From a virus (taxonomy: Duplodnaviria; Heunggongvirae; Uroviricota; Caudoviricetes): a stretch of 33,479 nucleotides of DNA. Location of the stretch: the IMG/VR virus record IMGVR_UViG_2778261246_000010; one strand, written 5' to 3'. This document shows, one piece after another, positions 1-33,479 of this stretch. Both the position numbers and the translations under genes were made by a program. Each line of letters opens with the position of its first letter. Position 1 is the first letter of the stretch. The notes below the pieces were generated by a model. That model worked only from the letters and a program-made list of their open reading frames with translations. It was not told where the DNA came from and did no database searches.

Positions 1-1248
1 ATGGCACTGAATATTCCATTCAGAAATGCGTACTATCGTTTTGCATCCAGTTACTCATTTCTCTTTTTTATTTCCTGGTCGCTGTGGTGGTCGTTATACG
101 CTATTTGGCTGAAAGGACATCTAGGGTTGACAGGGACGGAATTAGGTACACTTTATTCGGTCAACCAGTTTACCAGCATTCTATTTATGATGTTCTACGG
201 CATCGTTCAGGATAAACTCGGTCTGAAGAAACCGCTCATCTGGTGTATGAGTTTCATCCTGGTCTTGACCGGACCGTTTATGATTTACGTTTATGAACCG
301 TTACTGCAAAGCAATTTTTCTGTAGGTCTAATTCTGGGGGCGCTATTTTTTGGCTTGGGGTATCTGGCGGGATGCGGTTTGCTTGATAGCTTCACCGAAA
401 AAATGGCGCGAAATTTTCATTTCGAATATGGAACAGCGCGCGCCTGGGGATCTTTTGGCTATGCTATTGGCGCGTTCTTTGCCGGCATATTTTTTAGTAT
501 CAGTCCCCATATCAACTTCTGGTTGGTCTCGCTATTTGGCGCTGTATTTATGATGATCAACATGCGTTTTAAAGATAAGGATCACCAGTGCGTAGCGGCA
601 GATGCGGGAGGGGTAAAAAAAGAGGATTTTATCGCAGTTTTCAAGGATCGAAACTTCTGGGTTTTCGTCATATTTATTGTGGGGACGTGGTCTTTCTATA
701 ACATTTTTGATCAACAACTTTTTCCTGTCTTTTATGCAGGTTTATTCGAATCACACGATGTAGGAACGCGCCTGTATGGTTATCTCAACTCATTCCAGGT
801 GGTACTCGAAGCGCTGTGCATGGCGATTATTCCTTTCTTTGTGAATCGGGTAGGGCCAAAAAATGCATTACTTATCGGAGTTGTGATTATGGCGTTGCGT
901 ATCCTTTCCTGCGCGCTGTTCGTTAACCCCTGGATTATTTCATTAGTGAAGTTGTTACATGCCATTGAGGTTCCACTTTGTGTCATATCCGTCTTCAAAT
1001 ACAGCGTGGCAAACTTTGATAAGCGCCTGTCGTCGACGATCTTTCTGATTGGTTTTCAAATTGCCAGTTCGCTTGGGATTGTGCTGCTTTCAACGCCGAC
1101 TGGGATACTCTTTGACCACGCAGGCTACCAGACAGTTTTCTTCGCAATTTCGGGTATTGTCTGCCTGATGTTGCTATTTGGCATTTTCTTCTTGAGTAAA
1201 AAACGCGAGCAAATAGTTATGGAAACGCCTGTACCTTCAGCAATATAG
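1..1248 (+). CDS. cscB: LacY-family MFS oligosaccharide:H+ symporter, 415 aa; resembles sucrose permease CscB (symbol tentative)
   Basis: Full-length ORF with many hydrophobic segments; homologous to LacY over its length but clearly not LacY itself; 415 aa matches the length I recall for CscB. Host-like, outside the phage gene set. Confidence 0.8.
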   Translation: MALNIPFRNAYYRFASSYSFLFFISWSLWWSLYAIWLKGHLGLTGTELGTLYSVNQFTSILFMMFYGIVQDKLGLKKPLIWCMSFILVLTGPFMIYVYEPLLQSNFSVGLILGALFFGLGYLAGCGLLDSFTEKMARNFHFEYGTARAWGSFGYAIGAFFAGIFFSISPHINFWLVSLFGAVFMMINMRFKDKDHQCVAADAGGVKKEDFIAVFKDRNFWVFVIFIVGTWSFYNIFDQQLFPVFYAGLFESHDVGTRLYGYLNSFQVVLEALCMAIIPFFVNRVGPKNALLIGVVIMALRILSCALFVNPWIISLVKLLHAIEVPLCVISVFKYSVANFDKRLSSTIFLIGFQIASSLGIVLLSTPTGILFDHAGYQTVFFAISGIVCLMLLFGIFFLSKKREQIVMETPVPSAI

Positions 1249-1777
1249 ACGTAAACTTTTTCCGGTTGTTGTCGATAGCTCTATATCCCTCAACCGGAAA
1301 ATAATAATAGTAAAATGCTTAGCCCTGCTAATAATCGCCTAATCCAAACGCCTCATTCATGTTCTGGTACAGTCGCTCAAATGTACTTCAGATGCGCGGT
1401 TCGCTGATTTCCAGGACATTGTCGTCATTCAGTGACCTGTCCCGTGTATCACGGTCCTGCGAATTCATCAAGGAATGCATTGCGGAGTGAAGTATCGAGT
1501 CACGCCATATTTCGCTATCAGGATTCTGTGTGATGGTTACATCGCCCGGCCCAGGGCTGTTTAGTCATCAGCGCTTTCTGACAGTGCTGAGATTTCAACC
1601 TGTTGCAGTAAAAATGAGTAGATATAAGGCAAGTGTGCTGCCAAACCCATCTTTTACGGGGTGAAGGTAGATTTCGTTTGAAGGGTATCTGGTGTCCCCT
1701 GCAGACATCTACTTGAGGCGGCAGGGGATTGATTGGAATGGTGTTTTTTAGATGTGAAAAATATTTTACCCGCTATT

Positions 1778-1978
1778 TTACCCATTGGCGCGGCTTAAGA
1801 GCTTATTTTTGAATTCACAATGGTCACGATATAACCATCTTGCTCGTCCGTGGATAACTTTGGCTTTAGGCAGGTCGCCGGACTTAATCCGGTCATAGAT
1901 GAAGGTTTTACCAAAGCCAGTATCGGCCATGATGAATTTCAAATCAACCAGTGAATCAGGCTGTAGTTCGTGTTGCAT
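1778..1978 (-). CDS. Excisionase-like AlpA/Xis-family HTH protein
   Basis: 66-aa ORF with the AlpA/Xis pattern (TG.GK..IYDRIKSGDLPK....G.ARWL); sits at the distal end of the leftward early operon where lambdoid xis lies. Confidence 0.6.
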   Translation of the reverse strand: MQHELQPDSLVDLKFIMADTGFGKTFIYDRIKSGDLPKAKVIHGRARWLYRDHCEFKNKLLSRANG

Positions 1979-2100
1979 GAGTACTATCTCCGAATATGGA
2001 ATCGAACCTGCAAATCAGGCAATAAAAAGCCGCATTGATGCAGCAATGGTAGGTCTGGATATCTTGAGAAATGAACAGGCCTCATCGAGTGTGAGGCGGG

Positions 2101-2445
2101 TTAGTCATTGCGTAGCTCGCTGATTCTTCTGTAAGTCTCTGGTGCTTTATTCCCGTACGTCTTCATTTCAGACTTCAACAGAGCAACGAGTGAATCCCAT
2201 TCGTTGAGGATTCCTTTGAATGCCGGAACGCGCTTTGCAACCTTGTCGAATGAATCTCTGATTTCTGGAATCTGCTCAACAAGTGCAACGCATCGCCGGA
2301 AATCGGCTACGTCATGTGGAGCGCCGAAGTGATGACCATAGATATTATTTTTCAGTCCACATGCGATTGAGGCAAGAGTTGCGCTACTGATGCCGACATC
2401 GCCAGTCGATTGCCATTTCAAAACCTTCATAGCCAAATCTGACAT
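2101..2445 (-). CDS. Hypothetical exo-xis region protein (114 aa)
   Basis: ORF co-oriented with the leftward operon; no recognisable motif. Confidence 0.45.
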   Translation of the reverse strand: MSDLAMKVLKWQSTGDVGISSATLASIACGLKNNIYGHHFGAPHDVADFRRCVALVEQIPEIRDSFDKVAKRVPAFKGILNEWDSLVALLKSEMKTYGNKAPETYRRISELRND

Positions 2446-2517
2446 TTCTTGTCTCCATAAAACAAAACTCGCCGTAGCGAGTTCAGATAAAAGAAATCTC
2501 CGCGAGTGCGAGGATTG

Positions 2518-2805
2518 TTATTCATTGCCGATATTCACCTTTATAGCGAACACCTTTACCGGTTTATCGCCGAAGTGGGGATGTGTGATTGTCTTGATTT
2601 CATATCCGTCATACGGAACATCAATTCTGCGACTGAAATCGTCGCGCTTCGGATATCCCTTTGTGATAATCAGGCGGTCATATTCGCGGAACATAATTCG
2701 CTTATTCCAGTAGTCATTACACAGGCGATACTCTTCCGTTTTCTCTCCGCGAATCATTGCATCGAAGTATTCACTTTTAACAGCAAGTTGCAGGTTAGCC
2801 ATCAC
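2518..2805 (-). CDS. ASCH-domain-like protein (95 aa)
   Basis: N-terminal pattern (LAVKSEYFDAMIRGEKTEEYR) resembles the ASCH/PUA-like fold signature; start overlaps the stop of the upstream TraR-like gene. Confidence 0.45.
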   Translation of the reverse strand: MMANLQLAVKSEYFDAMIRGEKTEEYRLCNDYWNKRIMFREYDRLIITKGYPKRDDFSRRIDVPYDGYEIKTITHPHFGDKPVKVFAIKVNIGNE

Positions 2806-3023
2806 TTAATCCCCCTTTGTTTGCGGATAAGCTCCAGATCTTCCTGGCAACTTGCACAAGTCCGACAACCCTGAACGGCCAGGCGTCTTCGCTCATCTAT
2901 GGGATCGCCACACTCACAACAATGAGTGGCAGATATAGCCTGGTGGTTCAGGCGGCGCATTTTTATTGCTGTGTTGCGCTGTAATTCTTCAATTTCTGAT
3001 GCTGAATCAATGATGTCTGCCAT
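2802..3023 (-). CDS. TraR/DksA-family C4 zinc-finger protein (73 aa; lambda Orf73-like)
   Basis: Two Cys pairs (CCECGDPI...CRTCASC) in the TraR arrangement; size and position match the TraR-like gene of the lambda exo-xis region. Confidence 0.7.
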   Translation of the reverse strand: MADIIDSASEIEELQRNTAIKMRRLNHQAISATHCCECGDPIDERRRLAVQGCRTCASCQEDLELIRKQRGIK

Positions 3024-3072
3024 CTTTCATTAATCCCTGAATTGTTGGTTAATACGCTTGAGGGTGAATGCG

Positions 3073-3099
3073 AATAATAAAAAAGGAGCCTGTAGCTCC
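3073..3099 (-). terminator. Putative intrinsic terminator (leftward transcript)
   Basis: Hairpin GGAGC-ctgta-GCTCC followed on the minus strand by a T-rich tract. Confidence 0.4.
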
Positions 3100-3121
3100 C
3101 TGATGATTTTGCTTTTCATGT

Positions 3122-3337
3122 TCACCGTTCCTTAAAAACGCCGTTTAACATGCCGATTGCCAGGCTTAAATGAGTCGGTGTGAATCCCATCAGTGTTACC
3201 GTTTCGCGGTGCTTCTTCAGTACGCTACGGCAAATGTCATCGACGTTTTTATCCGGAAACTGCTGTCTGGCTTTTTTGATTTCAGAATTAGCCTGACGGG
3301 CAATGCTGCGAAGGGCGTTATTATGTTCTATTGTCAT
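3122..3337 (-). CDS. Hypothetical exo-xis region protein (71 aa)
   Basis: Internal ATG of the listed ORF with a GAGG Shine-Dalgarno upstream; begins 7 nt after the stop of the upstream 250-aa gene. Confidence 0.5.
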   Translation of the reverse strand: MTIEHNNALRSIARQANSEIKKARQQFPDKNVDDICRSVLKKHRETVTLMGFTPTHLSLAIGMLNGVFKER

Positions 3338-3344
3338 ATTGGCC

Positions 3345-4097
3345 TCACACTTCGAATGCCAGTTGATGGGTAAAGACGTCCCGTTCAGCGTTGTAATTAA
3401 GTGAACTGGCACTGTTGAATGATTCAATGCGTTCCATAAGAACTTGCGTACGGGTTTCTTTACTTGCGGGAGCATATGGCGAACCTACCCAGGATTTGTC
3501 GATGCCTATATTTCTTGCGACGTTCGTGCTGTCTGCAGACGAAAGCGGTACATGAGTAAAAATGTCTTTATTTAACATCCGTAACCCATGAATCTTGGTG
3601 ATTGGGTAGCCGTACTGATCTACAACATGACGTATAAGATCGCGTAGTTTAGCCCGACACGCTCTCGGTCGTTTTGCATCGTATTCCCCCATCGAGCCGA
3701 TGCAGACGCGGGGAAACTCATGGCACAGACGAATAAATCGCTCATCTGGTTCGTTCATGTGCCACACCGGAGCACCAATAAATTTACCGTGAGGCCATGC
3801 CGCAATCAGGGCGTCATTCTCTTCACTGGTTCCGCCGATAACATCCGGGATAACCGCGAATGAGAAACGAGGGTGATTACCCCAGCGTTCAACAAATCTG
3901 TAATATTCATTCCAGTCTACGGCCTTGTTTTTTGTCCAGAATGTGAATGCACCATTATCAAGAGCAAATGATTGGGTGACTTCGGAAGCCAGATCAATCT
4001 GAGCTGGATTAGCAAAACTGATGAATGCGTGTCTGCCTTTCCAGGCTTTCAACGCACAGGTATCGGGAGTTATTGGACCACCGTGAAAATGAATCAT
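3345..4097 (-). CDS. Hypothetical protein (250 aa), function unknown; possibly enzymatic
   Basis: Long ORF, same strand as exo; its ATG overlaps the stop of the small upstream ORF (ATGA). No lambda counterpart of this size in this position. Confidence 0.6.
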   Translation of the reverse strand: MIHFHGGPITPDTCALKAWKGRHAFISFANPAQIDLASEVTQSFALDNGAFTFWTKNKAVDWNEYYRFVERWGNHPRFSFAVIPDVIGGTSEENDALIAAWPHGKFIGAPVWHMNEPDERFIRLCHEFPRVCIGSMGEYDAKRPRACRAKLRDLIRHVVDQYGYPITKIHGLRMLNKDIFTHVPLSSADSTNVARNIGIDKSWVGSPYAPASKETRTQVLMERIESFNSASSLNYNAERDVFTHQLAFEV

Positions 4098-4252
4098 ACA
4101 CTCTCCCGTTTATTATTTATCTCCTCAGCCAGCCGCTGTGCTTTCAGGGGATTTCTGATAACAGAAAGGCCGGGAAATACCCAGCCTCGCTTTGTAATGG
4201 AGTAGACGAAAGTGATCGCGCCTACCCGGATATTATCGCGAGGATGCGTCAT
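4094..4252 (-). CDS. Small exo-proximal protein (52 aa; orf60a-like position)
   Basis: Hand-translated [55 protein letters not shown]; ATGA overlaps with the exo stop and with the next gene start. Below the ORF-track size cutoff. Confidence 0.4.
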
Positions 4253-4929
4253 CGCCATTGCTCCCCAAATACAAAACCAATTTCAGCCAGTGCCTCGTCC
4301 ATTTTTTCGATGAACTCCGGCACCATCTCGTCAAAACTCGCCATGTAATTTTCATCCCGCTCAACCACGACATAATGCAGTCCTTCACGCTTCATACGCG
4401 GGTCATAGTTGGCAAAGTACCAGGCATCTTTTCGTGTCACCCACATGCTGTACTGCACCTGGGCCATGTAAGCCGACTTTATGGCCTCGAAACCACCGAG
4501 CCGGAACTTCATGAAATCCCGGGAGGTAAACGGGCATTTCAGCTCAAGGCCATTGCCGTCACTGCATAAACCATCGGGAGAGCAGGCGGTGCGCATACTT
4601 TCGTCGCGATAGATGATCGGGGATTCAGTAACATTCACGCCGGAAGTGAATTCAAACAGAGTTCTGGCGTCGTTCTCGTACTGTTTTCCCCAGGCCAGCG
4701 CCTTAGCATTAACTTCCGGAGCCACACCGGTGCAAACCTCAGCCAGCAGGGTGTGGAAGTAGGACATTTTCATGTCAGGCCACTTCTTTCCTGAGCGGGG
4801 CTTTGCTATCACGTTGTGAACTTCTGAAGCGGTGATGACGCCGAGCCGTAATTTGTGCCACGCATCATCTCCCTGCTCGATAGCTCTCACGTCGATCCCG
4901 GTACGCTGCAGGATAATGTCCGGTGTCAT
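4249..4929 (-). CDS. exo: Lambda-type exonuclease (Red-alpha)
   Basis: 226-aa translation matches my recollection of lambda Exo almost residue for residue. Confidence 0.95.
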
Positions 4930-5711
4930 GCTGCCACCTTCTGTTCAGTGGCTTTTTGTTTCAGGAATCCAAGAGCTTTCACTGCTTCGTCCTGTGTCAG
5001 TTCTGACGATGCACGAATGTCGCGGCGAAATATCTGGGAACAGAGCGGCAATAAGTCGTCATCCCATGTTTTATCCAGGGCGATCAGCAGAGTGTTAATC
5101 TCCTGCATGGTTTCATCGTTAACCGGAGTGATGTCGCGTTCCGGCTGACGTTCTGCAGTGTATGCGGTATTTTCGACAATGCGCTCGGCTTCATCCTTGT
5201 CATAGATACCCGCAAATCCGAAGGCCAGACGGGCACACTGAATCATGGCTTTATGCCGTAACATCCGTTTGGGATGCGACTGCCACGGCCCCGTAATTTC
5301 TCTGCCTTCGCGGGTTTTGAATGGTTCGCGGCGGCATTCATCCATCCACTCGGTAACGCAGATCGGATGATTACGGTCCTTGCGGTAAATCCGGCATGTA
5401 CAGGATTCATTGTCCTGCTCAAAGTCCATGCCATCAAACTGCTGGTTTTCATTGATGATACGGGACCAGCCATCAACGCCCACCACCGGAACGATGCCGT
5501 TCTGCTTGTCAGGGAAGGCGTAAATTTCTTTCGTCCACGGATTAAGGCCATACTGGTTGGCGACGATCAACAATGCGATGAACTGCGCATCGCTGGCATC
5601 ACCTTTAAATGCCGTCTGGCGAAGAGTGGTGATCAGTTCCTGTGGGTCGACAGAATCCATGCCGACACGTTCAGCCAGCTTCCCTGCCAGCGTTGCGAGT
5701 GCTGTACTCAT
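4926..5711 (-). CDS. bet: Single-strand annealing recombinase Bet (Red-beta)
   Basis: 261-aa translation matches lambda Bet; ATGA overlap with exo. Confidence 0.95.
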
Positions 5712-5716
5712 CCGTT

Positions 5717-6133
5717 TTATACCTCTGAATCAATATCAACCTGGTGGTGAGCAATGGTTTCAACCATGTACCGGATGTGTTCTGCCATGCGCTCCTGAAA
5801 CTCAACATCGTCATCAAACGCACGGGTAATGGCTTTTTTGCTGGCCCCGCAGCGTTGCAAATGATCGATGCAGAGTGATTCAAACAGGTGCTGGGGCAGG
5901 CCTTTTTCCATGTCGTCTGCCAGTTCTGCCTCTTTCTCTTCACGGGCGATCTGCTGGTAGTGACGCGCCCAGCTCTGAGCCTCAAGACGATCCTGAATGT
6001 AATAAGCGTTCATGGCTGAACTCCTGAAATAGATGTGAAAATATCGCCCGCGAAATGCCAGGCTGATTAGGAAAACAGGAAAGGGGGTTAGTGAATGCTT
6101 TTGCTTGATCTCAGTTTCAGCATTAATATCCAT
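5717..6133 (-). CDS. gam: Gam, RecBCD inhibitor
   Basis: 138-aa translation matches lambda Gam with a few substitutions; includes the internal MNAYYIQ start of the short form. Confidence 0.9.
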
Positions 6134-6231
6134 TTTTTATAAGCGTCGACGGCTTCACGAAACATCTTTTCATCGCCAATAAAAGTGGCGATAGTGAATT
6201 TAGTCTGGATAGCCATAAGTGTTTGATCCAT
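6088..6231 (-). CDS. kil: Kil, host cell-division inhibitor (47 aa)
   Basis: [47 protein letters not shown] lies inside the listed 89-aa ORF and matches lambda Kil. Confidence 0.8.
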
Positions 6232-6364
6232 TCTTTGGGACTCCTGGCTGATTAAGTATGTCGATAAGGCGTTTCCATCCGTCACGTAATTTACGGGTGA
6301 TTCGTTCAAGTAAAGATTCGGAAGGGCAGCCAGCAACAGGCCACCCTGCAATGGCATATTGCAT
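6200..6364 (-). CDS. cIII: CIII, inhibitor of FtsH (stabilises CII)
   Basis: Hand translation gives [54 protein letters not shown] (54 aa), matching lambda CIII; missing from the ORF track because under 60 aa. Confidence 0.9.
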   Translation of the reverse strand: MQYAIAGWPVAGCPSESLLERITRKLRDGWKRLIDILNQPGVPKNGSNTYGYPD

Positions 6365-6436
6365 GGTGTGCTCCTTATTTATACATAACGAAAAACGCCT
6401 CGAGTGAAGCGTTATTGGTATGCGGTAACGCAGCGC

Positions 6437-6805
6437 TCAGGCGGCTTTGATAGTCATATCATCTGAATCAAATATTCCTGATGTATCGATATCGGTAATT
6501 CTTATTCCTTCGCTACCATCCATTGGAGGCCATCCTTCCTGACCATTTCCATCATTCCAGTCGAACTCACACACAACACCATATGCATTTAAGTCGCTTG
6601 AAATTGCTATAAGCAGAGCATGTTGCGCCAGCATGATTAATACAGCATTTAATACAGAGCCGTGTTTATTTAGTCGGTATTCAGAGTCTGACCAGAAATT
6701 ATTAATCTGGTGAAGTTTTTCCTCTGTCATTACGTCATGGTCGATTTCAATTTCTATTGATGCTTTCCAGTCGTAATCAATGATGTATTTTTTGATGATT
6801 GACAT
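6437..6805 (-). CDS. ea10: Ea10-like early protein (122 aa)
   Basis: Size and position between cIII and ral match lambda ea10. Confidence 0.7.
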   Translation of the reverse strand: MSIIKKYIIDYDWKASIEIEIDHDVMTEEKLHQINNFWSDSEYRLNKHGSVLNAVLIMLAQHALLIAISSDLNAYGVVCEFDWNDGNGQEGWPPMDGSEGIRITDIDTSGIFDSDDMTIKAA

Positions 6806-6833
6806 CTGTTCATATCCTCACAGATAAAAAATC

Positions 6834-6851
6834 GCCCTCACATTAGAGGGC
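6834..6851 (-). terminator. Putative terminator between ral and ea10
   Basis: Palindrome GCCCTC-acatta-GAGGGC flanked by A/T runs on both sides. Confidence 0.45.
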
Positions 6852-6987
6852 AAAAAAGATTTCCAATAATCAGAACAAGTCGGCTCCTGTTTAATTATGA
6901 GCGACATTGCTCCGTGTATTCACTCGTTGGAATGAATGCACAGTGCAGTGTTTATTCTGTTGTTTATGCCAAAAATAAAGGCCACTA

Positions 6988-7188
6988 TCAGGCAGCTTTG
7001 TTGTTCTGTTTACCAAGTTCTCTGGCAATCATTGCCGTCGTTCGTATTGCCCATTTATCGACATATTTCCCATCTTCCATTACAGGAAACATTTCTTCAG
7101 GCTTAACCATGCATTCCGATTGCAGCTTGCATCCATTGCATCGCTTGAATTGTCCACACTATTGATTTTTATCAATAGTCGTAGTCAT
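6988..7188 (-). pseudogene. ral: ral (restriction alleviation) interrupted by an in-frame TAG at codon 10
   Basis: Minus strand reads ATG ACT ACG ACT ATT GAT AAA AAT CAA TAG TGT GGA ..., i.e. MTTTIDKNQ*CGQFKRCNGCKLQSECMVKPEEMFPVMEDGKYVDKWAIRTTAMIARELGKQNNKAA; the rest is colinear with Ral. Confidence 0.7.
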
Positions 7189-7316
7189 ACGGATAGTCCT
7201 GGTATTGTTCCATCACATCCTGAGGATGCTCTTCGAACTCTTCAAATTCTTCTTCCATATATCACCTCAAATAAGTGGTTTGCTGCCTAATTTTATTTTC
7301 TGGCGACCAACACAAG

Positions 7317-7589
7317 TCACCTTGCTGTCAGTTGTTTTGATTTCCTGTAGCCTGCCGCGTAAAGAGCTACATTTGGAAGACAAGTTGAGCCTTCATATTT
7401 TCTGGTCAACGTTGTCAGTGTTATTACTTCTGCTCTCATTGCTGGTTTGCGCTTGCATTGCAAGACCACTCGTGAGGGGGTTGGCCTGTGTAGCTTGTCG
7501 GAGCTAATCGACTCCTGACTTTGCAGATTTGCGCGACGAGCTCTACGGCGAGAAGCTGCGGTGCCTTTAAATTCTGTTTTTCTGGACAT
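7317..7589 (-). CDS. N: N-type transcription antiterminator (90 aa, non-lambda specificity)
   Basis: Begins MSRKTEFKGTAASRRRARRA with an arginine-rich motif; GGGAGGAA Shine-Dalgarno 4 nt upstream of the ATG; first gene of the leftward operon. Confidence 0.75.
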   Translation of the reverse strand: MSRKTEFKGTAASRRRARRANLQSQESISSDKLHRPTPSRVVLQCKRKPAMRAEVITLTTLTRKYEGSTCLPNVALYAAGYRKSKQLTAR

Positions 7590-7613
7590 AGATTCCTCCC
7601 GAATAAACTCTGG

Positions 7614-7665
7614 CGATGCAATCCCGAAGCTACTCCTGAGAGGGGTGCTTCGGCATTGCATCCCA
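7614..7665 (-). promoter_or_regulatory. Long hairpin in the N leader (candidate RNase III processing site)
   Basis: 16-bp near-perfect inverted repeat (gatgcaatcccgaagc / gcttcggcattgcatc) with a 16-nt spacer, between nutL and the N ribosome-binding site. Confidence 0.4.
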
Positions 7666-7687
7666 CAGCTTATGTGGTTGGGTGATC

Positions 7688-7733
7688 TGGCTTTTCAGCC
7701 ACGTAGTCGAGTGTTCGACGTTGTTTAAAGAGC
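7688..7733 (-). promoter_or_regulatory. nutL (boxA plus boxB-like hairpins)
   Basis: Minus strand reads GGCTCTTTAAA...GTCGAacacTCGAC-tacg-TGGCTGAAAAGCCA; the same architecture recurs as nutR downstream of cro. Confidence 0.6.
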
Positions 7734-7779
7734 CTGCCAGTCTGTTCCGTTTGGCTTACAGCGTCCTGCTGATGAGTTA

Positions 7780-7835
7780 ACTTTATCGAAATGATAAATT
7801 AATGGCAATAGCAAAATGATAAATTGTTTTAGTTT
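7780..7835 (-). promoter_or_regulatory. Putative OL operators / pL
   Basis: Two copies of ATGATAAAT(T) matching the operator-like motif repeated in the cI-cro intergenic region; correct position upstream of nutL and N. Confidence 0.4.
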
Positions 7836-8000
7836 TCAAATATCCTGTTGATTATTATGGTTTTTTTATTTGATTGCAGGAATTTATCAGAAGGAATAAA
7901 GAGACTTGAGGGGGATCAGAATTGCGCGTTTTAGTGAGTTGTATCTGTTTATTTTTCAACAAATACAATTGGTTATGGTGTTTTTAGGTGGGGGATCGAG

Positions 8001-8030
8001 AGGCAAAGAAAACCCGGCTCGGTGGCCGGG
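8001..8030 (-). terminator. Intrinsic terminator ending the leftward immunity transcript
   Basis: Minus-strand hairpin CCCGGC-cacc ga-GCCGGG followed by TTTTCTTTG, 14 nt after the stop of the 341-aa gene. Confidence 0.55.
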
Positions 8031-8043
8031 GTTAGATTTTCTG

Positions 8044-9069
8044 TTATGGGCGAGTGATGGTTGATGCGTTTCCGTTTTCTATTACACCTGCTCGTATCGT
8101 GTAGCTTCCCAAGATTTTTACTGTCCTGTTTTCTTTCATTGCATCAAACAGTATGGCGATCTCGTCTTTATCATCTATGAACGACGTGTCCACCGAAACA
8201 GGGAAACTGTCTTCACTAGATGGTTCGCGGCAGCTTAGGGTTATCTTTTCCGCAGTACGCTTGATTCCATCAATGACTAATTCAAGGTTTCTTTCTTCTT
8301 TTTTTGCTTTTTCGATAGGGTTCTTGATTAGTTCGTGGATTTCTTTGTTAGACAGTTCAACTGTGCTTGCGCCTGATATGACAATTTTGTCAGCATCAGA
8401 CGCGCCTTTTAATACCCCTGTATACGCTTTTGCAGTATGCTCTTGAATCCCTTCGGCGCGCTCTACTGCATCTATGCCCGCTTTAGCTCTAATCGCCTCA
8501 AGCATTCCGTCCCTTAATATCGTCATGCGCTCGTTTTCTGATTTAATCTTGGCTTCTTCGAGCTTTGTTTCTTCTTGCTTGACTTCTACTTCGGCTTTTT
8601 TCTCTAAGTATGATGTACCAACCCATGCACCGCCTATAACGGTGACAGCAAACAAGAAGCATAATGTTTTTTGGCTAGGACTCATACCGTGTGTTACCTT
8701 CTCAAAGGCTTTACCGAATGCTTCAAAAAGCTCTGTTAATGCAGCAAGTATATCAGTACAACCTTCATTAATGGTAAAGATGATCTCTGCTTCCTCTTTA
8801 TCTTTACCAGTTAACCTTTGAAGGTTGTCAGTTTTATATTTTATTAGTGTGAAAACTTTATAAATTTCAGTCTGAAATTCGCATAAACCCTGAGCTAGAG
8901 GAGATGGAAGCGTTCCGTTGTAGCGAGAAGGATCACCATAAATCTTAAAATTCACATTATTGAAGAGGTCTAACTTGATCCTGTCGATAGTGATCTCTTC
9001 GCCACCATCTAACCTTGCAAACAAAGATTCAATGTCGTCCAGACTTGAAACATTAATAATATCTTTCAT
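8044..9069 (-). CDS. 341-aa protein in the Rex position (one predicted TM helix, coiled-coil C-terminal half); candidate exclusion/abortive-infection protein
   Basis: Long ORF directly downstream of cI on the same strand; about 33-38% GC by eye on sampled lines; hydrophobic segment TLCFLFAVTVIGGAWVGTSYL; charged helical region; TATAAT-like -10 and AAGGTG Shine-Dalgarno upstream. Confidence 0.8.
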   Translation of the reverse strand: MKDIINVSSLDDIESLFARLDGGEEITIDRIKLDLFNNVNFKIYGDPSRYNGTLPSPLAQGLCEFQTEIYKVFTLIKYKTDNLQRLTGKDKEEAEIIFTINEGCTDILAALTELFEAFGKAFEKVTHGMSPSQKTLCFLFAVTVIGGAWVGTSYLEKKAEVEVKQEETKLEEAKIKSENERMTILRDGMLEAIRAKAGIDAVERAEGIQEHTAKAYTGVLKGASDADKIVISGASTVELSNKEIHELIKNPIEKAKKEERNLELVIDGIKRTAEKITLSCREPSSEDSFPVSVDTSFIDDKDEIAILFDAMKENRTVKILGSYTIRAGVIENGNASTITRP

Positions 9070-9149
9070 TACAACACCTTCGGCACAACCTTGCTAGTTA
9101 AATTAGTGATTATAAAAATTGGATACTTACCAGCTATGTGACGATGAAG

Positions 9150-9854
9150 TCACGAACTTTTCAGCCACTCCCTTGCCTCGATGTCATCCAGATGGCGAGA
9201 TTGCTTCAGAATACCAGCCACATACTCCACCTTTGCTACTTGATGATAAGGCAACGTTATTGGCCTGTGGTCTTGGTTGATGCTTGTAAATTGGTATTCT
9301 CCATCTCTGTCATAGCCAAGAACCTTAATCATGTTGTGTCCTTCAACGGTTCTGACAAACACCTCATCACCCGGGAATACTTTGGTGTTAGGCTCAATGA
9401 GTACATATTCTCCTGATTTTATTCTAGGCCACATGCTGTCTCCTTTCACACGAAGACCAAAGGCATCTGGATCATCGCTATAAATCTTGAGCCACCCATC
9501 GCGCTCTTCGGTCATCTCGATGGCACCATCAACACCAAGAATTGCCTCACCAACCACGCGCACTAACCCTTTTCTTACCTGACCGACAAAAGTTAAAGAA
9601 TCTGAGCATGATGCAATTGGTGTTACATCATGTACCAAATCAAGCCACCCATTAGGTAACCCAAGTGCGGCTTCGAATTTTCTTGCTAGTTTATCCCCTA
9701 TGTTTCGAGTGCTTTTTTCACCGGAGACTTGCGTGAGTTGAGAAGGGCTAACTCCAAGCTTATCGGCAAAGCTTGCATTAGTGTTACCCGCGATTTTTTT
9801 ATGCTCATCTAGCAAAAACGCCAGATTCGATTTGCGAATATCTTTGTTTTCCAT
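9150..9854 (-). CDS. cI: CI-type prophage repressor (HTH plus S24 LexA-like autopeptidase domain)
   Basis: N-terminal HTH, C-terminal GDSMWPRI motif typical of S24 self-cleaving repressors; GAGGGAG Shine-Dalgarno; divergent from the cro-like gene. Confidence 0.9.
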   Translation of the reverse strand: MENKDIRKSNLAFLLDEHKKIAGNTNASFADKLGVSPSQLTQVSGEKSTRNIGDKLARKFEAALGLPNGWLDLVHDVTPIASCSDSLTFVGQVRKGLVRVVGEAILGVDGAIEMTEERDGWLKIYSDDPDAFGLRVKGDSMWPRIKSGEYVLIEPNTKVFPGDEVFVRTVEGHNMIKVLGYDRDGEYQFTSINQDHRPITLPYHQVAKVEYVAGILKQSRHLDDIEAREWLKSS

Positions 9855-9877
9855 CCCACGATTCTCCCTCTATTTAG

Positions 9878-9953
9878 CAAATGGATAAATACGCATTTTG
9901 ATAAATCTCCATTGCAGTTTATTTATCAAAATGGTAAAGTTGCTCTGTATGAT
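9878..9953. promoter_or_regulatory. OR operators with divergent pRM/pR
   Basis: Three copies of TGGATAAAT / TTGATAAAT / ATTTATCAA (two as a 13-bp inverted pair) and a TATGAT -10 candidate, between divergent cI and cro. Confidence 0.5.
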
Positions 9954-9967
9954 AAACGGAGGCACTA

Positions 9968-10201
9968 ATGAGTAATGAACTACTACGCTGGCGAAAAGAG
10001 GCTTCTAGTGAGGAATGGAAGCGACTCGCCGCATTAGCGAATACTTCAGTTGGCTATCTTGATCAGATTGCATATGGGTTTCGAAGAGCTTCCCCAGATA
10101 AAGCGAATGCAATCGAAGAAGCCACTCGTAATTTCACGGGTTATAAACCTGTGAAAAAGGAAAATCTGGTGTTCGTATCGCGTAGAGCATCAGCAGCATA
10201 A
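9968..10201 (+). CDS. cro: Cro-like HTH regulator (77 aa)
   Basis: Small ORF divergent from cI with an HTH-like segment (ALANTSVGYLDQIAYGFRRAS). Confidence 0.65.
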   Translation: MSNELLRWRKEASSEEWKRLAALANTSVGYLDQIAYGFRRASPDKANAIEEATRNFTGYKPVKKENLVFVSRRASAA

Positions 10202-10208
10202 GTAACCT

Positions 10209-10254
10209 CGCTCTTTGTAACAACGGACATTCGTCCTACGTCGCTGAAAAGCGA
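10209..10254 (+). promoter_or_regulatory. nutR (boxA CGCTCTTTG plus two hairpins)
   Basis: CGCTCTTTG, then GGAC-attc-GTCC, tacg, TCGCTGAAAAGCGA; mirrors nutL. Confidence 0.6.
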
Positions 10255-10339
10255 ATCCCAGAATATCTGACCAACCAAGGCCATATGCGTTTCCACGCAT
10301 ACCTTTCAACTAGCTATTCACTATTGGAAATCATAAGAA

Positions 10340-10636
10340 ATGGAACAAACAAGTTACAGCAAACTATCACAGCGCGACGTTGATCGCGCAGAAACAGATT
10401 TACTCATCAACCTGTCAACGCTTACCCAGCGCGGTCTGGCAAAGATGATTGGCTGTCATGAATCGAAGATAAGCAGAACGGACTGGCGGTTTATTGCTTC
10501 GGTCTTGTGTGCTTTCGGAATGGCATCAGACATCAGTCCGATTAGCAGGGCTTTTAAGTATGCGCTTGATGGAATCACAAAGAAAAAATCCCCGGCTGCC
10601 ACCGAGGATTCTGAGCAAATTGATATGCAATTCTGA
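10340..10636 (+). CDS. cII: CII lysogeny activator
   Basis: C-terminus KKKSPAATEDSEQIDMQF parallels lambda CII (KKRPAATERSEQIQMEF); position between cro and O. Confidence 0.8.
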   Translation: MEQTSYSKLSQRDVDRAETDLLINLSTLTQRGLAKMIGCHESKISRTDWRFIASVLCAFGMASDISPISRAFKYALDGITKKKSPAATEDSEQIDMQF

Positions 10637-10668
10637 GGGAATTACTGGATCAATCCACAGGGGTCATT

Positions 10669-11568
10669 ATGACAAATACAGCAAAAATACTCAACTTCGG
10701 CAGAGGTAACTTTGCCGAACAGGAGCGTAATGTGGCAGATCTCGATGATGGTTACGCCAGACTATCAAATATGCTGCTTGAGGCTTATTCAGGCGCAGAT
10801 CTGACCAAGCGACAGTTTAAAGTGCTGCTTGCCATTCTGCGTAAAACCTATGGGTGGAATAAACCAATGGACAGAATCACCGATTCTCAACTTAGCGAGA
10901 TTACAAAGTTACCTGTCAAACGGTGCAATGAAGCCAAGTTAGAGCTCGTCAGAATGAATATTATCAAGCAGCAAGGCGGCATGTTTGGACCAAATAAAAA
11001 CATCTCAGAATGGTGTATCCCTCAAAACGAGGGAAAATCCCCTAAAACGAGGGATAAAACATCCCTCAAATTGGGGGATTGCTATCCCTCAAAACAGGGG
11101 AACACAAAAGACACTAATACAAAAGAAAAAAGAAAAGATTATTCGTCAGAGAATTCTGGCGAATCCTCTGACCAGCCAGAAAATGATCTTTCTGTGGTTA
11201 AACCGGATGCTGCAATTCAGAGCGGCAGCAAGTGGGGAACAGCAGAAGACCTGACCGCCGCAGAGTGGATGTTTGACATGGTGAAGACCATCGCGCCATC
11301 AGCCAGAAAACCGAATTTTGCTGGGTGGGCTAACGATATCCGCCTGATGCGTGAACGTGACGGACGTAACCACCGCGATATGTGTGTGCTTTTCCGCTGG
11401 GCCTGCCAGGACAACTTCTGGTCCGGTAACGTGCTGAGTCCGGCCAAACTCCGCGACAAGTGGACCCAGCTCGAAATCAACCGTAACAAGCAACAGGCAG
11501 GCGCGACAGCCAGCAAACCAAAACTCGACCTGACAAACACTGACTGGATTTACGGGGTGGATTTATGA
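10669..11568 (+). CDS. O: Replication initiator O
   Basis: 299-aa translation matches lambda O nearly throughout; contains the ori iterons. Confidence 0.95.
   Translation: MTNTAKILNFGRGNFAEQERNVADLDDGYARLSNMLLEAYSGADLTKRQFKVLLAILRKTYGWNKPMDRITDSQLSEITKLPVKRCNEAKLELVRMNIIKQQGGMFGPNKNISEWCIPQNEGKSPKTRDKTSLKLGDCYPSKQGNTKDTNTKEKRKDYSSENSGESSDQPENDLSVVKPDAAIQSGSKWGTAEDLTAAEWMFDMVKTIAPSARKPNFAGWANDIRLMRERDGRNHRDMCVLFRWACQDNFWSGNVLSPAKLRDKWTQLEINRNKQQAGATASKPKLDLTNTDWIYGVDL
11017..11103 (+). repeat. ori-lambda iterons (four ~19-bp repeats) inside O
   Basis: ATCCCTCAAAACGAGGGA-like units repeated four times, followed by an A-rich segment. Confidence 0.85.
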
Positions 11569-12266
11569 AAAACATCGCCGCACAGATGGTTAACTTTGAC
11601 CGTGAGCAGATGCGTCGGATCGCCAACAACATGCCGGAACAGTACGACGAAAAGCCGCAGGTACAACAGGTAGCGCAGATCATCAATGGTGTGTTCAGCC
11701 AGTTACTGGCAACTTTCCCGGCGAGCCTGGCTAACCGGGACCAGAACGAACTGAACGAAATCCGCCGCCAGTGGGTGCTGGCTTTCCGGGAAAACGGGAT
11801 CACCACAATGGAACAGGTTAACGCAGGAATGCGCGTAGCCCGTCGGCAGAATCGACCATTTCTGCCATCACCCGGGCAGTTTGTTGCATGGTGCCGGGAA
11901 GAAGCATCCGTTATCGCCGGACTGCCAAACGTCAGCGAGCTGGTTGATATGGTTTACGAGTATTGCCGGAAGCGAGGCCTGTATCCGGATGCGGAGTCTT
12001 ATCCGTGGAAATCAAACGCGCACTACTGGCTGGTTACCAACCTGTATCAGAACATGCGGGCCAATGCGCTTACTGATGCGGAATTACGGCGCAAGGCTGC
12101 CGATGAACTGACCTGTATGACAGCGCGAATTAACCGTGGTGAGACGATACCTGAACCAGTAAAACAACTTCCTGTTATGGGCGGTAGACCTCTAAATCGT
12201 GCACAGGCTCTGGCGAAGATCGCAGAAATTAAAGCTAAGTTCGGACTGAAAGGAGCAAGTGTATGA
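11565..12266 (+). CDS. P: Replication protein P (DnaB helicase loader)
   Basis: 233-aa translation matches lambda P; ATGA overlap with O. Confidence 0.95.
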   Translation: MKNIAAQMVNFDREQMRRIANNMPEQYDEKPQVQQVAQIINGVFSQLLATFPASLANRDQNELNEIRRQWVLAFRENGITTMEQVNAGMRVARRQNRPFLPSPGQFVAWCREEASVIAGLPNVSELVDMVYEYCRKRGLYPDAESYPWKSNAHYWLVTNLYQNMRANALTDAELRRKAADELTCMTARINRGETIPEPVKQLPVMGGRPLNRAQALAKIAEIKAKFGLKGASV

Positions 12267-12553
12267 CGGGCAAAGAGGCAATTATTCATTACCTGGGGAC
12301 GCATAATAGCTTCTGTGCGCCGGACGTTGCCGCGCTAACAGGCGCAACAGTAACCAGCATAAATCAGGCCGCGGCTAAAATGGCACGGGCAGGTCTTCTG
12401 GTTATCGAAGGTAAGGTCTGGCGAACGGTGTATTACCGGTTTGCTACCAGGGAAGAACGGGAAGGAAAGATGAGCACGAACCTGATTTTTAAGGAGTGTC
12501 GCCAGAGTGCCGCGATGAAACGGGTATTGGCGGTATATGGAGTTAAAAGATGA
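12263..12553 (+). CDS. ren: Ren
   Basis: 96-aa translation matches lambda Ren. Confidence 0.9.
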   Translation: MTGKEAIIHYLGTHNSFCAPDVAALTGATVTSINQAAAKMARAGLLVIEGKVWRTVYYRFATREEREGKMSTNLIFKECRQSAAMKRVLAVYGVKR

Positions 12554-12578
12554 CCATCTACATCACTGAGCTAATAAC

Positions 12579-12610
12579 AGGCCTGCTGGTAATCGCAGGC
12601 CTTTTTATTT
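12579..12610 (+). terminator. Intrinsic terminator (tR2-like)
   Basis: AGGCCTGC-tggtaatc-GCAGGCCT followed by TTTTTATTT. Confidence 0.65.
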
Positions 12611-12625
12611 GGGGGAGGGTAAATC

Positions 12626-12832
12626 GTGGCTGAGTTAATTTTCTCTGCATTGAGGATTCTCGGTGCTATGTGGATGGTGGCGACGTTCATTGTTGTTGCC
12701 AGCAGTTTTGTCCGGTTGGTAGGCGAAGGTAAAGACCTGGTGGGTGTGCTTTTCGGTAGCATTTTCCTGTGGGTGATTATCGGTGTTATGCCTGTTGTCG
12801 TAGCAAAAGTGGCGTGGCGTTTTGTGAGTTGA
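12626..12832 (+). CDS. Small hydrophobic protein (68 aa, GTG start; two predicted TM segments)
   Basis: ORF just after the terminator with GGAGGG 7 nt upstream of the GTG; highly hydrophobic translation. Confidence 0.4.
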   Translation: MAELIFSALRILGAMWMVATFIVVASSFVRLVGEGKDLVGVLFGSIFLWVIIGVMPVVVAKVAWRFVS

Positions 12833-12839
12833 GGTAACG

Positions 12840-13286
12840 ATGAAGCAAATATACATGCTTCGCAACGAAGCAATCAGAAACAACGCCATAGACGCAATAC
12901 TCTCACTTCCGATCGACGACAAGTCACCTCACGAAGTCCACATTAAAGAACCAAAGCGGAGCAATCCTCAAAACCGCCTTATGTGGGCGTTATTGCAGGA
13001 CGTATCGCGTCAGGTGCTTTGGCATGGAGAGAGACTTGCGCCGGAGGACTGGAAAGACCTGTTCACTGCCCTGTGGCTTAAGACCAAAAAACTGGAGCAA
13101 CGAAGTGCGCCTGGTATCGACGGTGGCGTTGTTATGCTTGGCGTGCGTACCAGCAAAATGCGAAAGGCCAGCATGACTGAGCTTATCGAAATCATGTTCT
13201 GGTTCGGCTCAGAGCGCAACGTGCGGTGGAGTGATGACTCCCGGCGAGAGTATGAATGGTCACAACGAAAAGGGAAGGCTGCATGA
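12840..13286 (+). CDS. ninB: NinB recombination protein
   Basis: 148-aa translation matches lambda NinB (orf146). Confidence 0.9.
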   Translation: MKQIYMLRNEAIRNNAIDAILSLPIDDKSPHEVHIKEPKRSNPQNRLMWALLQDVSRQVLWHGERLAPEDWKDLFTALWLKTKKLEQRSAPGIDGGVVMLGVRTSKMRKASMTELIEIMFWFGSERNVRWSDDSRREYEWSQRKGKAA

Positions 13287-13810
13287 CTATCAAATCAAAT
13301 ACGCCAGCACACGACAAGGACTGCTGGCAAACGCCGCTTTGGCTTTTTGATGCGCTGGATATTGAGTTTGGATTCTGGCTGGATTCAGCTGCGAGCGACA
13401 AAAACGCTCTGTGCGCTCACTGGCTAACTGAGGCCGACGACGCGCTAAATTCTGAGTGGATAAGCCACGGTGCAATCTGGAATAACCCACCGTACAGCAA
13501 TATCAGGCCGTGGGTGGAAAAAGCCGCTGAGCAGTGCATACAACAGCGACAGACGGTAGTTATGCTTGTGCCAGAGGATATGTCAGTCGGATGGTTCAGC
13601 AAGGCTCTGGAGAGTGTCGACGAAGTTCGCATTATCACTGATGGACGGATTAATTTTATCGAACCATCGACAGGGCTGGAGAAGAAGGGAAACAGCAAAG
13701 GCTCCATGCTGCTGATTTGGCGACCGCTCATCAGTCCTCGACGGATGTTTACTACCGTATCCAAAGCGGCATTGATGGCGATCGGGCGGGGCGTCAGGAG
13801 GGCGGCATGA
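13283..13810 (+). CDS. Phage Dam-type DNA N6-adenine methyltransferase
   Basis: NPPYS motif ([12 protein letters not shown]); occupies the lambda ninC/ninD position; ATGA overlap with ninB. Confidence 0.8.
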
Positions 13811-13983
13811 GGCGACAGCGACGAAGCATCACCGACATAATCTGTGAAAACTGCAAATACCTTCCAACGAAACGCTCCAGAAATAAACGCAAGCCAATCC
13901 CAAAAGAATCTGACGTAAAAACCTTCAACTACACGGCTCACCTGTGGGATATCCGGTGGCTAAGACATCGTGCGAGGAAATGA
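13807..13983 (+). CDS. ninE: NinE
   Basis: [23 protein letters not shown]... matches lambda NinE; ATGA overlap with the methyltransferase. Confidence 0.85.
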
Positions 13984-13985
13984 CA

Positions 13986-14387
13986 ATGCTTTTAATTCAA
14001 CCTGGATTTGGCCTTAGCATCAAAAAAGGACACATGTTTGGCGAGAAAGAGTCACAACGAAAAATGGTGTCTATCCGGTTGCCATTTATCAGTATTTATT
14101 GGCTAAACAGGGAGGCAACAAATTATTGGTATACATGCGCCAGAGCAGCATTTAACGACCCTGACTGGTTTGTGAAAAACCACCATGCGGTTCGTCAGGC
14201 AAAGAGAAAGGCCAATACGACATACATGAAGGCGTATCGAAAAGCATGGAAAGAACACCGCGATCGATACCAACAAGACATGGAAAAGCTTGAATCAGAA
14301 AACATGGAATTAAGACGAAAGCTCGGTGAAGCAAAACGAGACATTGATGCTTACAAGCGACTTTTTAATGGTGAAAGCCATGCTTAG
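13986..14387 (+). CDS. Hypothetical nin-region protein (133 aa) with C-terminal coiled coil
   Basis: ORF inserted between ninE and ninF, where lambda has no gene; GAGGA Shine-Dalgarno; C-terminal heptad-like region. Confidence 0.5.
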   Translation: MLLIQPGFGLSIKKGHMFGEKESQRKMVSIRLPFISIYWLNREATNYWYTCARAAFNDPDWFVKNHHAVRQAKRKANTTYMKAYRKAWKEHRDRYQQDMEKLESENMELRRKLGEAKRDIDAYKRLFNGESHA

Positions 14388-14556
14388 CCCATCCCAATCC
14401 CTTCAATACCAGAAAGAAAGCGTCGAGCGGGCTTTAACGTGCGCTAACTGCAGTCAGAAGCTGCATGTGCTGGAAGTTCATGTGTGTGAGCACTGCTGCG
14501 CAGAACTGATGAGCGATCCGAATAGCTCAATGTACGAGGAAGAAGACGATGGCTAA
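14380..14556 (+). CDS. ninF: NinF
   Basis: [24 protein letters not shown]... matches lambda NinF. Confidence 0.8.
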
Positions 14557-15160
14557 ACCAGCGCGAAGACGATGTAAAAACGATGAATGTCGGGAATGGT
14601 TTCACCCTGCATTCGCTAATCAGTGGTGGTGCTCTCCAGAGTGTGGAACCAAGATAGCACTCGAACGACGAAGTAAAGAACGCGAAAAAGCGGAAAAAGC
14701 AGCAGAGAAGAAACGACGACGAGAGGATCAGAGACAGAAAGATAAACTTAAGATTCGAAAACTCGCCTTAAAGCCCCGCAGTTACTGGATTAAACAAGCC
14801 CAACAAGCCGTAAACGCCTTCATCAGAGAAAGAGACCGCGACTTACCATGTATCTCGTGCGGAACGCTCACGTCTGCTCAGTGGGATGCCGGACATTACC
14901 GGACAACTGCTGCGGCACCTCAACTCCGATTTGATGAACGCAATATTCACAAGCAATGCGTGGTGTGCAACCAGCACAAAAGCGGAAATCTCGTTCCGTA
15001 TCGCGTCGAACTGATTAATCGCATCGGGCAGGAAGCAGTAGACGAAATCGAATCAAACCATAACCGCCATCGCTGGACTGTCGAAGAGTGCAGGGCCATC
15101 AAGGCGGAGTATCAGCAGAAACTCAAAGACCTGCGAAATAGCAGAAGTGAGGCCGCATGA
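14549..15160 (+). CDS. ninG: NinG (Rap-like recombination endonuclease)
   Basis: 203-aa translation matches lambda NinG. Confidence 0.9.
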
Positions 15161-15363
15161 CGTTCTCAGTAAAAACCATTCCAGACATGCTCGTTGAAGC
15201 ATACGGAAACCAGACAGAAGTAGCACGCAGACTGAAATGTAGTCGCGGTACGGTCAGAAAATACGTTGATGATAAAGACGGGAAAATGCACGCCATCGTC
15301 AACGACGTTCTCATGGTTCATCGCGGATGGAGTGAAAGAGATGCGCTATTACGAAAAAATTGA
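15157..15363 (+). CDS. ninH: NinH
   Basis: 68-aa translation matches lambda NinH. Confidence 0.85.
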
Positions 15364-16012
15364 TGGCAGCAAATACCGAAATATTTGGGTAGTTGGCGAT
15401 CTGCACGGATGCTACACGAACCTGATGAAAAAACTGGAGACGATAGGATTCGACACCAAAAAAGACCTGCTTATCTCGGTGGGCGATTTGGTTGATCGCG
15501 GTACAGAGAACGTCGAATGTCTGGAATTAATCACATTCCCCTGGTTCAGAGCTGTACGTGGAAACCATGAGCAAATGATGATTGATGGCTTATCAGAGCG
15601 TGGAAACGTCAATCACTGGCTGCTTAATGGCGGTGGCTGGTTCTTTAATCTCGATTACGACAAAGAAATTCTGGCTAAAGCTCTTGCCCATAAAGCAGAA
15701 GAACTTCCGTTAATCATCGAACTGGTGAGCAAAGATAAAAAATATGTTATCTGCCACGCCGATTATCCCTTTGACGAATACGAGTTTGGAAAGCCAGTTG
15801 ATCATCAGCAGGTAATCTGGAACCGCAAACGAATCAGCAACTCACAAGACGGGATCGTGAAAGAAATTAAAGGCGCGGACACGTTCATCTTTGGTCATAC
15901 GCCAGCAGTGAAACCACTCAAATTTGCCAACCAGATGTATATCGATACCGGCGCAGTGTTCTGCGGAAATCTCACATTGATTCAGGTACAGGGAGAAGGC
16001 GCGTGGGCATAA
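15347..16012 (+). CDS. ninI: NinI Ser/Thr protein phosphatase (lambda PPase type)
   Basis: GDLHG and GNHE metallophosphatase motifs; colinear with lambda orf221. Confidence 0.9.
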
Positions 16013-16491
16013 GAGAACTAAACCTCACCAAAGAACAGCATGAGTGGCTGAATGGCTGGCTTGAACTGTGGGGCGCATGGGTTTATTCAGGTCGTCTGGA
16101 AAAGCGTATGAGCAGCGTAATAGCGAAGTTCATGGAGAGCGTAGAGCCGGGAAGAGTTATGACAAGGCCAATGTGCAATGATGATGATGGAATGTTGATT
16201 TCTCAGGTCGTCGATTCCGTCATGTGCATTGACAAGAAAGCCTTTGGCATCCTCCTCAGCTACTACGCTCATGGTTCTTCCAAGCACGCCATTGCATCTT
16301 ACTATCATCGCGTCGCAAGACCTCGCAAGATGTTATGCCGTGGCGGCGGGCGCATTCAAAAACCATCGCTCGCAACCTGTCGACGGGAAGTTGACGAAAT
16401 CCTTAATGCCTCGTTGTTTATGATTTGCCCGGTTCTGGATAGTGCGTTTAAAAACCGGAAACGTGTAGAGAAAATTAAACATGTAGCATAG
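16003..16491 (+). CDS. Q: Late antiterminator Q (non-lambda family)
   Basis: Position after ninI and before the late promoter; features shared with the Q-antiterminator family (WGAW, DDD, YY); GTG start overlapping the ninI stop. Confidence 0.65.
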
Positions 16492-16494
16492 AAC

Positions 16495-16581
16495 GTGTTG
16501 ACATCATTGAGCAAATGAGCAACACTATTCGCATAAGCTGCCGTTAGTGACTCTTAAGTTGCAACGGTGGCTTTTTTATTT
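16495..16581 (+). promoter_or_regulatory. Candidate late promoter pR' / qut with short terminator tR'
   Basis: TTGACA at 16498 shortly after Q; GGC-TTTTTTATTT tract at 16569-16580 just before the tRNA genes. Confidence 0.35.
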
Positions 16582-16656
16582 GGGTCAGTCGTATAAAGGT
16601 CATTACGGAAGGCTGTTAACCTTCTTATCGTGGTTCGAGTCCACGCTGTCCCGCCA
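16582..16656 (+). tRNA. tRNA-like gene, anticodon GTT (Asn); acceptor and D stems imperfect
   Basis: Hand-folded cloverleaf: anticodon stem GAAGG/CCTTC with loop CTGTTAA, T-arm CGTGG-TTCGAGT-CCACG, 3-prime CCA; one acceptor-stem mismatch. Confidence 0.5.
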
Positions 16657-16661
16657 AATAT

Positions 16662-16737
16662 GCTGGTTTAGCTCCAATGGTAGAGCAGTCGCCTTGTAAG
16701 CGAATGGGTAGCGGTTCAAGTCCGTTAACCAGCACCA
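16662..16737 (+). tRNA. tRNA, anticodon TGT (Thr)
   Basis: Perfect 7-bp acceptor stem GCTGGTT/AACCAGC, D-arm GCTC-CAATGGTA-GAGC, anticodon loop CTTGTAA, T-loop TTCAAGT, 3-prime ACCA. Confidence 0.7.
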
Positions 16738-16855
16738 TAACTGAGCCGTAGCCACTGGCTATCCTGAACTCATCAGTGATAGTTATGCCGCGGCCTTCTT
16801 TTTTCCCCTTCCCAATATAAGAACTACGCAATCCGTTACTTGCGGAGGCGTTGCT

Positions 16856-17071
16856 ATGAAATCAATGGACAAAATCTCTACTGGCATTGCCTACGGAACA
16901 TCCGCTGGTAGTGCGGGATACTGGTTTTTACAGTGGTTGGATCAGGTCAGTCCGTCACAGTGGGCTGCAATTGGTGTGCTGGGAAGTCTAGTTCTGGGCT
17001 TTTTGACTTATCTGACAAATCTGTACTTCAAAATCAGAGAAGACAGAAGAAAGGCTGCGAGAGGTGAATAA
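16856..17071 (+). CDS. S: Class II holin / pinholin (phage 21 S-type) with dual-start motif
   Basis: 71-aa, two TM segments, MKSM dual-start motif; matches my recollection of the S21 pinholin. Confidence 0.9.
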
Positions 17072-17568
17072 TGCCTCCGTCATTACGAAAAGCTGTTGCA
17101 GCTGCTATTGGTGGCGGGGCTATTGCTATAGCATCAGTGTTAATCACTGGTCCAGGTGGTAACGATGGTCTGGAAGGTGTCAGCTACATACCATACAAAG
17201 ATATCGTTGGCGTATGGACTGTATGTCACGGGCATACAGGAAAAGACATCATTCCCGGTAAAACGTATACCGAAGCAGAATGCAAAGCCCTCCTGAATAA
17301 AGACCTTGCCACGGTAGCCAGACAAATTAACCCGTACATCAAAGTCGATATACCGGAAACAACGCGCGGCGCTCTTTACTCATTCGTTTACAACGTGGGT
17401 GCTGGCAATTTCAGAACATCGACGCTTCTGCGCAAAATCAACCAGGGCGATATCAAAGGCGCATGTGATCAGCTACGTCGCTGGACATACGCTGGCGGTA
17501 AGCAATGGAAAGGTCTGATGACTCGTCGTGAGATTGAGCGTGAAGTCTGTTTGTGGGGGCAACAATGA
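17071..17568 (+). CDS. R: SAR endolysin (phage 21 R-type lysozyme)
   Basis: Gly/Ala-rich N-terminal signal-anchor-release segment followed by a lysozyme domain; start overlaps the holin stop. Confidence 0.9.
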
Positions 17569-17660
17569 GCATGATTTGCTTTTTCATGGCAGCGTTGCTC
17601 GCATTCAATGGCAACGATGCGTGGCCGTGGTTTCTGGCCGTTGGAGTGTTGATGTCATGA
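17565..17660 (+). CDS. Possible 31-aa hydrophobic peptide between endolysin and the Rz-like start
   Basis: Hand-translated [31 protein letters not shown]; ATGA overlaps at both ends. Confidence 0.3.
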
Positions 17661-17806
17661 GTCGGTTAACCGCGATTATCTCCGCTCTGGTTATCTGCAT
17701 CATCGTCTGCCTGGCGTGTGGCGGCGCATTTTCTGGTGTCGTTCATTGTCGGCGTACTGGGCGCAGAGGTTCTGGCATCCTGGCTGGTAAAGCATACAGG
17801 GTTTGA
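17657..17806 (+). CDS. Rz-like i-spanin N-terminal fragment (49 aa), diverging after the TM segment
   Basis: [19 protein letters not shown] matches the lambda Rz N-terminus, then the frame diverges and stops; no embedded Rz1-like lipoprotein found. Confidence 0.35.
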   Translation: MSRLTAIISALVICIIVCLACGGAFSGVVHCRRTGRRGSGILAGKAYRV

Positions 17807-17943
17807 CGGTGCTCCCGTCGACGCACTGTGTGCAGTGCTGGTGTCAGTGGTGTCGGTGAAGATTCTCTCGTTCATCCACCAGCAGGATATTGCATCGCTG
17901 GTGTCCGGTGTGTTCTCCCGCCAGCGAGGCGGAGGAGGCGGTA

Positions 17944-18219
17944 ATGTTAAGTAACCTTCCCGGATTGCTGAATGTGGCGTTATGCACGGTTATCGTGCTG
18001 ACGCTCTTTTTTTATCGTCGTCGCGATTCCAGGCATAAACCGCTGATGTCATGGCTGGCCTGGCTGCTGATGCTGCTGTATGCCTTTGCGCCTCTCAGCT
18101 ATCTGTGTGGTTGCCCGTTAGCAACGGGCTGGCTGGATGTGTTTTTTAATCTGCTGTTCTGCGTGCTGGTGATACGCGCACGCGGGAACGTCACAAGAAT
18201 CTTTCCATTGTTGAGGTGA
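17944..18219 (+). CDS. Small membrane protein (91 aa, about 3 TM segments); holin-like candidate
   Basis: Strong GGAGGAGG Shine-Dalgarno 7 nt upstream; three hydrophobic stretches; immediately upstream of the M15 peptidase gene. Confidence 0.55.
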   Translation: MLSNLPGLLNVALCTVIVLTLFFYRRRDSRHKPLMSWLAWLLMLLYAFAPLSYLCGCPLATGWLDVFFNLLFCVLVIRARGNVTRIFPLLR

Positions 18220-18221
18220 AT

Positions 18222-18599
18222 ATGTCGGGTAAATTCAGATTCAGCCGCCGGAGCGAGAAAAATCTGGAAGGCGTCAAACCACAGCTGGTTGCTGTAGTTC
18301 GCCGCGCCCTTGAACTGTCGGAGGTTGATTTCGGTATTACGGAAGGCCTGCGCACGAAAGAACGCCAGAAACAGCTGGTTGCAGAAGGCAAGAGCCAGAC
18401 CATGAACAGCCGCCACCTGACCGGTGATGCGGTGGATGTTGTGGCCTGGGTTGGCAGCCAGGTGTCATGGGACTGGCCTCTGTACGAGAAAATCGCGCAG
18501 GCATTTAAGCAGGCTGCCGCAGAGCTGGGAACTGCCATCGAATGGGGCGGGGACTGGAAAACGCTGAAAGACGGACCTCACTTTCAGTTGAAGCGTTGA
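18222..18599 (+). CDS. Peptidase M15-family zinc peptidase (VanY-like; candidate second endolysin)
   Basis: SxHxxGxAxD motif present as SRHLTGDAVD plus a downstream His; start 2 nt after the preceding stop. Confidence 0.75.
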   Translation: MSGKFRFSRRSEKNLEGVKPQLVAVVRRALELSEVDFGITEGLRTKERQKQLVAEGKSQTMNSRHLTGDAVDVVAWVGSQVSWDWPLYEKIAQAFKQAAAELGTAIEWGGDWKTLKDGPHFQLKR

Positions 18600-18613
18600 T
18601 AATCAGGTGGGTT

Positions 18614-18796
18614 ATGAGCAGAAAACACTGGACACACAGAATGCCGCGAACGACGGCGAAATGGGCACTGGTAGCGATACTGGTGCCTTTTTTATTGGCG
18701 GGATGCGTCAGCCTGGATAGGGCGCGTCAGCTTTTGGATGCTGCCTCTCAGGTCTGTGAAATTGTCAATGGTGTCCGACAGTGTATGCATAACTGA
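18614..18796 (+). CDS. Small lipoprotein (60-aa precursor, lipobox LLAGC)
   Basis: AGGTGGG Shine-Dalgarno; signal peptide MSRKHWTHRMPRTTAKWALVAILVPFLLAG then Cys; about 30-aa mature part with 3 further Cys; not proline-rich like Rz1. Confidence 0.6.
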   Translation: MSRKHWTHRMPRTTAKWALVAILVPFLLAGCVSLDRARQLLDAASQVCEIVNGVRQCMHN

Positions 18797-18919
18797 ACGA
18801 CTGAAATGGCAGAATATTTTGCTGAAAAATGAAGGGGTGTCCGCGTCCGGAAAGCATGAAATTCTGCTGCGTGTACCAATTTTATCTTATTCATTCTAAA
18901 TCTTGCCGAATCAAGCAAC

Positions 18920-18945
18920 TGCCCGGTCGGCAAGGGGCATTTTTA
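18920..18945 (+). terminator. Putative intrinsic terminator
   Basis: TGCCC-ggtcggcaa-GGGGCA followed by TTTTT. Confidence 0.4.
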
Positions 18946-18957
18946 TCCGGAGGGGAT

Positions 18958-19179
18958 ATGAAGAGATTACTGGTAACCGTAAAGCCCTTTAACGGAACGA
19001 TTCCATTCAGGGTTTTGCAGCGTGGACGTGTTCTGGTTAAGGATATCTTCAGTGGTAAATGCACGGAATGTTATTCCCGGACATATGAAGTGGATGCCAC
19101 GGATGAAGAAATTTCTGTTGAATGTGATCTTAACGCGAATATGGCGGAGATTGTAACAGCCACGTTGTTGCCTGTTTAA
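18958..19179 (+). CDS. Hypothetical late-region protein (73 aa)
   Basis: GGAGGGGAT Shine-Dalgarno directly upstream of the ATG; own upstream terminator. Confidence 0.5.
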   Translation: MKRLLVTVKPFNGTIPFRVLQRGRVLVKDIFSGKCTECYSRTYEVDATDEEISVECDLNANMAEIVTATLLPV

Positions 19180-19222
19180 TGAATGACATAGAATGTCTCT
19201 GGGTACCCAAAAGGAGAACACT

Positions 19223-19438
19223 ATGTTTGTAGAAAATAACCTGAAGGCTGATCCTGATAATCAGGGATGGGTTCTGGGTTGGGCTGTTGTACGTGATAAA
19301 CCGTGGCATCTGGTCGGTATTTATGCAACGGAGGATGGCGCAAAGTCTAAACGCTCTGAATTGAATGGGGAGTATGAAGTTCGTTATGGTTCCCATCGTT
19401 TAGGTAGTGATGATTTTATGTCTGTAGGACTTAGCTAA
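19223..19438 (+). CDS. Hypothetical late-region protein (71 aa)
   Basis: AAAGGAGAACACT-ATG; followed by a strong terminator. Confidence 0.5.
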   Translation: MFVENNLKADPDNQGWVLGWAVVRDKPWHLVGIYATEDGAKSKRSELNGEYEVRYGSHRLGSDDFMSVGLS

Positions 19439-19460
19439 CTGGCTGTGATGCCTGTTTGTA

Positions 19461-19485
19461 GCCCCGCAAATGCGGGGCTTTTTAT
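19461..19485 (+). terminator. Intrinsic terminator
   Basis: GCCCCGCA-aa-TGCGGGGC followed by TTTTTAT. Confidence 0.7.
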
Positions 19486-19499
19486 ATCTGGAGACGATA

Positions 19500-19796
19500 A
19501 TGGAAAAAACAGAAAACAAACCGGTTGTAATTGGTGCTGTGGCTGTTCCGTTTAAGTTTGAACTTTCACAACTGGTGGAAATGTGCATCAGTGATGAATG
19601 GGGTGAGGTTAAAGCCCGCGCTCAGTATACGGATGGCGAAAACCAGTACTTACTCCACTACAAAGCTGCTGATGGTCGCGCCACGACGGAGTGGTTTGGT
19701 GAGTCAATGCTGGAAGCAACAGAAGATGATCGCCATCCTGGCTGTCCGGTATTTGCCGGTATGAAATTACCGGAAGGCACGGTCGTTACTGAGTAA
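19500..19796 (+). CDS. Hypothetical late-region protein (98 aa)
   Basis: GGAGACG Shine-Dalgarno; ORF follows the terminator. Confidence 0.55.
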   Translation: MEKTENKPVVIGAVAVPFKFELSQLVEMCISDEWGEVKARAQYTDGENQYLLHYKAADGRATTEWFGESMLEATEDDRHPGCPVFAGMKLPEGTVVTE

Positions 19797-20164
19797 CAGC
19801 AGGCATTACAGCAGCCCTTCACACAGAGGGGCTGCGATAATGTGAGAAATAAAAAACAGGTCACAGGGAGCCGCTACACAGAACCGGCTGGCGAAGACCG
19901 CCAATACCACCCATGCATTGATGCAGTATACTAATGACAATAGCCGCTATTGATGTAAATGCAATGTTATACATCGACGAAAATAAAAAACCGGCAGGGG
20001 AAATCCAGTAAAGATTTGCCGGTGGCAAAAGATGGCCATGCTTTCAACCTTAGTCGCAGGGTTACGGAATGCAACAACAAATGCCACAGGTATATGGCTG
20101 AATGGTGTTTCAATGATGTACGTCATCTTATCCTTAAATGTTAATGACAGGTGTTCTCATTTTT

Positions 20165-20215
20165 GCGGGTCCTCCCGGAGGGGTGGCTTACCACGGGGCG
20201 GGAGCGTCGCGGAAA
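20165..20215 (+). other. Candidate cos site (cosN), about 190 bp upstream of the small terminase gene
   Basis: ...ccACG GGGCGGGAGCGT CGCGG... parallels the lambda cohesive-end context (ACG GGGCGGCGACCT CGCGG); AT-rich cosB-like tract follows. Confidence 0.5.
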
Positions 20216-20391
20216 AAGGCTAGTTTTTGCATTTCCATGGCGGCGGCAGCATGTTCGGTAATTTATTGATAATTAAAAGTTATTTCTCTTTTCGCCTGTA
20301 CAATATTTTTTTCTCCCTGTCATTAGACTAGTTTGCAATTAATTGAAATATATAAATAAACCCGATTTTCACCTGCCAGATGGAGTTGCTT

Positions 20392-20919
20392 ATGTCAAAT
20401 GTGAGCGGGATCGGTGATGCTTATTACTGGAGTGTTTTTAAAATCGCCGAGGCCTTTGGGCTTCACCGGGACACAGTAAAAAAACGGCTCCTCGCGGCCA
20501 ACACTCCTGTGGCAGCGACTGTCAGGGGGAACCCCGTTTACGCCCTGCAGCATGTCGGGCCTGCCCTGTTTAGTGTGAAGCATGAGGCAGCAGACTCTGT
20601 TCATGATCCATCCCGTATGGAGCCGAAAGAGAGAAAGGACTGGTACCAGTCTGAAAATGAAAGGATCAAGCTGGAAAAGGAGCAGCGAAAACTCATCCCC
20701 GTTGATGAAGTAGTCATCGTCTATTCGTCCATGAGAAAGGCTGTCGTCCAGGTTCTGGAGACAATTCCGGATGTTCTTGAGCGCGATTGCGCCCTGACTC
20801 CTCAGGCCGTCGGCGTTGTACAGCAGGCCATTGATGACCTGCGATACACTCTTCAGGAAAAATCCTACGAGGCTTGTGCTGCTGAATTAATTCCTGATGA
20901 GGAAGGAGAGAGTCTCTAG
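20392..20919 (+). CDS. Terminase small subunit (Nu1-like)
   Basis: N-terminal HTH-like region and ELIP C-terminal tail resembling Nu1; directly upstream of the large terminase. Start could also be the ATG at 20380. Confidence 0.65.
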   Translation: MSNVSGIGDAYYWSVFKIAEAFGLHRDTVKKRLLAANTPVAATVRGNPVYALQHVGPALFSVKHEAADSVHDPSRMEPKERKDWYQSENERIKLEKEQRKLIPVDEVVIVYSSMRKAVVQVLETIPDVLERDCALTPQAVGVVQQAIDDLRYTLQEKSYEACAAELIPDEEGESL

Positions 20920-20927
20920 GAGGAATA

Positions 20928-23027
20928 ATGGGTTTTTCATCAGCCCGAAATTTGGGAAGGGACATATCGGCAGGATTTTCCCCACCACGTCGCATGCCGA
21001 TTTCGGAGGCTGTTAAAAAATTCATGCGTGTTCCCAAGGGGGCTGGTAACTCGGTGCCATGGGATCCTGAACTGACACCCTACATCATTGAGCCCATGAA
21101 CTGCCTGGCATCGCGTGAATACGATGCGGTGATTTTTGTTGGTCCTGCGCGAACAGGGAAGACCATTGGTCTGATCGATGGATGGATTGTCTATACCATC
21201 GTTTGCGATCCTTCGGACATGCTCGTTGTGCAGATGACCGAAGATAAGGCCCGCGAGCATTCTAAAAAGCGCCTCGACAGAACGTTCAGAAGCAGTGCGG
21301 CGGTAAAGAAAAGAATGAGTCCACGTCGTAACGACAATAATGTTCATGATAAGACGTTCAGGGATGGCTCGTTCCTTAAAATTGGTTGGCCCTCGGTCAA
21401 CATTATGTCGTCGTCGGATTACCGGTTTGTCGCCTTAACCGATTACGACCGTTTTCCGGAGAATATCGACAGCGAGGGTGATGGTTTCTCCCTGGCCTCA
21501 AAACGTACCACCACATTTATGTCCGCCGGGATGACTCTGGTGGAGAGCTCGCCGGGACGTGACATCTGCGACAGCAAATGGCGACGTAAGTCGCCTCATG
21601 AAGCGCCACCGACGACTGGTATTCTTTCCCTTTACAATCGTGGTGACCGCCGCCGCTGGTACTGGCCATGTCCGCACTGCGGTGAATATTTTCAGCCAGC
21701 CATGGATGCCATGACCGGCTACCGTAATGAACCGGATCCCTTTAAAGCCAGTGAGGCGGCGTATCTACTTTGCCCGCACTGCAGCGGCATTATCACTGCG
21801 GAGAAAAAGCGTGAGCTCAATAGTGCAGGAGTCTGGTTGCGTGAAGGTCAGGTCATTGATCGTAACGGCAACGTTTCCGGTGAACCGCGCCGCTCCCGTA
21901 TCGCCAGTTTCTGGATGGAAGGGCCAGCTGCTGCGTATCAGACCTGGGCGCAACTGGTTTACAAATTACTGACTGCAGAACAGGAGTATGAAGCGACAGG
22001 AAGCGAAGAAACACTCAGGGCGGTTATCAACACCGACTGGGGATTGCCTTATCTTCCTCGTGCCAGCATGGAGCAACGAAAAAGTGAATTGCTTGAGCAG
22101 CGGGCAGAGCCAGTTCCTTCCCGCAGTGTGCCGGATGGCGTTAATTTCCTTGTGGCGACAGTGGATGTGCAGGCGGGACGTCATCGCCGTTTTGTGGTTC
22201 AGGTAACAGGCTATGGCAGTCGTGGCGAACGCTGGATTATTGATCGTTACAACATCACGCAGTCATTGCGCAGTGACTGCGACGGGGAGAGCCAGCGAAT
22301 TGATCCGGCCAGCTATCCGGAAGACTGGGATGTCCTGCTGACAGATGTTTTTCATAAAAGCTGGCCGCTGGCCTCCGATCCTTCTCAACAAATGCGACTG
22401 ATGGCAATGGCGGTGGACTCCGGCGGTGAAGACGGGGTCACTGATAATGCCTATAAATTCTGGCGTCGTTGCCGTCGTGATGGCCTTGGTAAACGTATTT
22501 ACCTGTTTAAGGGCGACAGCATCCGGCGCGCAAAACTGATCAGCCGTACATTCCCTGATAACACCGGACGAACGGGCCGACGGGCGCAGGCCGCAGGTGA
22601 TGTGCCGCTCTGGCTTCTTCAGACGGATGCCCTGAAAGACCGGGTGAATAACGCGTTATGGCGTGACTCGCCAGGTCCCGGCTATGTGCATTTCCCTGAC
22701 TGGCTGGGGAGCTGGTTTTACGACGAACTGACGTATGAAGAGCGGAGCAGTGACGGGAAATGGAGTAAGCCGGGTCGCGGTGCCAACGAAGCTTTTGACC
22801 TGATGGTGTATGCCGAGGCTCTGGTCATTCTGCATGGATACGAAAAGATCCGCTGGCCGGATGCACCGGAGTGGGCGAGCCGGGAAACCTGGCTGGAGTG
22901 TGTCCCGGACAGTACCGAACCGTCACCCTCACCGGAACCGGTATCCACGCCTGTTAAAAAACAAAAACGGAAGAAAACAGTAACTGACGATGTTAACCCC
23001 TGGCTGACTTCCGGAGGATGGTTATGA
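20928..23027 (+). CDS. Terminase large subunit (GpA family)
   Basis: 699-aa ORF with an ATPase P-loop-like VGPARTGKT and Zn-finger-like CPHCG...CPHC; AGGAGGAATA Shine-Dalgarno. Confidence 0.9.
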   Translation: MGFSSARNLGRDISAGFSPPRRMPISEAVKKFMRVPKGAGNSVPWDPELTPYIIEPMNCLASREYDAVIFVGPARTGKTIGLIDGWIVYTIVCDPSDMLVVQMTEDKAREHSKKRLDRTFRSSAAVKKRMSPRRNDNNVHDKTFRDGSFLKIGWPSVNIMSSSDYRFVALTDYDRFPENIDSEGDGFSLASKRTTTFMSAGMTLVESSPGRDICDSKWRRKSPHEAPPTTGILSLYNRGDRRRWYWPCPHCGEYFQPAMDAMTGYRNEPDPFKASEAAYLLCPHCSGIITAEKKRELNSAGVWLREGQVIDRNGNVSGEPRRSRIASFWMEGPAAAYQTWAQLVYKLLTAEQEYEATGSEETLRAVINTDWGLPYLPRASMEQRKSELLEQRAEPVPSRSVPDGVNFLVATVDVQAGRHRRFVVQVTGYGSRGERWIIDRYNITQSLRSDCDGESQRIDPASYPEDWDVLLTDVFHKSWPLASDPSQQMRLMAMAVDSGGEDGVTDNAYKFWRRCRRDGLGKRIYLFKGDSIRRAKLISRTFPDNTGRTGRRAQAAGDVPLWLLQTDALKDRVNNALWRDSPGPGYVHFPDWLGSWFYDELTYEERSSDGKWSKPGRGANEAFDLMVYAEALVILHGYEKIRWPDAPEWASRETWLECVPDSTEPSPSPEPVSTPVKKQKRKKTVTDDVNPWLTSGGWL

Positions 23028-23236
23028 ATCAGAATGATATTGAAGCCATGATTCAGCGTTATACGGAAGCTGAAATGGCGGTGCTGGACGGAAAATCCGT
23101 CACTTTTAATGGTCAGCAGATGACCATGGAAAACTTATCTGAGATCCGGCAGGGGCGGCAGGAGTGGGAGCGCCGCCTTGCGGCTCTGATTACACGACGA
23201 CGTGGGCATCCCGGGTACCGGCTGGCGAGGTTCTGA
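23024..23236 (+). CDS. Head-tail joining protein (gpW-like)
   Basis: About 70 aa between terminase and portal, as in lambda; C-terminal RRRG as in gpW; ATGA overlap with the terminase stop. Confidence 0.6.
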   Translation: MNQNDIEAMIQRYTEAEMAVLDGKSVTFNGQQMTMENLSEIRQGRQEWERRLAALITRRRGHPGYRLARF

Positions 23237-24711
23237 TGGCAATTCTTGATGATGTGATTGGCGTTTTTTCACCAGGATGGAAAGCGGCAAGGCTGCGTTC
23301 CCGTGCGGTGATCCAGGCTTATGAGGCCGTAAAAACGACGCGGACACACAAAGCCCGACGGGAGAACCGAACTGCCGACCAGTTAAGCCAGTACGGGGCC
23401 GTGTCGTTACGTGAGCAGGCCCGTTACCTTGATAACAACCACGATCTGGTCATTGGTGTATTTGACAAGCTGGAAGAACGGGTGGTGGGGAAAAACGGGA
23501 TTATTGTCGAGCCACATCCGGTATTACGCAATGGGGCCATTGCCCGTGATCTGGCAGCGGAGATACGTACCCGATGGAGTGAATGGTCTGTCAGTCCGGA
23601 GGTCACCGGGCAGTTTACCCGTCCGATGCTGGAACGTCTGATGCTGCGTACCTGGCTGCGCGATGGTGAGGTGTTTGCCCAGATGGTTTCCGGGCGCATA
23701 AACAGCCTGACGCCTTCTGCCGGTGTTCATTTCTGGCTGGAGGCGCTCGAGCCGGACTTTATTCCCATGACCAGTGATGAGAGCAACAGGCTGAATCAGG
23801 GCGTGTTTGTTGATGACTGGGGGCGTCCCGAAAAATATCTGGTGTATAAAAGTCGTCCTGTATCCGGACGGCAGATGGAAACCAAAGAAGTGGATGCAGA
23901 GCGAATGCTGCATCTTAAATTTGTTCGCCGTCTGCACCAGATGCGCGGGACGTCTTTATTGTCCGGTGTGCTGATCCGCCTCAGCGCCCTGAAAGAGTAT
24001 GAAGATTCTGAGCTGACTGCAGCAAGGGTCGCCGCTGCTCTGGGGATGTACATCCGCAAAGGCGACGGACAGAGCTATGAAACGGATGGTAATGACAGCA
24101 AGGAGAATGAACGCGAGCTTACCATTCAGCCAGGCATTATTTACGACGATCTGAAACCCGGCGAAGAAATCGGAATGGTGAAGTCGGATCGCCCAAATCC
24201 TAACCTTGAAACTTTTCGTAATGCTCAGTTGCGTGCCGTGGCGGCGGGCAGTCGTCTGAGTTTTTCCAGTACAGCGCGCAACTATAACGGCACTTACAGC
24301 GCCCAGCGTCAGGAGCTGGTTGAATCCACTGATGGCTACCTGATCCTGCAGGACTGGTTTATTGGTGCCGTCACCCGCCCGATGTATCGTGCCTGGCTGA
24401 AACAGGCTGTGGCATCCGGTGTTATCAGGCTACCCCGCGATCTTGACCGTTCTTCACTGTATACCGCGGTGTATTCCGGACCGGTGATGCCGTGGATTGA
24501 CCCTGTTAAGGAGGCTGAGGCCTGGAAAATCCAGATTCGTGGTGGAGCGGCGACAGAATCAGACTGGGTACGTGCAGGTGGTCGTAATCCGGATGATGTC
24601 AAACGTCGGCGCAAGGCCGAAATTGATGAAAACCGCAAGCTGGACCTGGTATTTGATACCGATCCGGCCAGTGATAAAGGAGGCAGCAGTGCCGCAACGA
24701 AACGACAGTAG
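23236..24711 (+). CDS. Portal protein
   Basis: 491-aa ORF in the conserved portal position; ATGA overlap with the W-like gene. Confidence 0.85.
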   Translation: MAILDDVIGVFSPGWKAARLRSRAVIQAYEAVKTTRTHKARRENRTADQLSQYGAVSLREQARYLDNNHDLVIGVFDKLEERVVGKNGIIVEPHPVLRNGAIARDLAAEIRTRWSEWSVSPEVTGQFTRPMLERLMLRTWLRDGEVFAQMVSGRINSLTPSAGVHFWLEALEPDFIPMTSDESNRLNQGVFVDDWGRPEKYLVYKSRPVSGRQMETKEVDAERMLHLKFVRRLHQMRGTSLLSGVLIRLSALKEYEDSELTAARVAAALGMYIRKGDGQSYETDGNDSKENERELTIQPGIIYDDLKPGEEIGMVKSDRPNPNLETFRNAQLRAVAAGSRLSFSSTARNYNGTYSAQRQELVESTDGYLILQDWFIGAVTRPMYRAWLKQAVASGVIRLPRDLDRSSLYTAVYSGPVMPWIDPVKEAEAWKIQIRGGAATESDWVRAGGRNPDDVKRRRKAEIDENRKLDLVFDTDPASDKGGSSAATKRQ

Positions 24712-24757
24712 CCGCAGCACACCGACGACCAGTCCGAAGAATAATTCCTGGTTCAGG

Positions 24758-26716
24758 ATGCAGGCTGGTCACCAGAGTGACGCGGATATTTATATTTATG
24801 ACGAGATTGGTTTCTGGGGTGTTACAGCGAAGCAGTTTATCAGTGATCTGAATGCACTGGGCGATATCACCCACATTAATCTCCATATCAATTCACCGGG
24901 TGGCGATGTCTTTGAAGGCATCGCCATTTTTAATGCACTGAAAACACATGGTGCGTCCATTACCGCTTATGTCGACGGTGTGGCGGCATCAATGGCGTCG
25001 GTCATTGCGATGGTGGGAAACCCGGTCATTATGCCGGAAAACACCTTCATGATGATTCATAAACCATTTGGCTTTACGGGCGGTGATGCGGAGGACATGC
25101 GCACCTATGCCGACCTGCTCGATAAAGTTGAGGCGGTTCTGTTACCCGCTTATGCACAGAAAACCGGGAAAACCACCGATGAAATTGCTGCCATGCTGGC
25201 GGATGAGACCTGGATGTCCGGTGCCGAATGTCTGGCACAGGGATTTGCTGATCAGGTGACGCCAGCCGTTAAGGCAATGGCATGTATTCAGTCAAAACGT
25301 ACAGAGGAATTTAAAAAGATGCCGGAATCCATTCGAAATATGATTACTCCGCCACGCAACAGTGCTCCACGCGTACAGGATGATGGACCTGCAGCCTCCC
25401 GGACGCCAGTGCAGGCAGCAGCACCCGTGGTGGATGAAAACAGCATCCGTGCGCAGGTCCTGGCAGAGCAAAAAGCGCGTGTAAACGGTATTAATGATCT
25501 GTTTGCCATGTTTGGCGGGCGTTATCAGTCGTTGCAGGCTCAGTGTCTTGCCGATCCTGAATGTTCGCTGGAGCAGGCCCGCGAAAAGCTGTTGAACGAG
25601 ATGGGGCGCGAGTCCACGCCATCCAATAAAAATACCCCGGCTCATATTTATGCCGGTAACGGTAATTTTGTGGGGGACGGGATCCGCCAGGCGCTGATGG
25701 CGCGTGCCGGATTTGAAAAAACCGAACGTGATAATGTCTACAACGGGATGACCCTGCGTGAATATGCCCGTATGTCACTGACTGAACGGGGTATTGGGGT
25801 TTCCAGTTATAACCCGATGCAGATGGTCGGTGCGGCGTTCACACACAGTACGTCTGACTTCGGTAATATTCTGCTGGATGTTGCGAACAAAGCCATTCTG
25901 CAGGGCTGGGAAGATGCCCCTGAAACCTATGAACAGTGGACGCGGAAAGGTCAGTTGTCTGATTTTAAAATTGCCCATCGCGTGGGTATGGGGGGCTTCA
26001 GTGCTCTGCGTCAGGTGCGTGAAGGGGCGGAATATAAATACGTCACCACCGGAGATAAACAGGCCACTATTGCACTGGCGACCTATGGCGAGCTGTTCAG
26101 TATCACCCGTCAGGCCATTATCAATGATGATCTGAATATGCTGACCGATGTCCCGATGAAACTGGGCCGTGCGGCGAAATCCACTATTGCCGATCTGGTT
26201 TATGCCATTCTGACGTCTAACCCGAAAATCTCCACAGATAATGTAAGTCTGTTCGATAAAGCGAAACATGCAAACGTACTGGAGAGCGCTGCAATGGACG
26301 TGGCATCGCTGGATAAAGCCCGCCAGTTGATGCGCGTTCAGAAAGAGGGGGAGCGTCATCTGAATATTCGTCCTGCGTTCGTACTGGTACCGACGGCGAT
26401 GGAGTCTGTTGCTAACCAGGTCATTCGCTCCTCAAGTGTCAAGGGGGCTGACATTAACGCCGGTATTATTAACCCGGTGAAAGATTTTGCGACCGTTATT
26501 GCAGAGCCTCGTCTTGATGATAACAGCCAGACCACCTTCTACCTGGCTGCGTCAAAAGGCTCCGATACGATTGAAGTGGCTTATCTCAACGGTGTGGATA
26601 CGCCATATATTGATCAGATGGAGGGCTTCAGTGTGGATGGCGTGACAACGAAAGTGCGTATTGACGCCGGTGTCGCGCCAGTTGATCACCGCGGTCTGGT
26701 GAAATGTACGGCGTAA
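24758..26716 (+). CDS. Head maturation protease (ClpP-like) fused to major capsid protein; start uncertain
   Basis: Continuous ORF: N-terminal ClpP/S14-like domain, Ala/Pro-rich linker, C-terminal capsid-like domain. First ATG after the portal stop is 24758; ORF is open upstream from 24497. Confidence 0.75.
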   Translation: MQAGHQSDADIYIYDEIGFWGVTAKQFISDLNALGDITHINLHINSPGGDVFEGIAIFNALKTHGASITAYVDGVAASMASVIAMVGNPVIMPENTFMMIHKPFGFTGGDAEDMRTYADLLDKVEAVLLPAYAQKTGKTTDEIAAMLADETWMSGAECLAQGFADQVTPAVKAMACIQSKRTEEFKKMPESIRNMITPPRNSAPRVQDDGPAASRTPVQAAAPVVDENSIRAQVLAEQKARVNGINDLFAMFGGRYQSLQAQCLADPECSLEQAREKLLNEMGRESTPSNKNTPAHIYAGNGNFVGDGIRQALMARAGFEKTERDNVYNGMTLREYARMSLTERGIGVSSYNPMQMVGAAFTHSTSDFGNILLDVANKAILQGWEDAPETYEQWTRKGQLSDFKIAHRVGMGGFSALRQVREGAEYKYVTTGDKQATIALATYGELFSITRQAIINDDLNMLTDVPMKLGRAAKSTIADLVYAILTSNPKISTDNVSLFDKAKHANVLESAAMDVASLDKARQLMRVQKEGERHLNIRPAFVLVPTAMESVANQVIRSSSVKGADINAGIINPVKDFATVIAEPRLDDNSQTTFYLAASKGSDTIEVAYLNGVDTPYIDQMEGFSVDGVTTKVRIDAGVAPVDHRGLVKCTA

Positions 26717-26740
26717 ACGTCGCAGACAACAACTCTGATG

Positions 26741-26759
26741 GCCCGTAAGGGCTTTTTTT
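26741..26759 (+). terminator. Intrinsic terminator after the capsid gene
   Basis: GCCC-gtaa-GGGC followed by TTTTTTT. Confidence 0.6.
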
Positions 26760-26802
26760 GTACCTGAAATCAGCCCCTGAACGGGGCTGTGCGGAGACAG
26801 TT

Positions 26803-27126
26803 ATGGCAAAGAATTTTGTAGAAGAAGGAAAAACGGTGGCGATTGTTGCCAGTGCAGCCATCAGCAGCGGAGATCTGGTGCAGGTGGGTGATGTTTTTGC
26901 GGTGGCGCTGACCGATATTCCACAGGGTGAAACAGGCGACGGCATGACCGAAGGTGTGTTTATGCTGCCTAAGCTGAAAACGGATGACATGAAAACGGGT
27001 AAGAAGGTTTATCTGAAGTCCGGAAAAGTTCAGCTGACTAACAGCGGCTCTGATCCGCTGGTCGGGGTTGTCTGGGCAGATGCCGGAACCAGTGCAGAAG
27101 AAGTGCCGGTAAAACTCAATGTCTGA
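26803..27126 (+). CDS. DUF2190-like small head protein (putative decoration protein, 107 aa)
   Basis: Pattern GVF.LPK...G.KVY....V resembles the DUF2190 family found after HK97-fold capsid genes. Confidence 0.55.
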   Translation: MAKNFVEEGKTVAIVASAAISSGDLVQVGDVFAVALTDIPQGETGDGMTEGVFMLPKLKTDDMKTGKKVYLKSGKVQLTNSGSDPLVGVVWADAGTSAEEVPVKLNV

Positions 27127-27394
27127 TCCCTTTTCCCGGCTGGCAGCGCGTATGGATGCGATCACGGTCAGAAAGATGGGAAAGACAGCCTCGATTAATG
27201 ATGTCGATATGGCTGTGATCCCGGGCGAAACACTGGCAGAGCTGAATGCTCTGTCCGGACCTGCGGTCTCTCTGGTGGTGTTTTCTTCGGGATACCGCCC
27301 ACGGCGCGGGGATCGCGTTGTTTATGACGGACAACAATGGACGGTCACACGGCATGAACGTTTTAACGGTAAGCCAATGATCTTTATTGAGTAA
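27119..27394 (+). CDS. Head-tail connector (lambda FII-like)
   Basis: N-terminus MSDPFSRLAARMDAI and RRGD motif parallel lambda FII. Confidence 0.6.
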   Translation: MSDPFSRLAARMDAITVRKMGKTASINDVDMAVIPGETLAELNALSGPAVSLVVFSSGYRPRRGDRVVYDGQQWTVTRHERFNGKPMIFIE

Positions 27395-27405
27395 AGAGGT
27401 GTGGG

Positions 27406-27996
27406 ATGAAGGGGCTTGAGAATGCCATCCGCAATCTGAACAGCCTTGATACCCGTATGGTGCCACAGGCCAGCGCATGGGCGATAAACCGTGTGGCACA
27501 GAAAGCGGTCTCGGTTGCCACCCGGCAGGTTGCCGGGAATACCGTTGCGGGAGATAACCAGGTGAAAGGGATCCCCCTGAAACTGGTACGTCAGCGTGTC
27601 CGGGTGTTTAAAGCCAGTCCGTCAGGAAAAATGACGGCCAGGATCCGCGTTAACCGGGGCAATCTGCCCGCCATCAAACTGAACACAACACGGCGGCGTG
27701 CTGGTGAAGGACTGAGAGTGGGAAAATACTTTTTCCGGGGGGCATTTGTTCAGCAACTGGCGAATGGCCGCTGGCATGTTTTGAGGCGTCTTCCTGAAGC
27801 GCGTTTTGCAACAGGGCATGACCATCAGGGCAGGCCAAGAAAAAATCGTCTTCCTGTGGAGGTAGTGAAAATCCCGCTGTCCGGACCGCTGACACAGGCA
27901 TTTGAAGATGCCCGCGACCGCATCATTGCTGCGGAAATGCCGAAACAGCTGGGGTATGCACTGAAACAACAACTGAGGTTATGGCTGACCCGATGA
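27406..27996 (+). CDS. Tail completion protein (lambda Z-like)
   Basis: 196-aa ORF between the FII-like and U genes, as in lambda; AGAGGTG Shine-Dalgarno. Confidence 0.55.
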   Translation: MKGLENAIRNLNSLDTRMVPQASAWAINRVAQKAVSVATRQVAGNTVAGDNQVKGIPLKLVRQRVRVFKASPSGKMTARIRVNRGNLPAIKLNTTRRRAGEGLRVGKYFFRGAFVQQLANGRWHVLRRLPEARFATGHDHQGRPRKNRLPVEVVKIPLSGPLTQAFEDARDRIIAAEMPKQLGYALKQQLRLWLTR

Positions 27997-28394
27997 ACCG
28001 ACATACACAAATCCGCCAGGCCGTACTGGCACGCCTTCGGGAACAGTGTGGAGACAGCGCCACGTTTTTTGACGGGCTTCCGGCATTTATTGATGCGCAG
28101 GAACTGCCTGCCGTGGCGGTGTGGCTGAGTGATGCTCAGTACACCGGAAAAATGACGGATGAAGATGACTGGCAGGCTGTTCTGCATATTGCTGTCTTCA
28201 TCCGGGCACAGGCACCGGATTCAGAGCTGGATATGTGGATGGAGAGCACCATTTTCCCGGCCCTGAATGATATACCGGCACTTTCCGGACTCATCGACAC
28301 CCTGATCCCTCTCGGTTTTAACTATCAACGTGATAATGAGATGGCCACCTGGGCGATGGCGGAAATCACGTACCAGATCACGTACACGAATTAA
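27993..28394 (+). CDS. U: Tail terminator protein U
   Basis: Matches lambda gpU (ATFFDG...AVAV.L..A.YTG...D.WQA.LHI.VF); ATGA overlap with the Z-like gene. Confidence 0.85.
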   Translation: MNRHTQIRQAVLARLREQCGDSATFFDGLPAFIDAQELPAVAVWLSDAQYTGKMTDEDDWQAVLHIAVFIRAQAPDSELDMWMESTIFPALNDIPALSGLIDTLIPLGFNYQRDNEMATWAMAEITYQITYTN

Positions 28395-28405
28395 AGGAGG
28401 TGGCA

Positions 28406-29149
28406 ATGACCACACCAAATCCACTGGCAAAAACGAAAGGTGCGGGAACGACGTTCTGGATGTACACCGGCAAGGGCGATGCGTTTGCGAACCCTTTATC
28501 GGACACTGACTGGCTGCGTCTTGCGATGGTGAAGGATCTGCAACCTGGCGAAATGACCGCTGATGCAGAAGATGACACTTATCTCGATGATGAAGATGCA
28601 GACTGGAAAACGACAACCCAGGGGCAGAAATCCGTCGGTGATACTTCGGCGACGCTGGCCTGGCGTCCGGGTGACAGCGGGCAGAAAAAACTGGTTCAGT
28701 TGTTCGACTCCGGTGAAGTCTGCGCGTTTCGTATCAAATATCCCAACGGTACTGTTGATGTTTTCCGTGGCTGGCTGAGTTCACTGGGTAAAACCATTGC
28801 CTCAAAAGACGTGATGACCCGCACCGTGAAAATCAGCGGTGTGGGGCGTCCATATCTGGCAGAGGAGGGCACTGAAACCGTTGGCGTTACCGGGCTGACG
28901 GTGGCACCGGCATCCGCCAGTGTCAATGTGGGAGCAACCACCACGCTGACCTTTACAGTAAAACCTGACGGAGCCAGTGACAAAGCGATCAGTGTGCATT
29001 CGACAGATCCACAGACTGCCACGGTGACCCTGAACGGGCTTGTGGCCACGGTGAAAGGCGTGAAGCAGGGCAGTGTCAGCATTGTGGGCATGACTTCTGA
29101 CGGCGATTTTGTGGCAGTGGCTACGGTGGCTGTCAGCGCCGCAGGTTAA
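28406..29149 (+). CDS. V: Major tail protein V with C-terminal Ig-like domain
   Basis: Matches lambda gpV (KGAGTT.W.Y.G.GD..ANPLSD.DW, FRGW.SS.GK); AAGGAGGTG Shine-Dalgarno. Confidence 0.9.
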   Translation: MTTPNPLAKTKGAGTTFWMYTGKGDAFANPLSDTDWLRLAMVKDLQPGEMTADAEDDTYLDDEDADWKTTTQGQKSVGDTSATLAWRPGDSGQKKLVQLFDSGEVCAFRIKYPNGTVDVFRGWLSSLGKTIASKDVMTRTVKISGVGRPYLAEEGTETVGVTGLTVAPASASVNVGATTTLTFTVKPDGASDKAISVHSTDPQTATVTLNGLVATVKGVKQGSVSIVGMTSDGDFVAVATVAVSAAG

Positions 29150-29170
29150 CAGGACGATACTCATCATTTG

Positions 29171-29193
29171 CCCCGGTTATCCGGGGCTTTTTT
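29171..29193 (+). terminator. Intrinsic terminator after V
   Basis: CCCCGG-ttat-CCGGGG followed by CTTTTTT. Confidence 0.6.
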
Positions 29194-29206
29194 ACAGGTG
29201 GAGAAC

Positions 29207-29596
29207 ATGATGTTTCTGAAACAGGGCACGTTTAATTATGAAAAGCAGTCCGTGGTGCTCAGTGAGCTGTCCGGGCTGCAGAGAATTGAATATCTGACGT
29301 TTGTTCAGCAGCGAACGGCAAAGTTTGATGCCGAAGAGGGAGAACTGCCGGAGGCTGAACGACAGATTGCTTTTCTGCGGATGGGGATGGATATCAATGC
29401 CTGGCTGGTTTCCCGCTCACTGTGGAATGCGGAACAGTCTCAGGATGTTGAGACGCTTTGCGCATCCGTTATTACAACATGGTCGTATGATGCCCTGGGA
29501 GCGGGGGCGGAGATGGTTCTGTCGCTGAGCGGTATGGGAGCCATTGAGAATGCCGGGGATTTTGAGCATGAGGCGCTGACGCCGGAAAAGTCCTGA
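29207..29596 (+). CDS. G: Tail assembly chaperone G
   Basis: MMFLKQ start after a GGTGGAG Shine-Dalgarno; similar to lambda gpG (LSELS.LQRIE.L). Confidence 0.8.
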   Translation: MMFLKQGTFNYEKQSVVLSELSGLQRIEYLTFVQQRTAKFDAEEGELPEAERQIAFLRMGMDINAWLVSRSLWNAEQSQDVETLCASVITTWSYDALGAGAEMVLSLSGMGAIENAGDFEHEALTPEKS

Positions 29597-29934
29597 CGCG
29601 GGAAATGCAGTTTGTCATGCGCCTTGCCCGGGAGTTCCGGCGGGCAGACTGGCGGCGGATGCTGTCGGAAATGTCGGCCACTGAGCTTGGTGAGTGGGGC
29701 GATTATTTCCGGATGCAGAGCTTCAGTGATGTGTGGATGGATGCGCAGTTTGCCTCGCTGAAGGCATTGATCGTGAGAATGGTGTCCGGCAGCAGTGATG
29801 CTGCGGTGGCTGATTTCAGCCTTTTACCGGAAGAGAACGGGATACCGGAGCGAACGGACGAAGAACTGATGCATCTTGGGGAAGGTATTTCCGGAGGTGT
29901 GCGTTATGGACCAGATAGCCAACCTGGTCATTGA
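29572..29934 (+). CDS. T: T-frame extension of the tail assembly chaperone (expressed as G-T fusion)
   Basis: Open frame in -1 relative to G, continuing to just inside the tape-measure gene; synteny with lambda G/GT. Confidence 0.65.
   Translation, partial: GADAGKVLTREMQFVMRLAREFRRADWRRMLSEMSATELGEWGDYFRMQSFSDVWMDAQFASLKALIVRMVSGSSDAAVADFSLLPEENGIPERTDEELMHLGEGISGGVRYGPDSQPGH
29582..29590 (+). other. Probable -1 programmed frameshift site producing the G-T fusion
   Basis: The T frame is open only from 29572 (TGA at 29569-29571) and G stops at 29596, so the shift must occur within this 25-nt overlap; CCG GAA AAG is the only slippery-like run (lambda uses G GGA AAG). Confidence 0.5.
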
Positions 29935-32900
29935 TTTGGGGATTGATGCGGCAGAGTTTAAAAATGAAATTCCCCGTATCAAAAACCTTCTGAATGGTGC
30001 AGCCAGCGATGCAGAACGGTCTTCTGCCCGTATGCAGCGTTTTATGGAGCGTCAGACTCAGGCCGCCCGGCAGACAACGCAGGCGGCTTCTTCGTCTGCA
30101 ACAGCCGCATCCGTCCATGCGCAGACGGTGGAGAAGAACACACAGGCTCATGAACGCATGGCCCGCGAGGTGGAAAAAAACCGCCAGCGCATGGAGGCAC
30201 TGAGCCAGAAAATGCGCGAGGAACAGGCGCAGGCCATGGCTCTGGCGGAGGCTCAGGATAAAGCGGCTGCTGCGTTTTATCGTCAGATTGACAGTGTGAA
30301 ACAGGCCAGTGCGGGGCTGCAGGAATTACAGCGTATTCAGCAGCAGATCCGACAGGCCAGAAACAGTGGCGGGATTGGTCAGCAGGATTATCTGGCGCTG
30401 ATTTCTGAGGTTACGGCGAAAACCCGTGTTCTTACACAGGCTGAGGAAGAGGCTACCCGACAGAAAGTGGCGTTTATCCGTCAGCTTAAAGAGCAGGCAA
30501 CCCGCCAGAATCTTTCATCTTCTGAGTTGCTTCGTGCTAAGGCAGCCCAGCTGGGGGTAAGCAGTGCTGCAGAAGTGTATATCCGCAAAATGGAGCAGGC
30601 AGGAAAAGCCACGCATTCGCTGGGTCTGAAAAGTGCAGCGGCCCGCCAGGAGATAGGCGTTCTGATAGGTGAACTGGCCCGCGGCAATTTAGGTGCGCTG
30701 AGGGGATCCGGGATAACGCTGGCTAACCGTGCCGGATGGATAGACACACTGATGTCACCGAAAGGCATGATGCTGGGCGGGGTTATTGGCGGTATTGCCG
30801 CGGCCGTCTATGGTCTTGGTAAAGCCTGGTATGACGGTCAGAAGGAGGGGGAAGAATTTAACCGGCAGTTGTCGCTGACGGGGCATTATGCCGGAGTCAC
30901 TGCCGGGCAGCTGTGGACGCTCAGTCGTGCTATTTCCGGGAATGGTATCACGCAACATGCTGCAGCCGGTGCGCTGGCTCAGGTGGTGGGGAGTGGTGCA
31001 TTTCGTGGAAACGATATCGGTATGGTGGCGAGAGCTGCCGCACAGATGGAGCGATCGGTTGGCCAGTCGGTCAGCGATACCATAAATCAGTTTAAGCGGC
31101 TGAAGGATGATCCTGTAAATGCCGCGAAGGCTCTGGACAATGAGCTGCATTTTCTTACTGCCACTCAGCTTGAGCAGATACGTGTCCTTGGGGATCAGGG
31201 ACGGTCCAGTGATGCTGCACGGATAGCCATGTCTGCACTGGCAGAGGAAACCGGTCGGCGTACTGCGGATATTGATAATAACCTCAATGCGCTGGGCAGT
31301 ACGCTTCAGACATTGTCTGACTGGTGGAGGCAGTTCTGGGATGCGGCCATGAATATTGGTCGTGAAGACTCGCTGGATGAACAGATTTCGGCGCTGCAGG
31401 AAAAAATTCAGCGTGCGAAGAGATTTCCGTGGACGAACGCGTCCACCACGGTGGAATACGATCAGCAACAACTGGATGCGCTGAAAGAGCGAAAGCGCCA
31501 GCAGGATTTGCAGGATGCAAAAGAGCAGGCAGAGCGGAATTATCAGGAGCAACAGAAACGCCGTAATGCTGAAAATGCTGCGCTGAACCGGATGAATGAA
31601 ACGGAAGCAGCACGACATCAGCGTGAACTTGCGCGTATTAATGCCATGCAGTACGCCGATCAGGCGGTCAGGGATGCAGCGATACAACGTGAAAATGAAC
31701 GTTACGAAAAAGCCATTAAGAAAAAAACGCCTGCCACCCGCAATGATGAGGCCACCCGGTTATTACTGCAGTACAGCCAGCAACAGGCGCAGGTGGAGGG
31801 GCAGATTGCCGCCGCCAGACAGTCAGCAGGCATTGTCACTGAAAGGATGACTGAAGCACATAAACAGCTTCTGGCCCTGCAGCAGCGTATCAGTGACTTA
31901 GCCGGTAAAAAGCTGACGGCAGATGAAAAAAGCATGCTGGCGCATAAGGATGAGCTGGTTCAGGCACTGACGCTGCTGGATGCAAAACAGCAGGAGCTGC
32001 AGAAGCAGACGGCGCTGAATGATTTGAAGAAAAAATCCATTCAGCTTGCCAGCCAGCTGGCGGAAGAGGAACGGGCTCTGCGTCAGCAACATGACCTGGA
32101 TATCGCCACGACAGGGATGGGGGATAAACAGCGTCAGCGATACCAGTCACAGTTCAGTCTGCAACAAAAATATCAGCAGCAGCGGGAACAGCTGGAGCGT
32201 GACAGTAAGCAGAAAGGAACATACGGCACAGATGAATACCGGAATGCTGAGCAGACGCTGACAGACAGTCTTAACCGGCAACTGAACGAAAACAGACGTT
32301 ACTGGCAGGAACAGGAGCTGATGCAGGCAGACTGGAAAAAGGGTGCCATGCGGGCTTTTCAGAGTTTTACAGAGAATGCGGATAATGCGGCGGGTACCGC
32401 TGAGCAGTTGTTTAATACCGCGTTCAGTAGCATGGGCAACGGGCTGGCGACGTTCTGTACCACCGGAAAGCTGAATTTTAAATCCTTCACCTCTTCCCTG
32501 TTGTCGGATATGGCAAAAATTATGGCACAGATGGCGATGATGCAGGCAGTAAAGGGCGTTGGTAGTGCACTGGGGCTGGGTTCTGTTCTCGGCAGTCTTT
32601 CCTTTAATGCCTGTGGTGGTGTTTATCAGTCTGCTGATTTGAGTCGCTACAGTGGCACAGTGGTTAACCGTCCGACGTTTTTTGCTTTTGCAAAAGGCGC
32701 TGGTGTGATGGGCGAGGCCGGGCCTGAAGCCATTCTGCCACTGCGTCGTGGTGCTGACGGCAAACTGGGGGTTGTGGCAGCGACCAGTGGTGCGGGTATG
32801 GCGATGTTTGCCCCGCAGTACCACATTGAGATTAATAATGACGGCACGAACGGGCAGATAGGCCCGGCTGCACTGAAGGTGGTGTATGACCTCGGGAAAA

Positions 32901-32968
32901 AAGCAGCAGCTGACTTTATGCAACAGCAGTCCCGTGATGGTGGGCTGTTATCCGGAGGTGGACGATGA
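29906..32968 (+). CDS. H: Tail tape measure protein H
   Basis: About 1020-aa ORF, long coiled-coil/Gln-rich middle; GGAGGTG Shine-Dalgarno; position after G/T. Confidence 0.9.
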   Translation: MDQIANLVIDLGIDAAEFKNEIPRIKNLLNGAASDAERSSARMQRFMERQTQAARQTTQAASSSATAASVHAQTVEKNTQAHERMAREVEKNRQRMEALSQKMREEQAQAMALAEAQDKAAAAFYRQIDSVKQASAGLQELQRIQQQIRQARNSGGIGQQDYLALISEVTAKTRVLTQAEEEATRQKVAFIRQLKEQATRQNLSSSELLRAKAAQLGVSSAAEVYIRKMEQAGKATHSLGLKSAAARQEIGVLIGELARGNLGALRGSGITLANRAGWIDTLMSPKGMMLGGVIGGIAAAVYGLGKAWYDGQKEGEEFNRQLSLTGHYAGVTAGQLWTLSRAISGNGITQHAAAGALAQVVGSGAFRGNDIGMVARAAAQMERSVGQSVSDTINQFKRLKDDPVNAAKALDNELHFLTATQLEQIRVLGDQGRSSDAARIAMSALAEETGRRTADIDNNLNALGSTLQTLSDWWRQFWDAAMNIGREDSLDEQISALQEKIQRAKRFPWTNASTTVEYDQQQLDALKERKRQQDLQDAKEQAERNYQEQQKRRNAENAALNRMNETEAARHQRELARINAMQYADQAVRDAAIQRENERYEKAIKKKTPATRNDEATRLLLQYSQQQAQVEGQIAAARQSAGIVTERMTEAHKQLLALQQRISDLAGKKLTADEKSMLAHKDELVQALTLLDAKQQELQKQTALNDLKKKSIQLASQLAEEERALRQQHDLDIATTGMGDKQRQRYQSQFSLQQKYQQQREQLERDSKQKGTYGTDEYRNAEQTLTDSLNRQLNENRRYWQEQELMQADWKKGAMRAFQSFTENADNAAGTAEQLFNTAFSSMGNGLATFCTTGKLNFKSFTSSLLSDMAKIMAQMAMMQAVKGVGSALGLGSVLGSLSFNACGGVYQSADLSRYSGTVVNRPTFFAFAKGAGVMGEAGPEAILPLRRGADGKLGVVAATSGAGMAMFAPQYHIEINNDGTNGQIGPAALKVVYDLGKKAAADFMQQQSRDGGLLSGGGR

Positions 32969-33294
32969 AAACCTTCCGCTGGAAAGTGAAACCCGGTATG
33001 GATGTGGCTTCGGCCCCTTCCGTCAGGAAGGTGCGCTTTGGTGATGGCTATTCCCAGCGAGCGCCTGCCGGGCTGAATGCCGACCTGAAAACGTACAGCG
33101 TGACGCTTTCTGTTCCCCGCGAGGAGGCCATGGCACTGGAATCGTTTCTGGCTGAGCACGGGGGCTGGAAGGCCTTTCTGTGGACGCCGCCTTATGGCTA
33201 CCGGCAGATAAAGGTGACCTGCGCAAAATGGTCGTCTCGGGTCAGTATGTTGCGTGTTGAGTTTAGCGCAGAGTTTGAACAGGTGGTGAACTGA
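32965..33294 (+). CDS. M: Minor tail protein M
   Basis: 109 aa, colinear with lambda gpM. Confidence 0.85.
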   Translation: MKTFRWKVKPGMDVASAPSVRKVRFGDGYSQRAPAGLNADLKTYSVTLSVPREEAMALESFLAEHGGWKAFLWTPPYGYRQIKVTCAKWSSRVSMLRVEFSAEFEQVVN

Positions 33295-33479
33295 TGCAGG
33301 ATATCCGGCAGGAAACACTGAATGAATGCACCCGTGCGGAGCAGTCGGCCAGCGTGGTGCTCTGGGAAATCGATCTGACAGAGGTCGGTGGTGAACGTTA
33401 TTTTTTCTGTAATGAGCAGAACGAAAAAGGTGAGCCGGTTACCTGGCAGGGGCGGCAGTATCAGGCCTATCCCATTCAG
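33294..33479 (+). CDS. L: Minor tail protein L (5-prime part; truncated by the window end)
   Basis: MQDIRQETLNECTRAEQSASVVLWEIDLTEVGGERYFFCNEQNEKGEP... matches the lambda gpL N-terminus; ATG overlaps the M stop. Confidence 0.85.
   Translation, partial: MQDIRQETLNECTRAEQSASVVLWEIDLTEVGGERYFFCNEQNEKGEPVTWQGRQYQAYPIQ

Follow-up and report, generated by a model that had tools for sequence, protein, structure and literature searches.

The window, that is, the whole 33,479-nucleotide stretch of DNA that was analysed, is 100% identical to the chromosome of E. coli RM10740 (NZ_CP043821.1) and belongs to a lambda-like prophage of about 46 kb integrated at argW. In the PGAP annotation, exactly six genes, all on the minus strand and in the number originally predicted, lie between torI/xis (1778-1978) and exo (4249-4929), and the region was correctly recognized from the start as an accessory region of the lambda exo-xis type. 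The gene at 1778-1978, also on the minus strand, encodes an excisionase or TorI-type recombination directionality factor of 66 aa (phrog_66, E 2.7e-8, with the label 'excisionase and transcriptional regulator'; torI in PGAP). It is found at the prophage end adjoining host cscB. Unlike in lambda, xis is of the TorI type and intS, which encodes the partner integrase, is located at the other end of the prophage, beside tRNA-Arg argW. The upstream boundary of the cluster is formed by the minus-strand exo, a lambda-type exonuclease with a YqaJ domain (PF09588, E 4.5e-30) that PGAP names 'lambda exonuclease family protein'.

Reading leftwards from exo, the cluster begins with a minus-strand DUF1317 gene (4094-4252; 52-54 aa; PF07026, E 2.2e-31), a homolog of lambda orf60a, which is likewise annotated as DUF1317 and has the same position after exo. 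It is followed, always on the minus strand, by the gene for a 250-aa protein predicted to be a singleton member of the DpdA family (3345-4097), a full-length Orf61-type gene (3122-3337; 71 aa; phrog_303, E 7.5e-35, and PGAP), a gene for a TraR/DksA-family C4 zinc-finger protein orthologous to lambda Orf73 (2802-3023; 73 aa), a gene for a putative ASCH-domain protein (2518-2802; 94 aa; phrog_625, E 1.6e-50) and a gene for a 114-aa prophage protein (2101-2445; phrog_1229, E 1e-50). A mechanically called 117-aa ORF (3122-3475) was rejected, as it overlaps the 250-aa gene and phrog_303 covers only its residues 45-117; the real gene within it is the 71-aa ORF starting at 3337, on which phrog_303 and PGAP agree.

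The six ORFs had been described as linked by overlapping stop and start codons, which is true of only three junctions: exo/DUF1317 (ATGA), DUF1317/250-aa gene (ATGA) and TraR/ASCH (TGATG or GTGA). The remaining junctions are gaps of 7 nt (from the 250-aa to the 71-aa gene), 98 nt, 72 nt and 122 nt, and terminator-like hairpins at 3101-3083, 2484-2465 and 2044-2029 lie inside three of them. The 98-nt gap also holds a possible minus-strand ORF of 29 aa (3030-3119; gp32 in the annotation of phage SfI), which coincides with the terminator-like hairpin at 3083-3101 (hairpin and T-run) and is kept beside TraR in 36 of the 80 related loci described below.

The cluster occupies the same position in the pL operon as the exo-xis region of lambda (orf60a, orf63, orf61, orf73, ea22 and ea8.5), and the orf60a (DUF1317) homolog, the Orf61-type gene and the Orf73 ortholog are common to both. 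In contrast, lambda orf63 is replaced here by the DpdA-like gene, and the ASCH-like and 114-aa genes stand in place of ea22 and ea8.5. The 250-aa protein was rightly said to have no lambda counterpart of its size, as lambda has orf63 and orf61 in that place. The Orf61-type gene is intact here, whereas that of lambda is truncated: the Orf61-homologous sequence of lambda is split between orf61 and the following 60-aa ORF, and lambda Orf61 appears truncated by comparison with Orf61 of Stx phages, which is predicted to be homeodomain-like (PMC8614690). The region would correspond to the N-antiterminated early-left (pL) accessory region of a lambda-like prophage, into which independent gene cassettes have probably been shuffled, as is typical of lambdoid mosaicism. 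Taken together, the cluster is an ordinary mosaic exo-xis region, in which the singleton DpdA system is the one worthwhile lead.

Small accessory genes of the cluster

The TraR/DksA-type zinc finger is borne out by matches of the 73-aa protein to PF01258 (E 7.6e-9; 35.9 bits against a cut-off of 24.9) and TIGR02419 (E 5.6e-15), and 70 of its 73 residues (96%) are identical to those of lambda Orf73. An assay of the TraR-like protein on rRNA promoters had been proposed, and for lambda Orf73 the answer is already published: Orf73 binds RNA polymerase and is an inhibitor of rrnB P1 (IC50 about 50 nM); under its action the host grows more slowly and the yield of phage increases about 4-fold (PMC9239242). 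[quoted passage not shown] All five of the other genes in the cluster would act independently of the DpdA-like gene.

The ASCH assignment of the 94-aa protein is weak. It is drawn from a sub-threshold Pfam match (PF04266, E 0.07, residues 7-29 only), the PGAP name 'ASCH domain-containing protein' and a motif, G19-x-K21-x-x-E24-x-R26, at residues 19-26; the name and the motif favour the term 'ASCH-like', whereas the Pfam score of 14.2 bits falls below the cut-off of 21.2. This motif, GxKxxExR, was reportedly recognized as an ASCH motif by Iyer, Burroughs and Aravind in 2006. The protein had no match in NCBIfam or PDB sequence searches. For the 114-aa protein, Pfam, NCBIfam, PADLOC and PDB gave no match, and only 63 clusters were found, all of which come from prophages of Enterobacteriaceae, with many mosaic fusions among them. 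The two proteins may be unrelated accessory genes (morons).

Family and fold of the 250-aa protein

The 250-aa protein is 99.2% identical to gp34 of Enterobacteria phage SfI (YP_009147480). Supplementary Data 1 of Hutinet et al. (2019, Nat Commun, PMC6884629) includes gp34 among the singleton DpdAs, DNA 7-deazaguanine transglycosylases whose genes are not accompanied by genes for preQ0 synthesis. Phrog_887 takes in both this protein (E 1.3e-98) and the DpdA of Enterobacteria phage 9g (E 2e-98), which has been validated experimentally; the DpdA proteins of 7-11 and Rinkes belong to this family as well. In hhalign comparisons, the profile of the 250-aa family matched 9g DpdA (98.4%, E 6.5e-15) and the DpdA of Mycobacterium phage Rinkes (98.5%, E 3.8e-15), the gene for which lies inside a folE-dpdA-queC-queD-queE operon; BLASTP against the DpdA of Salmonella phage 7-11 gave 36% identity (E 9e-37). 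The 250-aa protein had no match in Pfam, NCBIfam, PADLOC (including its DpdA model) or PDB sequence searches. No match to PF01702, the Pfam TGT family, was obtained with this protein, with 54 family members or with the DpdA proteins of Rinkes and 7-11. An HMM of the 54 sequences returned only spurious GCN4 coiled-coil matches from the PDB sequences. With a single E. coli TGT sequence the family profile gave no hhalign signal, and the link to TGT proper is thus drawn from the fold comparison only.

A first AF2 model, made from 29 close homologs, was poor (pLDDT 68.5), and Foldseek with this model returned generic TIM barrels only. In the good model, the predicted structure is a (beta/alpha)8 barrel of the TGT type; Foldseek listed TrpA and other TIM barrels first, with ArcTGT at rank 30 and TGT at rank 50, and the best structural match of the protein was Cap10. 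D47, D85, D189, H113 and H170 are invariant in an alignment including the DpdA proteins of 9g, Rinkes and 7-11, and among 54 diverse family members D47, H170 and D189 are invariant while D85 and H113 are at least 90% conserved. Such a set, with three aspartates for general acid/base catalysis, base recognition and nucleophilic attack and a histidine for base recognition, is expected of a phage DpdA. In bacterial DpdA, the active-site residues are Asp95, Asp130, His181 and Asp256 (PMC10164549), and those of the 250-aa protein fit the roles of these aspartates and of His181, to which they would be equivalent judging by the order of the motifs. The H170/D189 pair also fits the H226/D248 pair of Cap10. 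The structural Zn site CxCx2Cx22H, described as conserved in bacterial DpdA and TGT (PMC10164549), is absent from the 250-aa protein, which has cysteines only at 14, 125, 132 and 147 and no CxCxxC motif, the counterpart in E. coli TGT being CDCYTC at residue 302.

As judged by its sequence, the 250-aa protein is a member of the DpdA/TGT superfamily and a stand-alone phage DpdA, and it is predicted to be a DNA guanine/7-deazaguanine transglycosylase. The protein and its neighbours are already catalogued, and the family identity is not new. The original prediction had treated it as a protein of unknown function; the profile comparison and structure prediction suggested there matched it to DpdA and a TGT-type barrel, so that it is no orphan, and its 99% identical relative has been listed as DpdA since 2019. 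Homology to a known structural or housekeeping family had been named as the outcome that would count against a host-takeover or nucleic-acid-modifying role; a known family was indeed found, but DpdA is neither housekeeping nor structural, and the guess of a nucleic-acid-modifying function fits a predicted DpdA.

Compared with the singleton phage DpdAs, there is essentially no difference. The SfI gene has the same place, between DUF1317/orf60a and orf61-orf73, and the 250-aa gene represents a further copy of that allele, carried by a prophage at argW; the 7-11 and HK106 (YP_007151699) proteins are 36-37% identical to it, and it is likewise encoded without a preQ0 or G+ synthesis gene. In the gamma-proteobacterial clade of singletons the function is predicted, and 7-11 is the only phage whose DNA has been analysed, with dADG at 0.02% of G (PMC6884629). 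The validated DNA preQ0 transglycosylases of the 9g/CAjan/Mycobacterium phage Rosebush type (DpdA1) have phrog_887 and the hhalign matches of 98.4-98.5% in common with the 250-aa protein, as well as the motifs LD(N/S)GA(F/Y), D-x-I, VWH/CFH, HG(L/F) and S-x-DS, and the Zn-binding CxCxxC is absent from both. However, their identity to it is only 18-26%, they are 290-317 aa long rather than 250 aa, and the C-terminal tail differs. DpdA1-type phages also encode FolE, QueD, QueE and QueC, and 25-32% of their G is modified, whereas the prophage must rely on the host pool, so a far lower level of modification is expected.

The differences from the remaining members of the superfamily are larger. Relative to bacterial DpdA (Dpd system of Salmonella Montevideo, PDB 7UI4), TGT and ArcTGT, the 250-aa protein lacks the structural Zn site, Ins8 and the N-terminal lid and is about 150 residues shorter, and it has neither a DpdB partner nor a PF01702 or PADLOC DpdA match. 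With Cap10 of type IV CBASS (PDB 9NTN; CdnD deazaguanylation) it has only the fold in common, with no detectable sequence similarity, and Cap10 handles protein-linked deazaguanine rather than DNA. The Cap10 system, located in a defence island, includes Cap9 (QueC-like) and a CD-NTase with an N-terminal M(G/S)G(G/S)GG tail, both of which are absent here, whereas the 250-aa gene lies in a phage early operon with lambda early genes as neighbours.

Conservation and genomic neighbourhood

The 250-aa family comprises 1671 representative clusters from phages of Enterobacterales, Vibrio, Aeromonas, Acinetobacter and Pseudomonas. Between relatives of 82-89% protein identity, dN is 0.09-0.14, 53-62% of the third codon positions differ and dS is saturated; the ORF is a real gene under purifying selection. 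A diverse alignment had no conserved stretch and a close alignment was therefore used to gather related loci, so that the 80 loci obtained are all relatives of 82-99% identity. Within this close set, the neighbours of the DpdA-like gene included TraR in 43 loci, DUF1317 in 36, exo in 32, the 114-aa gene in one and the ASCH-like gene in none, and in BTP1, HK106, Vibrio and Acinetobacter phages the neighbours differ again.

A DNA adenine methyltransferase, MT-A70 or Dam, was found within 300 nt of the DpdA-like gene in 32 of the 80 loci, and in 24 of 49 lineages after de-duplication. The two are unrelated families, and both occur directly beside the DpdA-like gene. This adjacency could also reflect two common accessory genes that share a recombination hot spot. 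A conserved partner gene, for example one for a DpdB-like ATPase or for an enzyme that modifies preQ0, was considered and rejected, since neighbour clustering of the 80 loci revealed none, and there was no QueC-like cluster among these neighbours.

Base supply and possible role

No que or folE genes are annotated across the whole prophage of about 46 kb, and none of the genes for the preQ0 pathway (FolE, QueD, QueE and QueC) is among the conserved neighbours in the 80 related loci. The protein is thus placed in the 'DpdA only' group, the largest in the 2019 survey with 76 of 182 phages (PMC6884629). Without que genes in the prophage, any 7-deazaguanine must come from the host queuosine pathway, and such a supply appears feasible by analogy with 9g DpdA, whose expression by itself was enough for the insertion of dPreQ0 into plasmid DNA in E. 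coli (PMC6884629). Bacterial DpdA needs the ATPase DpdB (PMC10164549), and no DpdB-like gene was found in the whole prophage.

The explanation that we favour, with somewhat better than even confidence, is a singleton DpdA that writes host-derived 7-deazaguanine into phage DNA and thereby protects it. During lytic growth, the DpdA-like enzyme would flip out selected guanines in double-stranded phage DNA, and D189, positioned by H170, would serve as the nucleophile that cuts the glycosidic bond, with D47 as the general acid/base. A 7-deazaguanine base (preQ0 or one closely derived from it), taken from the host queuosine pathway (FolE/QueD/QueE/QueC), would then resolve the covalent intermediate. 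E. coli QueF normally turns preQ0 into preQ1, and for this reason the free pool of preQ0 may be small. The outcome would be a sparse, motif-specific 7-deazaguanine mark, which may shield phage DNA from some restriction or other DNA-targeting defences, in parallel with the role of the adenine methyltransferases often found beside the gene. We infer DNA as the substrate, and with it the base inserted, the level of modification and the protective role. Counting against the favoured explanation are the possibly small preQ0 pool, the little or no modification in the singleton phages 7-11 and Orion, the lack of a DpdB partner, the best structural match to Cap10, the failure of the Pfam TGT, NCBIfam, PADLOC DpdA and PDB sequence searches to match the protein, and the functional divergence that Hutinet et al. 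thought possible for the singleton clade (PMC6884629). Literature searches found no experimental work on lambdoid or temperate singleton DpdAs.

As an alternative, which we consider unlikely, the protein could be a diverged enzyme of the TGT fold with a substrate other than DNA. Its target could be tRNA, e.g., G34 of the Q-family tRNAs, including the tRNA-Asn(GTT) that the prophage itself carries, or a protein-linked deazaguanine, as for Cap10 in type IV CBASS, and the consequence would be reprogrammed translation or a disturbed host defence rather than marked phage DNA. The resemblance of the invariant H170/D189 pair to that of Cap10 and the prophage tRNA gene are in keeping with this hypothesis, and Hutinet et al. 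considered that the gamma-proteobacterial singleton clade may have diverged functionally (PMC6884629). However, the family is similar to DNA-acting phage DpdAs (E about 1e-15) and not to the single E. coli TGT, and the Zn subdomain of TGT and ArcTGT is missing from the 250-aa protein, as are their C-terminal parts for tRNA binding. Neither the prophage nor the conserved neighbours provide a Cap9/QueC-like or CD-NTase partner, and the common neighbours are DNA methyltransferases.

It is equally improbable that the gene is an inert or only conditionally active passenger, which keeps the DpdA fold with no meaningful DNA modification in E. coli and persists because it is carried along with the recombination module or because its activity is confined to other hosts or requires exogenous substrates. 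The prophage itself looks defective, with IS4 in J, IS3 in the lysis cassette and ral as a pseudogene, one related locus has an in-frame stop in the gene, and of 5426 complete E. coli genomes only 100 carry the allele. Against this stand the strong purifying selection, the catalytic residues that remain invariant over the 1671 clusters, and the full length of 95 of the 100 E. coli copies. Of the singleton phages measured, 7-11 has the trace of dADG given above and Mycobacterium phage Orion has none, in line with a passenger, but the Orion DNA is unmodified because its host lacks preQ0 synthesis (PMC6884629), whereas E. coli has the pathway.

The grouping in the original prediction implies a single co-adapted operon for host takeover, with cooperation between the TraR-like, ASCH-like, 114-aa and 250-aa proteins. 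Such an operon has the common strand, the common pL transcription unit and the three stop/start overlaps in its favour, but it is very improbable and was rejected, as the neighbours vary freely over the 80 loci and again in the more distant phages named above, and the terminator-like hairpins split the cluster into sub-blocks.

Returning to the favoured singleton DpdA, we give only a small chance to the idea that the lambdoid clade serves a purpose different from bulk camouflage against restriction. Rare, motif-specific 7-deazaguanine marks might be made from host queuosine precursors, either in imitation of the 'self' mark that belongs to bacterial Dpd restriction-modification systems or as an epigenetic signal in phage development. 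Another possibility, by analogy with Cap10, is the transfer of deazaguanine to a non-DNA target. If either were true, the host queuosine pathway would be tied directly to the biology of temperate phages.

Should the enzyme prove active, host-dependent 7-deazaguanine marks would be expected in some lambdoid, Shigella serotype-converting, Salmonella P22-like and Stx1a phages, with effects on restriction evasion, on susceptibility to deazaguanine-targeting glycosylases and on nanopore base-calling. The allele in a lambda-like E. coli prophage offers a tractable genetic system in which to study the purpose of singleton DpdAs; mutants in queC, queD, queF and tgt already exist, and SfI, PhiR5_1 and BTP1 are inducible relatives. 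The other genes of the cluster bring nothing new; the TraR-like gene is lambda orf73, with a published mechanism. In RefSeq E. coli genomes, the 250-aa protein is still labelled 'hypothetical protein' by PGAP, although its SfI twin was listed as DpdA in 2019, and on the basis of this 99% identical twin the E. coli annotation could be corrected.

A singleton DpdA in the exo-xis region

The 250-aa protein encoded at 3345-4097 on the minus strand very probably belongs to the family of DpdA, the enzyme that swaps guanine in DNA for 7-deazaguanine. It falls within phrog_887 ('queuine tRNA-ribosyltransferase' in PHROGs; E 1.3e-98), which also holds the experimentally validated DpdA of phage 9g (E 2e-98), that of Salmonella phage 7-11 (E 7e-74) and that of Mycobacterium phage Rinkes (E 7e-37), the last placed within a folE-dpdA-queC-queD-queE operon. 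In hhalign, a family profile built from 54 diverse members, 31-52% identical to the 250-aa query, matched the 9g DpdA with 98.4% probability (E 6.5e-15) and the Rinkes DpdA with 98.5% (E 3.8e-15), and in BLASTP the protein itself was 36% identical to the 7-11 DpdA (E 9e-37). Searches against Pfam, NCBIfam, PADLOC and the PDB sequences returned no match.

The original prediction had described this protein as being of unknown function, but its family is one already catalogued. Its closest relative, gp34 of phage SfI (YP_009147480), shares 99.2% identity with it as well as the surrounding gene order; together with YP_007151699 of HK106, this twin is listed in Supplementary Data 1 among phages with DpdA and without preQ0/G+ synthesis genes (Hutinet et al. 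2019, PMC6884629). The 250-aa protein is thus an already known singleton DpdA, i.e., one encoded without preQ0 synthesis genes, and the annotation of the whole ~46-kb prophage includes neither a que gene nor folE. The 2019 study counted 76 such phages, set the gamma-proteobacterial singleton cluster apart with the remark that its functional divergence needs more work, and analysed only two singletons, those of phage 7-11 (dADG, 0.02% of G) and Mycobacterium phage Orion (none) (PMC6884629).

The structure prediction and profile comparison originally called for gave, besides the matches to the 9g and Rinkes enzymes, a (beta/alpha) barrel (AlphaFold model from a diverse alignment; pLDDT 93.1, pTM 0.89). 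When the protein was aligned to the DpdAs of 7-11, Rinkes and 9g, D47 (LDNGAF), D85 (IPDVI), H113 (VWH), H170 (HGL) and D189-S190 (SADS) were among the invariant positions. In bacterial DpdA, Asp95 is the general acid/base, Asp130 and His181 act at the Watson-Crick edge and Asp256 is the nucleophile; guanine exchange is lost when Asp95 or Asp256 is mutated (PMC10164549). Judged by order and motif, the invariant Asp/His residues of the 250-aa protein probably correspond to these four, and H170/D189 also appear to resemble the H226/D248 pair of Cap10, the top structural match. The zinc site CxCxxC...H of TGT and bacterial DpdA is absent from the 250-aa protein; as the 9g, Rinkes and 7-11 DpdAs likewise lack it, its absence is a trait of phage DpdAs and not a disqualifier.

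A possible role in DNA modification

We lean towards a mechanism in which the 250-aa protein, made from pL in lytic growth, would act as a stand-alone DNA transglycosylase, swapping selected guanines of phage DNA for preQ0 or a derivative supplied by the host queuosine pathway. The outcome would be a low-level, motif-specific mark that may help phage DNA to evade DNA-targeting defences. Such a supply is feasible, because plasmid DNA in E. coli acquired dPreQ0 when the 9g DpdA was expressed there by itself (PMC6884629). The genomic setting of the gene also suggests a DNA-modification slot: a DNA adenine methyltransferase gene lies within 300 nt of it in 32 of 80 related IMG/VR loci, all of which carry the DpdA-like gene, or in 24 of 49 lineages once alleles sharing at least 98% identity were merged, and the methyltransferases come from two unrelated families, MT-A70 (PF05063) and Dam (PF05869). 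In the prophage studied here, the Dam-type gene ('phage N-6-adenine-methyltransferase', about 13283-13810, plus strand) is found in the nin region, instead of directly beside the DpdA-like gene as Dam or MT-A70 genes are in many related prophages.

Several observations weigh against DNA modification: the singletons measured bore little or no modification, bacterial DpdA requires the ATPase DpdB (PMC10164549), and the closest structural match is Cap10. We consider a substrate other than DNA, such as tRNA or protein, unlikely. It is just as doubtful that the gene is a largely inert passenger; little or no modification was detected in the measured singletons, and the gene itself is under purifying selection (dN 0.09-0.14, with synonymous sites saturated). 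With the window allele, the role of singleton DpdAs could be resolved in an E. coli/lambda setting that is unusually tractable.

Distribution and neighbours of the DpdA-like gene

The DpdA-like family comprises 6257 clusters at 90% identity (1671 representatives at 50%) and occurs in phages and prophages of Enterobacterales, Vibrio, Aeromonas, Acinetobacter and Pseudomonas, including Salmonella BTP1 and SPN3UB (67% identical), a Stx1a-converting phage (67%) and Klebsiella phages (85%). Among 5426 complete E. coli genomes, 100 carry the window allele, in every case on the chromosome and under the name 'hypothetical protein'. Alleles 99% identical to it occur in SfI and PhiR5_1, which are, like BTP1, inducible. 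In one related locus (IMGVR_UViG_2675903650_000006, 522-1271), an otherwise 98% identical copy of the gene contains an in-frame TAG, reflecting either occasional pseudogenisation or a sequencing error.

Across the 80 related loci (82-99% identical), the window neighbours TraR, DUF1317 and exo recur in 43, 36 and 32 loci, respectively, the 114-aa gene in one and the ASCH-like gene in none, and no conserved partner gene was found among the neighbours. In BTP1, HK106 and the Vibrio and Acinetobacter phages, the gene lies amid early accessory genes with other neighbours. This free reassortment contradicts the idea that the six genes between torI and exo form a single cooperative system, which is highly improbable.

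The original prediction for this region was confirmed in part. The PGAP annotation of NZ_CP043821.1 indeed calls six genes, all on the minus strand, between exo (4249-4929, minus) and torI (1778-1978, minus): DUF1317 (4094-4252), the 250-aa gene, and those for a 71-aa protein (3122-3337), a TraR/DksA protein (2802-3023), an ASCH-named protein (2518-2802) and a 114-aa protein (2101-2445). Overlapping stop/start codons, said to link them all, occur only at exo/DUF1317, DUF1317/250-aa and TraR/ASCH; elsewhere, gaps of 7, 98, 72 and 122 nt separate the genes. Three gaps contain terminator-like hairpins (3101-3083, 2484-2465 and 2044-2029), as expected for an N-antiterminated pL operon. The first of these, followed by a T-run, is a good one and overlaps a 29-aa ORF (3030-3119, minus) annotated as gp32 in phage SfI; 36 of the 80 loci keep this segment upstream of the TraR gene, and it may represent a terminator and not a gene, or serve as both.

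The TraR/DksA-type assignment holds, as the PGAP call is accompanied by 70/73 identity to lambda Orf73. Orf73 binds RNA polymerase, inhibits rrnB P1 (IC50 ~50 nM), slows host growth and raises phage yield about 4-fold (PMC9239242); the rRNA-promoter experiment suggested originally has thus already been done. The ASCH-like label is weakly supported: the Pfam score of 14.2 bits falls short of the 21.2 cut-off, and a GxKxxExR motif is present. The 114-aa protein belongs to a narrow family of Enterobacteriaceae prophages, with no detectable relatives of known function. In other prophages, some homologs (P0135, P0137, P0153, P0156, P0171 and P0172) are joined, by fusion or recombination, to parts of dATP/dGTP pyrophosphohydrolase, Erf, Kil and Ea22-like proteins, which illustrates the frequent in-frame mosaic recombination in the exo-xis region.

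Compared to lambda, where orf60a corresponds to the DUF1317 gene, orf63 is replaced here by the DpdA-like gene, and ea22 and ea8.5 by the ASCH-like and 114-aa genes; such mosaicism is ordinary for an exo-xis region. The 71-aa gene is an intact Orf61-type gene, whereas the homologous lambda sequence is split between orf61 and the next ORF. It is colinear with lambda NC_001416 30712-31024 (L007:3213-3525), i.e., the C-terminal part of orf61 plus an unannotated 60-aa ORF, so the lambda reference has a frameshifted or truncated version, in line with the literature, where lambda Orf61 is described as truncated when compared to its Stx-phage counterpart (PMC8614690). An uncurated 117-aa ORF call (3122-3475) proved to be an over-extended version of the 71-aa gene, as phrog_303 matches its residues 45-117 only.

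Layout of the prophage

The window is 100% identical to the E. coli RM10740 chromosome (NZ_CP043821.1). It begins in cscB, a host sucrose permease gene (1-1248), and from ~1700 onward represents one end of a lambda-like prophage of ~46 kb in all. The intS integrase gene adjoins the tRNA-Arg gene argW at the far end (NZ_CP043821.1 2697770-2699163), while torI, the PGAP name for the excisionase, adjoins the csc sucrose locus at the window end (1249-1978), and the window holds no integrase between cscB and xis. Integrase and excisionase thus occupy opposite ends, a layout that we take to be of the KplE1/CPS-53 type.

The prophage looks defective. An IS3-family element (about 17107-18314) sits in the lysis cassette beside a truncated holin, ral (6988-7188) has an internal stop, and the tail gene J is split by IS4 outside the window (NZ_CP043821.1 2704843-2706171); these insertions and the ral stop have left the DpdA-like gene and its neighbours undamaged. 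Two tRNA genes, tRNA-Asn(GTT) (16582-16656, plus) and tRNA-Thr(TGT) (16662-16737, plus), are placed between the Q antiterminator and the lysis genes. For queuosine, TGT acts on G34 of four tRNAs, and tRNA-Asn(GUU) is among them; its presence in one prophage with a TGT-superfamily gene is a curious coincidence.

What the first reader, a model, noticed from the sequence alone, without database searches (positions are those of the whole stretch)
6988..7188. ral carries an in-frame TAG in place of Trp-10
The minus strand reads ATG ACT ACG ACT ATT GAT AAA AAT CAA TAG TGT GGA CAA..., which is Ral residue for residue except that the codon aligned to Trp (TGG) is TAG. The neighbouring genes are intact. 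This is either a natural inactivation of the restriction-alleviation function, a suppressor-dependent allele, or a sequencing error.
Basis: seen in the sequence. Interest (0 to 1): 0.5.

Follow-up and report, generated by a model that had tools for sequence, protein, structure and literature searches.

The report
Nonsense-inactivated ral gene in prophage
A lambda-like prophage of a wild E. coli lineage carries the small, non-essential anti-restriction gene ral knocked out by a single real G-to-A change (Trp-10 to amber stop); this is ordinary prophage gene decay that RefSeq already flags as a pseudogene.

Summary
Window 6988-7188 (minus strand) is lambda Ral residue for residue, except that codon 10 is TAG instead of TGG. 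The changed base is window 7160.

The allele differs from the commonest intact ral nucleotide allele by that one G>A transition. It is real and inherited. The same TAG is in the complete genome of E. coli RM10740, where PGAP already marks the CDS "pseudo, internal stop". It is also in an independent draft assembly, GCA_017899135.1. The window differs from RM10740 by an IS insertion and two SNPs.

The allele is private to this lineage: 1 of 597 complete E. coli genomes with ral, 0 of 47 phage records, and 0 exact hits in IMG/VR, JGI metagenomes or GTDB representatives.

No amber suppressor was found. The prophage tRNAs are Asn and Thr. RM10740 has wild-type glnV/glnX and no supF, supD, supP or supU allele.

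The stop precedes the four invariant cysteines (C11, C17, C20, C26), so the allele is almost certainly null. Ral is dispensable, so the loss only removes the phage's help against Type IA restriction. Other natural ral lesions exist (R16*, G19*, a deletion, and the common K60*).

Verdict: ordinary, already annotated, low interest.

The parts
6988..7188 (-). ral pseudogene: 66 codons plus stop, with an in-frame TAG at codon 10
   Evidence: Translation. Pfam PF11058 matched full length at E = 1.6e-48 once W is restored. PGAP marks the same CDS 'antirestriction Ral family protein', pseudo, internal stop, in NZ_CP043821.1 2738296-2738496.
7159..7161 (-). Premature amber codon TAG (Trp-10 TGG>TAG). 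The mutated base is window 7160, which is nt 29 of the ORF and NZ_CP043821.1 position 2738324.
   Evidence: It is the only difference from the commonest intact nucleotide allele, 28 of 116 loci. It is unique among 597 complete E. coli genomes and 47 phage records that match the probe.
6988..7110 (-). Residual 40-codon ORF starting at Met-27 (MVKPEEMF...). It is the only ORF left in the ral frame and lacks all four invariant cysteines.
   Evidence: ORF list. It matches Pfam Ral positions 27-66 only. C11, C17, C20 and C26 are invariant in 21 homologues.
7172..7258 (-). orf28 homologue (28 aa), intact. Its last 17 nt overlap the ral start codon region.
   Evidence: PHROG 16060 matched full length at E = 7e-19.
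7317..7589 (-). Antiterminator N-like gene (90 aa), intact, immediately upstream in the leftward early operon
   Evidence: PGAP CDS WP_047674109.1. Pfam N_peptide PF25694 on the identical protein. PHROG 271 'anti-termination protein N-like'.
6437..6805 (-). ea10-like DUF2528 gene (122 aa), intact, immediately downstream of ral
   Evidence: PHROG 646 matched full length.

Best explanation
This is a genuine, inherited nonsense mutation. A G>A transition on the coding strand at ORF nt 29 (window 7160) converts Trp-10 of Ral to an amber stop. It lies in a lambdoid prophage integrated next to torI/intS in an E. coli lineage that includes the feral-pig isolate RM10740. Translation ends after nine residues, ahead of the four invariant cysteines and the conserved C-terminal half, so no functional Ral is made. 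Ral is a non-essential early gene of the leftward operon. Its known role is to speed de novo methylation by Type IA restriction-modification enzymes such as EcoKI, so that more unmodified phage genomes survive entry into a restricting host. The expected consequence is that phage released from this lysogen would lose that partial protection, with no effect on lysogeny, induction or growth. No polarity on the downstream genes ea10, cIII, kil, gam, bet and exo is expected, because N-antiterminated transcription resists Rho. Shown here: the mutation, its reality, its rarity, the absence of suppressors in RM10740, and the conservation of what is lost. Inferred: the null phenotype, the lack of polarity, and neutral decay as the cause.
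For: TAG at codon 10. Single-base difference from the commonest intact allele. The same TAG in RM10740, annotated there as pseudo with an internal stop. The same TAG in GCA_017899135.1, which is 100% identical to the window over 5273 bp. The window differs from RM10740 by a 1336-bp IS3-family insertion and 2 SNPs, so these are distinct genotypes sharing the lesion. The allele is derived and private: 1 of 597 E. coli genomes, 0 of 47 phages, 0 in IMG/VR, metagenome and GTDB-representative scans, against at least 120 IMG/VR contigs with TGG. C11, C17, C20 and C26 are invariant and W10 is 20 of 21 in diverged homologues. No suppressors were found. The same prophage shows other decay: a partial holin, and in RM10740 IS4 in J and an IS3-family element in the lysis module. 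Other natural ral lesions exist: R16*, G19* and an internal deletion. Ral's function and non-essentiality come from PMC12707154, which cites Zabeau 1980 and Loenen & Murray 1986.
Against: No raw reads were inspected. Low-level natural UAG readthrough, or re-initiation at Met-27, cannot be excluded by sequence alone. Ochre suppressors other than glnU/glnW (lysine or tyrosine tRNAs with a TTA anticodon), which read UAG weakly, were not probed. The suppressor tests were run on RM10740, a near-clonal relative, not on the unidentified source genome of the window.
Confidence: 0.9

Rival explanations
1. Sequencing or assembly error: the true codon is TGG.
For: Only one of 597 complete genomes shows the TAG, as a random error would.
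Against: The same base is found in three separate sequences: the window, RM10740 and GCA_017899135.1. These are not identical genotypes, differing by the SNP at window 9915 and an IS insertion. Inference from general knowledge: a substitution outside a homopolymer is not the typical error of long-read or polished assemblies.
Confidence: 0.02
2. Suppressor-dependent or readthrough allele: the amber codon is decoded by a suppressor tRNA of the host or phage, so full-length Ral is still made.
For: Amber is the most readily suppressed stop codon. The prophage does carry two tRNA genes.
Against: The prophage tRNAs are Asn-GTT and Thr-TGT. RM10740 glnV/glnX are CTG and glnU/glnW are TTG. CTA-anticodon probes found no supF or supU allele, and no full-length supP allele, in any of 5426 genomes, and supD only in strain DSM 498. 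supE alleles occurred in 155 records; the 40 listed were mostly K-12 laboratory derivatives. The other internal stop seen in this host (ybeZ) is TAA, not TAG.
Confidence: 0.03
3. Re-initiation at Met-27 yields a 40-aa C-terminal fragment that retains some Ral activity.
For: The 40-codon ORF is open. It has a weak GGA motif 4-6 nt upstream of its ATG. The fragment still matches Pfam Ral positions 27-66. Gene callers sometimes choose this start even in intact ral, in 4 of 10 places.
Against: The fragment lacks C11, C17, C20 and C26, which are invariant across Escherichia, Salmonella, Citrobacter, Kluyvera, Cronobacter, Providencia, Proteus, Pantoea and Erwinia homologues. No natural family member begins at this position, apart from truncated calls at disrupted or miscalled genes.
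Confidence: 0.03
4. Loss of ral is selected in lysogens rather than neutral, for example because leaky Ral weakens the host's own Type IA barrier. The TAG would then be one of several convergent knock-outs.
For: Several independent early lesions were seen: W10*, R16*, G19* and a deletion after codon 13.
Against: Early truncations are rare among complete E. coli genomes: W10* 1 of 597 and R16* 0 of 763. Most alleles are intact. The only common 'stop' allele, K60* at 58 of 774, trims just the variable tail. The same prophage carries unrelated decay.
Confidence: 0.05

Closest known systems
Bacteriophage lambda ral (restriction alleviation protein, 66 aa; Pfam PF11058)
   Same: Identical at 65 of 66 codon positions to the majority Ral protein allele. 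Same position in the leftward early operon, after N and orf28 and before ea10 and cIII.
   Different: Codon 10 is TAG instead of TGG, so the gene is a pseudogene. There is no sieB between N and ral, so the arrangement resembles the phage 21/DE3-type records, which match without a gap. N is of a different type from lambda N.
F1748_RS13570 of E. coli RM10740 (NZ_CP043821.1 2738296-2738496), annotated 'antirestriction Ral family protein, pseudo, internal stop'
   Same: The same allele, 100% identical over the 401-bp query, in the same prophage.
   Different: The RM10740 prophage carries an extra IS3-family insertion and differs at 2 SNPs from the window.
Other natural ral lesions in enterobacterial prophages (R16* CGA>TGA, G19* GGA>TGA, deletion after codon 13, K60* AAA>TAA)
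   Same: Point or deletion lesions in an otherwise lambda-identical ral.
   Different: Different positions. K60* is common (58 of 774 genomes) and probably harmless, because the tail is variable. W10* is private to one lineage.
Laboratory amber alleles of lambda genes (such as Sam7 or Nam7am53), which depend on supE/supF hosts
   Same: TGG>TAG is the classic single-step route to an amber codon (own knowledge).
   Different: This is a wild isolate with no suppressor in the related complete genome. The gene is non-essential, so there is nothing to maintain a conditional allele.

Membership tests
Ral antirestriction family (PF11058) | Sequence matches the family profile above the curated threshold over its full length | tested here: met
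   162.5 bits against a cut-off of 25, positions 1-66 of 66, with W restored at codon 10.
Ral antirestriction family (PF11058) | Uninterrupted reading frame encoding the invariant C11/C17/C20/C26 cluster and the conserved C-terminal half | tested here: not met
   TAG at codon 10 precedes all four cysteines. It is therefore a pseudogene of the family, not a functional member.
Ral antirestriction family (PF11058) | Location in the N-dependent leftward early operon of a lambdoid phage, between N and cIII | tested here: met
   Gene order is N, orf28, ral, ea10, cIII, kil, gam, bet, exo.
Ral antirestriction family (PF11058) | Alleviates restriction and enhances modification by Type IA R-M systems | not testable with these tools
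   Known for lambda Ral from the literature (PMC12707154). It needs a plating assay.
Suppressor-dependent (conditional amber) allele | An amber-suppressing tRNA is present in the phage or its host | tested here: not met
   Phage tRNAs are Asn-GTT and Thr-TGT. RM10740 glnV/X are CTG and glnU/W are TTG. No supF, supD, supP or supU allele in RM10740. Lys and Tyr ochre suppressors were not probed.
Genuine nonsense pseudogene (as opposed to an artefact) | The lesion is reproducible in independent assemblies | tested here: met
   Present in the window, in RM10740 and in GCA_017899135.1. The genotypes are distinguished by a SNP and an IS insertion.
Genuine nonsense pseudogene (as opposed to an artefact) | Derived state: one mutational step from a widespread intact allele, and rare | tested here: met
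   One G>A change from the commonest allele. 1 of 597 genomes, 0 of 47 phages and 0 in three large contig collections.

The most novel reading that the evidence does not exclude
The several independent early knock-outs of ral seen in prophages (W10*, R16*, G19*, a deletion after codon 13) might reflect selection on lysogens to silence a phage gene. If leakily expressed, Ral would push the host's Type IA enzyme to methylate, and so admit, unmodified foreign DNA. On this reading the TAG is an adaptive domestication step rather than neutral decay.
Probability: 0.05. Interest if true: 0.35.

Novelty: already known. Interest (0 to 1): 0.07.

Why it matters
It matters little. It is a correct annotation point: ral in this prophage should be called a pseudogene, as RefSeq already does for RM10740. 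It should not be called a 40-aa 'Ral family protein', as some gene callers do. It adds one data point on how accessory anti-defence genes decay in resident prophages. Any phage induced from this lineage would be predicted to plate somewhat worse on hosts with Type IA restriction such as EcoKI or EcoBI.

Tried and rejected
- **Exact 30-mer scans for the TAG allele.** These found nothing in IMG/VR, JGI metagenomes or GTDB species representatives. The source genome of the window was therefore not identified.
- **Looking up the 40-aa remnant product.** I expected other W10* carriers. The call returned R16* and G19* alleles, plus intact genes with a miscalled start.
- **Looking up the neighbouring 341-aa protein.** The 10 places shown were mosaic contexts with no ral nearby. 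The lookup with N did find a W10* carrier, L143.
- **Reading RM10740's supE status off the probe result.** This was not possible, because 155 records matched and only 40 were listed. I resolved it by locating and reading RM10740's own glnV/glnX locus. One search failed on a range limit.
- **Two internal stops as a hint of suppression.** The host ybeZ stop is TAA, so the idea was rejected.
- **Laboratory lambda amber stock.** Rejected: the source lineage is a feral-pig isolate and the prophage is a mosaic with non-lambda N and immunity regions.
- **A gene on the opposite strand.** The 83-codon ORF at 6914-7165 (+) overlaps ral antisense, and PGAP annotates nothing there. I did not pursue it.

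Full report
**1. The observation**

The minus strand of window 6988-7188 reads ATG ACT ACG ACT ATT GAT AAA AAT CAA TAG TGT GGA CAA ... It translates to MTTTIDKNQ*CGQFKRCNGCKLQSECMVKPEEMFPVMEDGKYVDKWAIRTTAMIARELGKQNNKAA*.

- The TAG is at window 7161-7159 on the minus strand.
- With Trp restored, the 66-aa product matches Pfam PF11058 (Ral) end to end at E = 1.6e-48.
- The restored product is identical to the majority Ral protein allele in 116 IMG/VR loci.
- Lambda's own records differ from a 59-nt probe centred on the codon by one base.

**2. Where the window comes from**

The 401-bp region matches one complete genome at 100%: E. coli RM10740, from feral pig faeces in California, NZ_CP043821.1. 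There PGAP annotates F1748_RS13570 as "antirestriction Ral family protein", pseudo, "internal stop". The feature is therefore already recorded in a public annotation.

The window is not that record.

- It lacks a 1336-bp IS3-family insertion that RM10740 has between the class II holin and rrrD. A 15-bp duplication, CTGCGAGAGGTGAAT, flanks the insertion.
- It differs at two SNPs, window 9915 and 31254.

A lookup of the adjacent N protein returned L143 from the draft assembly GCA_017899135.1. L143 carries the same TAG and is 100% identical to window 4817-10089, including the SNP that separates the window from RM10740. From the coordinates, that contig would end near window position 18111, so the window probably comes from a third assembly. 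That last point is inference.

The TAG is therefore shared by at least two distinguishable genotypes and predates their divergence. A sequencing error is effectively excluded.

**3. How unusual the allele is**

| Collection and probe | Result |
|---|---|
| 59-nt probe centred on TAG, complete E. coli genomes | 100% match only in RM10740, out of 597 genomes with a hit |
| Same probe, phage records | 0 of 47 at 100% |
| Exact 30-mer with TAG, IMG/VR | 0 |
| Exact 30-mer with TAG, JGI metagenome contigs | 0 |
| Exact 30-mer with TAG, GTDB species representatives | 0 |

At the nucleotide level, the window's ral equals the commonest intact allele (28 of 116 loci) plus one G>A transition at ORF nt 29. 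It is a derived, private, single-step nonsense mutation.

**4. Could it still be decoded?**

The prophage's two tRNA genes, at 16582-16737 (+), are Asn-GTT and Thr-TGT.

For the host, I built probes from the K-12 tRNA genes with only the anticodon changed to CTA. I searched all 5426 complete E. coli genomes with them.

| Suppressor type | Result |
|---|---|
| supF (tyrT/tyrV) | 0 genomes |
| supD (serU) | strain DSM 498 only |
| supP (leuX) | no full-length match |
| supU (trpT) | 0 genomes |
| supE (glnV/glnX) | 155 records; the 40 listed were mostly K-12 laboratory derivatives |

Because not all supE hits were listed, I located RM10740's own glnX-glnV-metU-glnW-glnU locus by synteny and read it. 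The anticodons are CTG, CTG, TTG and TTG, all wild type. A second "internal stop" noticed in this host, in ybeZ, is TAA, so it gives no hint of amber suppression.

Two things were not tested. One is ochre suppressors in lysine or tyrosine tRNAs. The other is the exact source genome of the window, as opposed to its near-clonal relative RM10740.

**5. What is lost**

I aligned the repaired protein with 20 diverged full-length homologues of 64-80% identity. They come from Citrobacter, Kluyvera, Cronobacter, Salmonella, Providencia, Proteus, Pantoea and Erwinia.

- C11, C17, C20 and C26 are invariant.
- W10 is present in 20 of 21.
- A conserved block runs from M27 to L58.
- Residues after 58 vary in both sequence and length.

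Termination at codon 10 therefore removes every conserved feature. The only remaining ORF in frame starts at Met-27 (window 6988-7110, 40 aa) and would lack the whole cysteine cluster. It has only a weak GGA upstream. I infer a null allele.

**6. What Ral does**

Ral is a non-essential lambda gene. It accelerates methylation of unmodified DNA by Type IA enzymes (the EcoKI family, acting through the HsdM N-terminal domain). This raises the survival of unmodified phage. Type IB and IC enzymes do not respond (PMC12707154, citing Zabeau et al. 1980 and Loenen & Murray 1986).

Loss of Ral should therefore only reduce the plating of progeny phage on Type IA-restricting hosts. Polarity on ea10, cIII, kil, gam, bet and exo is not expected, because N-modified transcription resists Rho. 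That is an inference from lambda biology.

**7. Context of decay**

The immediate neighbours are intact: N, orf28, ea10, cIII, kil, gam, bet and exo. The prophage as a whole is not pristine.

- A partial holin pseudogene lies at window 17706-17954.
- In RM10740 an IS3-family element sits in the lysis module.
- In RM10740 IS4 splits J, and a partial HTH pseudogene lies next to intS. The J region is outside the window.

Other natural ral lesions turned up along the way.

- R16* (CGA>TGA) occurred in 5 of 10 draft-assembly places, and G19* (GGA>TGA) in one. G19* also appeared in one IMG/VR locus.
- An internal deletion after codon 13 occurs in L146 and L151.
- K60* (AAA>TAA) occurs in 13 of 116 IMG/VR loci and in 58 of 774 complete E. 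coli genomes.
- R16* is absent from the 763 complete E. coli genomes that match its probe.

K60* trims only the variable tail and is probably a functional polymorphism. The early stops are rare, as expected for occasional decay of a dispensable accessory gene.

**8. Comparison, novelty and verdict**

This is lambda ral in every respect except the stop codon. It fails the "uninterrupted frame" test, so it is a pseudogene of the Ral family rather than a functional member.

- It is not a conditional amber allele, since no suppressor was found.
- It is not an artefact, since it is reproduced in separate assemblies.
- It is already flagged in RefSeq.

The most novel reading still open is that lysogens select for loss of ral. 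That has only weak support from the handful of independent lesions, and the rarity of such lesions among complete genomes argues against it.

Verdict: a real but ordinary nonsense pseudogene. Interest is about 0.07.

Noticed in passing
window 8044-9069 (-): A 341-aa gene lies directly downstream of the cI-like repressor (9150-9854, minus strand), in the position rexAB holds in lambda. It has no Pfam or PADLOC match and falls in PHROG 6191, 'unknown function'. The identical protein is on record in 1186 blocks of the assembly collection, in very mosaic prophage contexts. It is a candidate lysogen-expressed exclusion or defence gene.
   Followed up: partly
window 6437-7316 (-); loci L133-L152: The slot between N and cIII is highly variable among prophages that share the same N or the same 341-aa gene. 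Here it holds orf28-ral-ea10. Elsewhere it holds Nmad5 (PF18757) or unknown genes of 149, 285 or 322 aa. It looks like an accessory or anti-defence cargo hotspot.
   Followed up: no
window 7267-7316 (-): Just after the stop of N, an out-of-frame remnant reads ...VTCVGRQKIKLGSKPLI*. From memory this resembles the C-terminus of a phage-21-type N, so it is probably a mosaic recombination joint inside an ancestral N gene.
   Followed up: no
window 16856-18600 (+): Two lysis cassettes sit in tandem. The first is a class II holin plus RrrD lysozyme. The second is a partial holin pseudogene (17706-17954), a holin and an M15 peptidase. RM10740 has an extra 1336-bp IS3-family element inserted at window 17055-17069, flanked by a 15-bp duplication, which the window lacks.
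   Followed up: partly
ral homologues in L002-L152 and in complete E. coli genomes: A K60* (AAA>TAA) ral allele that removes only the variable 7-residue tail is common: 13 of 116 IMG/VR loci and 58 of 774 complete E. coli genomes. R16* (CGA>TGA) occurs in several draft assemblies but in none of 763 complete E. coli genomes. G19* and a deletion after codon 13 also occur.
   Followed up: partly
ral homologues in L124, L127, L129, L132: Gene callers sometimes call only the 40-aa Met-27 ORF even when ral is intact, in 4 of 10 places. As a result the '40-aa Ral' product in 364 database blocks mixes true truncations with miscalled starts.
   Followed up: yes
window 16582-16737 (+): The prophage carries tRNA-Asn (GTT) and tRNA-Thr (TGT) between Q and the lysis genes. 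Neither is a suppressor.
   Followed up: yes
L158 40594-41634 (RM10740 chromosome, outside the window): The host gene ybeZ (PhoH family) has an internal TAA stop at codon 222 in RM10740, and pagP is interrupted by IS5. This strain carries other pseudogenes.
   Followed up: partly

Follow-up and report, generated by a model that had tools for sequence, protein, structure and literature searches.

This study identifies a single gene that fills the place held by rexA and rexB in lambda and that, judged by its distribution among genomes, is a mobile single-gene cargo of prophages. Its 341-residue product probably has some anti-phage defence or exclusion function. Taken as a whole, our best explanation, which we offer tentatively, is that of a cargo gene of the repressor operon encoding a bitopic envelope protein that would block phage entry. 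Genes transcribed together with a prophage repressor are those that a lysogen surely expresses. RexAB, known for some 70 years, and BstA are both defence functions in a repressor-linked slot and, together with the cI-linked unit DS-34 discussed below, they demonstrate that the slot can hold functions of this kind. For one of its uncharacterised occupants we provide a predicted anatomy, in which a domain in the cytoplasm is joined by a membrane span to a stalk that ends in an OB barrel. Members of the corresponding family have been recruited behind 11 or more repressor types, and the gene is linked to a published prediction of defence.

The gene lies at positions 8044..9069 on the minus strand of the window, by which we mean the whole stretch of viral DNA analysed (33,479 nucleotides, IMG/VR record IMGVR_UViG_2778261246_000010). 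It begins with ATG in the list of open reading frames (ORFs) and agrees exactly, in position, strand and length, with the ORF described in the initial annotation. The protein is identical to WP_042199492.1, and the DNA is 100% identical in E. coli RM10740, where the gene is labelled as encoding a hypothetical protein. Full-length homologues with 44-100% identity occur in at least nine enterobacterial genera (59 homologous clusters), and a Citrobacter copy retains 86% identity in protein against 75% in DNA. Since such conservation indicates more than a chance reading frame, we regard the ORF, on comparative grounds, as a real and conserved prophage gene. It is also a rare one, carried by five of 5426 complete E. 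coli genomes. Its GC content of 40.4% (GC3 37.4%), against a mean of 49.6% for the window, is in the lowest 1% among equal-length windows. The AT-richness first noted is thus genuine, but the earlier figure of 33-38% was too low and the contrast with flanking phage genes at about 45-55% was overstated: other genes in the window are AT-rich as well, including cI (44.7%), cro (44.4%) and a DUF2528 gene (38.2%).

Immediately upstream, a cI repressor with HTH and Peptidase_S24 domains (Pfam 3.8e-16) occupies positions 9150..9854 of the minus strand. The operators OR3-OR0 of the pRM/pR region map beyond it to 9873..9956, with 0-3 mismatches to the ST2-8624 annotation. On the other side of the gene, the annotated OL1-OL3 sites of ST2-8624 map to 7782..7855 with 1, 0 and 3 mismatches, the promoter scan returns a pL-like site at OL (7808..7780, minus strand), and an N gene follows at 7317..7661 (Pfam N_peptide 5e-32). 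From the positions of the operators, N and cI, the gene fills the slot held by rexA-rexB in lambda, as had been proposed at the outset.

The gap between cI and the gene is 80 bp, and the terminator scan predicts no terminator within it; cI is probably the promoter-proximal gene of the transcript that carries the 341-codon gene, and we infer that the two are co-transcribed. The AAGGTG Shine-Dalgarno sequence previously read from the DNA is present at 9075..9080 (minus strand), with the ATG 5 nt further. A TATAAT hexamer is likewise present in the spacer (9109..9114, minus strand), but as a promoter it is doubtful: the best -35 hexamer to partner it has only two of six matches, the consensus promoter scan did not flag it, and homology to the L018 copy of the cassette stops at 9110, within the hexamer itself. 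A private sigma-70 promoter for the gene is, on these three counts, unsupported. At the other end, the terminator scan located an intrinsic terminator at 8005..8030 (minus strand), in which the hairpin CCCGGCCACCGAGCCGGG (stem-loop 8030..8013) is followed by TTTTCTTT, with a fold energy of -13.7 kcal/mol. It had been taken for the gene's own. However, the block 7761..8030 that includes it is common to BP-4795 at 87% identity, and the cassette of BP-4795 differs, so that the terminator belongs to the backbone of the immunity operon, the cI operon that it ends.

Comparison with BP-4795 also defines the borders of the cargo. The blastn alignments break at 8030 and 9127, leaving a cassette at 8031..9126 whose 1096 bp are filled by one ORF. 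BP-4795, with a cI that is 96% identical, holds other cargo, namely genes for a toxin of the HigB family and for a regulator besides a hypothetical gene, and the cI/OL flanks in other E. coli prophages hold at least four other cassettes. The survey of prophages with the same cI that had been suggested thus found the same flanks enclosing other cassettes, and the cI/OL slot behaves as a cargo hotspot.

The N-terminal alpha/beta domain, predicted to be cytoplasmic, comprises codons 1-130 (8680..9069, minus strand) and is modelled with a pLDDT of 78-94 in the full-length AF2 prediction. It conserves the motifs KIYGDxxRYNGTLP and YKTDNLQ, and in distant relatives only G45, L86, G103 and M129 are near-invariant. 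The 134 residues preceding the hydrophobic helix contain no signal peptide. The domain has no recognisable fold relative, and its model in isolation was too poor for a fold search (pLDDT 50.7). The full-length model has a pTM of 0.68 and this, combined with the poor folding of the N-domain alone, could mean that the two halves are packed against each other on the same membrane side.

Codons 135-155 (8605..8667, minus strand) encode the hydrophobic helix TLCFLFAVTVIGGAWVGTSYL, a predicted single membrane span whose mean Kyte-Doolittle score over 19 residues, 1.65, is the maximum of the protein. The central hydrophobic helix of the initial annotation is thereby confirmed and, in 66 of 68 distant relatives, the top 19-mer falls at the same alignment position while the sequence itself varies. 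For a membrane span, 1.65 is borderline, as is a simple Hessa sum of +1.7 kcal/mol, and the AF2 helix (131-146) is interrupted at a conserved GG. By simple charge counts, positive charge is greater in the N-side flank than in the C-side flank in all 41 close relatives and, among distant relatives, in 43 versus 15; this bias favours an N-in orientation of the predicted span. Profile comparison with the PDB gave weak, non-significant matches only, to the span and juxtamembrane helix of bitopic proteins such as MotB, PBP5 and ATP synthase b.

Beyond the span, codons 156-222 (8404..8604, minus strand) encode first a linker of acidic and basic residues (156-168) and then a helical hairpin of charged character (169-222). 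The AF2 pLDDT falls below 50 over 152-168, and the hairpin helices extend over 169-196 and 199-222. Longer relatives carry extra low-complexity linkers, rich in E, K, Q, N and P, inserted in this part, after the span. The C-terminal OB-fold beta-barrel (codons 256-341; 8047..8304, minus strand) consists of three strands, a helix and two strands; the beta-rich region at residues 256-339 forms a five-stranded barrel whose helix separates strands 3 and 4, and resembles known OB domains. The C-terminal half, initially perceived as coiled-coil-like, comprises both the hairpin and this OB fold. Its best structural matches are nucleic-acid-binding OB folds; the domain is acidic in 58 of the 68 family members and positive in the remaining 10, with a family mean of -3.4. 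No conserved residues of catalytic type were found among the distant relatives.

Profile searches recovered 711 cluster representatives (at 50% identity) across the Gammaproteobacteria, marine and environmental as well as enteric, all of which have in common the N-terminal alpha/beta domain, the positionally conserved hydrophobic helix and the charged helical hairpin. PHROG 6191 matches the protein over its full length (E 1.3e-98; residues 5-340 against 8-333 of the 338 profile positions) and is without an assigned function. Pfam returned no family of any kind for the protein at E<=1, and when the protein and 68 distant relatives were scanned with Pfam, NCBIfam and PADLOC, nothing consistent emerged. 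For the protein itself, the scan against defence-system models that had been recommended (PADLOC-DB v2.0.0, 5027 defence protein models) identified no family; among the 68 relatives, PADLOC gave three scattered, weak, single-member matches. Matches to DUF7947, DegS, PDC-M32A and other weak hits, each in one member, were taken as chance, and partially matching relatives showed no alternative C-terminal Pfam domains. The initial remark that no family was recognised thus stands for Pfam, NCBIfam and PADLOC, but not for PHROG.

The placement of relatives reveals a consistent association. Among the 45 related loci for which upstream sequence was available, 30 carry an HTH + S24 repressor upstream of the gene and on its strand, in most cases at a distance of 26-231 bp, and all 21 repressors scanned match Peptidase_S24, falling into 11 lineages below 50% identity. 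In Oceanimonas, a relative with 35% identity lies 33 bp from its S24 repressor, and relatives at about 20% identity are also found behind such a repressor. The proposal of lysogen-expressed cargo is strongly reinforced by these loci and by the other cassettes of the slot. Further copies occupy other positions: the terminal part of a myovirus-like prophage with baseplate genes, adjoining invertase and tail-fibre genes; a prophage end beside a giant polyvalent protein; an island with AbiEi/AbiEii; and an E. coli locus where the gene is flanked by SopA-like and NleG genes (type-III effectors). An Aeromonas copy stands alone in the chromosome among the core envelope genes lptFG and degQ/degS, and decayed copies occur in Aeromonas veronii. 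No partner gene was found in the relatives' loci. In a set of species-representative genomes, a search with alignment A1 recovered two loci only.

The protein also appears in an independent prediction, published from a machine-learning screen. Table S5 of DefensePredictor (Science 2026) lists WP_042199492.1 as a "Predicted novel defense gene", with a mean log-odds of 5.04 against a cut-off of 4; it is outside the 94 units tested in that study, in which 10 of the 29 tested units with log-odds of 3-7, about a third, gave defence (PMC13092281). The suggestion of an exclusion determinant is therefore supported by the listing of this exact protein, but tempered by the rate of validation at similar scores. 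The same study validated DS-34, which consists of cI and a downstream gene (PMC13092281). DS-34 is similar in showing that a cargo gene linked to cI can provide defence, and different in that its cargo is another protein, WP_000377448.1. Records of PhiR12 phages annotate our gene as encoding a "T2SS GspM containing protein"; no mention of PhiR12, PHROG 6191 or the accession numbers was found in the main texts searched. The gene was initially called an undescribed determinant, and this holds as far as curated families are concerned, but PHROG 6191, the PhiR12 annotation and the DefensePredictor table show that some description of it exists.

Combining these observations, we propose that the gene is a 'moron' that a lambdoid prophage carries in its repressor operon and that, being in that operon, it would be made in the lysogen. 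Its product would be a single-pass inner-membrane protein of N-in/C-out topology, with the 134-residue N-domain toward the cytoplasm and the C-terminal 185 residues, comprising a flexible linker, the hairpin stalk and the acidic OB barrel, toward the periplasm. The protein may bind the entry machinery of an incoming phage, or the host's entry route, and such binding would block genome delivery, amounting to superinfection exclusion as opposed to a Rex-like suicide of the cell. Three features favour an envelope protein of this orientation that blocks entry: the charges of the flanks, the acidity of the OB domain and the absence of conserved residues of catalytic type. The latter two also speak against an enzyme or a sensor of nucleic acids. 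That the function is specifically a block at the envelope or at entry is a possibility to which we give somewhat less than an even chance. If the protein does act in defence, its mechanism would be new, non-enzymatic and at the level of the envelope, and the cI-proximal slot of lambdoid prophages would become a systematic place to mine. The PhiR12 phages carry the gene and plate on K-12, which makes the proposal directly testable.

Abortive infection had been offered initially alongside exclusion, and the anatomy does not favour it over a block at entry; a Rex-like mechanism is the less favoured. We consider it unlikely that the protein is a single-protein abortive system resembling RexAB or AbiP/PdpSau, in which the part on the cytoplasmic side, be it the N-domain or, with the C-terminus inside, the OB domain, would sense a phage product or nucleic acid and the hydrophobic helices would then oligomerise and depolarise the membrane, the cell dying before phage release. 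The slot is indeed identical to that of rexAB, in the order cI, cargo, terminator, OL/pL and N, with the cargo on the cI strand and a membrane component encoded. RexAB, however, is a two-component system of two genes, in which RexA is the sensor and RexB a polytopic channel with several membrane spans, whereas here there is one ORF with one hydrophobic segment and an OB domain. Homology was rejected by hhalign of the 68-sequence family profile (probabilities of 0.6% for RexA and 0.1% for RexB), and one moderately hydrophobic helix would be a weak pore former. AbiP of Lactococcus and PdpSau of an S. aureus prophage are membrane-anchored OB-fold proteins of abortive infection, and PdpSau, encoded in a lysogeny module, depolarises the membrane upon infection (PMC10127798). 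Compared by description, they have in common with our protein an anchor and an OB fold in one chain; the nucleic-acid-binding folds among the top structural matches, the pTM that permits both halves on one membrane side and the one relative adjoining AbiEi/AbiEii would also suit such a role. Their anchor, however, is N-terminal and their OB domain cytoplasmic, basic and nucleic-acid-binding, while the anchor here is central (135-155 of 341), the flank charges favour an outside C-terminus and the OB domain is mostly acidic, in contrast to the positively charged domain of PdpSau (PMC10127798).

An envelope protein could also serve lysogenic conversion or the phage itself without being an anti-phage defence, with roles such as an altered envelope or host fitness, prophage induction, lysis timing or DNA entry. 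This account, too, is improbable in our estimation. It gains from the fact that cargo slots also carry non-defence genes (as with the NleG and SopA-like neighbours), from the roughly two thirds of similarly scored predictions that gave no defence, from the lack of conserved catalytic residues and of a partner gene, and from the solitary Aeromonas copy among envelope genes. A general role in host virulence is, however, unlikely for a family of marine and environmental as well as enteric bacteria; the tight and repeated coupling to many different repressors, and to slots of the exclusion or defence type, fits competition among phages better; and the rare, patchy and, in A. veronii, decayed copies are as defence genes often are. 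Very unlikely, in turn, is a so far unrecognised and widespread class of single-protein transmembrane phage sensors, whose periplasmic OB domain on its helical stalk would detect a tail tip, ejection proteins or envelope damage, the signal crossing the membrane to a conserved cytoplasmic N-domain that would act on the cell or the entry route; were it true, outside-in immune signalling would be carried in the repressor operons of many prophages. The depositor's GspM assignment for PhiR12, to which a loosely similar outline lends itself (one span, after which come a helix and a small domain), has a next to negligible chance. In GspM the N-terminal tail is short and the periplasmic domain ferredoxin-like, with no 134-residue N-domain and no OB fold. 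The Pfam search of the protein, at E<=1, gave no support, T2SSM was not matched at E<=0.01 among the 68 relatives, and GspM is absent from the top fold matches listed, so that this identity is effectively refuted.

The envelope block that we favour has parallels among known systems of exclusion. SNIPE (PD-lambda-1), a nuclease bound to the membrane, cuts phage DNA while it is being injected (PMC13190303). It resembles our protein as a single membrane-anchored defence protein on a mobile element, acting at genome entry, but its domains are unmatched here by Pfam or PADLOC, and conserved catalytic residues are lacking. HK97 gp15, T4 Sp and P22 SieA, superinfection-exclusion proteins of Gram-negative phages that are bitopic or small and sit in the inner membrane, are likened by features only: a single, prophage-borne, lysogen-expressed gene, and the inner-membrane anchor and extracytoplasmic part predicted for our protein. 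The 341-residue protein differs from them in being far larger, with two folded domains, and we know of no homology to any of the three. One relative, in a podovirus, has virion genes on one side and an Arc/KilA-N module on the other, the position that sieA holds in P22.

The open reading frame at 8044..9069 (minus strand) begins with ATG and runs for 341 codons, exactly as in the initial annotation. The repressor gene cI (9150..9854, minus; 234 aa, HTH/Peptidase_S24, Pfam 3.8e-16) lies 80 bp upstream. Operator sites of phage ST2-8624, mapped onto the window with 0-3 mismatches each, place OL1-3 at 7782..7855 and OR3-OR0 at 9873..9956, and the N antiterminator gene is found at 7317..7661 (minus; Pfam N_peptide 5e-32). 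RefSeq lists N only as a 273-nt 'hypothetical protein'; translation probably begins at a Met inside the 114-codon ORF. The resulting order (cI, ORF, terminator, OL/pL, N) matches that of lambda (cI, rexA, rexB, OL, N), with the ORF filling the place of rexA/rexB. Since operators, N and cI are all mapped around it, the slot corresponds to the rexAB slot of lambda, and the observation of a gene in this position downstream of cI is confirmed. The likeness is one of position, not of sequence: RexA and RexB show no similarity to the studied protein. A prophage of E. coli RM10740 is 100% identical to the window across the gene and names the product WP_042199492.1, 'hypothetical protein'.

A good Shine-Dalgarno sequence, the AAGGTG noted initially, is present at 9075..9080, 5 nt ahead of the ATG, and the terminator scan predicts no terminator in the spacer between cI and the ORF. 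The proposed TATAAT-like -10 is likewise present as a hexamer (9109..9114), but does not stand as the gene's own promoter: the best -35 hexamer is a 2/6 match, the promoter scan does not report the site and, in a copy of the cassette at another locus, homology to the window stops inside the hexamer. For these reasons the simplest reading is that the gene is transcribed from the cI promoters. Terminator scanning and folding place a GC-rich hairpin followed by TTTTCTTT 13 nt past the stop codon (8030..8005). By blastn, phage BP-4795, whose cI is 96% identical and whose cargo is different, ceases to match the window at 8030 and 9127; the exchangeable cassette is therefore 8031..9126. On this alignment the terminator belongs to the backbone common to both phages, outside the cassette, and not to the gene itself as had been proposed.

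The slot between cI and OL (8031-9126) is a cargo hotspot. Other E. coli prophages with the same cI/OL flanks (L002, H37-H47) carry different cargo: a toxin of the HigB family together with an HTH regulator and one hypothetical gene, a serine proteinase of the SDH family with a Clp fold, a set of two or three hypothetical genes, or a DUF3024 protein accompanied by hypothetical genes. The studied gene is rare: 5 complete E. coli genomes out of 5426 have it, as do 36 IMG/VR viral contigs and 2 genomes in a set of about 100,000 species representatives. The PhiR12 phages (L001) match window 7956-9603 at 98.9% identity and diverge over 9604-9854, the part of cI for the N-terminal HTH domain, while hundreds of E. 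coli genomes match 9127-9577 only, the S24 C-terminal part of cI. Together these patterns indicate a mosaic joint inside cI, at which the cargo would stay tied to the repressor's C-terminal domain as immunity specificity changes. At 40.4% GC (GC3 37%), against 49.6% for the window, the gene ranks in the lowest 1% of equal-length windows; it is thus AT-rich as described, albeit less extremely than the 33-38% suggested. Its neighbours cI, cro and the DUF2528 gene (6437-6805, minus; PHROG 646) are AT-rich as well and, as the last is equally so at 38% GC, low GC is a trait of the entire early-left/immunity region. The BP-4795 homologue of the DUF2528 gene bears the name 'ssb'.

The protein matches no model in Pfam, NCBIfam or PADLOC, in keeping with the initial failure to recognize a family, but 'undescribed' was too strong: PHROG 6191 (function unknown) is a full-length match (1.3e-98), and a DefensePredictor entry and an annotation in PhiR12 also exist beforehand. 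That annotation, 'T2SS GspM containing protein' in five PhiR12 genomes, is supported by no test; Pfam scans of the protein and its relatives gave no GspM, nor is one among the top fold matches listed. A word-indexed search gave 59 clusters of proteins of ~340 aa, all 'hypothetical', from Escherichia, Citrobacter, Cronobacter, Dickeya, Pantoea, Yersinia, Klebsiella, Serratia and Salmonella. Exhaustive profile searching (50% clustering) extended the family to 711 representatives at E<=1e-3 (269 at E<=1e-10), nearly all of them 310-380 aa long and aligned over their whole length, with named members in Xenorhabdus, Aeromonas, Oceanimonas, Vibrio, Photobacterium and Pseudoalteromonas.

In an AlphaFold2 model based on 41 homologues (pLDDT 80.5, pTM 0.68), an alpha/beta N-domain occupies residues 1-125. 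After it come a helix running through the hydrophobic segment (131-146), residues 152-168 modelled with low confidence, a helical hairpin at 169-222, then a small beta hairpin and a helix and, at 256-339, an OB barrel of five strands in which a helix separates strands 3 and 4. Among solved structures none resembles the whole protein, and in BFVD two uncharacterised viral proteins align with it full-length. The N-domain alone models poorly and, given this and the pTM, the two halves may touch. Most members have an acidic OB domain (mean net charge across the family -3.4, with positive values in 10 of 68), and wide conservation is confined to glycines, aromatic and aliphatic residues and a few charged sites; the protein thus resembles neither an enzyme nor a typical binder of nucleic acids.

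The central hydrophobic helix described initially is present. Across 68 relatives of 18-47% identity, the most hydrophobic 19-mer occupies one and the same alignment position in 66, its sequence varying freely. A hydrophobic stretch fixed in position and variable in sequence is the usual signature of a membrane span. As a span it is predicted, with borderline hydrophobicity (KD 1.65), and the AlphaFold2 helix stops at a conserved GG. Non-significant PDB profile matches fall on the span and juxtamembrane helix of bitopic proteins such as MotB, PBP5 and ATP synthase b. Of the two flanks, the N-terminal one is the more positively charged in all 41 of 41 close relatives and in 43 distant ones (15 show the opposite), the 134-residue N-domain has no signal peptide, and longer relatives carry low-complexity E/K/Q/N/P-rich linkers inserted past the span, reminiscent of the stalks that other bitopic proteins have in the periplasm. 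On these grounds we favour an N-in/C-out topology, in which the N-domain would be cytoplasmic and the stalk and OB barrel periplasmic.

Coupling to a repressor extends well beyond the window. Enough upstream sequence is available at 45 related loci; at 30 of these an S24 repressor gene precedes the family gene on its strand, usually by 26-231 bp. All 21 repressors scanned contain Peptidase_S24, yet share only 14-70% identity with the window's cI and form 11 clusters below 50% identity. The coupling is kept in an Oceanimonas relative of 35% identity (33-bp gap) and in one of ~20% identity. Loci lacking an upstream S24 repressor are other cargo sites. In Yersinia ruckeri the gene neighbours a Gin-type invertase and tail-fibre genes where a myovirus-like prophage with baseplate genes ends; in Salmonella it lies at a prophage end beside a giant polyvalent protein; in Pseudoalteromonas it shares an island with AbiEi/AbiEii, and in Aeromonas it lies between core genes. 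Another copy is flanked by SopA-like and NleG effector genes, and in a podovirus the gene separates virion genes from an Arc/KilA-N module, the position of sieA in P22. In Aeromonas (P0061 cluster: P0209, P0211, P0212, P0217-P0219; L055) the gene stands by itself, inserted between an RDD-family gene and degQ/degS; only fragments of 114-167 aa are left in several A. veronii strains, which suggests decay there. A small gene directly precedes the family gene in some relatives, encoding a 132-aa protein without a Pfam match in Y. aldovae-type prophages (L014 5469-5867; L051) and a DUF3024 protein in Y. ruckeri (L004 4596-4937), the domain also found as cargo in the E. coli cI/OL slot. In an Oceanimonas smirnovii prophage (L061 8001-10283), the family gene lies behind the S24 repressor and is followed in turn, on its own strand, by a 77-aa ORF and by DUF3037 and DUF4325 genes. 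PMC13092281 newly validated DUF3037 in defence, as DS-6, so more than one defence cargo may sit in this repressor operon.

Repressor-linked prophage defence cargo is already known, DS-34, a CI repressor with its downstream gene, having been validated (PMC13092281), and the gene itself has been flagged computationally before; what is new is the protein architecture. WP_042199492.1 appears in Table S5 ('uncharacterized' cluster sheet) of DefensePredictor (DeWeirdt, Mahoney, Laub, Science 2026; PMC13092281) as a 'Predicted novel defense gene', with mean log-odds 5.04 against a cut-off of 4 and no HHblits/Foldseek similarity to known defence proteins. The complete list of 94 cloned units in Table S6 does not include it; there, 10 of 29 units with log-odds of 3-7 gave defence. 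On a published prior of roughly one third and the very consistent cargo/repressor context, we consider a defence or exclusion function somewhat probable, the gene being best read as a single-gene cargo made in the lysogen that would help it compete with other phages. A conversion or phage-serving role outside defence, which that same prior leaves room for, seems unlikely in this context.

As to mechanism, the anatomy leans toward a bitopic protein whose periplasmic stalk and OB barrel would block phage genome entry at the envelope, a reading we hold tentatively. Its main rival is abortive infection of the Rex or AbiP/PdpSau kind, which the position shared with rexA/rexB brings to mind; the anatomy does not favour it and we rate it improbable. 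The initial proposal of an exclusion or abortive-infection determinant thus retains partial support in its first half, and the anatomy does not favour its second. Five PhiR12 phage genomes carry the gene, with K-12 MG1655 and E. coli C as hosts.

Elsewhere in the window, the ral antirestriction gene (about 6988-7188, minus) is annotated as a pseudogene with an internal stop in RM10740's identical prophage, only a 40-aa ORF (6988..7110) still being open, and phage-borne tRNA-Asn(GTT) and tRNA-Thr(TGT) genes lie 6 bp apart at 16582-16737 (plus).

Follow-up and report, generated by a model that had tools for sequence, protein, structure and literature searches.

The enzymes of VT-2, HP1, and P1 have been cited as Dam-like phage methyltransferases whose role "is still not well understood" (PMC7556043). 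M.EcoVT2Dam of prophage VT2-Sa is listed as an orphan enzyme acting on GATC, in a paper that also cites its cloning (PMC6602927). We equated M.EcoVT2Dam with orf32 of VT2-Sakai (NP_050531.1) by elimination within positions 1-24000 of this prophage, where orf32 is the only annotated methyltransferase (early region included). The same gene occurs in other phages, as orf10/L0094 in 933W and as the Dam of Phi24B and HK97. The Dam proteins of HP1 and T1/Tls are the founding members of the PF05869 and TIGR01712 families, and those of HP1 and T1 are reportedly GATC-specific. HP1 is a P2-like phage and the T1-like phages are virulent, and their dam genes lie in genome contexts unrelated to the one described here. 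In lambda, the interval between ninB and ninE is occupied by ninC and ninD.

We analyzed a stretch of 33,479 nucleotides (hereafter, the window), which is a lambdoid prophage 99.994% identical to the E. coli RM10740 prophage located beside the csc sucrose locus. Its nin region carries a gene for a phage N6-adenine DNA methyltransferase of 175 amino acids (13283..13810, + strand; PF05869 'Dam', TIGR01712), which RefSeq names in RM10740 'phage N-6-adenine-methyltransferase' (WP_089515634.1). The protein is identical to orf32 at 172 of 175 residues (98%), and the two genes share the product length, the ninB-X-ninE position, and the overlapping junctions with their neighbors. They differ by three conservative substitutions (I60/V, L149/F, and R169/Q), none of which falls in an invariant column, and by their setting, as the prophage of the window is a non-Stx lambdoid beside the csc locus. 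Given the 98% identity to orf32, equated with M.EcoVT2Dam, the target of the enzyme is most likely the adenine of GATC. The founding members are more distant (35% identity for HP1 Dam and 34% for that of the T1-like phage Tls) and carry the same T-P, L-D-x-A-A, and N-P-P-Y-S-N motifs in the same order, Tls Dam having in addition an N-terminal extension of ~57 residues and a 14-residue insert. M.EcoGIX, of SAY specificity, was set aside as a member of the family, being described as plasmid-borne and specific for single-stranded DNA.

The ORF runs from an ATG at 13283 to a TGA at 13808-13810 (175 codons). Starting at an alternative in-frame ATG, at 13256, would lengthen the protein by nine residues (184 amino acids), and we dropped this option because the family profiles begin at residue 2-4 of the shorter product; the existence of homologs of 175 amino acids and the choice of 13283 by RefSeq also oppose it. 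A purine-rich, Shine-Dalgarno-like sequence, AAGGGAAGG (13270..13278, + strand), can be read 4 nt 5' of the ATG, within the 3' end of ninB. The gene is joined to both neighbors by ATGA overlaps, one formed by the ninB stop (TGA, 13284-13286) and the methyltransferase start (ATG, 13283-13285), the other by the methyltransferase stop and the ninE start (13807-13810). The first-pass annotation had described the gene as translationally coupled to ninB; the overlap is directly visible, while coupling itself is what such overlaps would suggest. The copy of VT1-Sakai differs at 12 nucleotides, 9 of them in third codon positions, with two amino acid changes, and this bias points to purifying selection on the protein and its frame. 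Together with a Pfam match of 215 bits, the substitution pattern argues that the ORF did not arise by chance.

An antisense ORF of 174 amino acids (13417-13941, - strand) overlaps the methyltransferase gene and ninE; its full length matches phrog_37455, a PHROG with no assigned function. We rejected it as a gene: in its frame, 10 nucleotide changes produce 5 amino acid changes. The substitution pattern thus shows no constraint on the antisense frame, and phrog_37455 is probably a family built from mis-called shadow ORFs.

The family assignment relies on profile matches that span the protein. The match to PF05869 ("DNA N-6-adenine-methyltransferase (Dam)") reaches 215.5 bits (cutoff, 28.1; E = 4.8e-64) and aligns residues 4-169 with positions 1-167 of the 169 in the profile, and that to the TIGR01712 equivalog ("phage N-6-adenine-methyltransferase") reaches 263 bits (cutoff, 97) and covers all profile positions (1-165/165). 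PHROG 111 and the PADLOC 'orphan methyltransferase' models also match. Host-type Dam is described by another profile, PF02086, to which the protein has no match, PF05869 being the sole Pfam family recovered at E ≤ 0.01. No restriction gene adjoins the ORF, whose neighbors are ninB, ninE, a 133-aa ORF, ninF, and ninG. These results support the assignment of the ORF to the phage 'Dam' family (PF05869/TIGR01712), as a putative orphan N6-adenine DNA methyltransferase. The enzyme is a Dam by its probable target and its name only and is not a homolog of host Dam (PF02086). A tblastn search with the protein retrieved 1902 phage records, 244 of them at 95% identity or more, a set that includes 933W, Stx1- and Stx2-converting phages, and lambda-like isolates; among the more remote matches, at 30-47% identity, are T1-like phages and one from Pasteurella.

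The catalytic motif IV reads N68-P69-P70-Y71-S72 (13484..13498, + strand). It is invariant in alignments of 25 and of 56 homologs and is common to HP1, F108, and Tls Dam. The first-pass annotation had rightly placed an NPPYS motif in a 175-aa ORF, and its N6-adenine methyltransferase assignment is borne out by the two full-length profile matches above curated cutoffs. Before motif IV, the residues W15, T17, P18, L33, D34, and A37, which make up the W-x-T-P and L-D-x-A-A motifs, are invariant or conserved in at least 90% of the sequences. The second of these motifs lies in a motif I-like region, F31-W-L-D34-S-A-A37-S38 (13373..13396, + strand), delimited by conservation and by the structural model, where it corresponds to the predicted strand beta1; D34 is invariant, and L33 and A37 are kept in at least 90% of the 56 homologs. 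From the order of motifs in gamma-class enzymes, this region would form the S-adenosylmethionine pocket. The catalytic and cofactor motifs are unchanged across the 56 homologs, down to 33% identity.

A first structural model of the protein, built with 25 close homologs, was mediocre (pLDDT, 70.6), and a Foldseek search of the PDB with this poorer model returned nothing significant; a sequence search of the PDB with the methyltransferase gave chance matches only (E > 0.1). A profile search from an alignment that included HP1, F108, and Tls Dam recovered 3032 family members, and the 56-sequence alignment drawn from these yielded a confident second model (pLDDT, 92.2; pTM, 0.89). This model has the class I (Rossmann-like) fold of S-adenosylmethionine methyltransferases. 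Its elements are, in order, a helix (19-29), the strand of the L-D-x-A-A motif (31-34), a short strand near 46, a strand (64-67) leading into NPPY, a helix (75-88), four strands (92-97, 114-119, 141-146, and 155-160), and a C-terminal helix (161-174).

The confident model suggests a minimal catalytic domain, nearest to the M.TaqI-type enzymes. The gamma-class representatives of this type (M.TaqI, M.BseCI, CamA, MmeI, and the type I HsdM) have 380-750 amino acids, are 10-16% identical to the phage protein, and possess large C-terminal or separate recognition domains or subunits, which the latter lacks; moreover, its segment from motif I to NPPY is reduced to ~30 residues. The alpha-class enzymes E. 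coli Dam, T4 Dam, and DpnM (PF02086) contain DPPY and have a target-recognition domain inserted, with 241-258 residues in the solved chains, compared to 175 for the phage enzyme. No target-recognition domain is found in the latter between the cofactor-binding and catalytic halves, where a host-type Dam would have it. In the mechanism that we propose, the N-terminal helix bears the conserved W-x-T-P, a short Rossmann-type sheet would complete the fold, and the N-P-P-Y-S loop, ~30 residues past the L-D-x-A-A strand, would hold the flipped adenine. A methyl group would then be transferred from S-adenosylmethionine to the N6 of the flipped adenine in GATC. The target would be read by loops of the catalytic domain itself, probably those with the conserved residues 121-140 (G-R-x-x-F ... 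N-x-K-G).

The nin region of the window agrees with that of lambda in operon, strand, tR2 terminator, and flanking genes. Between tR2 and the Q gene (16003-16491), the rightward strand encodes ninB (the Orf recombination mediator; 12840..13286, + strand; PF05772, E = 1.5e-48; phrog_72), the methyltransferase, ninE (13807..13983, + strand; PF05322, E = 7e-44), ninF, ninG, ninH, and a NinI-like phosphatase. A three-way alignment showed that the window shares the ren-tR2 segment with lambda and is near-identical to it from ninF onward but differs in between: ninC and ninD are missing, the methyltransferase gene is present, and the ninB allele is diverged. Two additional small ORFs also distinguish the window from lambda. 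The first (12626-12832, + strand), between tR2 and ninB where lambda is almost sequence-free, encodes a hydrophobic protein of 68 amino acids matching phrog_1165 (unknown function). The second (13986-14387, + strand), between ninE and ninF and absent from lambda, encodes 133 amino acids matching phrog_1511 and H0039 of VT1-Sakai; its matches to Pfam and NCBIfam were all insignificant.

The methyltransferase gene, between NinB and NinE, was thus placed correctly by the first-pass annotation at the site of lambda ninC/ninD. The further statement that it replaces these genes is true of its position relative to lambda but not as strict replacement, for the gene order in the Salmonella phage vB_SosS_Oslo is ninB-MTase-ninC-ninD-ninE. 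The presence of both in Oslo indicates that the methyltransferase gene is an independent mosaic cassette and not a functional substitute for ninC/ninD. The ninB/methyltransferase joint has the same GGCTGCATGA as the lambda ninB/ninC joint, and conserved gene-boundary sequences of this kind may act as recombination points. Copies at 95% nucleotide identity or more are found in 1566 of 5426 complete E. coli genomes (~29%), with up to five per genome, and among the examples listed the annotated copies lie between ninB and ninE.

The reading that we favor, with a probability of about 85%, is that the ORF encodes an active orphan DNA N6-adenine methyltransferase, most likely specific for GATC, which belongs to a mosaic nin module, is expressed as a delayed-early gene, and tops up GATC methylation. 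Its substrate would be rapidly replicating phage DNA in cells where host Dam is scarce or missing, and the phage would no longer depend on the latter. Progeny genomes would be fully methylated at GATC, including the 111 sites of the window, a number that offers the enzyme plentiful substrate. A test for GATC avoidance put this number at 0.85 times what base composition predicts and 0.67 times the Markov expectation, ratios similar to those of other palindromes. Full methylation would guard against restriction by enzymes specific for unmethylated GATC and keep MutH from nicking GATC sites that lack methylation on one or both strands. In T1-like phages, the BASEL study saw no simple relationship between the presence of methyltransferase genes and resistance to restriction (PMC8594841). 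The topping-up role is our preferred interpretation of what the enzyme would contribute.

The gene is embedded among the recombination genes ninB and ninG, and overlaps the former, which would suit a main role in phage DNA transactions and not in anti-restriction: the marking of GATC sites would control replication, packaging, or recombination, or would shield Red/NinB/NinG recombination intermediates from MutHLS mismatch repair. There is a precedent in P1, which requires Dam methylation for packaging, at the GATC sites of pac (PMC12707154). However, we found no lambdoid process that depends on GATC methylation, lambda itself lacks this gene, and the module is found with varied neighbors, which makes such a main role unlikely. 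It is quite unlikely that the family recognizes DNA in an unusual manner (for example, by a dimer or through the loop at 121-140), or that its real selective value lies in counter-defense or in an anti-MutH role during lytic replication.

A delayed-early timing is suggested by the position of the gene. A tR2-type intrinsic terminator (12579 to 12602 or 12612, + strand) was found by a terminator scan upstream of the nin genes and is identical to the lambda stretch downstream of ren, and no convincing or strong promoter was found between it and the methyltransferase gene. An N-like antiterminator gene is present (7317..7661, - strand; phrog_271, E = 7.6e-26), and by analogy with lambda, read-through to the nin genes would depend on its product. 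Hence, situated past tR2 and lacking a convincing promoter, the methyltransferase gene should be silent in the repressed prophage and should be made after induction or infection, as an N-dependent product of pR. In Phi24B, the 528-nt dam gene, the same as here, responded significantly to induction, and qPCR grouped it with the lytic-cycle genes (PMC3342100), which agrees with a delayed-early, lytic timing.

This pattern also bears on the idea that the enzyme acts in the lysogen, where it would change or reinforce the GATC methylation of the host and, for example, stabilize lysogeny or alter host expression. An antiserum screen picked up the Dam of Phi24B in cultures of lysogens, and the authors proposed that it may supplement host Dam; the same work cites Murphy et al. 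2008 for the dependence of stable 933W lysogeny on host Dam (PMC3342100). The signal in lysogen cultures is nevertheless explained by spontaneous induction, given that qPCR placed the gene in the lytic-cycle group, and the pR operon position behind tR2 argues against expression in the prophage state. In addition, GATC is already methylated by the host, so the enzyme would bring no new motif; GATC and CTGCAG were the only motifs detected in PMC6602927. The proposal of the first-pass annotation that the enzyme could alter host methylation is therefore unlikely for the lysogen, in E. coli, which already methylates GATC, and we regard a role in lysogeny as very unlikely. With GATC methylated by the host and a gene of the lytic phase, comparing the methylomes of lysogen and cured strains would be uninformative in a Dam+ host, while expression in a dam- host, to judge from a citation in PMC6602927, has apparently already been done for the VT-2 enzyme. 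A different specificity or another substrate (relaxed sites, single-stranded DNA, or RNA) is highly improbable for this protein, and so is a loss of activity in a prophage undergoing decay, given its 98% identity to orf32, equated with the GATC enzyme M.EcoVT2Dam (PMC6602927), its intact invariant residues, the selection seen on its coding frame, and the retention of the gene in 1566 genomes.

The prophage itself may rarely offer the enzyme a productive cycle. The window starts with host DNA (1-1248, + strand), where the first ORF encodes a LacY-family oligosaccharide transporter that adjoins cscA and cscR in RM10740. Near it (1249-3300), RefSeq annotates in RM10740 a TorI-like excisionase and no integrase, and the prophage thus appears unable to excise alone. 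Outside the window, J is truncated at the RM10740 locus. Because of the truncated J and the lack of an annotated integrase at this locus, the methyltransferase gene may rarely act in a productive cycle. The sole structural difference between the window and RM10740 lies at ~17055-17069, where the lysis region of the latter has a 1.3-kb IS3-family element, and its absence indicates that the window comes from a near-identical strain or from an IS-free version of the locus.

Other genes of the prophage may also concern DNA modification or defense. An ORF of 250 amino acids upstream of exo (3345-4097, - strand) matches the first half of the phrog_887 profile, labeled 'queuine tRNA-ribosyltransferase' (E = 5e-98); it has no match in Pfam, NCBIfam, PADLOC, or the PDB and is hypothetical in RefSeq. 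If the PHROG label is true, it could be a second DNA-modification gene of the prophage (DpdA-like, 7-deazaguanine). An ORF of 341 amino acids (8044-9069, - strand) lies on the strand of the cI-like repressor, between the latter and the N-like gene, in the position of lambda rexA/rexB. It matches phrog_6191 (unknown function) only, with no match in Pfam, NCBIfam, or PADLOC, and is a candidate for an exclusion or defense gene expressed in the lysogen. The gene of the antirestriction Ral family (6988-7188, - strand) is a pseudogene with an internal stop according to RefSeq in the identical RM10740 sequence, so that one restriction-alleviation function may be lost while the methyltransferase is intact. 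Just 3' of Q, genes for tRNA-Asn (GTT) and tRNA-Thr (TGT) are found (16582-16737, + strand), in the same position as the tRNA genes of VT2-Sakai. Further downstream, an RrrD-type lysozyme (17071-17568, + strand) and an M15 metallopeptidase (18216-18599, + strand) are two different lysis enzymes, between which the annotation of RM10740 shows holin genes and a holin fragment, suggesting that two lysis cassettes were fused in this prophage.

The methyltransferase gene is already known, being named in RefSeq and described by curated Pfam and NCBIfam models, and it has little weight as a discovery, with the 98%-identical orf32 equated with the cloned M.EcoVT2Dam. The practical value of the analysis lies in the correct annotation of the gene, which should be that of a putative lytic-phase orphan GATC methyltransferase and not that of a paralog of host-type Dam. 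For the biology of the family, what matters is that a methyltransferase of 175 amino acids, devoid of a recognition domain, appears to read GATC, and that it is kept in about 29% of complete E. coli genomes despite the methylation of GATC by the host.

Follow-up and report, generated by a model that had tools for sequence, protein, structure and literature searches.

The window, that is the whole 33,479-nt stretch of prophage DNA analyzed here, contains exactly two tRNA genes as determined with ARAGORN, a tRNA-Asn with the anticodon GTT followed by a tRNA-Thr with the anticodon TGT. Both are located downstream of a gene encoding a Q antiterminator and upstream of the lysis genes, and the first base of tRNA-Asn is the base immediately after the T-tract of the late leader terminator tR'. 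The features of the region are as follows.

16003-16491, + strand: Q antiterminator gene of the phage 21 type, 162 aa (Pfam PF06530 Phage_antitermQ, 87.2 bits; 99% amino acid identity to Q of phage 21; annotated in RM10740 as antiterminator Q family protein)
16498-16540, + strand: late promoter pR' with Q-loading signals (same sequence as the features of phage 21 OL657228.1, coordinates transferred by alignment)
16498-16503, + strand: -35 element of pR', TTGACA (phage 21 alignment)
16506-16521, + strand: Q-binding element (QBE) ATTGAGCA/AATGAGCA, in tandem between -35 and -10 (phage 21 alignment)
16521-16526, + strand: -10 element of pR' (phage 21 alignment)
16533, + strand: start site of pR' (phage 21 alignment)
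16534-16540, + strand: sigma-dependent pause element (phage 21 alignment)
16535-16581, + strand: intrinsic terminator tR', with the hairpin at 16535-16573 and the T-tract TTTTTTATTT at 16572-16581 (annotated in phage 21 and Sf6)
16582-16656, + strand: tRNA-Asn, anticodon GTT (ARAGORN; Rfam RF00005), CCA encoded, discriminator G73
16657-16661, + strand: intergenic spacer of 5 nt, AATAT (sequence; AATAT or AACAT among relatives)
16662-16737, + strand: tRNA-Thr, anticodon TGT (ARAGORN; Rfam RF00005), CCA encoded, G1-C72, C2-G71, A73
16745-16803, + strand: hairpin (16745-16794) conserved with the tRNA module, then CUUCUUUUUU; putative terminator-like or processing element (fold of -23.4 kcal/mol, z -4.17)
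16856-17071, + strand: S21 pinholin/antiholin gene with the dual start Met1/Met4, the late operon's first protein-coding gene (Pfam PF04971 'Bacteriophage P21 holin S', 122 bits; S21-71/S21-68 in phage 21)
17071-17568, + strand: R21-type SAR endolysin (lysozyme) gene (Pfam Phage_lysozyme, 156 bits; SAR endolysin in phage 21, RrrD in RM10740)

The assignments of pR' and tR' are based on the GenBank annotation of phage 21 (OL657228.1, which cites PMID 1704887) together with folding. The tR' hairpin folds at -20.2 kcal/mol (z -4.77), a stability attained by 0 of 200 shuffled sequences, and is followed by UUUUUUAUUU. A scan of 16300-17100 for consensus promoters and terminators returned no promoter-like site and also missed pR' and tR' themselves, because the -10 element is poor and the terminator stem is interrupted and has a long loop. 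The Q21-family protein, the tandem QBEs, the pause element and the downstream terminator are all present, and the region is predicted to be a Q-dependent late unit of the phage 21 type. The results from Pfam, the phage 21 alignment and folding are in agreement with the sequence-only reading, which had located the tRNA genes immediately past tR', in the interval from Q to the lysis genes.

Structure of the tRNA genes

Both genes were matched over the full length of the Rfam model RF00005 (model positions 1-71 of 71), with scores of 55.3 bits (E 1.8e-9) for tRNA-Asn and 61.5 bits (E 3.6e-11) for tRNA-Thr relative to a gathering score of 29. The coordinates and anticodons called by ARAGORN over the whole window are the same as those that had been obtained by folding by hand, and Rfam agrees; these results confirm the two phage-borne genes, Asn-GTT and Thr-TGT. 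A permissive Rfam search of 16480-16900 revealed no third or degenerate tRNA and no other RNA family beyond the two tRNAs, the one additional match being at chance level (E 9.5). An ORF on the minus strand (16625-16831) has the C-terminus ...QRGLEPR and contains NGLEPLP; both peptides are encoded by the reverse complements of the T arms, consistent with the earlier dismissal of this GLEPR-containing ORF as an artefact of the T-loop.

The identity set of AsnRS is comprised of G34, U35, U36 and the discriminator G73, all of which are present in tRNA-Asn, with the G at 16653 followed by CCA. That of ThrRS is comprised of G1-C72, C2-G71, G35 and U36, all of which are present in tRNA-Thr. The tRNA-Thr was previously described as well formed and is indeed regular except for G27·A43. 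The acceptor stem of tRNA-Asn contains a U4·U69 mismatch, the D stem consists of three standard (Watson-Crick) pairs plus U13·U22, and the variable loop is 4 nt. The acceptor mismatch and the weak D stem had thus been correctly noted in the sequence-only reading, which regarded tRNA-Asn as possibly degenerate.

Distribution and conservation of the tRNA pair

Identity over 16400-16900 is 97.8% with phage 21 (OL657228.1), 97.2% with SfI, 99.0% with phi458 and 100% with a prophage of E. coli RM10740, and the region was matched in 992 of 5426 complete E. coli genomes, approximately a fifth. The same Asn/Thr pair is annotated in Sf6 ('similar to phage 21'), SfI, JLK-2012, BTP1 and many other P22-like phages, and is described in the genome papers of SfI (PMC3636060) and phage 21 (PMC9119081). 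Phage L has tRNA-Asn together with Leu(UAA) instead of Thr (PMC8022706). Among the matches listed, those of full length are labeled tRNA-Asn and tRNA-Thr by PGAP/RefSeq. The pair is therefore an already known and database-annotated feature of phage 21-type late operons, and its finding matters little for this window since the NCBI pipeline already labels both genes in E. coli prophages with this region. What is new here is that the odd-looking pairs of tRNA-Asn are conserved traits of a phage-borne tRNA lineage rather than signs of decay.

In order to obtain relatives of tRNA-Asn, IMG/VR was scanned with patterns in which only the anticodon loop, the T arm and the 4-nt variable loop were fixed. 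The scan yielded 57 contigs with an identical tRNA-Asn, plus a set of relatives; the copies of phage 21 and Sf6 are also identical. Two diverged lambdoid variants (L068 and L121) have the acceptor stem GGGUAGG/CCUUCCC compared to GGGUCAG/CUGUCCC here, such that the pairs 5:68 and 6:67 are altered on both sides while U4·U69 is kept. A few contigs have U4·C69 or U4-G69. The U13·U22 pair is present in 19 of 19 distinct relatives, including those in large virulent phages, the 5' side being fixed by the selection pattern and the 3' side being free. In more distant relatives the D arm and variable loop are the same and 4:69 is a standard pair; many of these genes are located in arrays of 8 to 28 tRNA genes on large phage contigs, and annotated tRNA-Asn genes of T4-like myoviruses were found by BLAST among the relatives of the scaffold.

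When the cloverleaf was imposed on the 19 distinct phage-type sequences, 92.5% of the cells were paired and changes on both sides were found at 15 of the 21 pairs. The covariation score was 0.634 compared to 0.183 for shuffled alignments (reached in 0 of 500), with the anticodon loop, the T loop and part of the D arm fixed by the search patterns; registers slid along the alignment scored at most 0.158 with at most 51% paired. In an alignment of 66 contigs tRNA-Asn was the least variable segment of the module, with a mean minor-allele fraction of 0.004. The selection of the contigs itself fixed approximately 29 of the 75 positions of tRNA-Asn, but the gene remains the least variable segment at the positions that were left free. 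The corresponding fractions among the 66 contigs were 0.019 for tRNA-Thr, 0.07 for the 3' flank and 0.14-0.30 for the leader and promoter. For tRNA-Thr, 15 distinct lambdoid variants that otherwise share the same body revealed compensatory changes at four acceptor-stem pairs (GCUGUUU/AAACAGC, GCCGGCU/AGCCGGC and GCCAGCU/AGCUGGC). C2-G71 and A73 were the same in every variant, and 14 of the 15 retain G1-C72. This pattern of substitution indicates that tRNA-Thr, too, is under selection.

A tRNA-Asn that is a decaying pseudogene, carried as a passenger beside a functional tRNA-Thr, would account for U4·U69, the D stem with just three Watson-Crick pairs and the 4-nt variable loop, and for an Rfam score below that of tRNA-Thr (55.3 compared to 61.5 bits). 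It would also be consistent with the absence of an Asn codon bias described below and with the folding energies, since the cloverleaf minus the non-standard pairs is at -19.1 kcal/mol and the unconstrained minimum at -21.6 kcal/mol is not a clean cloverleaf. Nonetheless, decay is very improbable given that 57 IMG/VR contigs have the identical gene, that L068 and L121 retain U4·U69 despite changes on both sides of the adjacent 5:68 and 6:67, that U13·U22 is a trait of the family in all 19 relatives (5' side fixed by the selection pattern), and that 15 of 21 pairs covary in what is the least polymorphic part of the module. Furthermore, CCA, G73 and GUU are intact, and tRNA-Asn is retained even where the second tRNA has been swapped, as in phage L with Asn plus Leu (PMC8022706). 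The suggestion of possible degeneracy was not upheld, and the apparent defects are conserved traits of a phage-borne tRNA-Asn lineage. The pair might also be the remnant of an att site, consisting of partial, duplicated and unexpressed tRNA genes left by integration, as lambdoid phages often integrate in thrW or argU with a 3' fragment of the tRNA beside int (PMC8022706, PMC3636060). The probability of such an origin is negligible: both genes are full length with four arms and CCA, they lie in the leader of the late operon, with approximately 15 kb between them and the left (excision/recombination) end, their sequences are unlike those of the host tRNAs, and their stems evolve by compensation. 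An att-site remnant was rejected on the basis of full-length genes in the wrong location.

Host tRNAs and codon use

A BLAST comparison with the host revealed a median of one copy per genome of tRNA-Thr(UGU) and four copies of tRNA-Asn. The phage and host tRNAs match at 55 of 78 aligned positions for Thr (thrU) and 48 of 78 for Asn, results which rule out recent capture of host tRNA genes. The anticodon loops CUGUUAA and CUUGUAA are the same in the phage and host tRNAs.

Codon use was compared between 51 genes of the window, with coordinates from the RM10740 annotation, and 42 chromosomal genes of the same strain. The values, in the order late genes, early genes and host sample (42 genes), were as follows.

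ACA as % of Thr codons: 21.3, 29.3, 14.6
ACA+ACG as % of Thr codons: 54.5, 49.5, 33.9
Asn codons per 1000: 37, 45, 43
AAC as % of Asn codons: 47, 49, 55

By standard wobble the UGU anticodon reads ACA and ACG, and the difference in ACA+ACG between the late genes and the host sample was significant at p = 1e-9. Neither enrichment of Asn codons nor preference for AAC was found in the window genes relative to the 42-gene host sample. The comparison of the anticodons with rare codons of the late genes, proposed in the sequence-only reading, gave a higher share of ACA+ACG for Thr (54.5% compared to 33.9%) and no enrichment for Asn. The codons AGG, CGG, AGA and CGA are enriched above ACA, and enrichment of ACA is higher in early than in late genes, so that general composition, and not adaptation to the tRNA, may be the source of the ACA bias. 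The argument from codon supply is moderate for Thr and absent for Asn. The same ACA bias and the same conclusion on supply were reported for SfI (PMC3636060).

Expression and function of the tRNA pair

Gene identity, structure, conservation, covariation, position and codon statistics were computed here, while pR', the QBE, the pause element and the terminator were shown by others for phage 21. Taken together, the two tRNAs are probably intact and functional phage genes, with which the late operon of a lambdoid prophage of the phage 21 type begins. We infer that the tRNAs are processed and charged, are expressed in dependence on Q and are of benefit to the phage, according to the following scheme. 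RNA polymerase would start at pR' (16533) and, without Q, halt at tR' (16535-16581) to yield a leader RNA of approximately 45 nt. Q21 would bind the QBE at 16506-16521 and load onto the polymerase paused at 16534-16540, after which tR' would be ignored and transcription would proceed in the order tRNA-Asn, tRNA-Thr, 3' hairpin, S21 holin, endolysin and virion genes. The tRNAs would be excised with host RNase P cutting at the 5' ends and endo- and exonucleases acting on the 3' ends, with no addition of CCA needed as it is encoded, and would be charged by the host AsnRS and ThrRS, for which the identity elements are present. The outcome would be an extra decoding capacity during late expression, plausible for the ACA and ACG codons of Thr, for which the host reader is single-copy.

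Read-through from pR' is the obvious route to the tRNAs because there is no space for a promoter between tR' and tRNA-Asn, and both are most likely expressed through Q-dependent read-through. The sequence-only reading had gone further in stating that the tRNAs would be expressed only on Q-dependent read-through; the position after the T-tract of tR' makes read-through the obvious route, although "only" is overstated. Other possible sources of tRNA transcripts are leakage at tR', N-antiterminated transcription from pR and expression in the lysogen. In the BTP1 paper the two tRNA genes are set apart when listing the genes above TPM 100 in lysogen cultures, and the lytic operon is stated to start directly after them (PMC7067206), which implies that these tRNA genes were also above TPM 100 in lysogen cultures. 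Such a signal could arise from Q-independent expression or from the fraction of cells that is spontaneously induced. The mode of tRNA expression was stated to be unknown for phage L (PMC8022706), and the tRNAs that follow tR' in Stx phages appear to have a promoter of their own (PMC7547250).

The hairpin 3' of tRNA-Thr is conserved within the tRNA module, while the T-tract is confined to the 21-type lysis context and the P22-like homology ends at CTTCT. The hairpin has no annotation in the phage 21 record. Among 38 distinct variants only one-sided changes were found, a result that provides no support from covariation either way. In the 21-type context the hairpin may act as a second, weak terminator; alternatively, it may be an element for processing or stability.

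These observations bear on two further explanations for the presence of the pair. One is that the tRNAs are a lysogenic-conversion trait expressed independently of Q in the lysogen, whereby pR' is constitutive, tR' is leaky and the element at 16745-16803 stops transcription before the holin, such that the lysogen gains extra tRNA without lysis. The hairpin between tRNA-Thr and S21, stable at -23.4 kcal/mol (z -4.2) and followed by CUUCUUUUUU, is in accord with this explanation, as are the levels above TPM 100 implied for the tRNA genes in BTP1 lysogen cultures (PMC7067206) and the short pR'-tR' transcripts made in lysogens of Stx phages (PMC7547250). Nevertheless it is unlikely, as the P22-like carriers, a group that includes BTP1, are without the T-tract after the hairpin and their homology stops at CTTCT, no compensatory changes back the hairpin, and the high spontaneous induction of BTP1 could account for the reads. 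Q-independent expression in the lysogen is possible as an addition to the Q-dependent mechanism. The other explanation is that the pair serves mainly as anti-defense spare parts which stand in for, or survive longer than, host tRNAs that anticodon nucleases or tRNase toxins have cut, with codon supply being secondary. Both tRNA bodies are strongly unlike the host tRNAs, the scaffold of tRNA-Asn belongs to a phage-borne lineage found also in T4-like phages, and with no Asn codon bias tRNA-Asn has no rationale in supply. Colicin E5 cuts the tRNAs of the queuosine family, and tRNA-Asn is a member of this target family. HepS, an anticodon nuclease of the Gifsy-1 prophage triggered by lambda-type J tail-tip proteins, cleaves tRNA-Thr(GGT) to the greatest extent, in addition to Thr(TGT) and Thr(CGT) (PMC13043305), a conflict into which a lambdoid siphovirus with its own tRNA-Thr would fit. 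This explanation is quite unlikely, however, since the anticodon loops are the same as those of the host and the known route of escape through the anticodon loop is not seen, tRNA-Thr(UGU) is itself a secondary target of HepS (PMC13043305), and a J-type tail tip is missing from the many carriers that are P22-like podoviruses. It is likewise improbable that the pair is retained chiefly as surplus or nuclease-proof tRNA, codon supply being the lesser reason, with U4·U69 and U13·U22 being part of the adaptation. If true, a lambdoid phage would complete late translation while HepS or Asn-cutting tRNases destroy the host pool.

The arrangement of tRNA genes at the start of the late operon has close counterparts in known phages. 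Phage 21 (OL657228.1; genome paper PMC9119081) has the same order of pR', QBE, start site, pause element, tR', tRNA-Asn, tRNA-Thr, S21 and SAR endolysin. The promoter, QBE, pause element, terminator hairpin and both tRNAs are identical to those of phage 21, whereas the T-tract of the window is one T shorter, the spacer is AATAT instead of AACAT and there are a few changes 3' of tRNA-Thr. The 21-type Rz/Rz1 genes break off at approximately 17713, where part of another lysis cassette takes their place, and beyond this region the prophage is a mosaic unlike phage 21. In Sf6, SfI, BTP1 and P22-like phages the tRNAs are identical or nearly so and have the same position after the late leader terminator, the shared block corresponding to 16534-16799 of the window. 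These carriers differ in having other Q alleles, promoters and lysis genes, with a lambda-type S holin in Sf6, and the P22-like carriers are missing the T-tract after the 3' hairpin. At least two unrelated classes of leader join the same tRNA-Asn at TTTTTTATTT. The tRNA-Asn genes of large virulent phages (T4-like myoviruses) share the D arm GUAU/AAAGGUYA/UUAC with U13·U22, the variable loop UUAU and the anticodon and T loops, and differ in having a standard 4:69 pair and a CCA that is usually unencoded, and in being located in arrays of 8 to 28 tRNAs rather than in the leader of a late operon. Stx-converting phages such as 933W and Sakai likewise have tRNA genes, ileZ-argN-argO, downstream of pR' and tR' and ahead of the late or lysis genes, between tR' and stx, which are thought to serve codons rare in the host. 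They differ from the window in the Ile and Arg isoacceptors, another type of Q and a pR'-tR' leader of approximately 258 nt, and a separate promoter has been mapped between tR' and the tRNAs (PMC7547250), for which the window has no room.

The hairpin 3' of the tRNA-Thr gene

Folding of the interval between the tRNA-Thr gene and the S21 holin gene revealed the following element in the window.

16745-16803: hairpin followed by CUUCUUUUUU

The hairpin has a predicted stability of -23.4 kcal/mol with a z value of -4.2 and, together with CUUCUUUUUU, looks like a terminator as judged from sequence and folding. The phage 21 record (OL657228.1) carries no annotation for this element. The hairpin moves together with the tRNA module, and the T-tract is confined to the 21-type lysis context. 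Among the variants compared, the hairpin showed no compensatory changes.

Joints and variants of the tRNA module

Among IMG/VR loci, contigs obtained by pattern scans for relatives of the two tRNAs, the same tRNA-Asn is joined to two unrelated leader/terminator classes. Both classes join it at a common TTTTTTATTT, which places the recombination joint of the mobile tRNA module within the terminator. In three IMG/VR contigs tRNA-Thr is a chimera: its 5' half is of the phage type and its 3' part resembles the host thrU. The next gene in these contigs is a third tRNA, which has the anticodon UCC (Gly) and takes the place of the 3' hairpin.

The tRNA-Asn scaffold (D arm GUAU/AAAGGUYA/UUAC and a 4-nt variable loop) is also present in tRNA-Asn of T4-like phages and, with a different anticodon, in annotated tRNA-Thr of ∼85-88 kb phages (including Felixounavirus) and ∼140-147 kb phages. 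The occurrence of one scaffold in both tRNA-Asn and tRNA-Thr of phages suggests anticodon switching inside a single phage tRNA lineage.

The cIII and lysis regions

The start of the cIII gene is overlapped by an RNA element that matched Rfam RF01804 over its full length with 88.5 bits.

6319-6377 (-): lambda cIII thermoregulator RNA element

At 17562-18800 the window has an incomplete 21-type lysis cassette, in which an intact spanin pair was not evident. The interval between endolysin and Rz contains ∼92 additional bases, and homology to phage 21 Rz stops near 17713, approximately 20 codons into the gene. A partial holin comes first after this break, and the region contains the following features.

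17944-18219: 3-TM holin, Pfam Phage_holin_3_7
18222-18599: M15 peptidase
18542-18796: 84-aa ORF with a LAGC lipobox, without any family match

In the same prophage as carried by E. coli RM10740 (locus L004), the S21 holin gene has an IS3-family insertion at its 3' end (18208-19415 of L004). The window is otherwise identical to this prophage but lacks the insertion, leaving the holin intact.

Follow-up and report, generated by a model that had tools for sequence, protein, structure and literature searches.

A probable microhomology crossover joins phage-21-type and phiP27-type lysis genes and leaves a small lipoprotein at the end of the cassette

The lysis region of the stretch of viral DNA analyzed here (33,479 nucleotides, referred to below as the window) is a junction between two lysis cassettes of different types. 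We read it as the scar left when two lambdoid prophages, whose lysis cassettes are not homologous, recombined illegitimately through a microhomology, and assign this reading a probability of about 85%. That two cassettes meet here is evident from the DNA itself; the functional steps proposed further below are inferred. An earlier note on this region, made from the sequence only, had described the Rz/Rz1 slot as replaced by other genes. All ORFs, motifs, and coordinates given in that note were confirmed. The loss of Rz and Rz1 was borne out, but the picture of a replaced slot turned out to be misleading, as illegitimate recombination appears to have cut both Rz and the first holin gene of a phiP27-type cassette. 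The last gene of the hybrid encodes a 60-aa lipoprotein, which may occupy the position of the spanin genes in a large group of related prophages.

Two lysis cassettes meet at a 5-bp microhomology

A three-way alignment placed the crossover in a pentanucleotide, GCCTG, that is common to Rz21 and to L28 of phiP27 (Table 1). At this point, Rz21 reads ...TCTGCCTG|TCATGG, and L28 reads ...TCAGCCTG|GCGTGT. The DNA to the left of position 17709 is 95–98% identical to phage 21 and phi458, and the DNA to the right of it is 92–94% identical to phiP27 and to Escherichia coli PEC41. The identity to the phiP27 lysis cassette itself is 92%, and the suggestion of the earlier note that a second holin-endolysin module is present was therefore correct. 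Across positions 17600–18600, the GC content climbs from about 0.48 to 0.56–0.59. The region can be recognized as a cassette-to-cassette junction because the 3′ part of a PF16931 holin gene sits between the Rz remnant (Rz′) and the gene for a protein with three transmembrane (TM) segments. This holin remnant (approximately 17714–17954) had been missed in the earlier note, and came to light through a profile match.

In the exchange that we propose, the left parent would have been a prophage like that of E. coli WAT, or like phage 21, contributing pR′-tRNA-S21-R21, a 31-aa moron ORF, and Rz codons 1–19. The right parent would have been a phiP27-type prophage like that of PEC41, contributing the cassette from approximately codon 50 of the first holin onward. 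Recombination within GCCTG would then have deleted Rz from codon 20, along with all of Rz1. Both parental cassette types are found intact in E. coli, in strains WAT and PEC41, respectively.

Table 1. Features of the hybrid lysis region, in coordinates of the window.
Feature	Position	Strand	Remarks
S21-type pinholin/antipinholin	16856..17071	+	intact, dual start MKSM; PF04971 8.6e-36; DNA 95.5% identical to phage 21
R21-type SAR endolysin (phage lysozyme)	17071..17568	+	intact; PF00959 5.8e-46
31-aa hydrophobic ORF (moron)	17565..17660	+	~91 bp inserted between R and Rz, not in phage 21 (alignment)
Rz (i-spanin) remnant	17657..17716	+	codons 1–19 kept, then out of frame through holin DNA, stop at 17806
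Crossover point	17709..17713		5-bp microhomology GCCTG
First phiP27-type holin, 3′ part (PF16931, L28 family)	17714..17954	+	pseudogene, ~49 of 130 codons missing
3-TM holin-family protein, 91 aa (phiP27 L29 family)	17944..18219	+	intact; PF05449 2.2e-21 (profile 2–79 of 80), phrog_217 1.6e-37
M15 (M15_4/M15C) L-alanyl-D-glutamate-type endolysin	18222..18599	+	intact, cytoplasmic; PF13539 3e-12, phrog_465 2.9e-75
60-aa lipoprotein (Lpp)	18614..18796	+	signal peptide ending in lipobox LLAG|C; phrog_7528 7.6e-35 (function unknown)

The hybrid is rare and is not an assembly artefact

The window matches the complete genome of E. coli RM10740 at 99.994% identity; among 5,426 complete E. coli genomes, this is the only one that carries the hybrid cassette. 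A look-up of the 78-aa truncated-holin ORF returned two short, independent ENA metagenome contigs, on which the hybrid junction is colinear with the window at 99.4% and 99.8% identity. The junction is thus present in at least three independent samples, and its occurrence in a complete genome and on two independent contigs rules out an assembly artefact. One of the contigs differs at 8 of 1,295 positions, suggesting that the arrangement has persisted and diverged. No match to the hybrid was found in 50,697 phage records, its exact junction strings were absent from IMG/VR and the JGI metagenomes, and the 49-aa Rz′ fusion ORF, looked up by its exact sequence, had no record. An IS3 element lies between S21 and R21 in the prophage of RM10740, which also has a ral pseudogene and lacks an annotated integrase; the region as a whole may thus be inert.

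Genes contributed by the two parents

As the earlier note had recognized, the genes left of the junction include an S21 pinholin and an R21 SAR endolysin that form a pair of the phage 21 type, and the N-terminal hydrophobic SAR segment of R21 lies at residues 9–25. In RM10740, R21 was named rrrD by PGAP (WP_029399658.1), and the same accession is found in strain WAT, where Rz is intact. The 31-aa hydrophobic peptide that the note had placed before the Rz remnant is encoded by an ORF with ATGA overlaps with both R and Rz′. Among 5,426 E. coli genomes, 60 carry the same insertion alongside an intact Rz, where it is unannotated, and the peptide gave no better match than a weak one to phrog_14810 (E 0.0033). 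Scans with NCBIfam and PADLOC assigned no families to this ORF, the L29-type protein, the M15 protein, or three downstream ORFs. The survival of some 20 Rz codons was confirmed by tblastn, in which the first 20 codons of the Rz′ ORF (17657–17806) matched residues 1–20 of Rz21 at 85% identity (E 1.6e-6), and residues 1–21 matched phrog_13.

To the right of the junction, the remnant of the first phiP27-type holin covers positions 54–121 of the 121 in the PF16931 profile. At the same position in RM10740, PGAP independently annotated a “putative holin, incomplete, missing N-terminus”, and the PF16931 holin is full-length in all 72 of 72 related loci. The ORF at 17718–17954 was considered as an independent small gene and rejected: the GTG at 17718, a possible start of the truncated holin, is not preceded by a Shine-Dalgarno sequence, and the ORF corresponds to the C-terminal half of the holin. 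Deletion of the 130-aa L28 homolog has been reported to abolish induced release of Stx2e, which is restored by complementation (PMC12571312). The 91-aa protein that follows has three predicted TM segments and a strong Shine-Dalgarno sequence, GGAGGAGG, 5 nt upstream of its ATG, in agreement with the earlier description. Of the two holins in a phiP27-type pair (PF16931 and PF05449), the window therefore retains an intact gene for the second and a partial gene for the first.

The motif SxHxxGxAxD that had been noted in the peptidase is present as SRHLTGDAVD within 18222–18599. Among PDB structures, the protein matched ChiX (5opz, 4.4e-43), entry 8q2g (1.9e-42), and the T5 endolysin (2mxz, 8e-24), and residues H65, D72, and H120, which correspond to the zinc ligands of the ChiX and EndoT5 M15 endolysins, are invariant in the family alignment. 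By family membership, the protein is a ChiX/T5-like endolysin. It has no predicted TM segment or signal, and its accession (WP_089515642.1) is the same as that in the intact cassette of PEC41.

No two-component spanin was recognized in the window

Apart from Rz′, tblastn found no Rz or Rz1 in the 33.5-kb window, and Rz1 is gone. No type II protein with an N-terminal TM segment and a periplasmic domain of approximately 70 residues or more, as expected of an i-spanin, was found near a lipoprotein gene in the window. A generic detector of i-/o-spanin pairs likewise returned 0 pairs in the window and 0 pairs in 80 loci containing the lipoprotein gene, compared to 12 of 31 control loci, phage 21, and phage GER2; its sensitivity is moderate, since about 21 of the control loci have a pair by eye and the pair of strain WAT was missed, and the absence of hits in the 80 loci thus lends support without proving the point. 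Neither the 80 loci nor about 10 loci of a divergent lipoprotein subfamily showed a conserved i-spanin partner that was adjacent to, overlapping with, or embedded in the lipoprotein gene. A hidden spanin nested in the M15, L28, or L29 genes was also considered and rejected, as the alternative-frame ORFs encode no TM segment or usable lipobox.

The lipoprotein of the window is a homolog of an ORF that has been named as the o-spanin of phiP27. In the census of Kongari et al. (2018), phiP27 is listed with a “separated” two-component spanin, consisting of an i-spanin at 20348–20542 and an o-spanin at 20706–20861, whose periplasmic parts add up to 62 residues, less than in any other spanin of that set. 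The published i-spanin ORF begins with a TTG start codon and lies antisense to a 90-aa ORF within an insert of ~470 bp. It has no tblastn match in the 80 related loci or in the loci of the divergent subfamily, which indicates that the i-spanin half of the published call is spurious. In a set of 279 Stx phages, the Rz pham is missing from just the two Stx2e phages, both of which have the metallopeptidase endolysin (PMC8136144).

A conserved lipoprotein follows the endolysin

The lipobox that the earlier note had pointed out in the 60-aa protein is present, and a scan of the whole window found no other phage ORF with a lipobox. The mature form is 30 aa long, with a valine rather than an aspartate at position +2, consistent with sorting to the outer membrane. 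It contains conserved cysteines at +17 and +26 (C-x8-C), no proline, and three K/R and three D/E residues, giving a net charge of 0. The lipobox residues G30 and C31 are invariant in the family alignment, so that both the lipobox and the sorting residue are of the o-spanin type. A unimolecular spanin would combine a lipobox with a C-terminal TM segment, and the mature part has no hydrophobic segment; a disruptin would be cationic, amphipathic, and without a signal sequence, and this protein is neutral and carries a lipoprotein signal peptide. AlphaFold2, run on the family alignment, predicted a single long helix at low confidence (pLDDT 67).

All 81 of 81 copies of the gene are intact, representing 49 alleles with a dN/dS of 0.18 and variation mostly at third codon positions, from which the gene is judged to be under purifying selection. 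The protein has no match in Pfam, NCBIfam, or PADLOC, and an exhaustive profile search of 1.84 billion representatives gave no tie to a larger family, returning only relatives of approximately 60 aa and low-complexity noise. The gene has the orientation of the late genes and starts 14 nt beyond the stop codon of the endolysin; it is preceded by a Shine-Dalgarno sequence and by no promoter-like site.

In 72 of the 72 IMG/VR loci with upstream sequence, the lipoprotein gene follows a holin-holin-endolysin series, and 38 of them share the 14-nt gap of the window between M15 and lipoprotein genes. Members of the divergent subfamily directly follow the endolysin in four architectures, in which PF16931 and PF05449 holins are paired with M15 or with GH108, and a PF05106 holin with M15 or with CHAP. 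Every related locus examined has the gene next after the endolysin, whichever of three endolysin types and of two holin systems it carries. The spacing varies in phiP27, pPE4, Stx2k, and about a third of the related loci, which have variable DNA between endolysin and lipoprotein. In M15 loci of other species, an i-spanin-like protein comes next in about 21 of 31 cases, with an embedded, overlapping, or separate lipoprotein. In Serratia marcescens UMH3, the order is holin, M15, i-/o-spanin, and a 65-aa gene, and in two other loci (L126 and L127) it is holin, M15, lipoprotein, and a 72-aa gene, the 72-aa and 65-aa proteins being 59% identical. Phage GER2, which has S/R/Rz, carries a lipoprotein homolog with three in-frame stop codons, although this is a single case. 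Together, the comparison indicates that the lipoprotein occupies the spanin slot of phiP27-type cassettes.

Candidate roles of the lipoprotein

The reading that we favor, at just short of an even chance, is that the lipoprotein gene is the terminal gene of the phiP27-type cassette, dedicated to the outer-membrane step, and has no phage-encoded partner in the inner membrane. Judged by its comparative position, the “non-canonical spanin substitute” of the earlier note is plausible. Taken further, the whole family of ~60-aa lipoproteins could be a stand-alone outer-membrane lysis effector that replaces Rz/Rz1 with no such partner, which is possible but doubtful; the predicted mature form of its members consists of a lipidated cysteine, a 16-residue helix, and a C-x8-C loop. 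Against a role in disrupting the outer membrane counts that the 30-residue mature part cannot bridge the periplasm, and that it has neither the proline richness of Rz1 nor the positive charge of the phiKT disruptin. The variable DNA that parts the gene from the endolysin in some phages, and the small TM peptides encoded just before it in some relatives, also speak against such a role.

Alternatively, the lipoprotein could be the o-spanin of a genuine two-component system as defined by Kongari et al. (2018), its i-spanin being an unrecognized TM peptide, holin-family protein, or host protein. The census entry for phiP27 speaks for this, as do a marginal hit to phrog_6073, “Rz-like spanin” (E 0.014), and one or two single-TM ORFs of 37–60 aa that lie immediately 5′ of the lipoprotein gene in some relatives and are potential partners. 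Neither the window nor any of the 38 M15-adjacent loci has these small ORFs, however, while the published i-spanin ORF belongs to an insert that the window lacks and has a tblastn match in 0 of 80 loci, the same loci in which the pair detector found nothing. Because the lipoprotein is found with two holin systems that are unrelated to each other, neither holin can be an obligate partner. We therefore consider a hidden two-component spanin distinctly unlikely. A moron with no part in lysis, serving exclusion or lysogen fitness in the manner of Cor, Llp, or Bor, would leave the hybrid without an outer-membrane step. Morons abound between the lysis genes and the packaging genes, where Bor is located in phage 21, and the variable inserts behind the endolysin in several phages fit this idea. 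Known exclusion lipoproteins such as Llp of T5 are likewise small and contain disulfides. Nevertheless, the Cor/Llp-like exclusion factor raised in the earlier note found no support: the protein belongs to none of the Cor, T5 Llp, or lambda Bor families, and its gene is placed as a late gene directly behind the endolysin. The gene stays with the lysis cassette, and not with receptor-binding genes, across phages with different packaging and virion modules, whereas an exclusion factor that acts through a specific receptor should rather follow the tail genes. The lipoprotein and i-/o-spanin pairs are also mutually exclusive at the same slot, and a moron is thus an unlikely explanation.

A further alternative concerns function only and would leave the structural reading unaffected. 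The second module (17706–18796) could be dead cargo in a decaying prophage, intact merely because the exchange was recent. The rarity of the hybrid (1/5,426 E. coli genomes, 0/50,697 phage records, and no IMG/VR or JGI contigs), the IS3 element, ral pseudogene, and missing integrase annotation in RM10740, and the truncated first holin are all in line with this. On the other hand, the L29, M15, and lipoprotein genes are full length, the M15 protein has not departed from that of the intact PEC41 cassette, and the junction recurs across samples, in one of them with divergence, making dead cargo somewhat improbable.

Proposed working of the hybrid cassette and its significance

In the scheme that we propose, all genes of the cassette would lie in one late operon. 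The S21 pinholin would depolarize the inner membrane, upon which the SAR lysozyme R21 would be released and activated, and would degrade the cell wall. Since the M15 endolysin has no export signal and its main holin is truncated, it is probably carried along as a redundant enzyme, unless the 3-TM protein can release it unaided. The outer-membrane step, normally performed by Rz/Rz1, would be either missing or supplied by the lipoprotein.

The hybrid itself is an instance of ordinary lambdoid mosaicism, and its chief use is as a clear-cut example of a crossover, within 5 bp of microhomology, that deletes Rz/Rz1. More important is the comparative analysis of the lipoprotein. It affects the phiP27 entry in the spanin census, listed as the shortest two-component spanin, of which the i-spanin half is indicated to be spurious. 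It also indicates that the spanin slot is filled by a partner-less outer-membrane lipoprotein of 30 residues in many prophages of E. coli, Citrobacter, and Salmonella, Shiga-toxin 2e phages among them. If its stand-alone role is confirmed, the lipoprotein would join two-component spanins, unimolecular spanins, and disruptins as another class of lysis protein that disrupts the outer membrane. It would serve Stx2e phages of the phiP27 type together with hundreds of prophages in E. coli, and the hybrid cassette would be complete as pinholin, SAR endolysin, and lipoprotein. The phiP27-type cassette also controls the release of Stx2e from porcine STEC.

Comparison with known lysis systems

With phage 21, the window shares the upstream tRNA-Asn and tRNA-Thr genes, the Q region, intact S21 and R21, and the first 19 codons of Rz. 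It differs in that Rz is cut after codon 19, Rz1 is absent, and the extra 31-aa ORF separates R from Rz, while Bor and the rest of the right end have been replaced. In phiP27, the cassette consists of the holins L28 and L29, the endolysin L30, and an unannotated lipoprotein gene at 20679–20861, whose product is 82% identical to that of the window. The order of PF16931 holin, PF05449 holin, M15 endolysin, and lipoprotein is the same in the window, and the DNA is 92% identical, but the window lacks approximately the first 49 codons of the L28 homolog, as well as the ~470 bp that are inserted between endolysin and lipoprotein in phiP27 and contain the published i-spanin ORF.

The ChiWXYZ system of Serratia marcescens comprises a holin, the L-Ala-D-Glu endopeptidase ChiX, and the spanin-like ChiY and ChiZ, and serves chitinase secretion. 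The M15 protein of the window matches ChiX (5opz) over its full length, and the order of holin and M15 endopeptidase is common to both. Serratia-type loci (such as L105) have an i-/o-spanin-like pair 3′ of the endopeptidase, however, where the window has a single 60-aa lipoprotein. Like Rz1, the o-spanin of lambda, and gp11 of T1, this lipoprotein combines a lipobox-type signal peptide with a residue for sorting to the outer membrane, and is encoded by the last gene of its lysis cassette. It differs from Rz1 in having no i-spanin partner and no proline, its mature part being a 30-aa helical domain with a C-x8-C arrangement; from the unimolecular spanin gp11 in lacking a C-terminal TM domain; and from the disruptin gp28 of phiKT in being lipidated and not cationic.

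Structure of the hybrid lysis region

All genes of the region lie on the late strand, and no promoter-like site was found within it. The open reading frames (ORFs) listed in the earlier note were all found where it had placed them; its list was complete except for a partial PF16931 holin gene, which it had overlooked.

Features of the hybrid lysis region
Feature	Position	Strand	Characteristics
S21 (pinholin)	16856-17071	late	PF04971, 8.6e-36
R21 (SAR endolysin)	17071-17568	late	PF00959, 5.8e-46; hydrophobic segment at N-terminus
31-aa ORF	17565-17660	late	ATGA overlaps with R stop and Rz' start
Rz' ORF	17657-17806	late	Rz21 match over first 20 codons only
C-terminal half of PF16931 holin	~17714-17954	late	Profile positions 54-121 of 121; phrog_198
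L29 (3-TM protein, 91 aa)	17944-18219	late	PF05449, 2.2e-21; phrog_217
M15 protein	18222-18599	late	SRHLTGDAVD
Lipoprotein, 60 aa	18614-18796	late	Lipobox LLAG/C

DNA searches showed that positions 16800 to ~17713 share 95-98% identity with phage 21, phi458, and SfI. The intact left parental arrangement, consisting of S21, R, the 31-aa ORF, and a 153-aa Rz, is found in strain WAT, where R has the same accession as in the window (WP_029399658.1). The Rz N-terminus of about 20 codons claimed earlier was confirmed (85% identity to Rz21 over these codons, E 1.6e-6), and no further traces of Rz or Rz1 were detected in the whole 33.5-kb window. The hydrophobic 31-aa ORF is an insertion between R and Rz that is missing in phage 21 and phi458. 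Of 5,426 E. coli genomes, 60 have it alongside an intact Rz, none of them with an annotation, and a weak match to phrog_14810 is its sole family match.

From ~17706 rightward, the DNA shares 92-94% identity with the lysis cassette of phiP27, an Stx2e phage, and with numerous E. coli prophages, PEC41 among them. In a three-way alignment, the switch point falls at GCCTG (17709-17713), a pentamer common to Rz21 (TCTGCCTG/TCATGG) and L28, the first holin gene of phiP27 (TCAGCCTG/GCGTGT). GC content rises from ~0.48 to 0.56-0.59 over the foreign segment. After the crossover, codons 1-19 of Rz are kept, followed by out-of-frame reading, while the L28-type holin has lost ~49 of 130 codons (63 of 144 by the phiP27 annotation). 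PGAP labeled the same stretch in E. coli RM10740, which carries a near-identical prophage, as "putative holin, incomplete, missing N-terminus". The gene cut short is a homolog of an experimentally supported lysis factor: deletion of the 130-aa L28 homolog abolished enrofloxacin-induced Stx2e release, which was restored by complementation (PMC12571312).

The intact right parental arrangement (holin, holin, M15, lipoprotein) is found in PEC41, whose M15 protein shares its accession with that of the window (WP_089515642.1). As the earlier note had proposed, L29 has three predicted TM segments, with GGAGGAGG as its Shine-Dalgarno sequence, and the M15 motif was borne out as well. The M15 protein matches Serratia ChiX (5opz, 4.4e-43), 8q2g, 23ri, and the T5 endolysin (2mxz, 8e-24), and its residues H65, D72, and H120 are invariant in the alignment. 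No signal or TM segment was predicted in this protein, which therefore requires a hole-forming holin.

Rarity and decay of the hybrid prophage

Only one of 5,426 complete E. coli genomes contained the whole hybrid arrangement, namely RM10740, a strain of feral-pig origin. Window and genome share 99.994% identity, apart from an IS3-family element in RM10740. This element lies at the S21/R21 border (NZ_CP043821.1, 2727170-2728377), with window bases 17055-17069 on both of its flanks; the window represents the IS-free form. The junction was absent from all phage records, IMG/VR contigs, and JGI metagenome contigs searched. It is spanned colinearly by two short ENA metagenome contigs, with 99.4% and 99.8% identity, which makes the hybrid a recombinant that is real and in circulation, if rare.

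Signs of decay in the RM10740 prophage are the IS3-family element, a ral pseudogene with an internal stop, and the lack of an annotated integrase. At this end (window positions 1-2000 and the RM10740 annotation), the last prophage gene is the excisionase-like torI, ~530 bp from host cscB, and no integrase is annotated between the two in RM10740. The prophage may be unable to excise.

Other combinations of both cassette types

Among Stx phages, an Rz pham is present in 277 of 279, both exceptions being Stx2e phages with a metallopeptidase endolysin, and two blocks of lysis genes were noted in some (PMC8136144). In phiSTEC1575-Stx2k and locus L086, a complete phiP27-type cassette is preceded by an S21-like holin. 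As the two cassette types are juxtaposed here a second time, independently, their combination recurs. The S21-like class II holins (L008 884-1099; L086 3010-3223) have no adjoining lysozyme and lie ~0.7 kb upstream of the cassette.

A lipoprotein in the spanin slot

The lipobox ORF described earlier was recovered as the only phage lipobox ORF of the window. All 81 copies of the gene are intact, comprising 49 distinct alleles with a dN/dS of 0.18; the gene is real. The family is small, with 107 clusters at 90% identity; when 1.84 billion representatives were searched exhaustively, only 13 clusters at 50% identity reached E<1e-10. Its members are all enterobacterial lipoproteins of ~60 aa, in which the lipid-Cys is followed by 16 residues and C-x8/9-C. 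Position +2 is occupied by Val, Thr, Ser, Ala, or Gly, in no case by Asp, which by the established Lol +2 rule predicts sorting to the outer membrane. The mature protein has 30 residues, no net charge, no proline, and no TM segment, and therefore falls outside the definitions of a two-component spanin, a unimolecular spanin, and a disruptin. An 11-pair terminator-like hairpin with a T-run (18663-18688) lies within its signal-peptide coding sequence.

The lipoprotein gene follows a holin-holin-endolysin series in all 72 loci with upstream sequence. The endolysin is M15 with a 14-nt gap, as in the window, in 38 of these; M15 with inserted DNA before the lipoprotein in 9; and GH108, accompanied or not by one or two small TM peptides, in 25. 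A divergent subfamily is found directly downstream of the endolysin in four architectures, combining two holin systems with three endolysin types: PF16931 and PF05449 holins with M15 or GH108, and a PF05106 holin with M15 or CHAP. Together with the comparison with other genera below, this synteny suggests that the lipoprotein gene is a component of the lysis cassette, acting in a step that does not depend on the type of holin or endolysin, which would most simply be that of the outer membrane. Against this role speak the shortness of the mature protein, its overall neutrality, its lack of proline and TM segments, and its place outside all three known classes.

Among 31 loci of other species, ~21 have genes for an i-spanin-like protein and a lipoprotein (embedded, overlapping, or separate) after the homologous M15 gene; these include loci of Serratia PL17, Mixta, and Edaphovirga, whose two holin families are the same as here. 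The gene order in Serratia marcescens UMH3 is holin, M15, i-/o-spanin, and a 65-aa gene, and that in L126 and L127 is holin, M15, lipoprotein, and a 72-aa gene; the 72-aa and 65-aa proteins are 59% identical. Judged by these gene orders, the lipoprotein and the spanin pair share one slot. No locus among those compared carried both intact. GER2, which has a canonical S/R/Rz cassette, contains a lipoprotein homolog with three in-frame stops (L007 4001-4168), flanked by a reverse-strand gene and the terminase.

One or two small single-TM ORFs (37-60 aa) lie between endolysin and lipoprotein in GH108-type relatives and phiSTEC1575-Stx2k (L027 5826-5999; L056 5662-5844 and 5862-5996; L010 5710-5992; L008 3326-3499). 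They have no Pfam match, and their products could assist lysis as accessory factors or act as lipoprotein partners.

A census of spanins lists phiP27 with a "separated" two-component spanin, comprising an i-spanin (20348-20542, 64 aa) and an o-spanin (20706-20861, 51 aa), both family singletons, with the shortest combined periplasmic length in the census, 62 residues (Kongari et al. 2018, PMC6139136). The o-spanin is the homolog of the lipoprotein of the window. The i-spanin ORF (TTG start, 64 aa, L002 4049-4243) is antisense to a 90-aa ORF (L002 4033-4305), sits in a ~470-bp insert missing in the window and most relatives, and lacks a homolog in all of 80 related IMG/VR loci. From these features, it looks like a spurious call.

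Downstream of the lipoprotein, three small conserved ORFs (73, 71, and 98 aa; 18958-19796) match phrog_2571, phrog_4280, and a phiP27 L33 homolog, and occur in variable combinations at this position in relatives. A strong GC-rich terminator-like hairpin (19460-19479) follows the 71-aa ORF, which ends at 19438. PP818812.1 ("Actinobacillus phage vB_Apl-pPE4") shares ~88% DNA identity with this E. coli lysis region, and its host assignment looks doubtful.

Proposed working of the hybrid

S21 and R21 would form a complete pair for inner-membrane depolarization and wall degradation. M15 is probably redundant, given the truncation of its main holin. Either the lipoprotein would provide the outer-membrane step or this step would be missing. 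As known from lambda Rz/Rz1 mutants, a missing outer-membrane step is tolerated in the laboratory unless divalent cations stabilize the outer membrane. Should the lipoprotein act alone, a complete three-step cassette would have been kept in the recombinant. The interpretation in the earlier note was partly right, in that the region is the second holin-endolysin module that it had considered, joined by illegitimate recombination.

The hybrid itself is ordinary mosaicism. The lipoprotein that sits in the spanin slot without a partner offers a lead that is modestly novel and directly testable. Elsewhere, in L116 (Enterobacteriaceae UBA5654) and L122 (Chimaeribacter arupi), the genes after holin and M15 encode large proteins that do not look phage-like, instead of spanins; on reading its sequence, the downstream ORF in L116 has a Tc/Rhs-toxin-like N-terminus. 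This arrangement is reminiscent of holin/endolysin-dependent toxin secretion.

Follow-up and report, generated by a model that had tools for sequence, protein, structure and literature searches.

In phage lambda, the bor gene occupies a location that matches the one considered here, between the lysis genes and cos, and in lambdoid phages RNA polymerase that has been modified by Q passes through terminators. Lambda bor counts among the classical morons. According to the definition of Juhala and Hendrix, a moron is added DNA with a deviant G+C content and with a promoter and a terminator of its own, so that it can be expressed while the prophage is repressed (PMC3594210). The stretch from the lysis genes to cos is a recognised hotspot for such elements (PMC11364771). 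In phage phi80, the tai and ati genes are found there, ahead of the packaging module, as a 'non-contiguous operon': a defence gene that is antisense and constitutively expressed breaks into the operon under Q control, beside a counter-defence gene on the sense strand, and it is from that operon that ati is expressed (PMC11364771). In phage JBD26, the moron is antisense, has its own promoter, and has a late gene of the sense strand as its partner; the Tab protein has 83 aa (PMC10884400). Both phages carry small genes beside their packaging genes, the sense member of the pair belonging to the late operon and the antisense member being expressed in the lysogen (PMC11364771, PMC10884400).

How do the three small genes of the present locus, here called orfA, orfB, and orfC, compare with these systems? 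The best overall explanation, which can be given a probability of roughly 0.55, is that they make up two accessory modules, travel as passengers on the late transcript, and encode proteins related to conflict. Their closest counterparts in described phages are L33 of phiP27, a direct homologue of orfC (92% identical) in a phage that differs in having neither orfA nor orfB, and two neighboring genes of mEp237, of which mEp237_061 is a homologue of orfB and mEp237_060 belongs to the orfA family. All three of these counterparts are annotated as hypothetical proteins, with no described function.

The late region and its small genes

The window (the whole stretch of 33,479 nucleotides that was analysed) represents a lambdoid prophage and is 100% identical to its copy in the E. 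coli RM10740 chromosome; the sole difference is an IS3 element that sits in the first holin gene of the chromosomal copy and is absent from the window. On the + strand, the Q gene is followed by tRNA-Asn and tRNA-Thr genes and then by a phage 21-like holin, a SAR endolysin, and a truncated Rz. A second lysis cassette, of the phiP27 type, comprises a partial holin, a holin with three TM segments, an M15 endolysin (18216–18599), and a 60-aa lipoprotein, whose gene is the last of the cassette and the left flank of the insertion site discussed below. Beyond orfC come approximately 580 bp that have no annotated gene in the RM10740 record, followed by the two terminase genes, the small one of DUF1441 type (20380) and the large one GpA-like (20928). 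Between positions 16400 and 20500, Rfam gave no match besides the two tRNAs. The features of the region are the following:

16003–16491, + strand: Q-family antiterminator gene (RefSeq annotation of the identical RM10740 locus; ORF list)
18614–18796, + strand: gene for the 60-aa lipoprotein (lipobox LLAGC; phrog_7528, E 8e-35; weak Rz-like spanin match)
18867–19483, + strand: orfA–orfB cassette, 617 bp (phiP27-like relatives have 87 bp here), delimited by breaks in homology
18901–18944, + strand: weak, non-canonical terminator-like hairpin with a T5 tract, upstream of orfA (MFE -20.2 kcal/mol, z -1.66)
18958–19179, + strand: orfA, 73 aa, phrog_2571, Shine-Dalgarno GGAGG
19223–19438, + strand: orfB, 71 aa, phrog_4280, Shine-Dalgarno AAGGAG
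19460–19487, + strand: canonical intrinsic terminator that closes the orfA–orfB cassette (called by the terminator scan; z -3.16)
19500–19796, + strand: orfC, 98 aa, phrog_1935 (which includes phiP27 L33), Shine-Dalgarno GGAG
19801–19842, + strand: conserved hairpin directly 3' of orfC (z -7.8; no T tract on either strand)
19947–20126, - strand: m59, a 59-aa antisense ORF between orfC and cos, Shine-Dalgarno AAGGA (ORF list)
20196–20207, + strand: cosN region (GGGCGGGAGCGT), located from the ends of the Tritos and cdtI phage records

The cos cut falls at 20195/20196: base 1 of the Tritos record corresponds to position 20196 of the window, and the last base of the cdtI record corresponds to position 20195. 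The sequence at 20196–20207 resembles lambda cosN. With cos placed here and the lysis cassette upstream, the three ORFs sit between the lysis genes and cos, as the initial annotation had proposed. It had also described ORFs of 73, 71, and 98 aa with strong Shine-Dalgarno sequences, and these are present exactly so, each Shine-Dalgarno being 5–7 nt from its ATG. All three match PHROG families (E about 4e-28 to 5e-57) that have no assigned function, their RefSeq names are hypothetical proteins, and each has homologues in 48–72 protein clusters. When compared with homologous loci, dN/dS was 0.19 for orfA, about 0 for orfB (4–7 synonymous against 0–1 non-synonymous changes), and 0.19 for orfC. By these measures, the three are genuine conserved genes under purifying selection and not chance ORFs; conservation in related prophages, which had been named beforehand as a test, is borne out by dozens of homologues for each. 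The antisense ORF m59 may also be a gene. Its dN/dS is 0.28, and its counterpart in RM13752 is annotated as a 52-aa hypothetical protein; Pfam and PHROG searches gave no family match for it, and no promoter was detected.

What kind of proteins are these? All three are acidic (pI 4.6–5.3), with a maximum Kyte-Doolittle value over 15 residues of 0.5–1.6. Neither a transmembrane segment nor a signal peptide nor a lipobox was found in any of them, and there is no hydrophobic segment in the products of orfA and orfB and only a weak one in that of orfC. They are predicted to be small, soluble, acidic cytoplasmic proteins. Searches of Pfam (threshold E up to 0.1), NCBIfam, PADLOC, and the PDB, with single sequences as well as profiles, returned nothing for the three, and the earlier statement that no function could be recognised holds after profile, sequence, and structure searches, none of which led to a named family.

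The product of orfA is probably all-beta, and an exhaustive profile search placed it in a family of 43 representative clusters. (A match of the profile to a 602-aa multicystatin was discarded as a short-motif match inflated by repeats.) Longer proteins that contain the orfA domain (P0175, P0184, P0188, and P0189) have no informative Pfam domain; a sub-threshold match of P0189 to Phage_Tail_Tip is the only one among them. The orfB protein has two invariant motifs, DPDNxGWVLGW and YGSHRLGSDDF, and S57, H58, D63, and D64 are among its invariant residues. Its AlphaFold model is confident (pLDDT 94.5), with a beta-beta-alpha-beta-beta topology for which neither solved structures nor predicted viral ones offered a structural relative. 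The name DUF2188, which UniRef gives to an orfB homologue (P0157), was rejected, as none of 23 family members matched DUF2188 at E up to 10; sub-threshold matches to DUF7336 and DUF7457 were all that the Pfam scan of the family gave. The orfC protein, on the other hand, is very acidic (net charge about -9) and poorly modelled (pLDDT 49.8), and its weak fold matches suggest a small beta-barrel at most.

Modules between the lipoprotein gene and cos

Approximately 200 related loci were fetched from IMG/VR with the orfA, orfB, and orfC proteins, and their neighboring genes were mapped. Homology between the window and four relatives (L002, L143, L146, and L156) ends at 18866 and restarts at 19484, and the DNA in between takes in the weak hairpin and its T5 tract, both orfA and orfB, and also the strong terminator. 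The same difference is seen in the spacing of the flanking genes: among the 77 loci that have both the lipoprotein gene and orfC, the distance between the two is about 177 nt in 68, which have an empty site, and about 710–720 nt in the 7 in which the site is filled. The G+C content of the cassette is 44.6%, against 54.2% in the lysis genes and 52–54% in the terminase genes, a value that lies at just the 17th percentile of 617-bp windows. That of orfC, at 48.1%, is near the window mean of 49.6%. The cassette is found in 32, and the orfC segment in 160, of the 5426 complete E. coli genomes, and some part of the region from 18600 to 20400 is matched in 2303. In one relative (L115), the gene order is C-A-B, and among sequenced phages the sets of carriers of orfA, orfB, and orfC do not overlap.

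While orfC can be found apart from the other two, orfA and orfB tend to go together. In 41 of 66 distinct orfB loci, the same strand carries an orfA-family ORF whose end is at most 200 nt upstream of orfB. These partners have 74–81 aa and as little as about 35% identity to orfA, mEp237 gp060 being one of them, and the genes are separated by 43–120 nt, with no overlap. In the other 25 of the 66 loci, orfB occurs without orfA, and solitary copies are found in Serratia, Pseudomonas, and Vreelandella prophages. Conversely, 28 sequenced Stx-converting and related phages have orfA without orfB, placed after Rz, and in strain M00057 a solitary orfA lies upstream of a lambda-type nohD terminase gene. 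Each gene also occurs alone, and so orfA and orfB need not act as a pair.

The surroundings of orfC are different. Of 79 loci anchored on orfC, 77 have the lipoprotein gene just upstream, and in 71 orfA and orfB are missing. The usual layout is holin, M15 endolysin, lipoprotein, orfC, and packaging genes, and phiP27 is organised likewise, with L33 in the place of orfC. Homologues of the orfC core occur in Yersinia, Burkholderia, Bordetella, and P2-like phages. (The cluster of proteins 90% identical to orfC includes 116-aa members named HNH endonuclease, which had no similarity to orfC in direct comparison and are a clustering artefact, probably because the gene that follows orfC, L34 of 116 aa, encodes an HNH protein. 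It is from this length, the position after orfC, and the HNH names in the cluster that L34 is taken to encode an HNH endonuclease.)

The three ORFs had initially been described as independent units in a moron layout. Judged by the comparison of loci, however, they make up two evolutionary modules and not three: orfA and orfB are one conserved pair (41/66 loci), carried as a cassette, and orfC is a gene of the backbone, since 68 of the 77 lipoprotein–orfC loci have it with no insert. The moron layout applies in part, and to the orfA–orfB cassette. It adds DNA (617 against 87 bp) between genes that adjoin each other in relatives, it differs in G+C content, and it has its own terminator (19460–19479), but a promoter was not found. 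As for orfC, it is present in all 77 lipoprotein-gene loci of the phiP27-type backbone and is not extra DNA there, and it has just a hairpin with no T tract. Set against the classical morons (HK97 gene 15 and lambda bor and lom), orfA–orfB is alike in being extra DNA of lower G+C content with a 3' terminator at a known hotspot; unlike them, it consists of two genes on the strand of the late operon, encodes cytoplasmic products, and has no detectable promoter, while orfC differs from them in being no insertion when compared with its closest relatives. Between its lysis genes and cos, this prophage has an ordinary hotspot of mosaic cargo. In another relative (L150), a different pair of small ORFs is inserted at the lipoprotein gene, which further supports the region as a cargo hotspot.

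Hairpins, promoters, and the late transcript

Terminators had been reported ahead of the first and third ORFs, and of these the one ahead of orfC stands, whereas the other is weak. The former (19460–19479) consists of AGCCCCGC-AAAT-GCGGGGCT followed by TTTTT, with an 8-bp G+C stem, and is canonical. A terminator-like hairpin is found downstream of orfB in 28 of 65 distinct loci, with stem sequences that differ from one another, and it is therefore the structure that is conserved. The element ahead of orfA (18901–18944) was not called by the terminator scan. Its stable stem (18901–18935) ends 4 nt before the T5 tract, and an alternative fold has a 5-bp stem and a 10-nt loop. A strong conserved hairpin after orfC, that at 19801–19842, was missing from the initial annotation. 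In its 17 variants, 98.7% of positions are paired and four pairs show compensatory changes, which was matched by 0 of 500 shuffles, and it recurs at module boundaries.

The layout of the three ORFs had been thought to allow expression from the prophage. There are, however, only 4 nt between the T tract and the orfA Shine-Dalgarno and 10 nt between the terminator stem and that of orfC, too little for a promoter to fit between a hairpin and the gene after it; in these positions, the hairpins would insulate the genes from upstream transcription rather than enable their expression. A scan of positions 16500–21000 for sigma-70 promoters gave a single site, on the - strand, where 4.8 were expected, and none on the + strand. 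In the 160 nt upstream of orfA, the best promoter score was 5.6, below the shuffle mean of 6.4, and no sigma-70-like site was found in the empty-site relative L143. (These scans used a crude sigma-70 consensus, which is blind to weak, activator-dependent, and alternative-sigma promoters. A sigma-54-like TGGCA...TTGC motif at approximately 18807–18824 was dropped on account of its wrong spacing.) Expression from the prophage finds little support in this window, with no sigma-70-like site on the + strand and hairpins that leave no room for one.

How, then, would the genes be expressed? With a Q gene upstream and read-through of terminators by Q-modified polymerase (see also PMC11364771), expression from the late transcript is the simplest reading, and Q-antiterminated late read-through is probably the likeliest route for all three genes. 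Late expression is also indicated in the Stx phages, where the ATG of the orfA homologue overlaps the stop codon of Rz (ATGA) and the homologue is thus a plain gene of the late operon. Other carriers differ. Some diverged orfA–orfB cassettes have a plausible promoter downstream of an upstream terminator, an example being TTGTCA-16-TGTAAT in L110, and in Pseudomonas and Vreelandella prophages the orfB relatives lie antisense between tail genes I and J, inside the tail operon, and must therefore be transcribed from their own promoter there. In view of L110-type promoters and of these antisense copies, the cassette may still be expressed in the lysogen.

Possible roles and rival explanations

Under the explanation favored here, orfA, orfB, and orfC would be accessory genes, not essential to the phage, in the variable stretch that separates the lysis genes from cos. 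One module would be a mobile two-gene cassette of orfA and orfB, with its own intrinsic terminator, inserted between the lipoprotein gene and orfC; the other would be orfC with its conserved 3' hairpin, as part of the phiP27-type backbone. All three genes would be carried on a Q-antiterminated late transcript that ignores terminators, and the proteins would be made in lytic growth, while the terminator after orfB would stop only those transcripts that are not antiterminated. The proteins might bind host or rival-phage proteins (for counter-defence, self-immunity, or exclusion), with those of orfA and orfB acting together.

By analogy with phi80 Tai/Ati and JBD26 Tab/anti-Tab, a role in phage–host or phage–phage conflict during lytic growth is the likeliest function of the three, but confidence in it is low and it is a guess. 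As in phi80, the genes occupy the niche between the lysis genes and cos; like atiEcA, they are small and would be embedded in a Q-dependent late transcript; and here, too, there is an antisense ORF, m59, beside orfC. Unlike phi80, this locus has no Tai-like gene of about 200 aa, and neither orfA nor orfB is antisense. When phi80 orf62–66 (orf63 being TaiEcA and orf64 AtiEcA) were compared with the proteins and DNA of the window by blastp and tblastn, nothing was found below E 0.03. The likeness to JBD26 lies in the small size of the proteins and in the antisense orientation of the orfB relatives in structural operons of Pseudomonas prophages, but those relatives are between tail genes I and J, whereas the JBD26 pair is between terminase genes, and JBD26 was not found by tblastn with orfB. 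(The Gifsy defence protein GiPD474 was also considered as a relative; it contains an ATPase domain and is unrelated.)

A more specific form of the conflict hypothesis can be envisaged, in which orfA–orfB would be an undescribed two-protein module, either an anti-defence pair or an exclusion protein with its modulator, and in which orfB could act alone, from its own promoter, where it is antisense in tail operons of Pseudomonas and Halomonas-group prophages. So precise a proposal is doubtful and is offered tentatively.

Lower still stands the idea with which the locus was originally described, namely that the three genes are autonomous morons, each with its own promoter in the repressed prophage, which change the host much as Bor does, by way of serum resistance, adhesion, or exclusion at the envelope. 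The matching location of lambda bor and the hotspot itself would fit, as would the lower G+C content and the terminator of the cassette and the autonomous transcription of antisense orfB relatives in tail operons. This idea is nevertheless improbable for the present locus, where no promoter-like site was found on the + strand, where a mere 4–10 nt separate hairpin or T tract from the next Shine-Dalgarno, and where orfA–orfB is a single unit and orfC a backbone gene; moreover, orfA is translationally coupled to Rz in the Stx phages. The analogy with Bor itself fails on several counts. The Pfam search, run at E up to 0.1, gave no match to the Bor family, the late operon and the three genes share one strand, and acidic proteins that have no TM segment, signal peptide, or lipobox give no support to a Bor-like role in the envelope.

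An equally improbable alternative concerns orfC alone, which would act as an accessory factor when DNA is packaged or heads mature. Its place is next to cos or to terminase genes in four types of phage unrelated to one another: in phiP27, where the order is orfC/L33, L34, and cos; in this prophage; in Yersinia phage vB_YpM_44; and in the P2-like ESSI2, whose copy is between termS and the adaptor gene. The protein is strongly acidic, and L34, its neighbor in phiP27, is the presumed HNH endonuclease. A packaging role is nonetheless not favored, because orfC follows the lysis cassette, with its lipoprotein gene (77/79 loci), and no single terminase type. In addition, most prophages with this DUF1441/GpA-type terminase lack orfC (the orfC segment is in 160 of 5426 genomes, some part of 18600–20400 in 2303), a homologue of its core is in the early region of Burkholderia phage Bcep176, and many genomes retain just the last 20 codons of orfC and the hairpin.

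Least probable of all is that orfA–orfB is a type II toxin–antitoxin or abortive-infection pair: the genes are small, adjacent, and co-oriented, are kept together across divergence, and move between phages as a unit with a terminator at its end, but they match no toxin–antitoxin or defence family in Pfam, NCBIfam, or PADLOC, are separated by 43–120 nt instead of overlapping, have no detected promoter or operator, and are so frequently solitary (orfA in 28 phages, orfB in 25/66 loci) that a toxin with its antidote is unlikely.

What would the favored explanation, two accessory modules on the late transcript, mean for the lambdoid phages? In their prophages, the space that separates the lysis genes from cos holds genes of defence and counter-defence, as exemplified by phi80 Tai/Ati, and the small, conserved, unannotated proteins encoded in it are reasonable candidates for players in phage–host conflict. 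The unit worth testing is the orfA–orfB pair rather than three single genes. The best single candidate is orfB, because it is widespread in the Gammaproteobacteria, nearly invariant, well modelled, and evidently autonomous in other phages. A phenotype would be likelier to appear in lytic-phase assays than in assays of the lysogen, such as serum resistance.

Tandem lysis cassettes and the insertion hotspot

The stretch at 16856–18796, upstream of the three small ORFs orfA, orfB and orfC, is two lysis cassettes in tandem, joined by recombination, and no intact two-component spanin is evident within it. Its main features are the following:

First lysis cassette: phage-21-like holin, SAR endolysin, and Rz cut short after about 19 codons (from about 17650)
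Second lysis cassette: holin fragment lacking its N-terminus, 3-TM holin, M15 endolysin and 60-aa lipoprotein
18663–18688: strong terminator-like hairpin with an 11-bp stem and then T6, within the signal-peptide-coding part of the lipoprotein gene

The terminator-like hairpin is kept in relatives, for example at 3693–3718 of the related locus L143. In E. coli RM10740, which harbors a matching prophage, the first holin gene carries an IS3 element that is absent from the window. In another relative, L150, two more small ORFs (2627–3194) are inserted in the region of the lipoprotein gene, ahead of orfA-orfB-orfC; one is Cys-rich and encodes 68 aa, the other about 95–133 aa. Since these are further insertions, the hotspot that holds orfA and orfB also takes other cargo.

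The hairpin 3′ of orfC and the cos site

Immediately downstream of orfC there is a conserved structure:

19801–19842: hairpin, AGGCATTACAGCAG-CCCTT-loop-AGGGG-CTGCGATAATG

A T tract is absent from this hairpin on both strands. Across 17 sequence variants, 98.7% of its positions are paired, and compensatory changes occur at four pairs, a result that was matched by none of 500 shuffles. In loci with the gene order orfC-orfA-orfB, a copy of the element is found upstream of orfA, and in many E. coli genomes, as well as in phages cdtI and phi458, only 19737–19842 remains, comprising the hairpin and the final 20 codons of orfC. The element may be a module boundary or linker, or it may serve as an RNA 3′-end or processing signal. 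Further downstream, the ends of the genome records of phages Tritos and cdtI place the cos cut at 20195/20196. The sequence GGGCGGGAGCGT (in 20190–20215) resembles lambda cosN. In E. coli genomes, many of the points at which homology breaks lie at about 20212–20213.

HNH names in the orfC cluster

The 90%-identity protein cluster of orfC also includes 116-aa proteins named "HNH endonuclease/YajD". Is orfC then an HNH endonuclease? This assignment was rejected as a clustering artefact, since these members have no sequence similarity to orfC. The artefact probably stems from the phiP27-like gene that follows orfC (in phiP27, L34, also 116 aa, next after the orfC homologue L33), which would be the putative HNH protein of the cluster. 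Names drawn from this cluster would mislabel orfC.

Antisense ORFs

Pseudomonas and Vreelandella prophages carry an orfB homologue in antisense orientation between tail genes I and J. In two such loci, L003 and L005, a terminator beside it has the orientation of the tail genes and lies shortly before tail gene J:

L003 5891–5911, − strand: canonical terminator
L005 5868–5887, − strand: canonical terminator

In the window itself, two antisense ORFs lie between orfC and cos:

20126 to 19947, − strand: small ORF m59, with an AAGGA Shine-Dalgarno site
19940 to 19806, − strand: small ORF m44

In strain RM13752, m59 is annotated as a hypothetical protein of 52 aa. Both ORFs accompany orfC in 41 of the 79 loci found with that gene, and their dN/dS values are 0.28 (m59) and 0.48 (m44). 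They run opposite to the late operon, an orientation like that of lambda bor and phi80 taiEcA. As candidates for expression in the lysogen they would rank above orfA, orfB and orfC, which are on the + strand.
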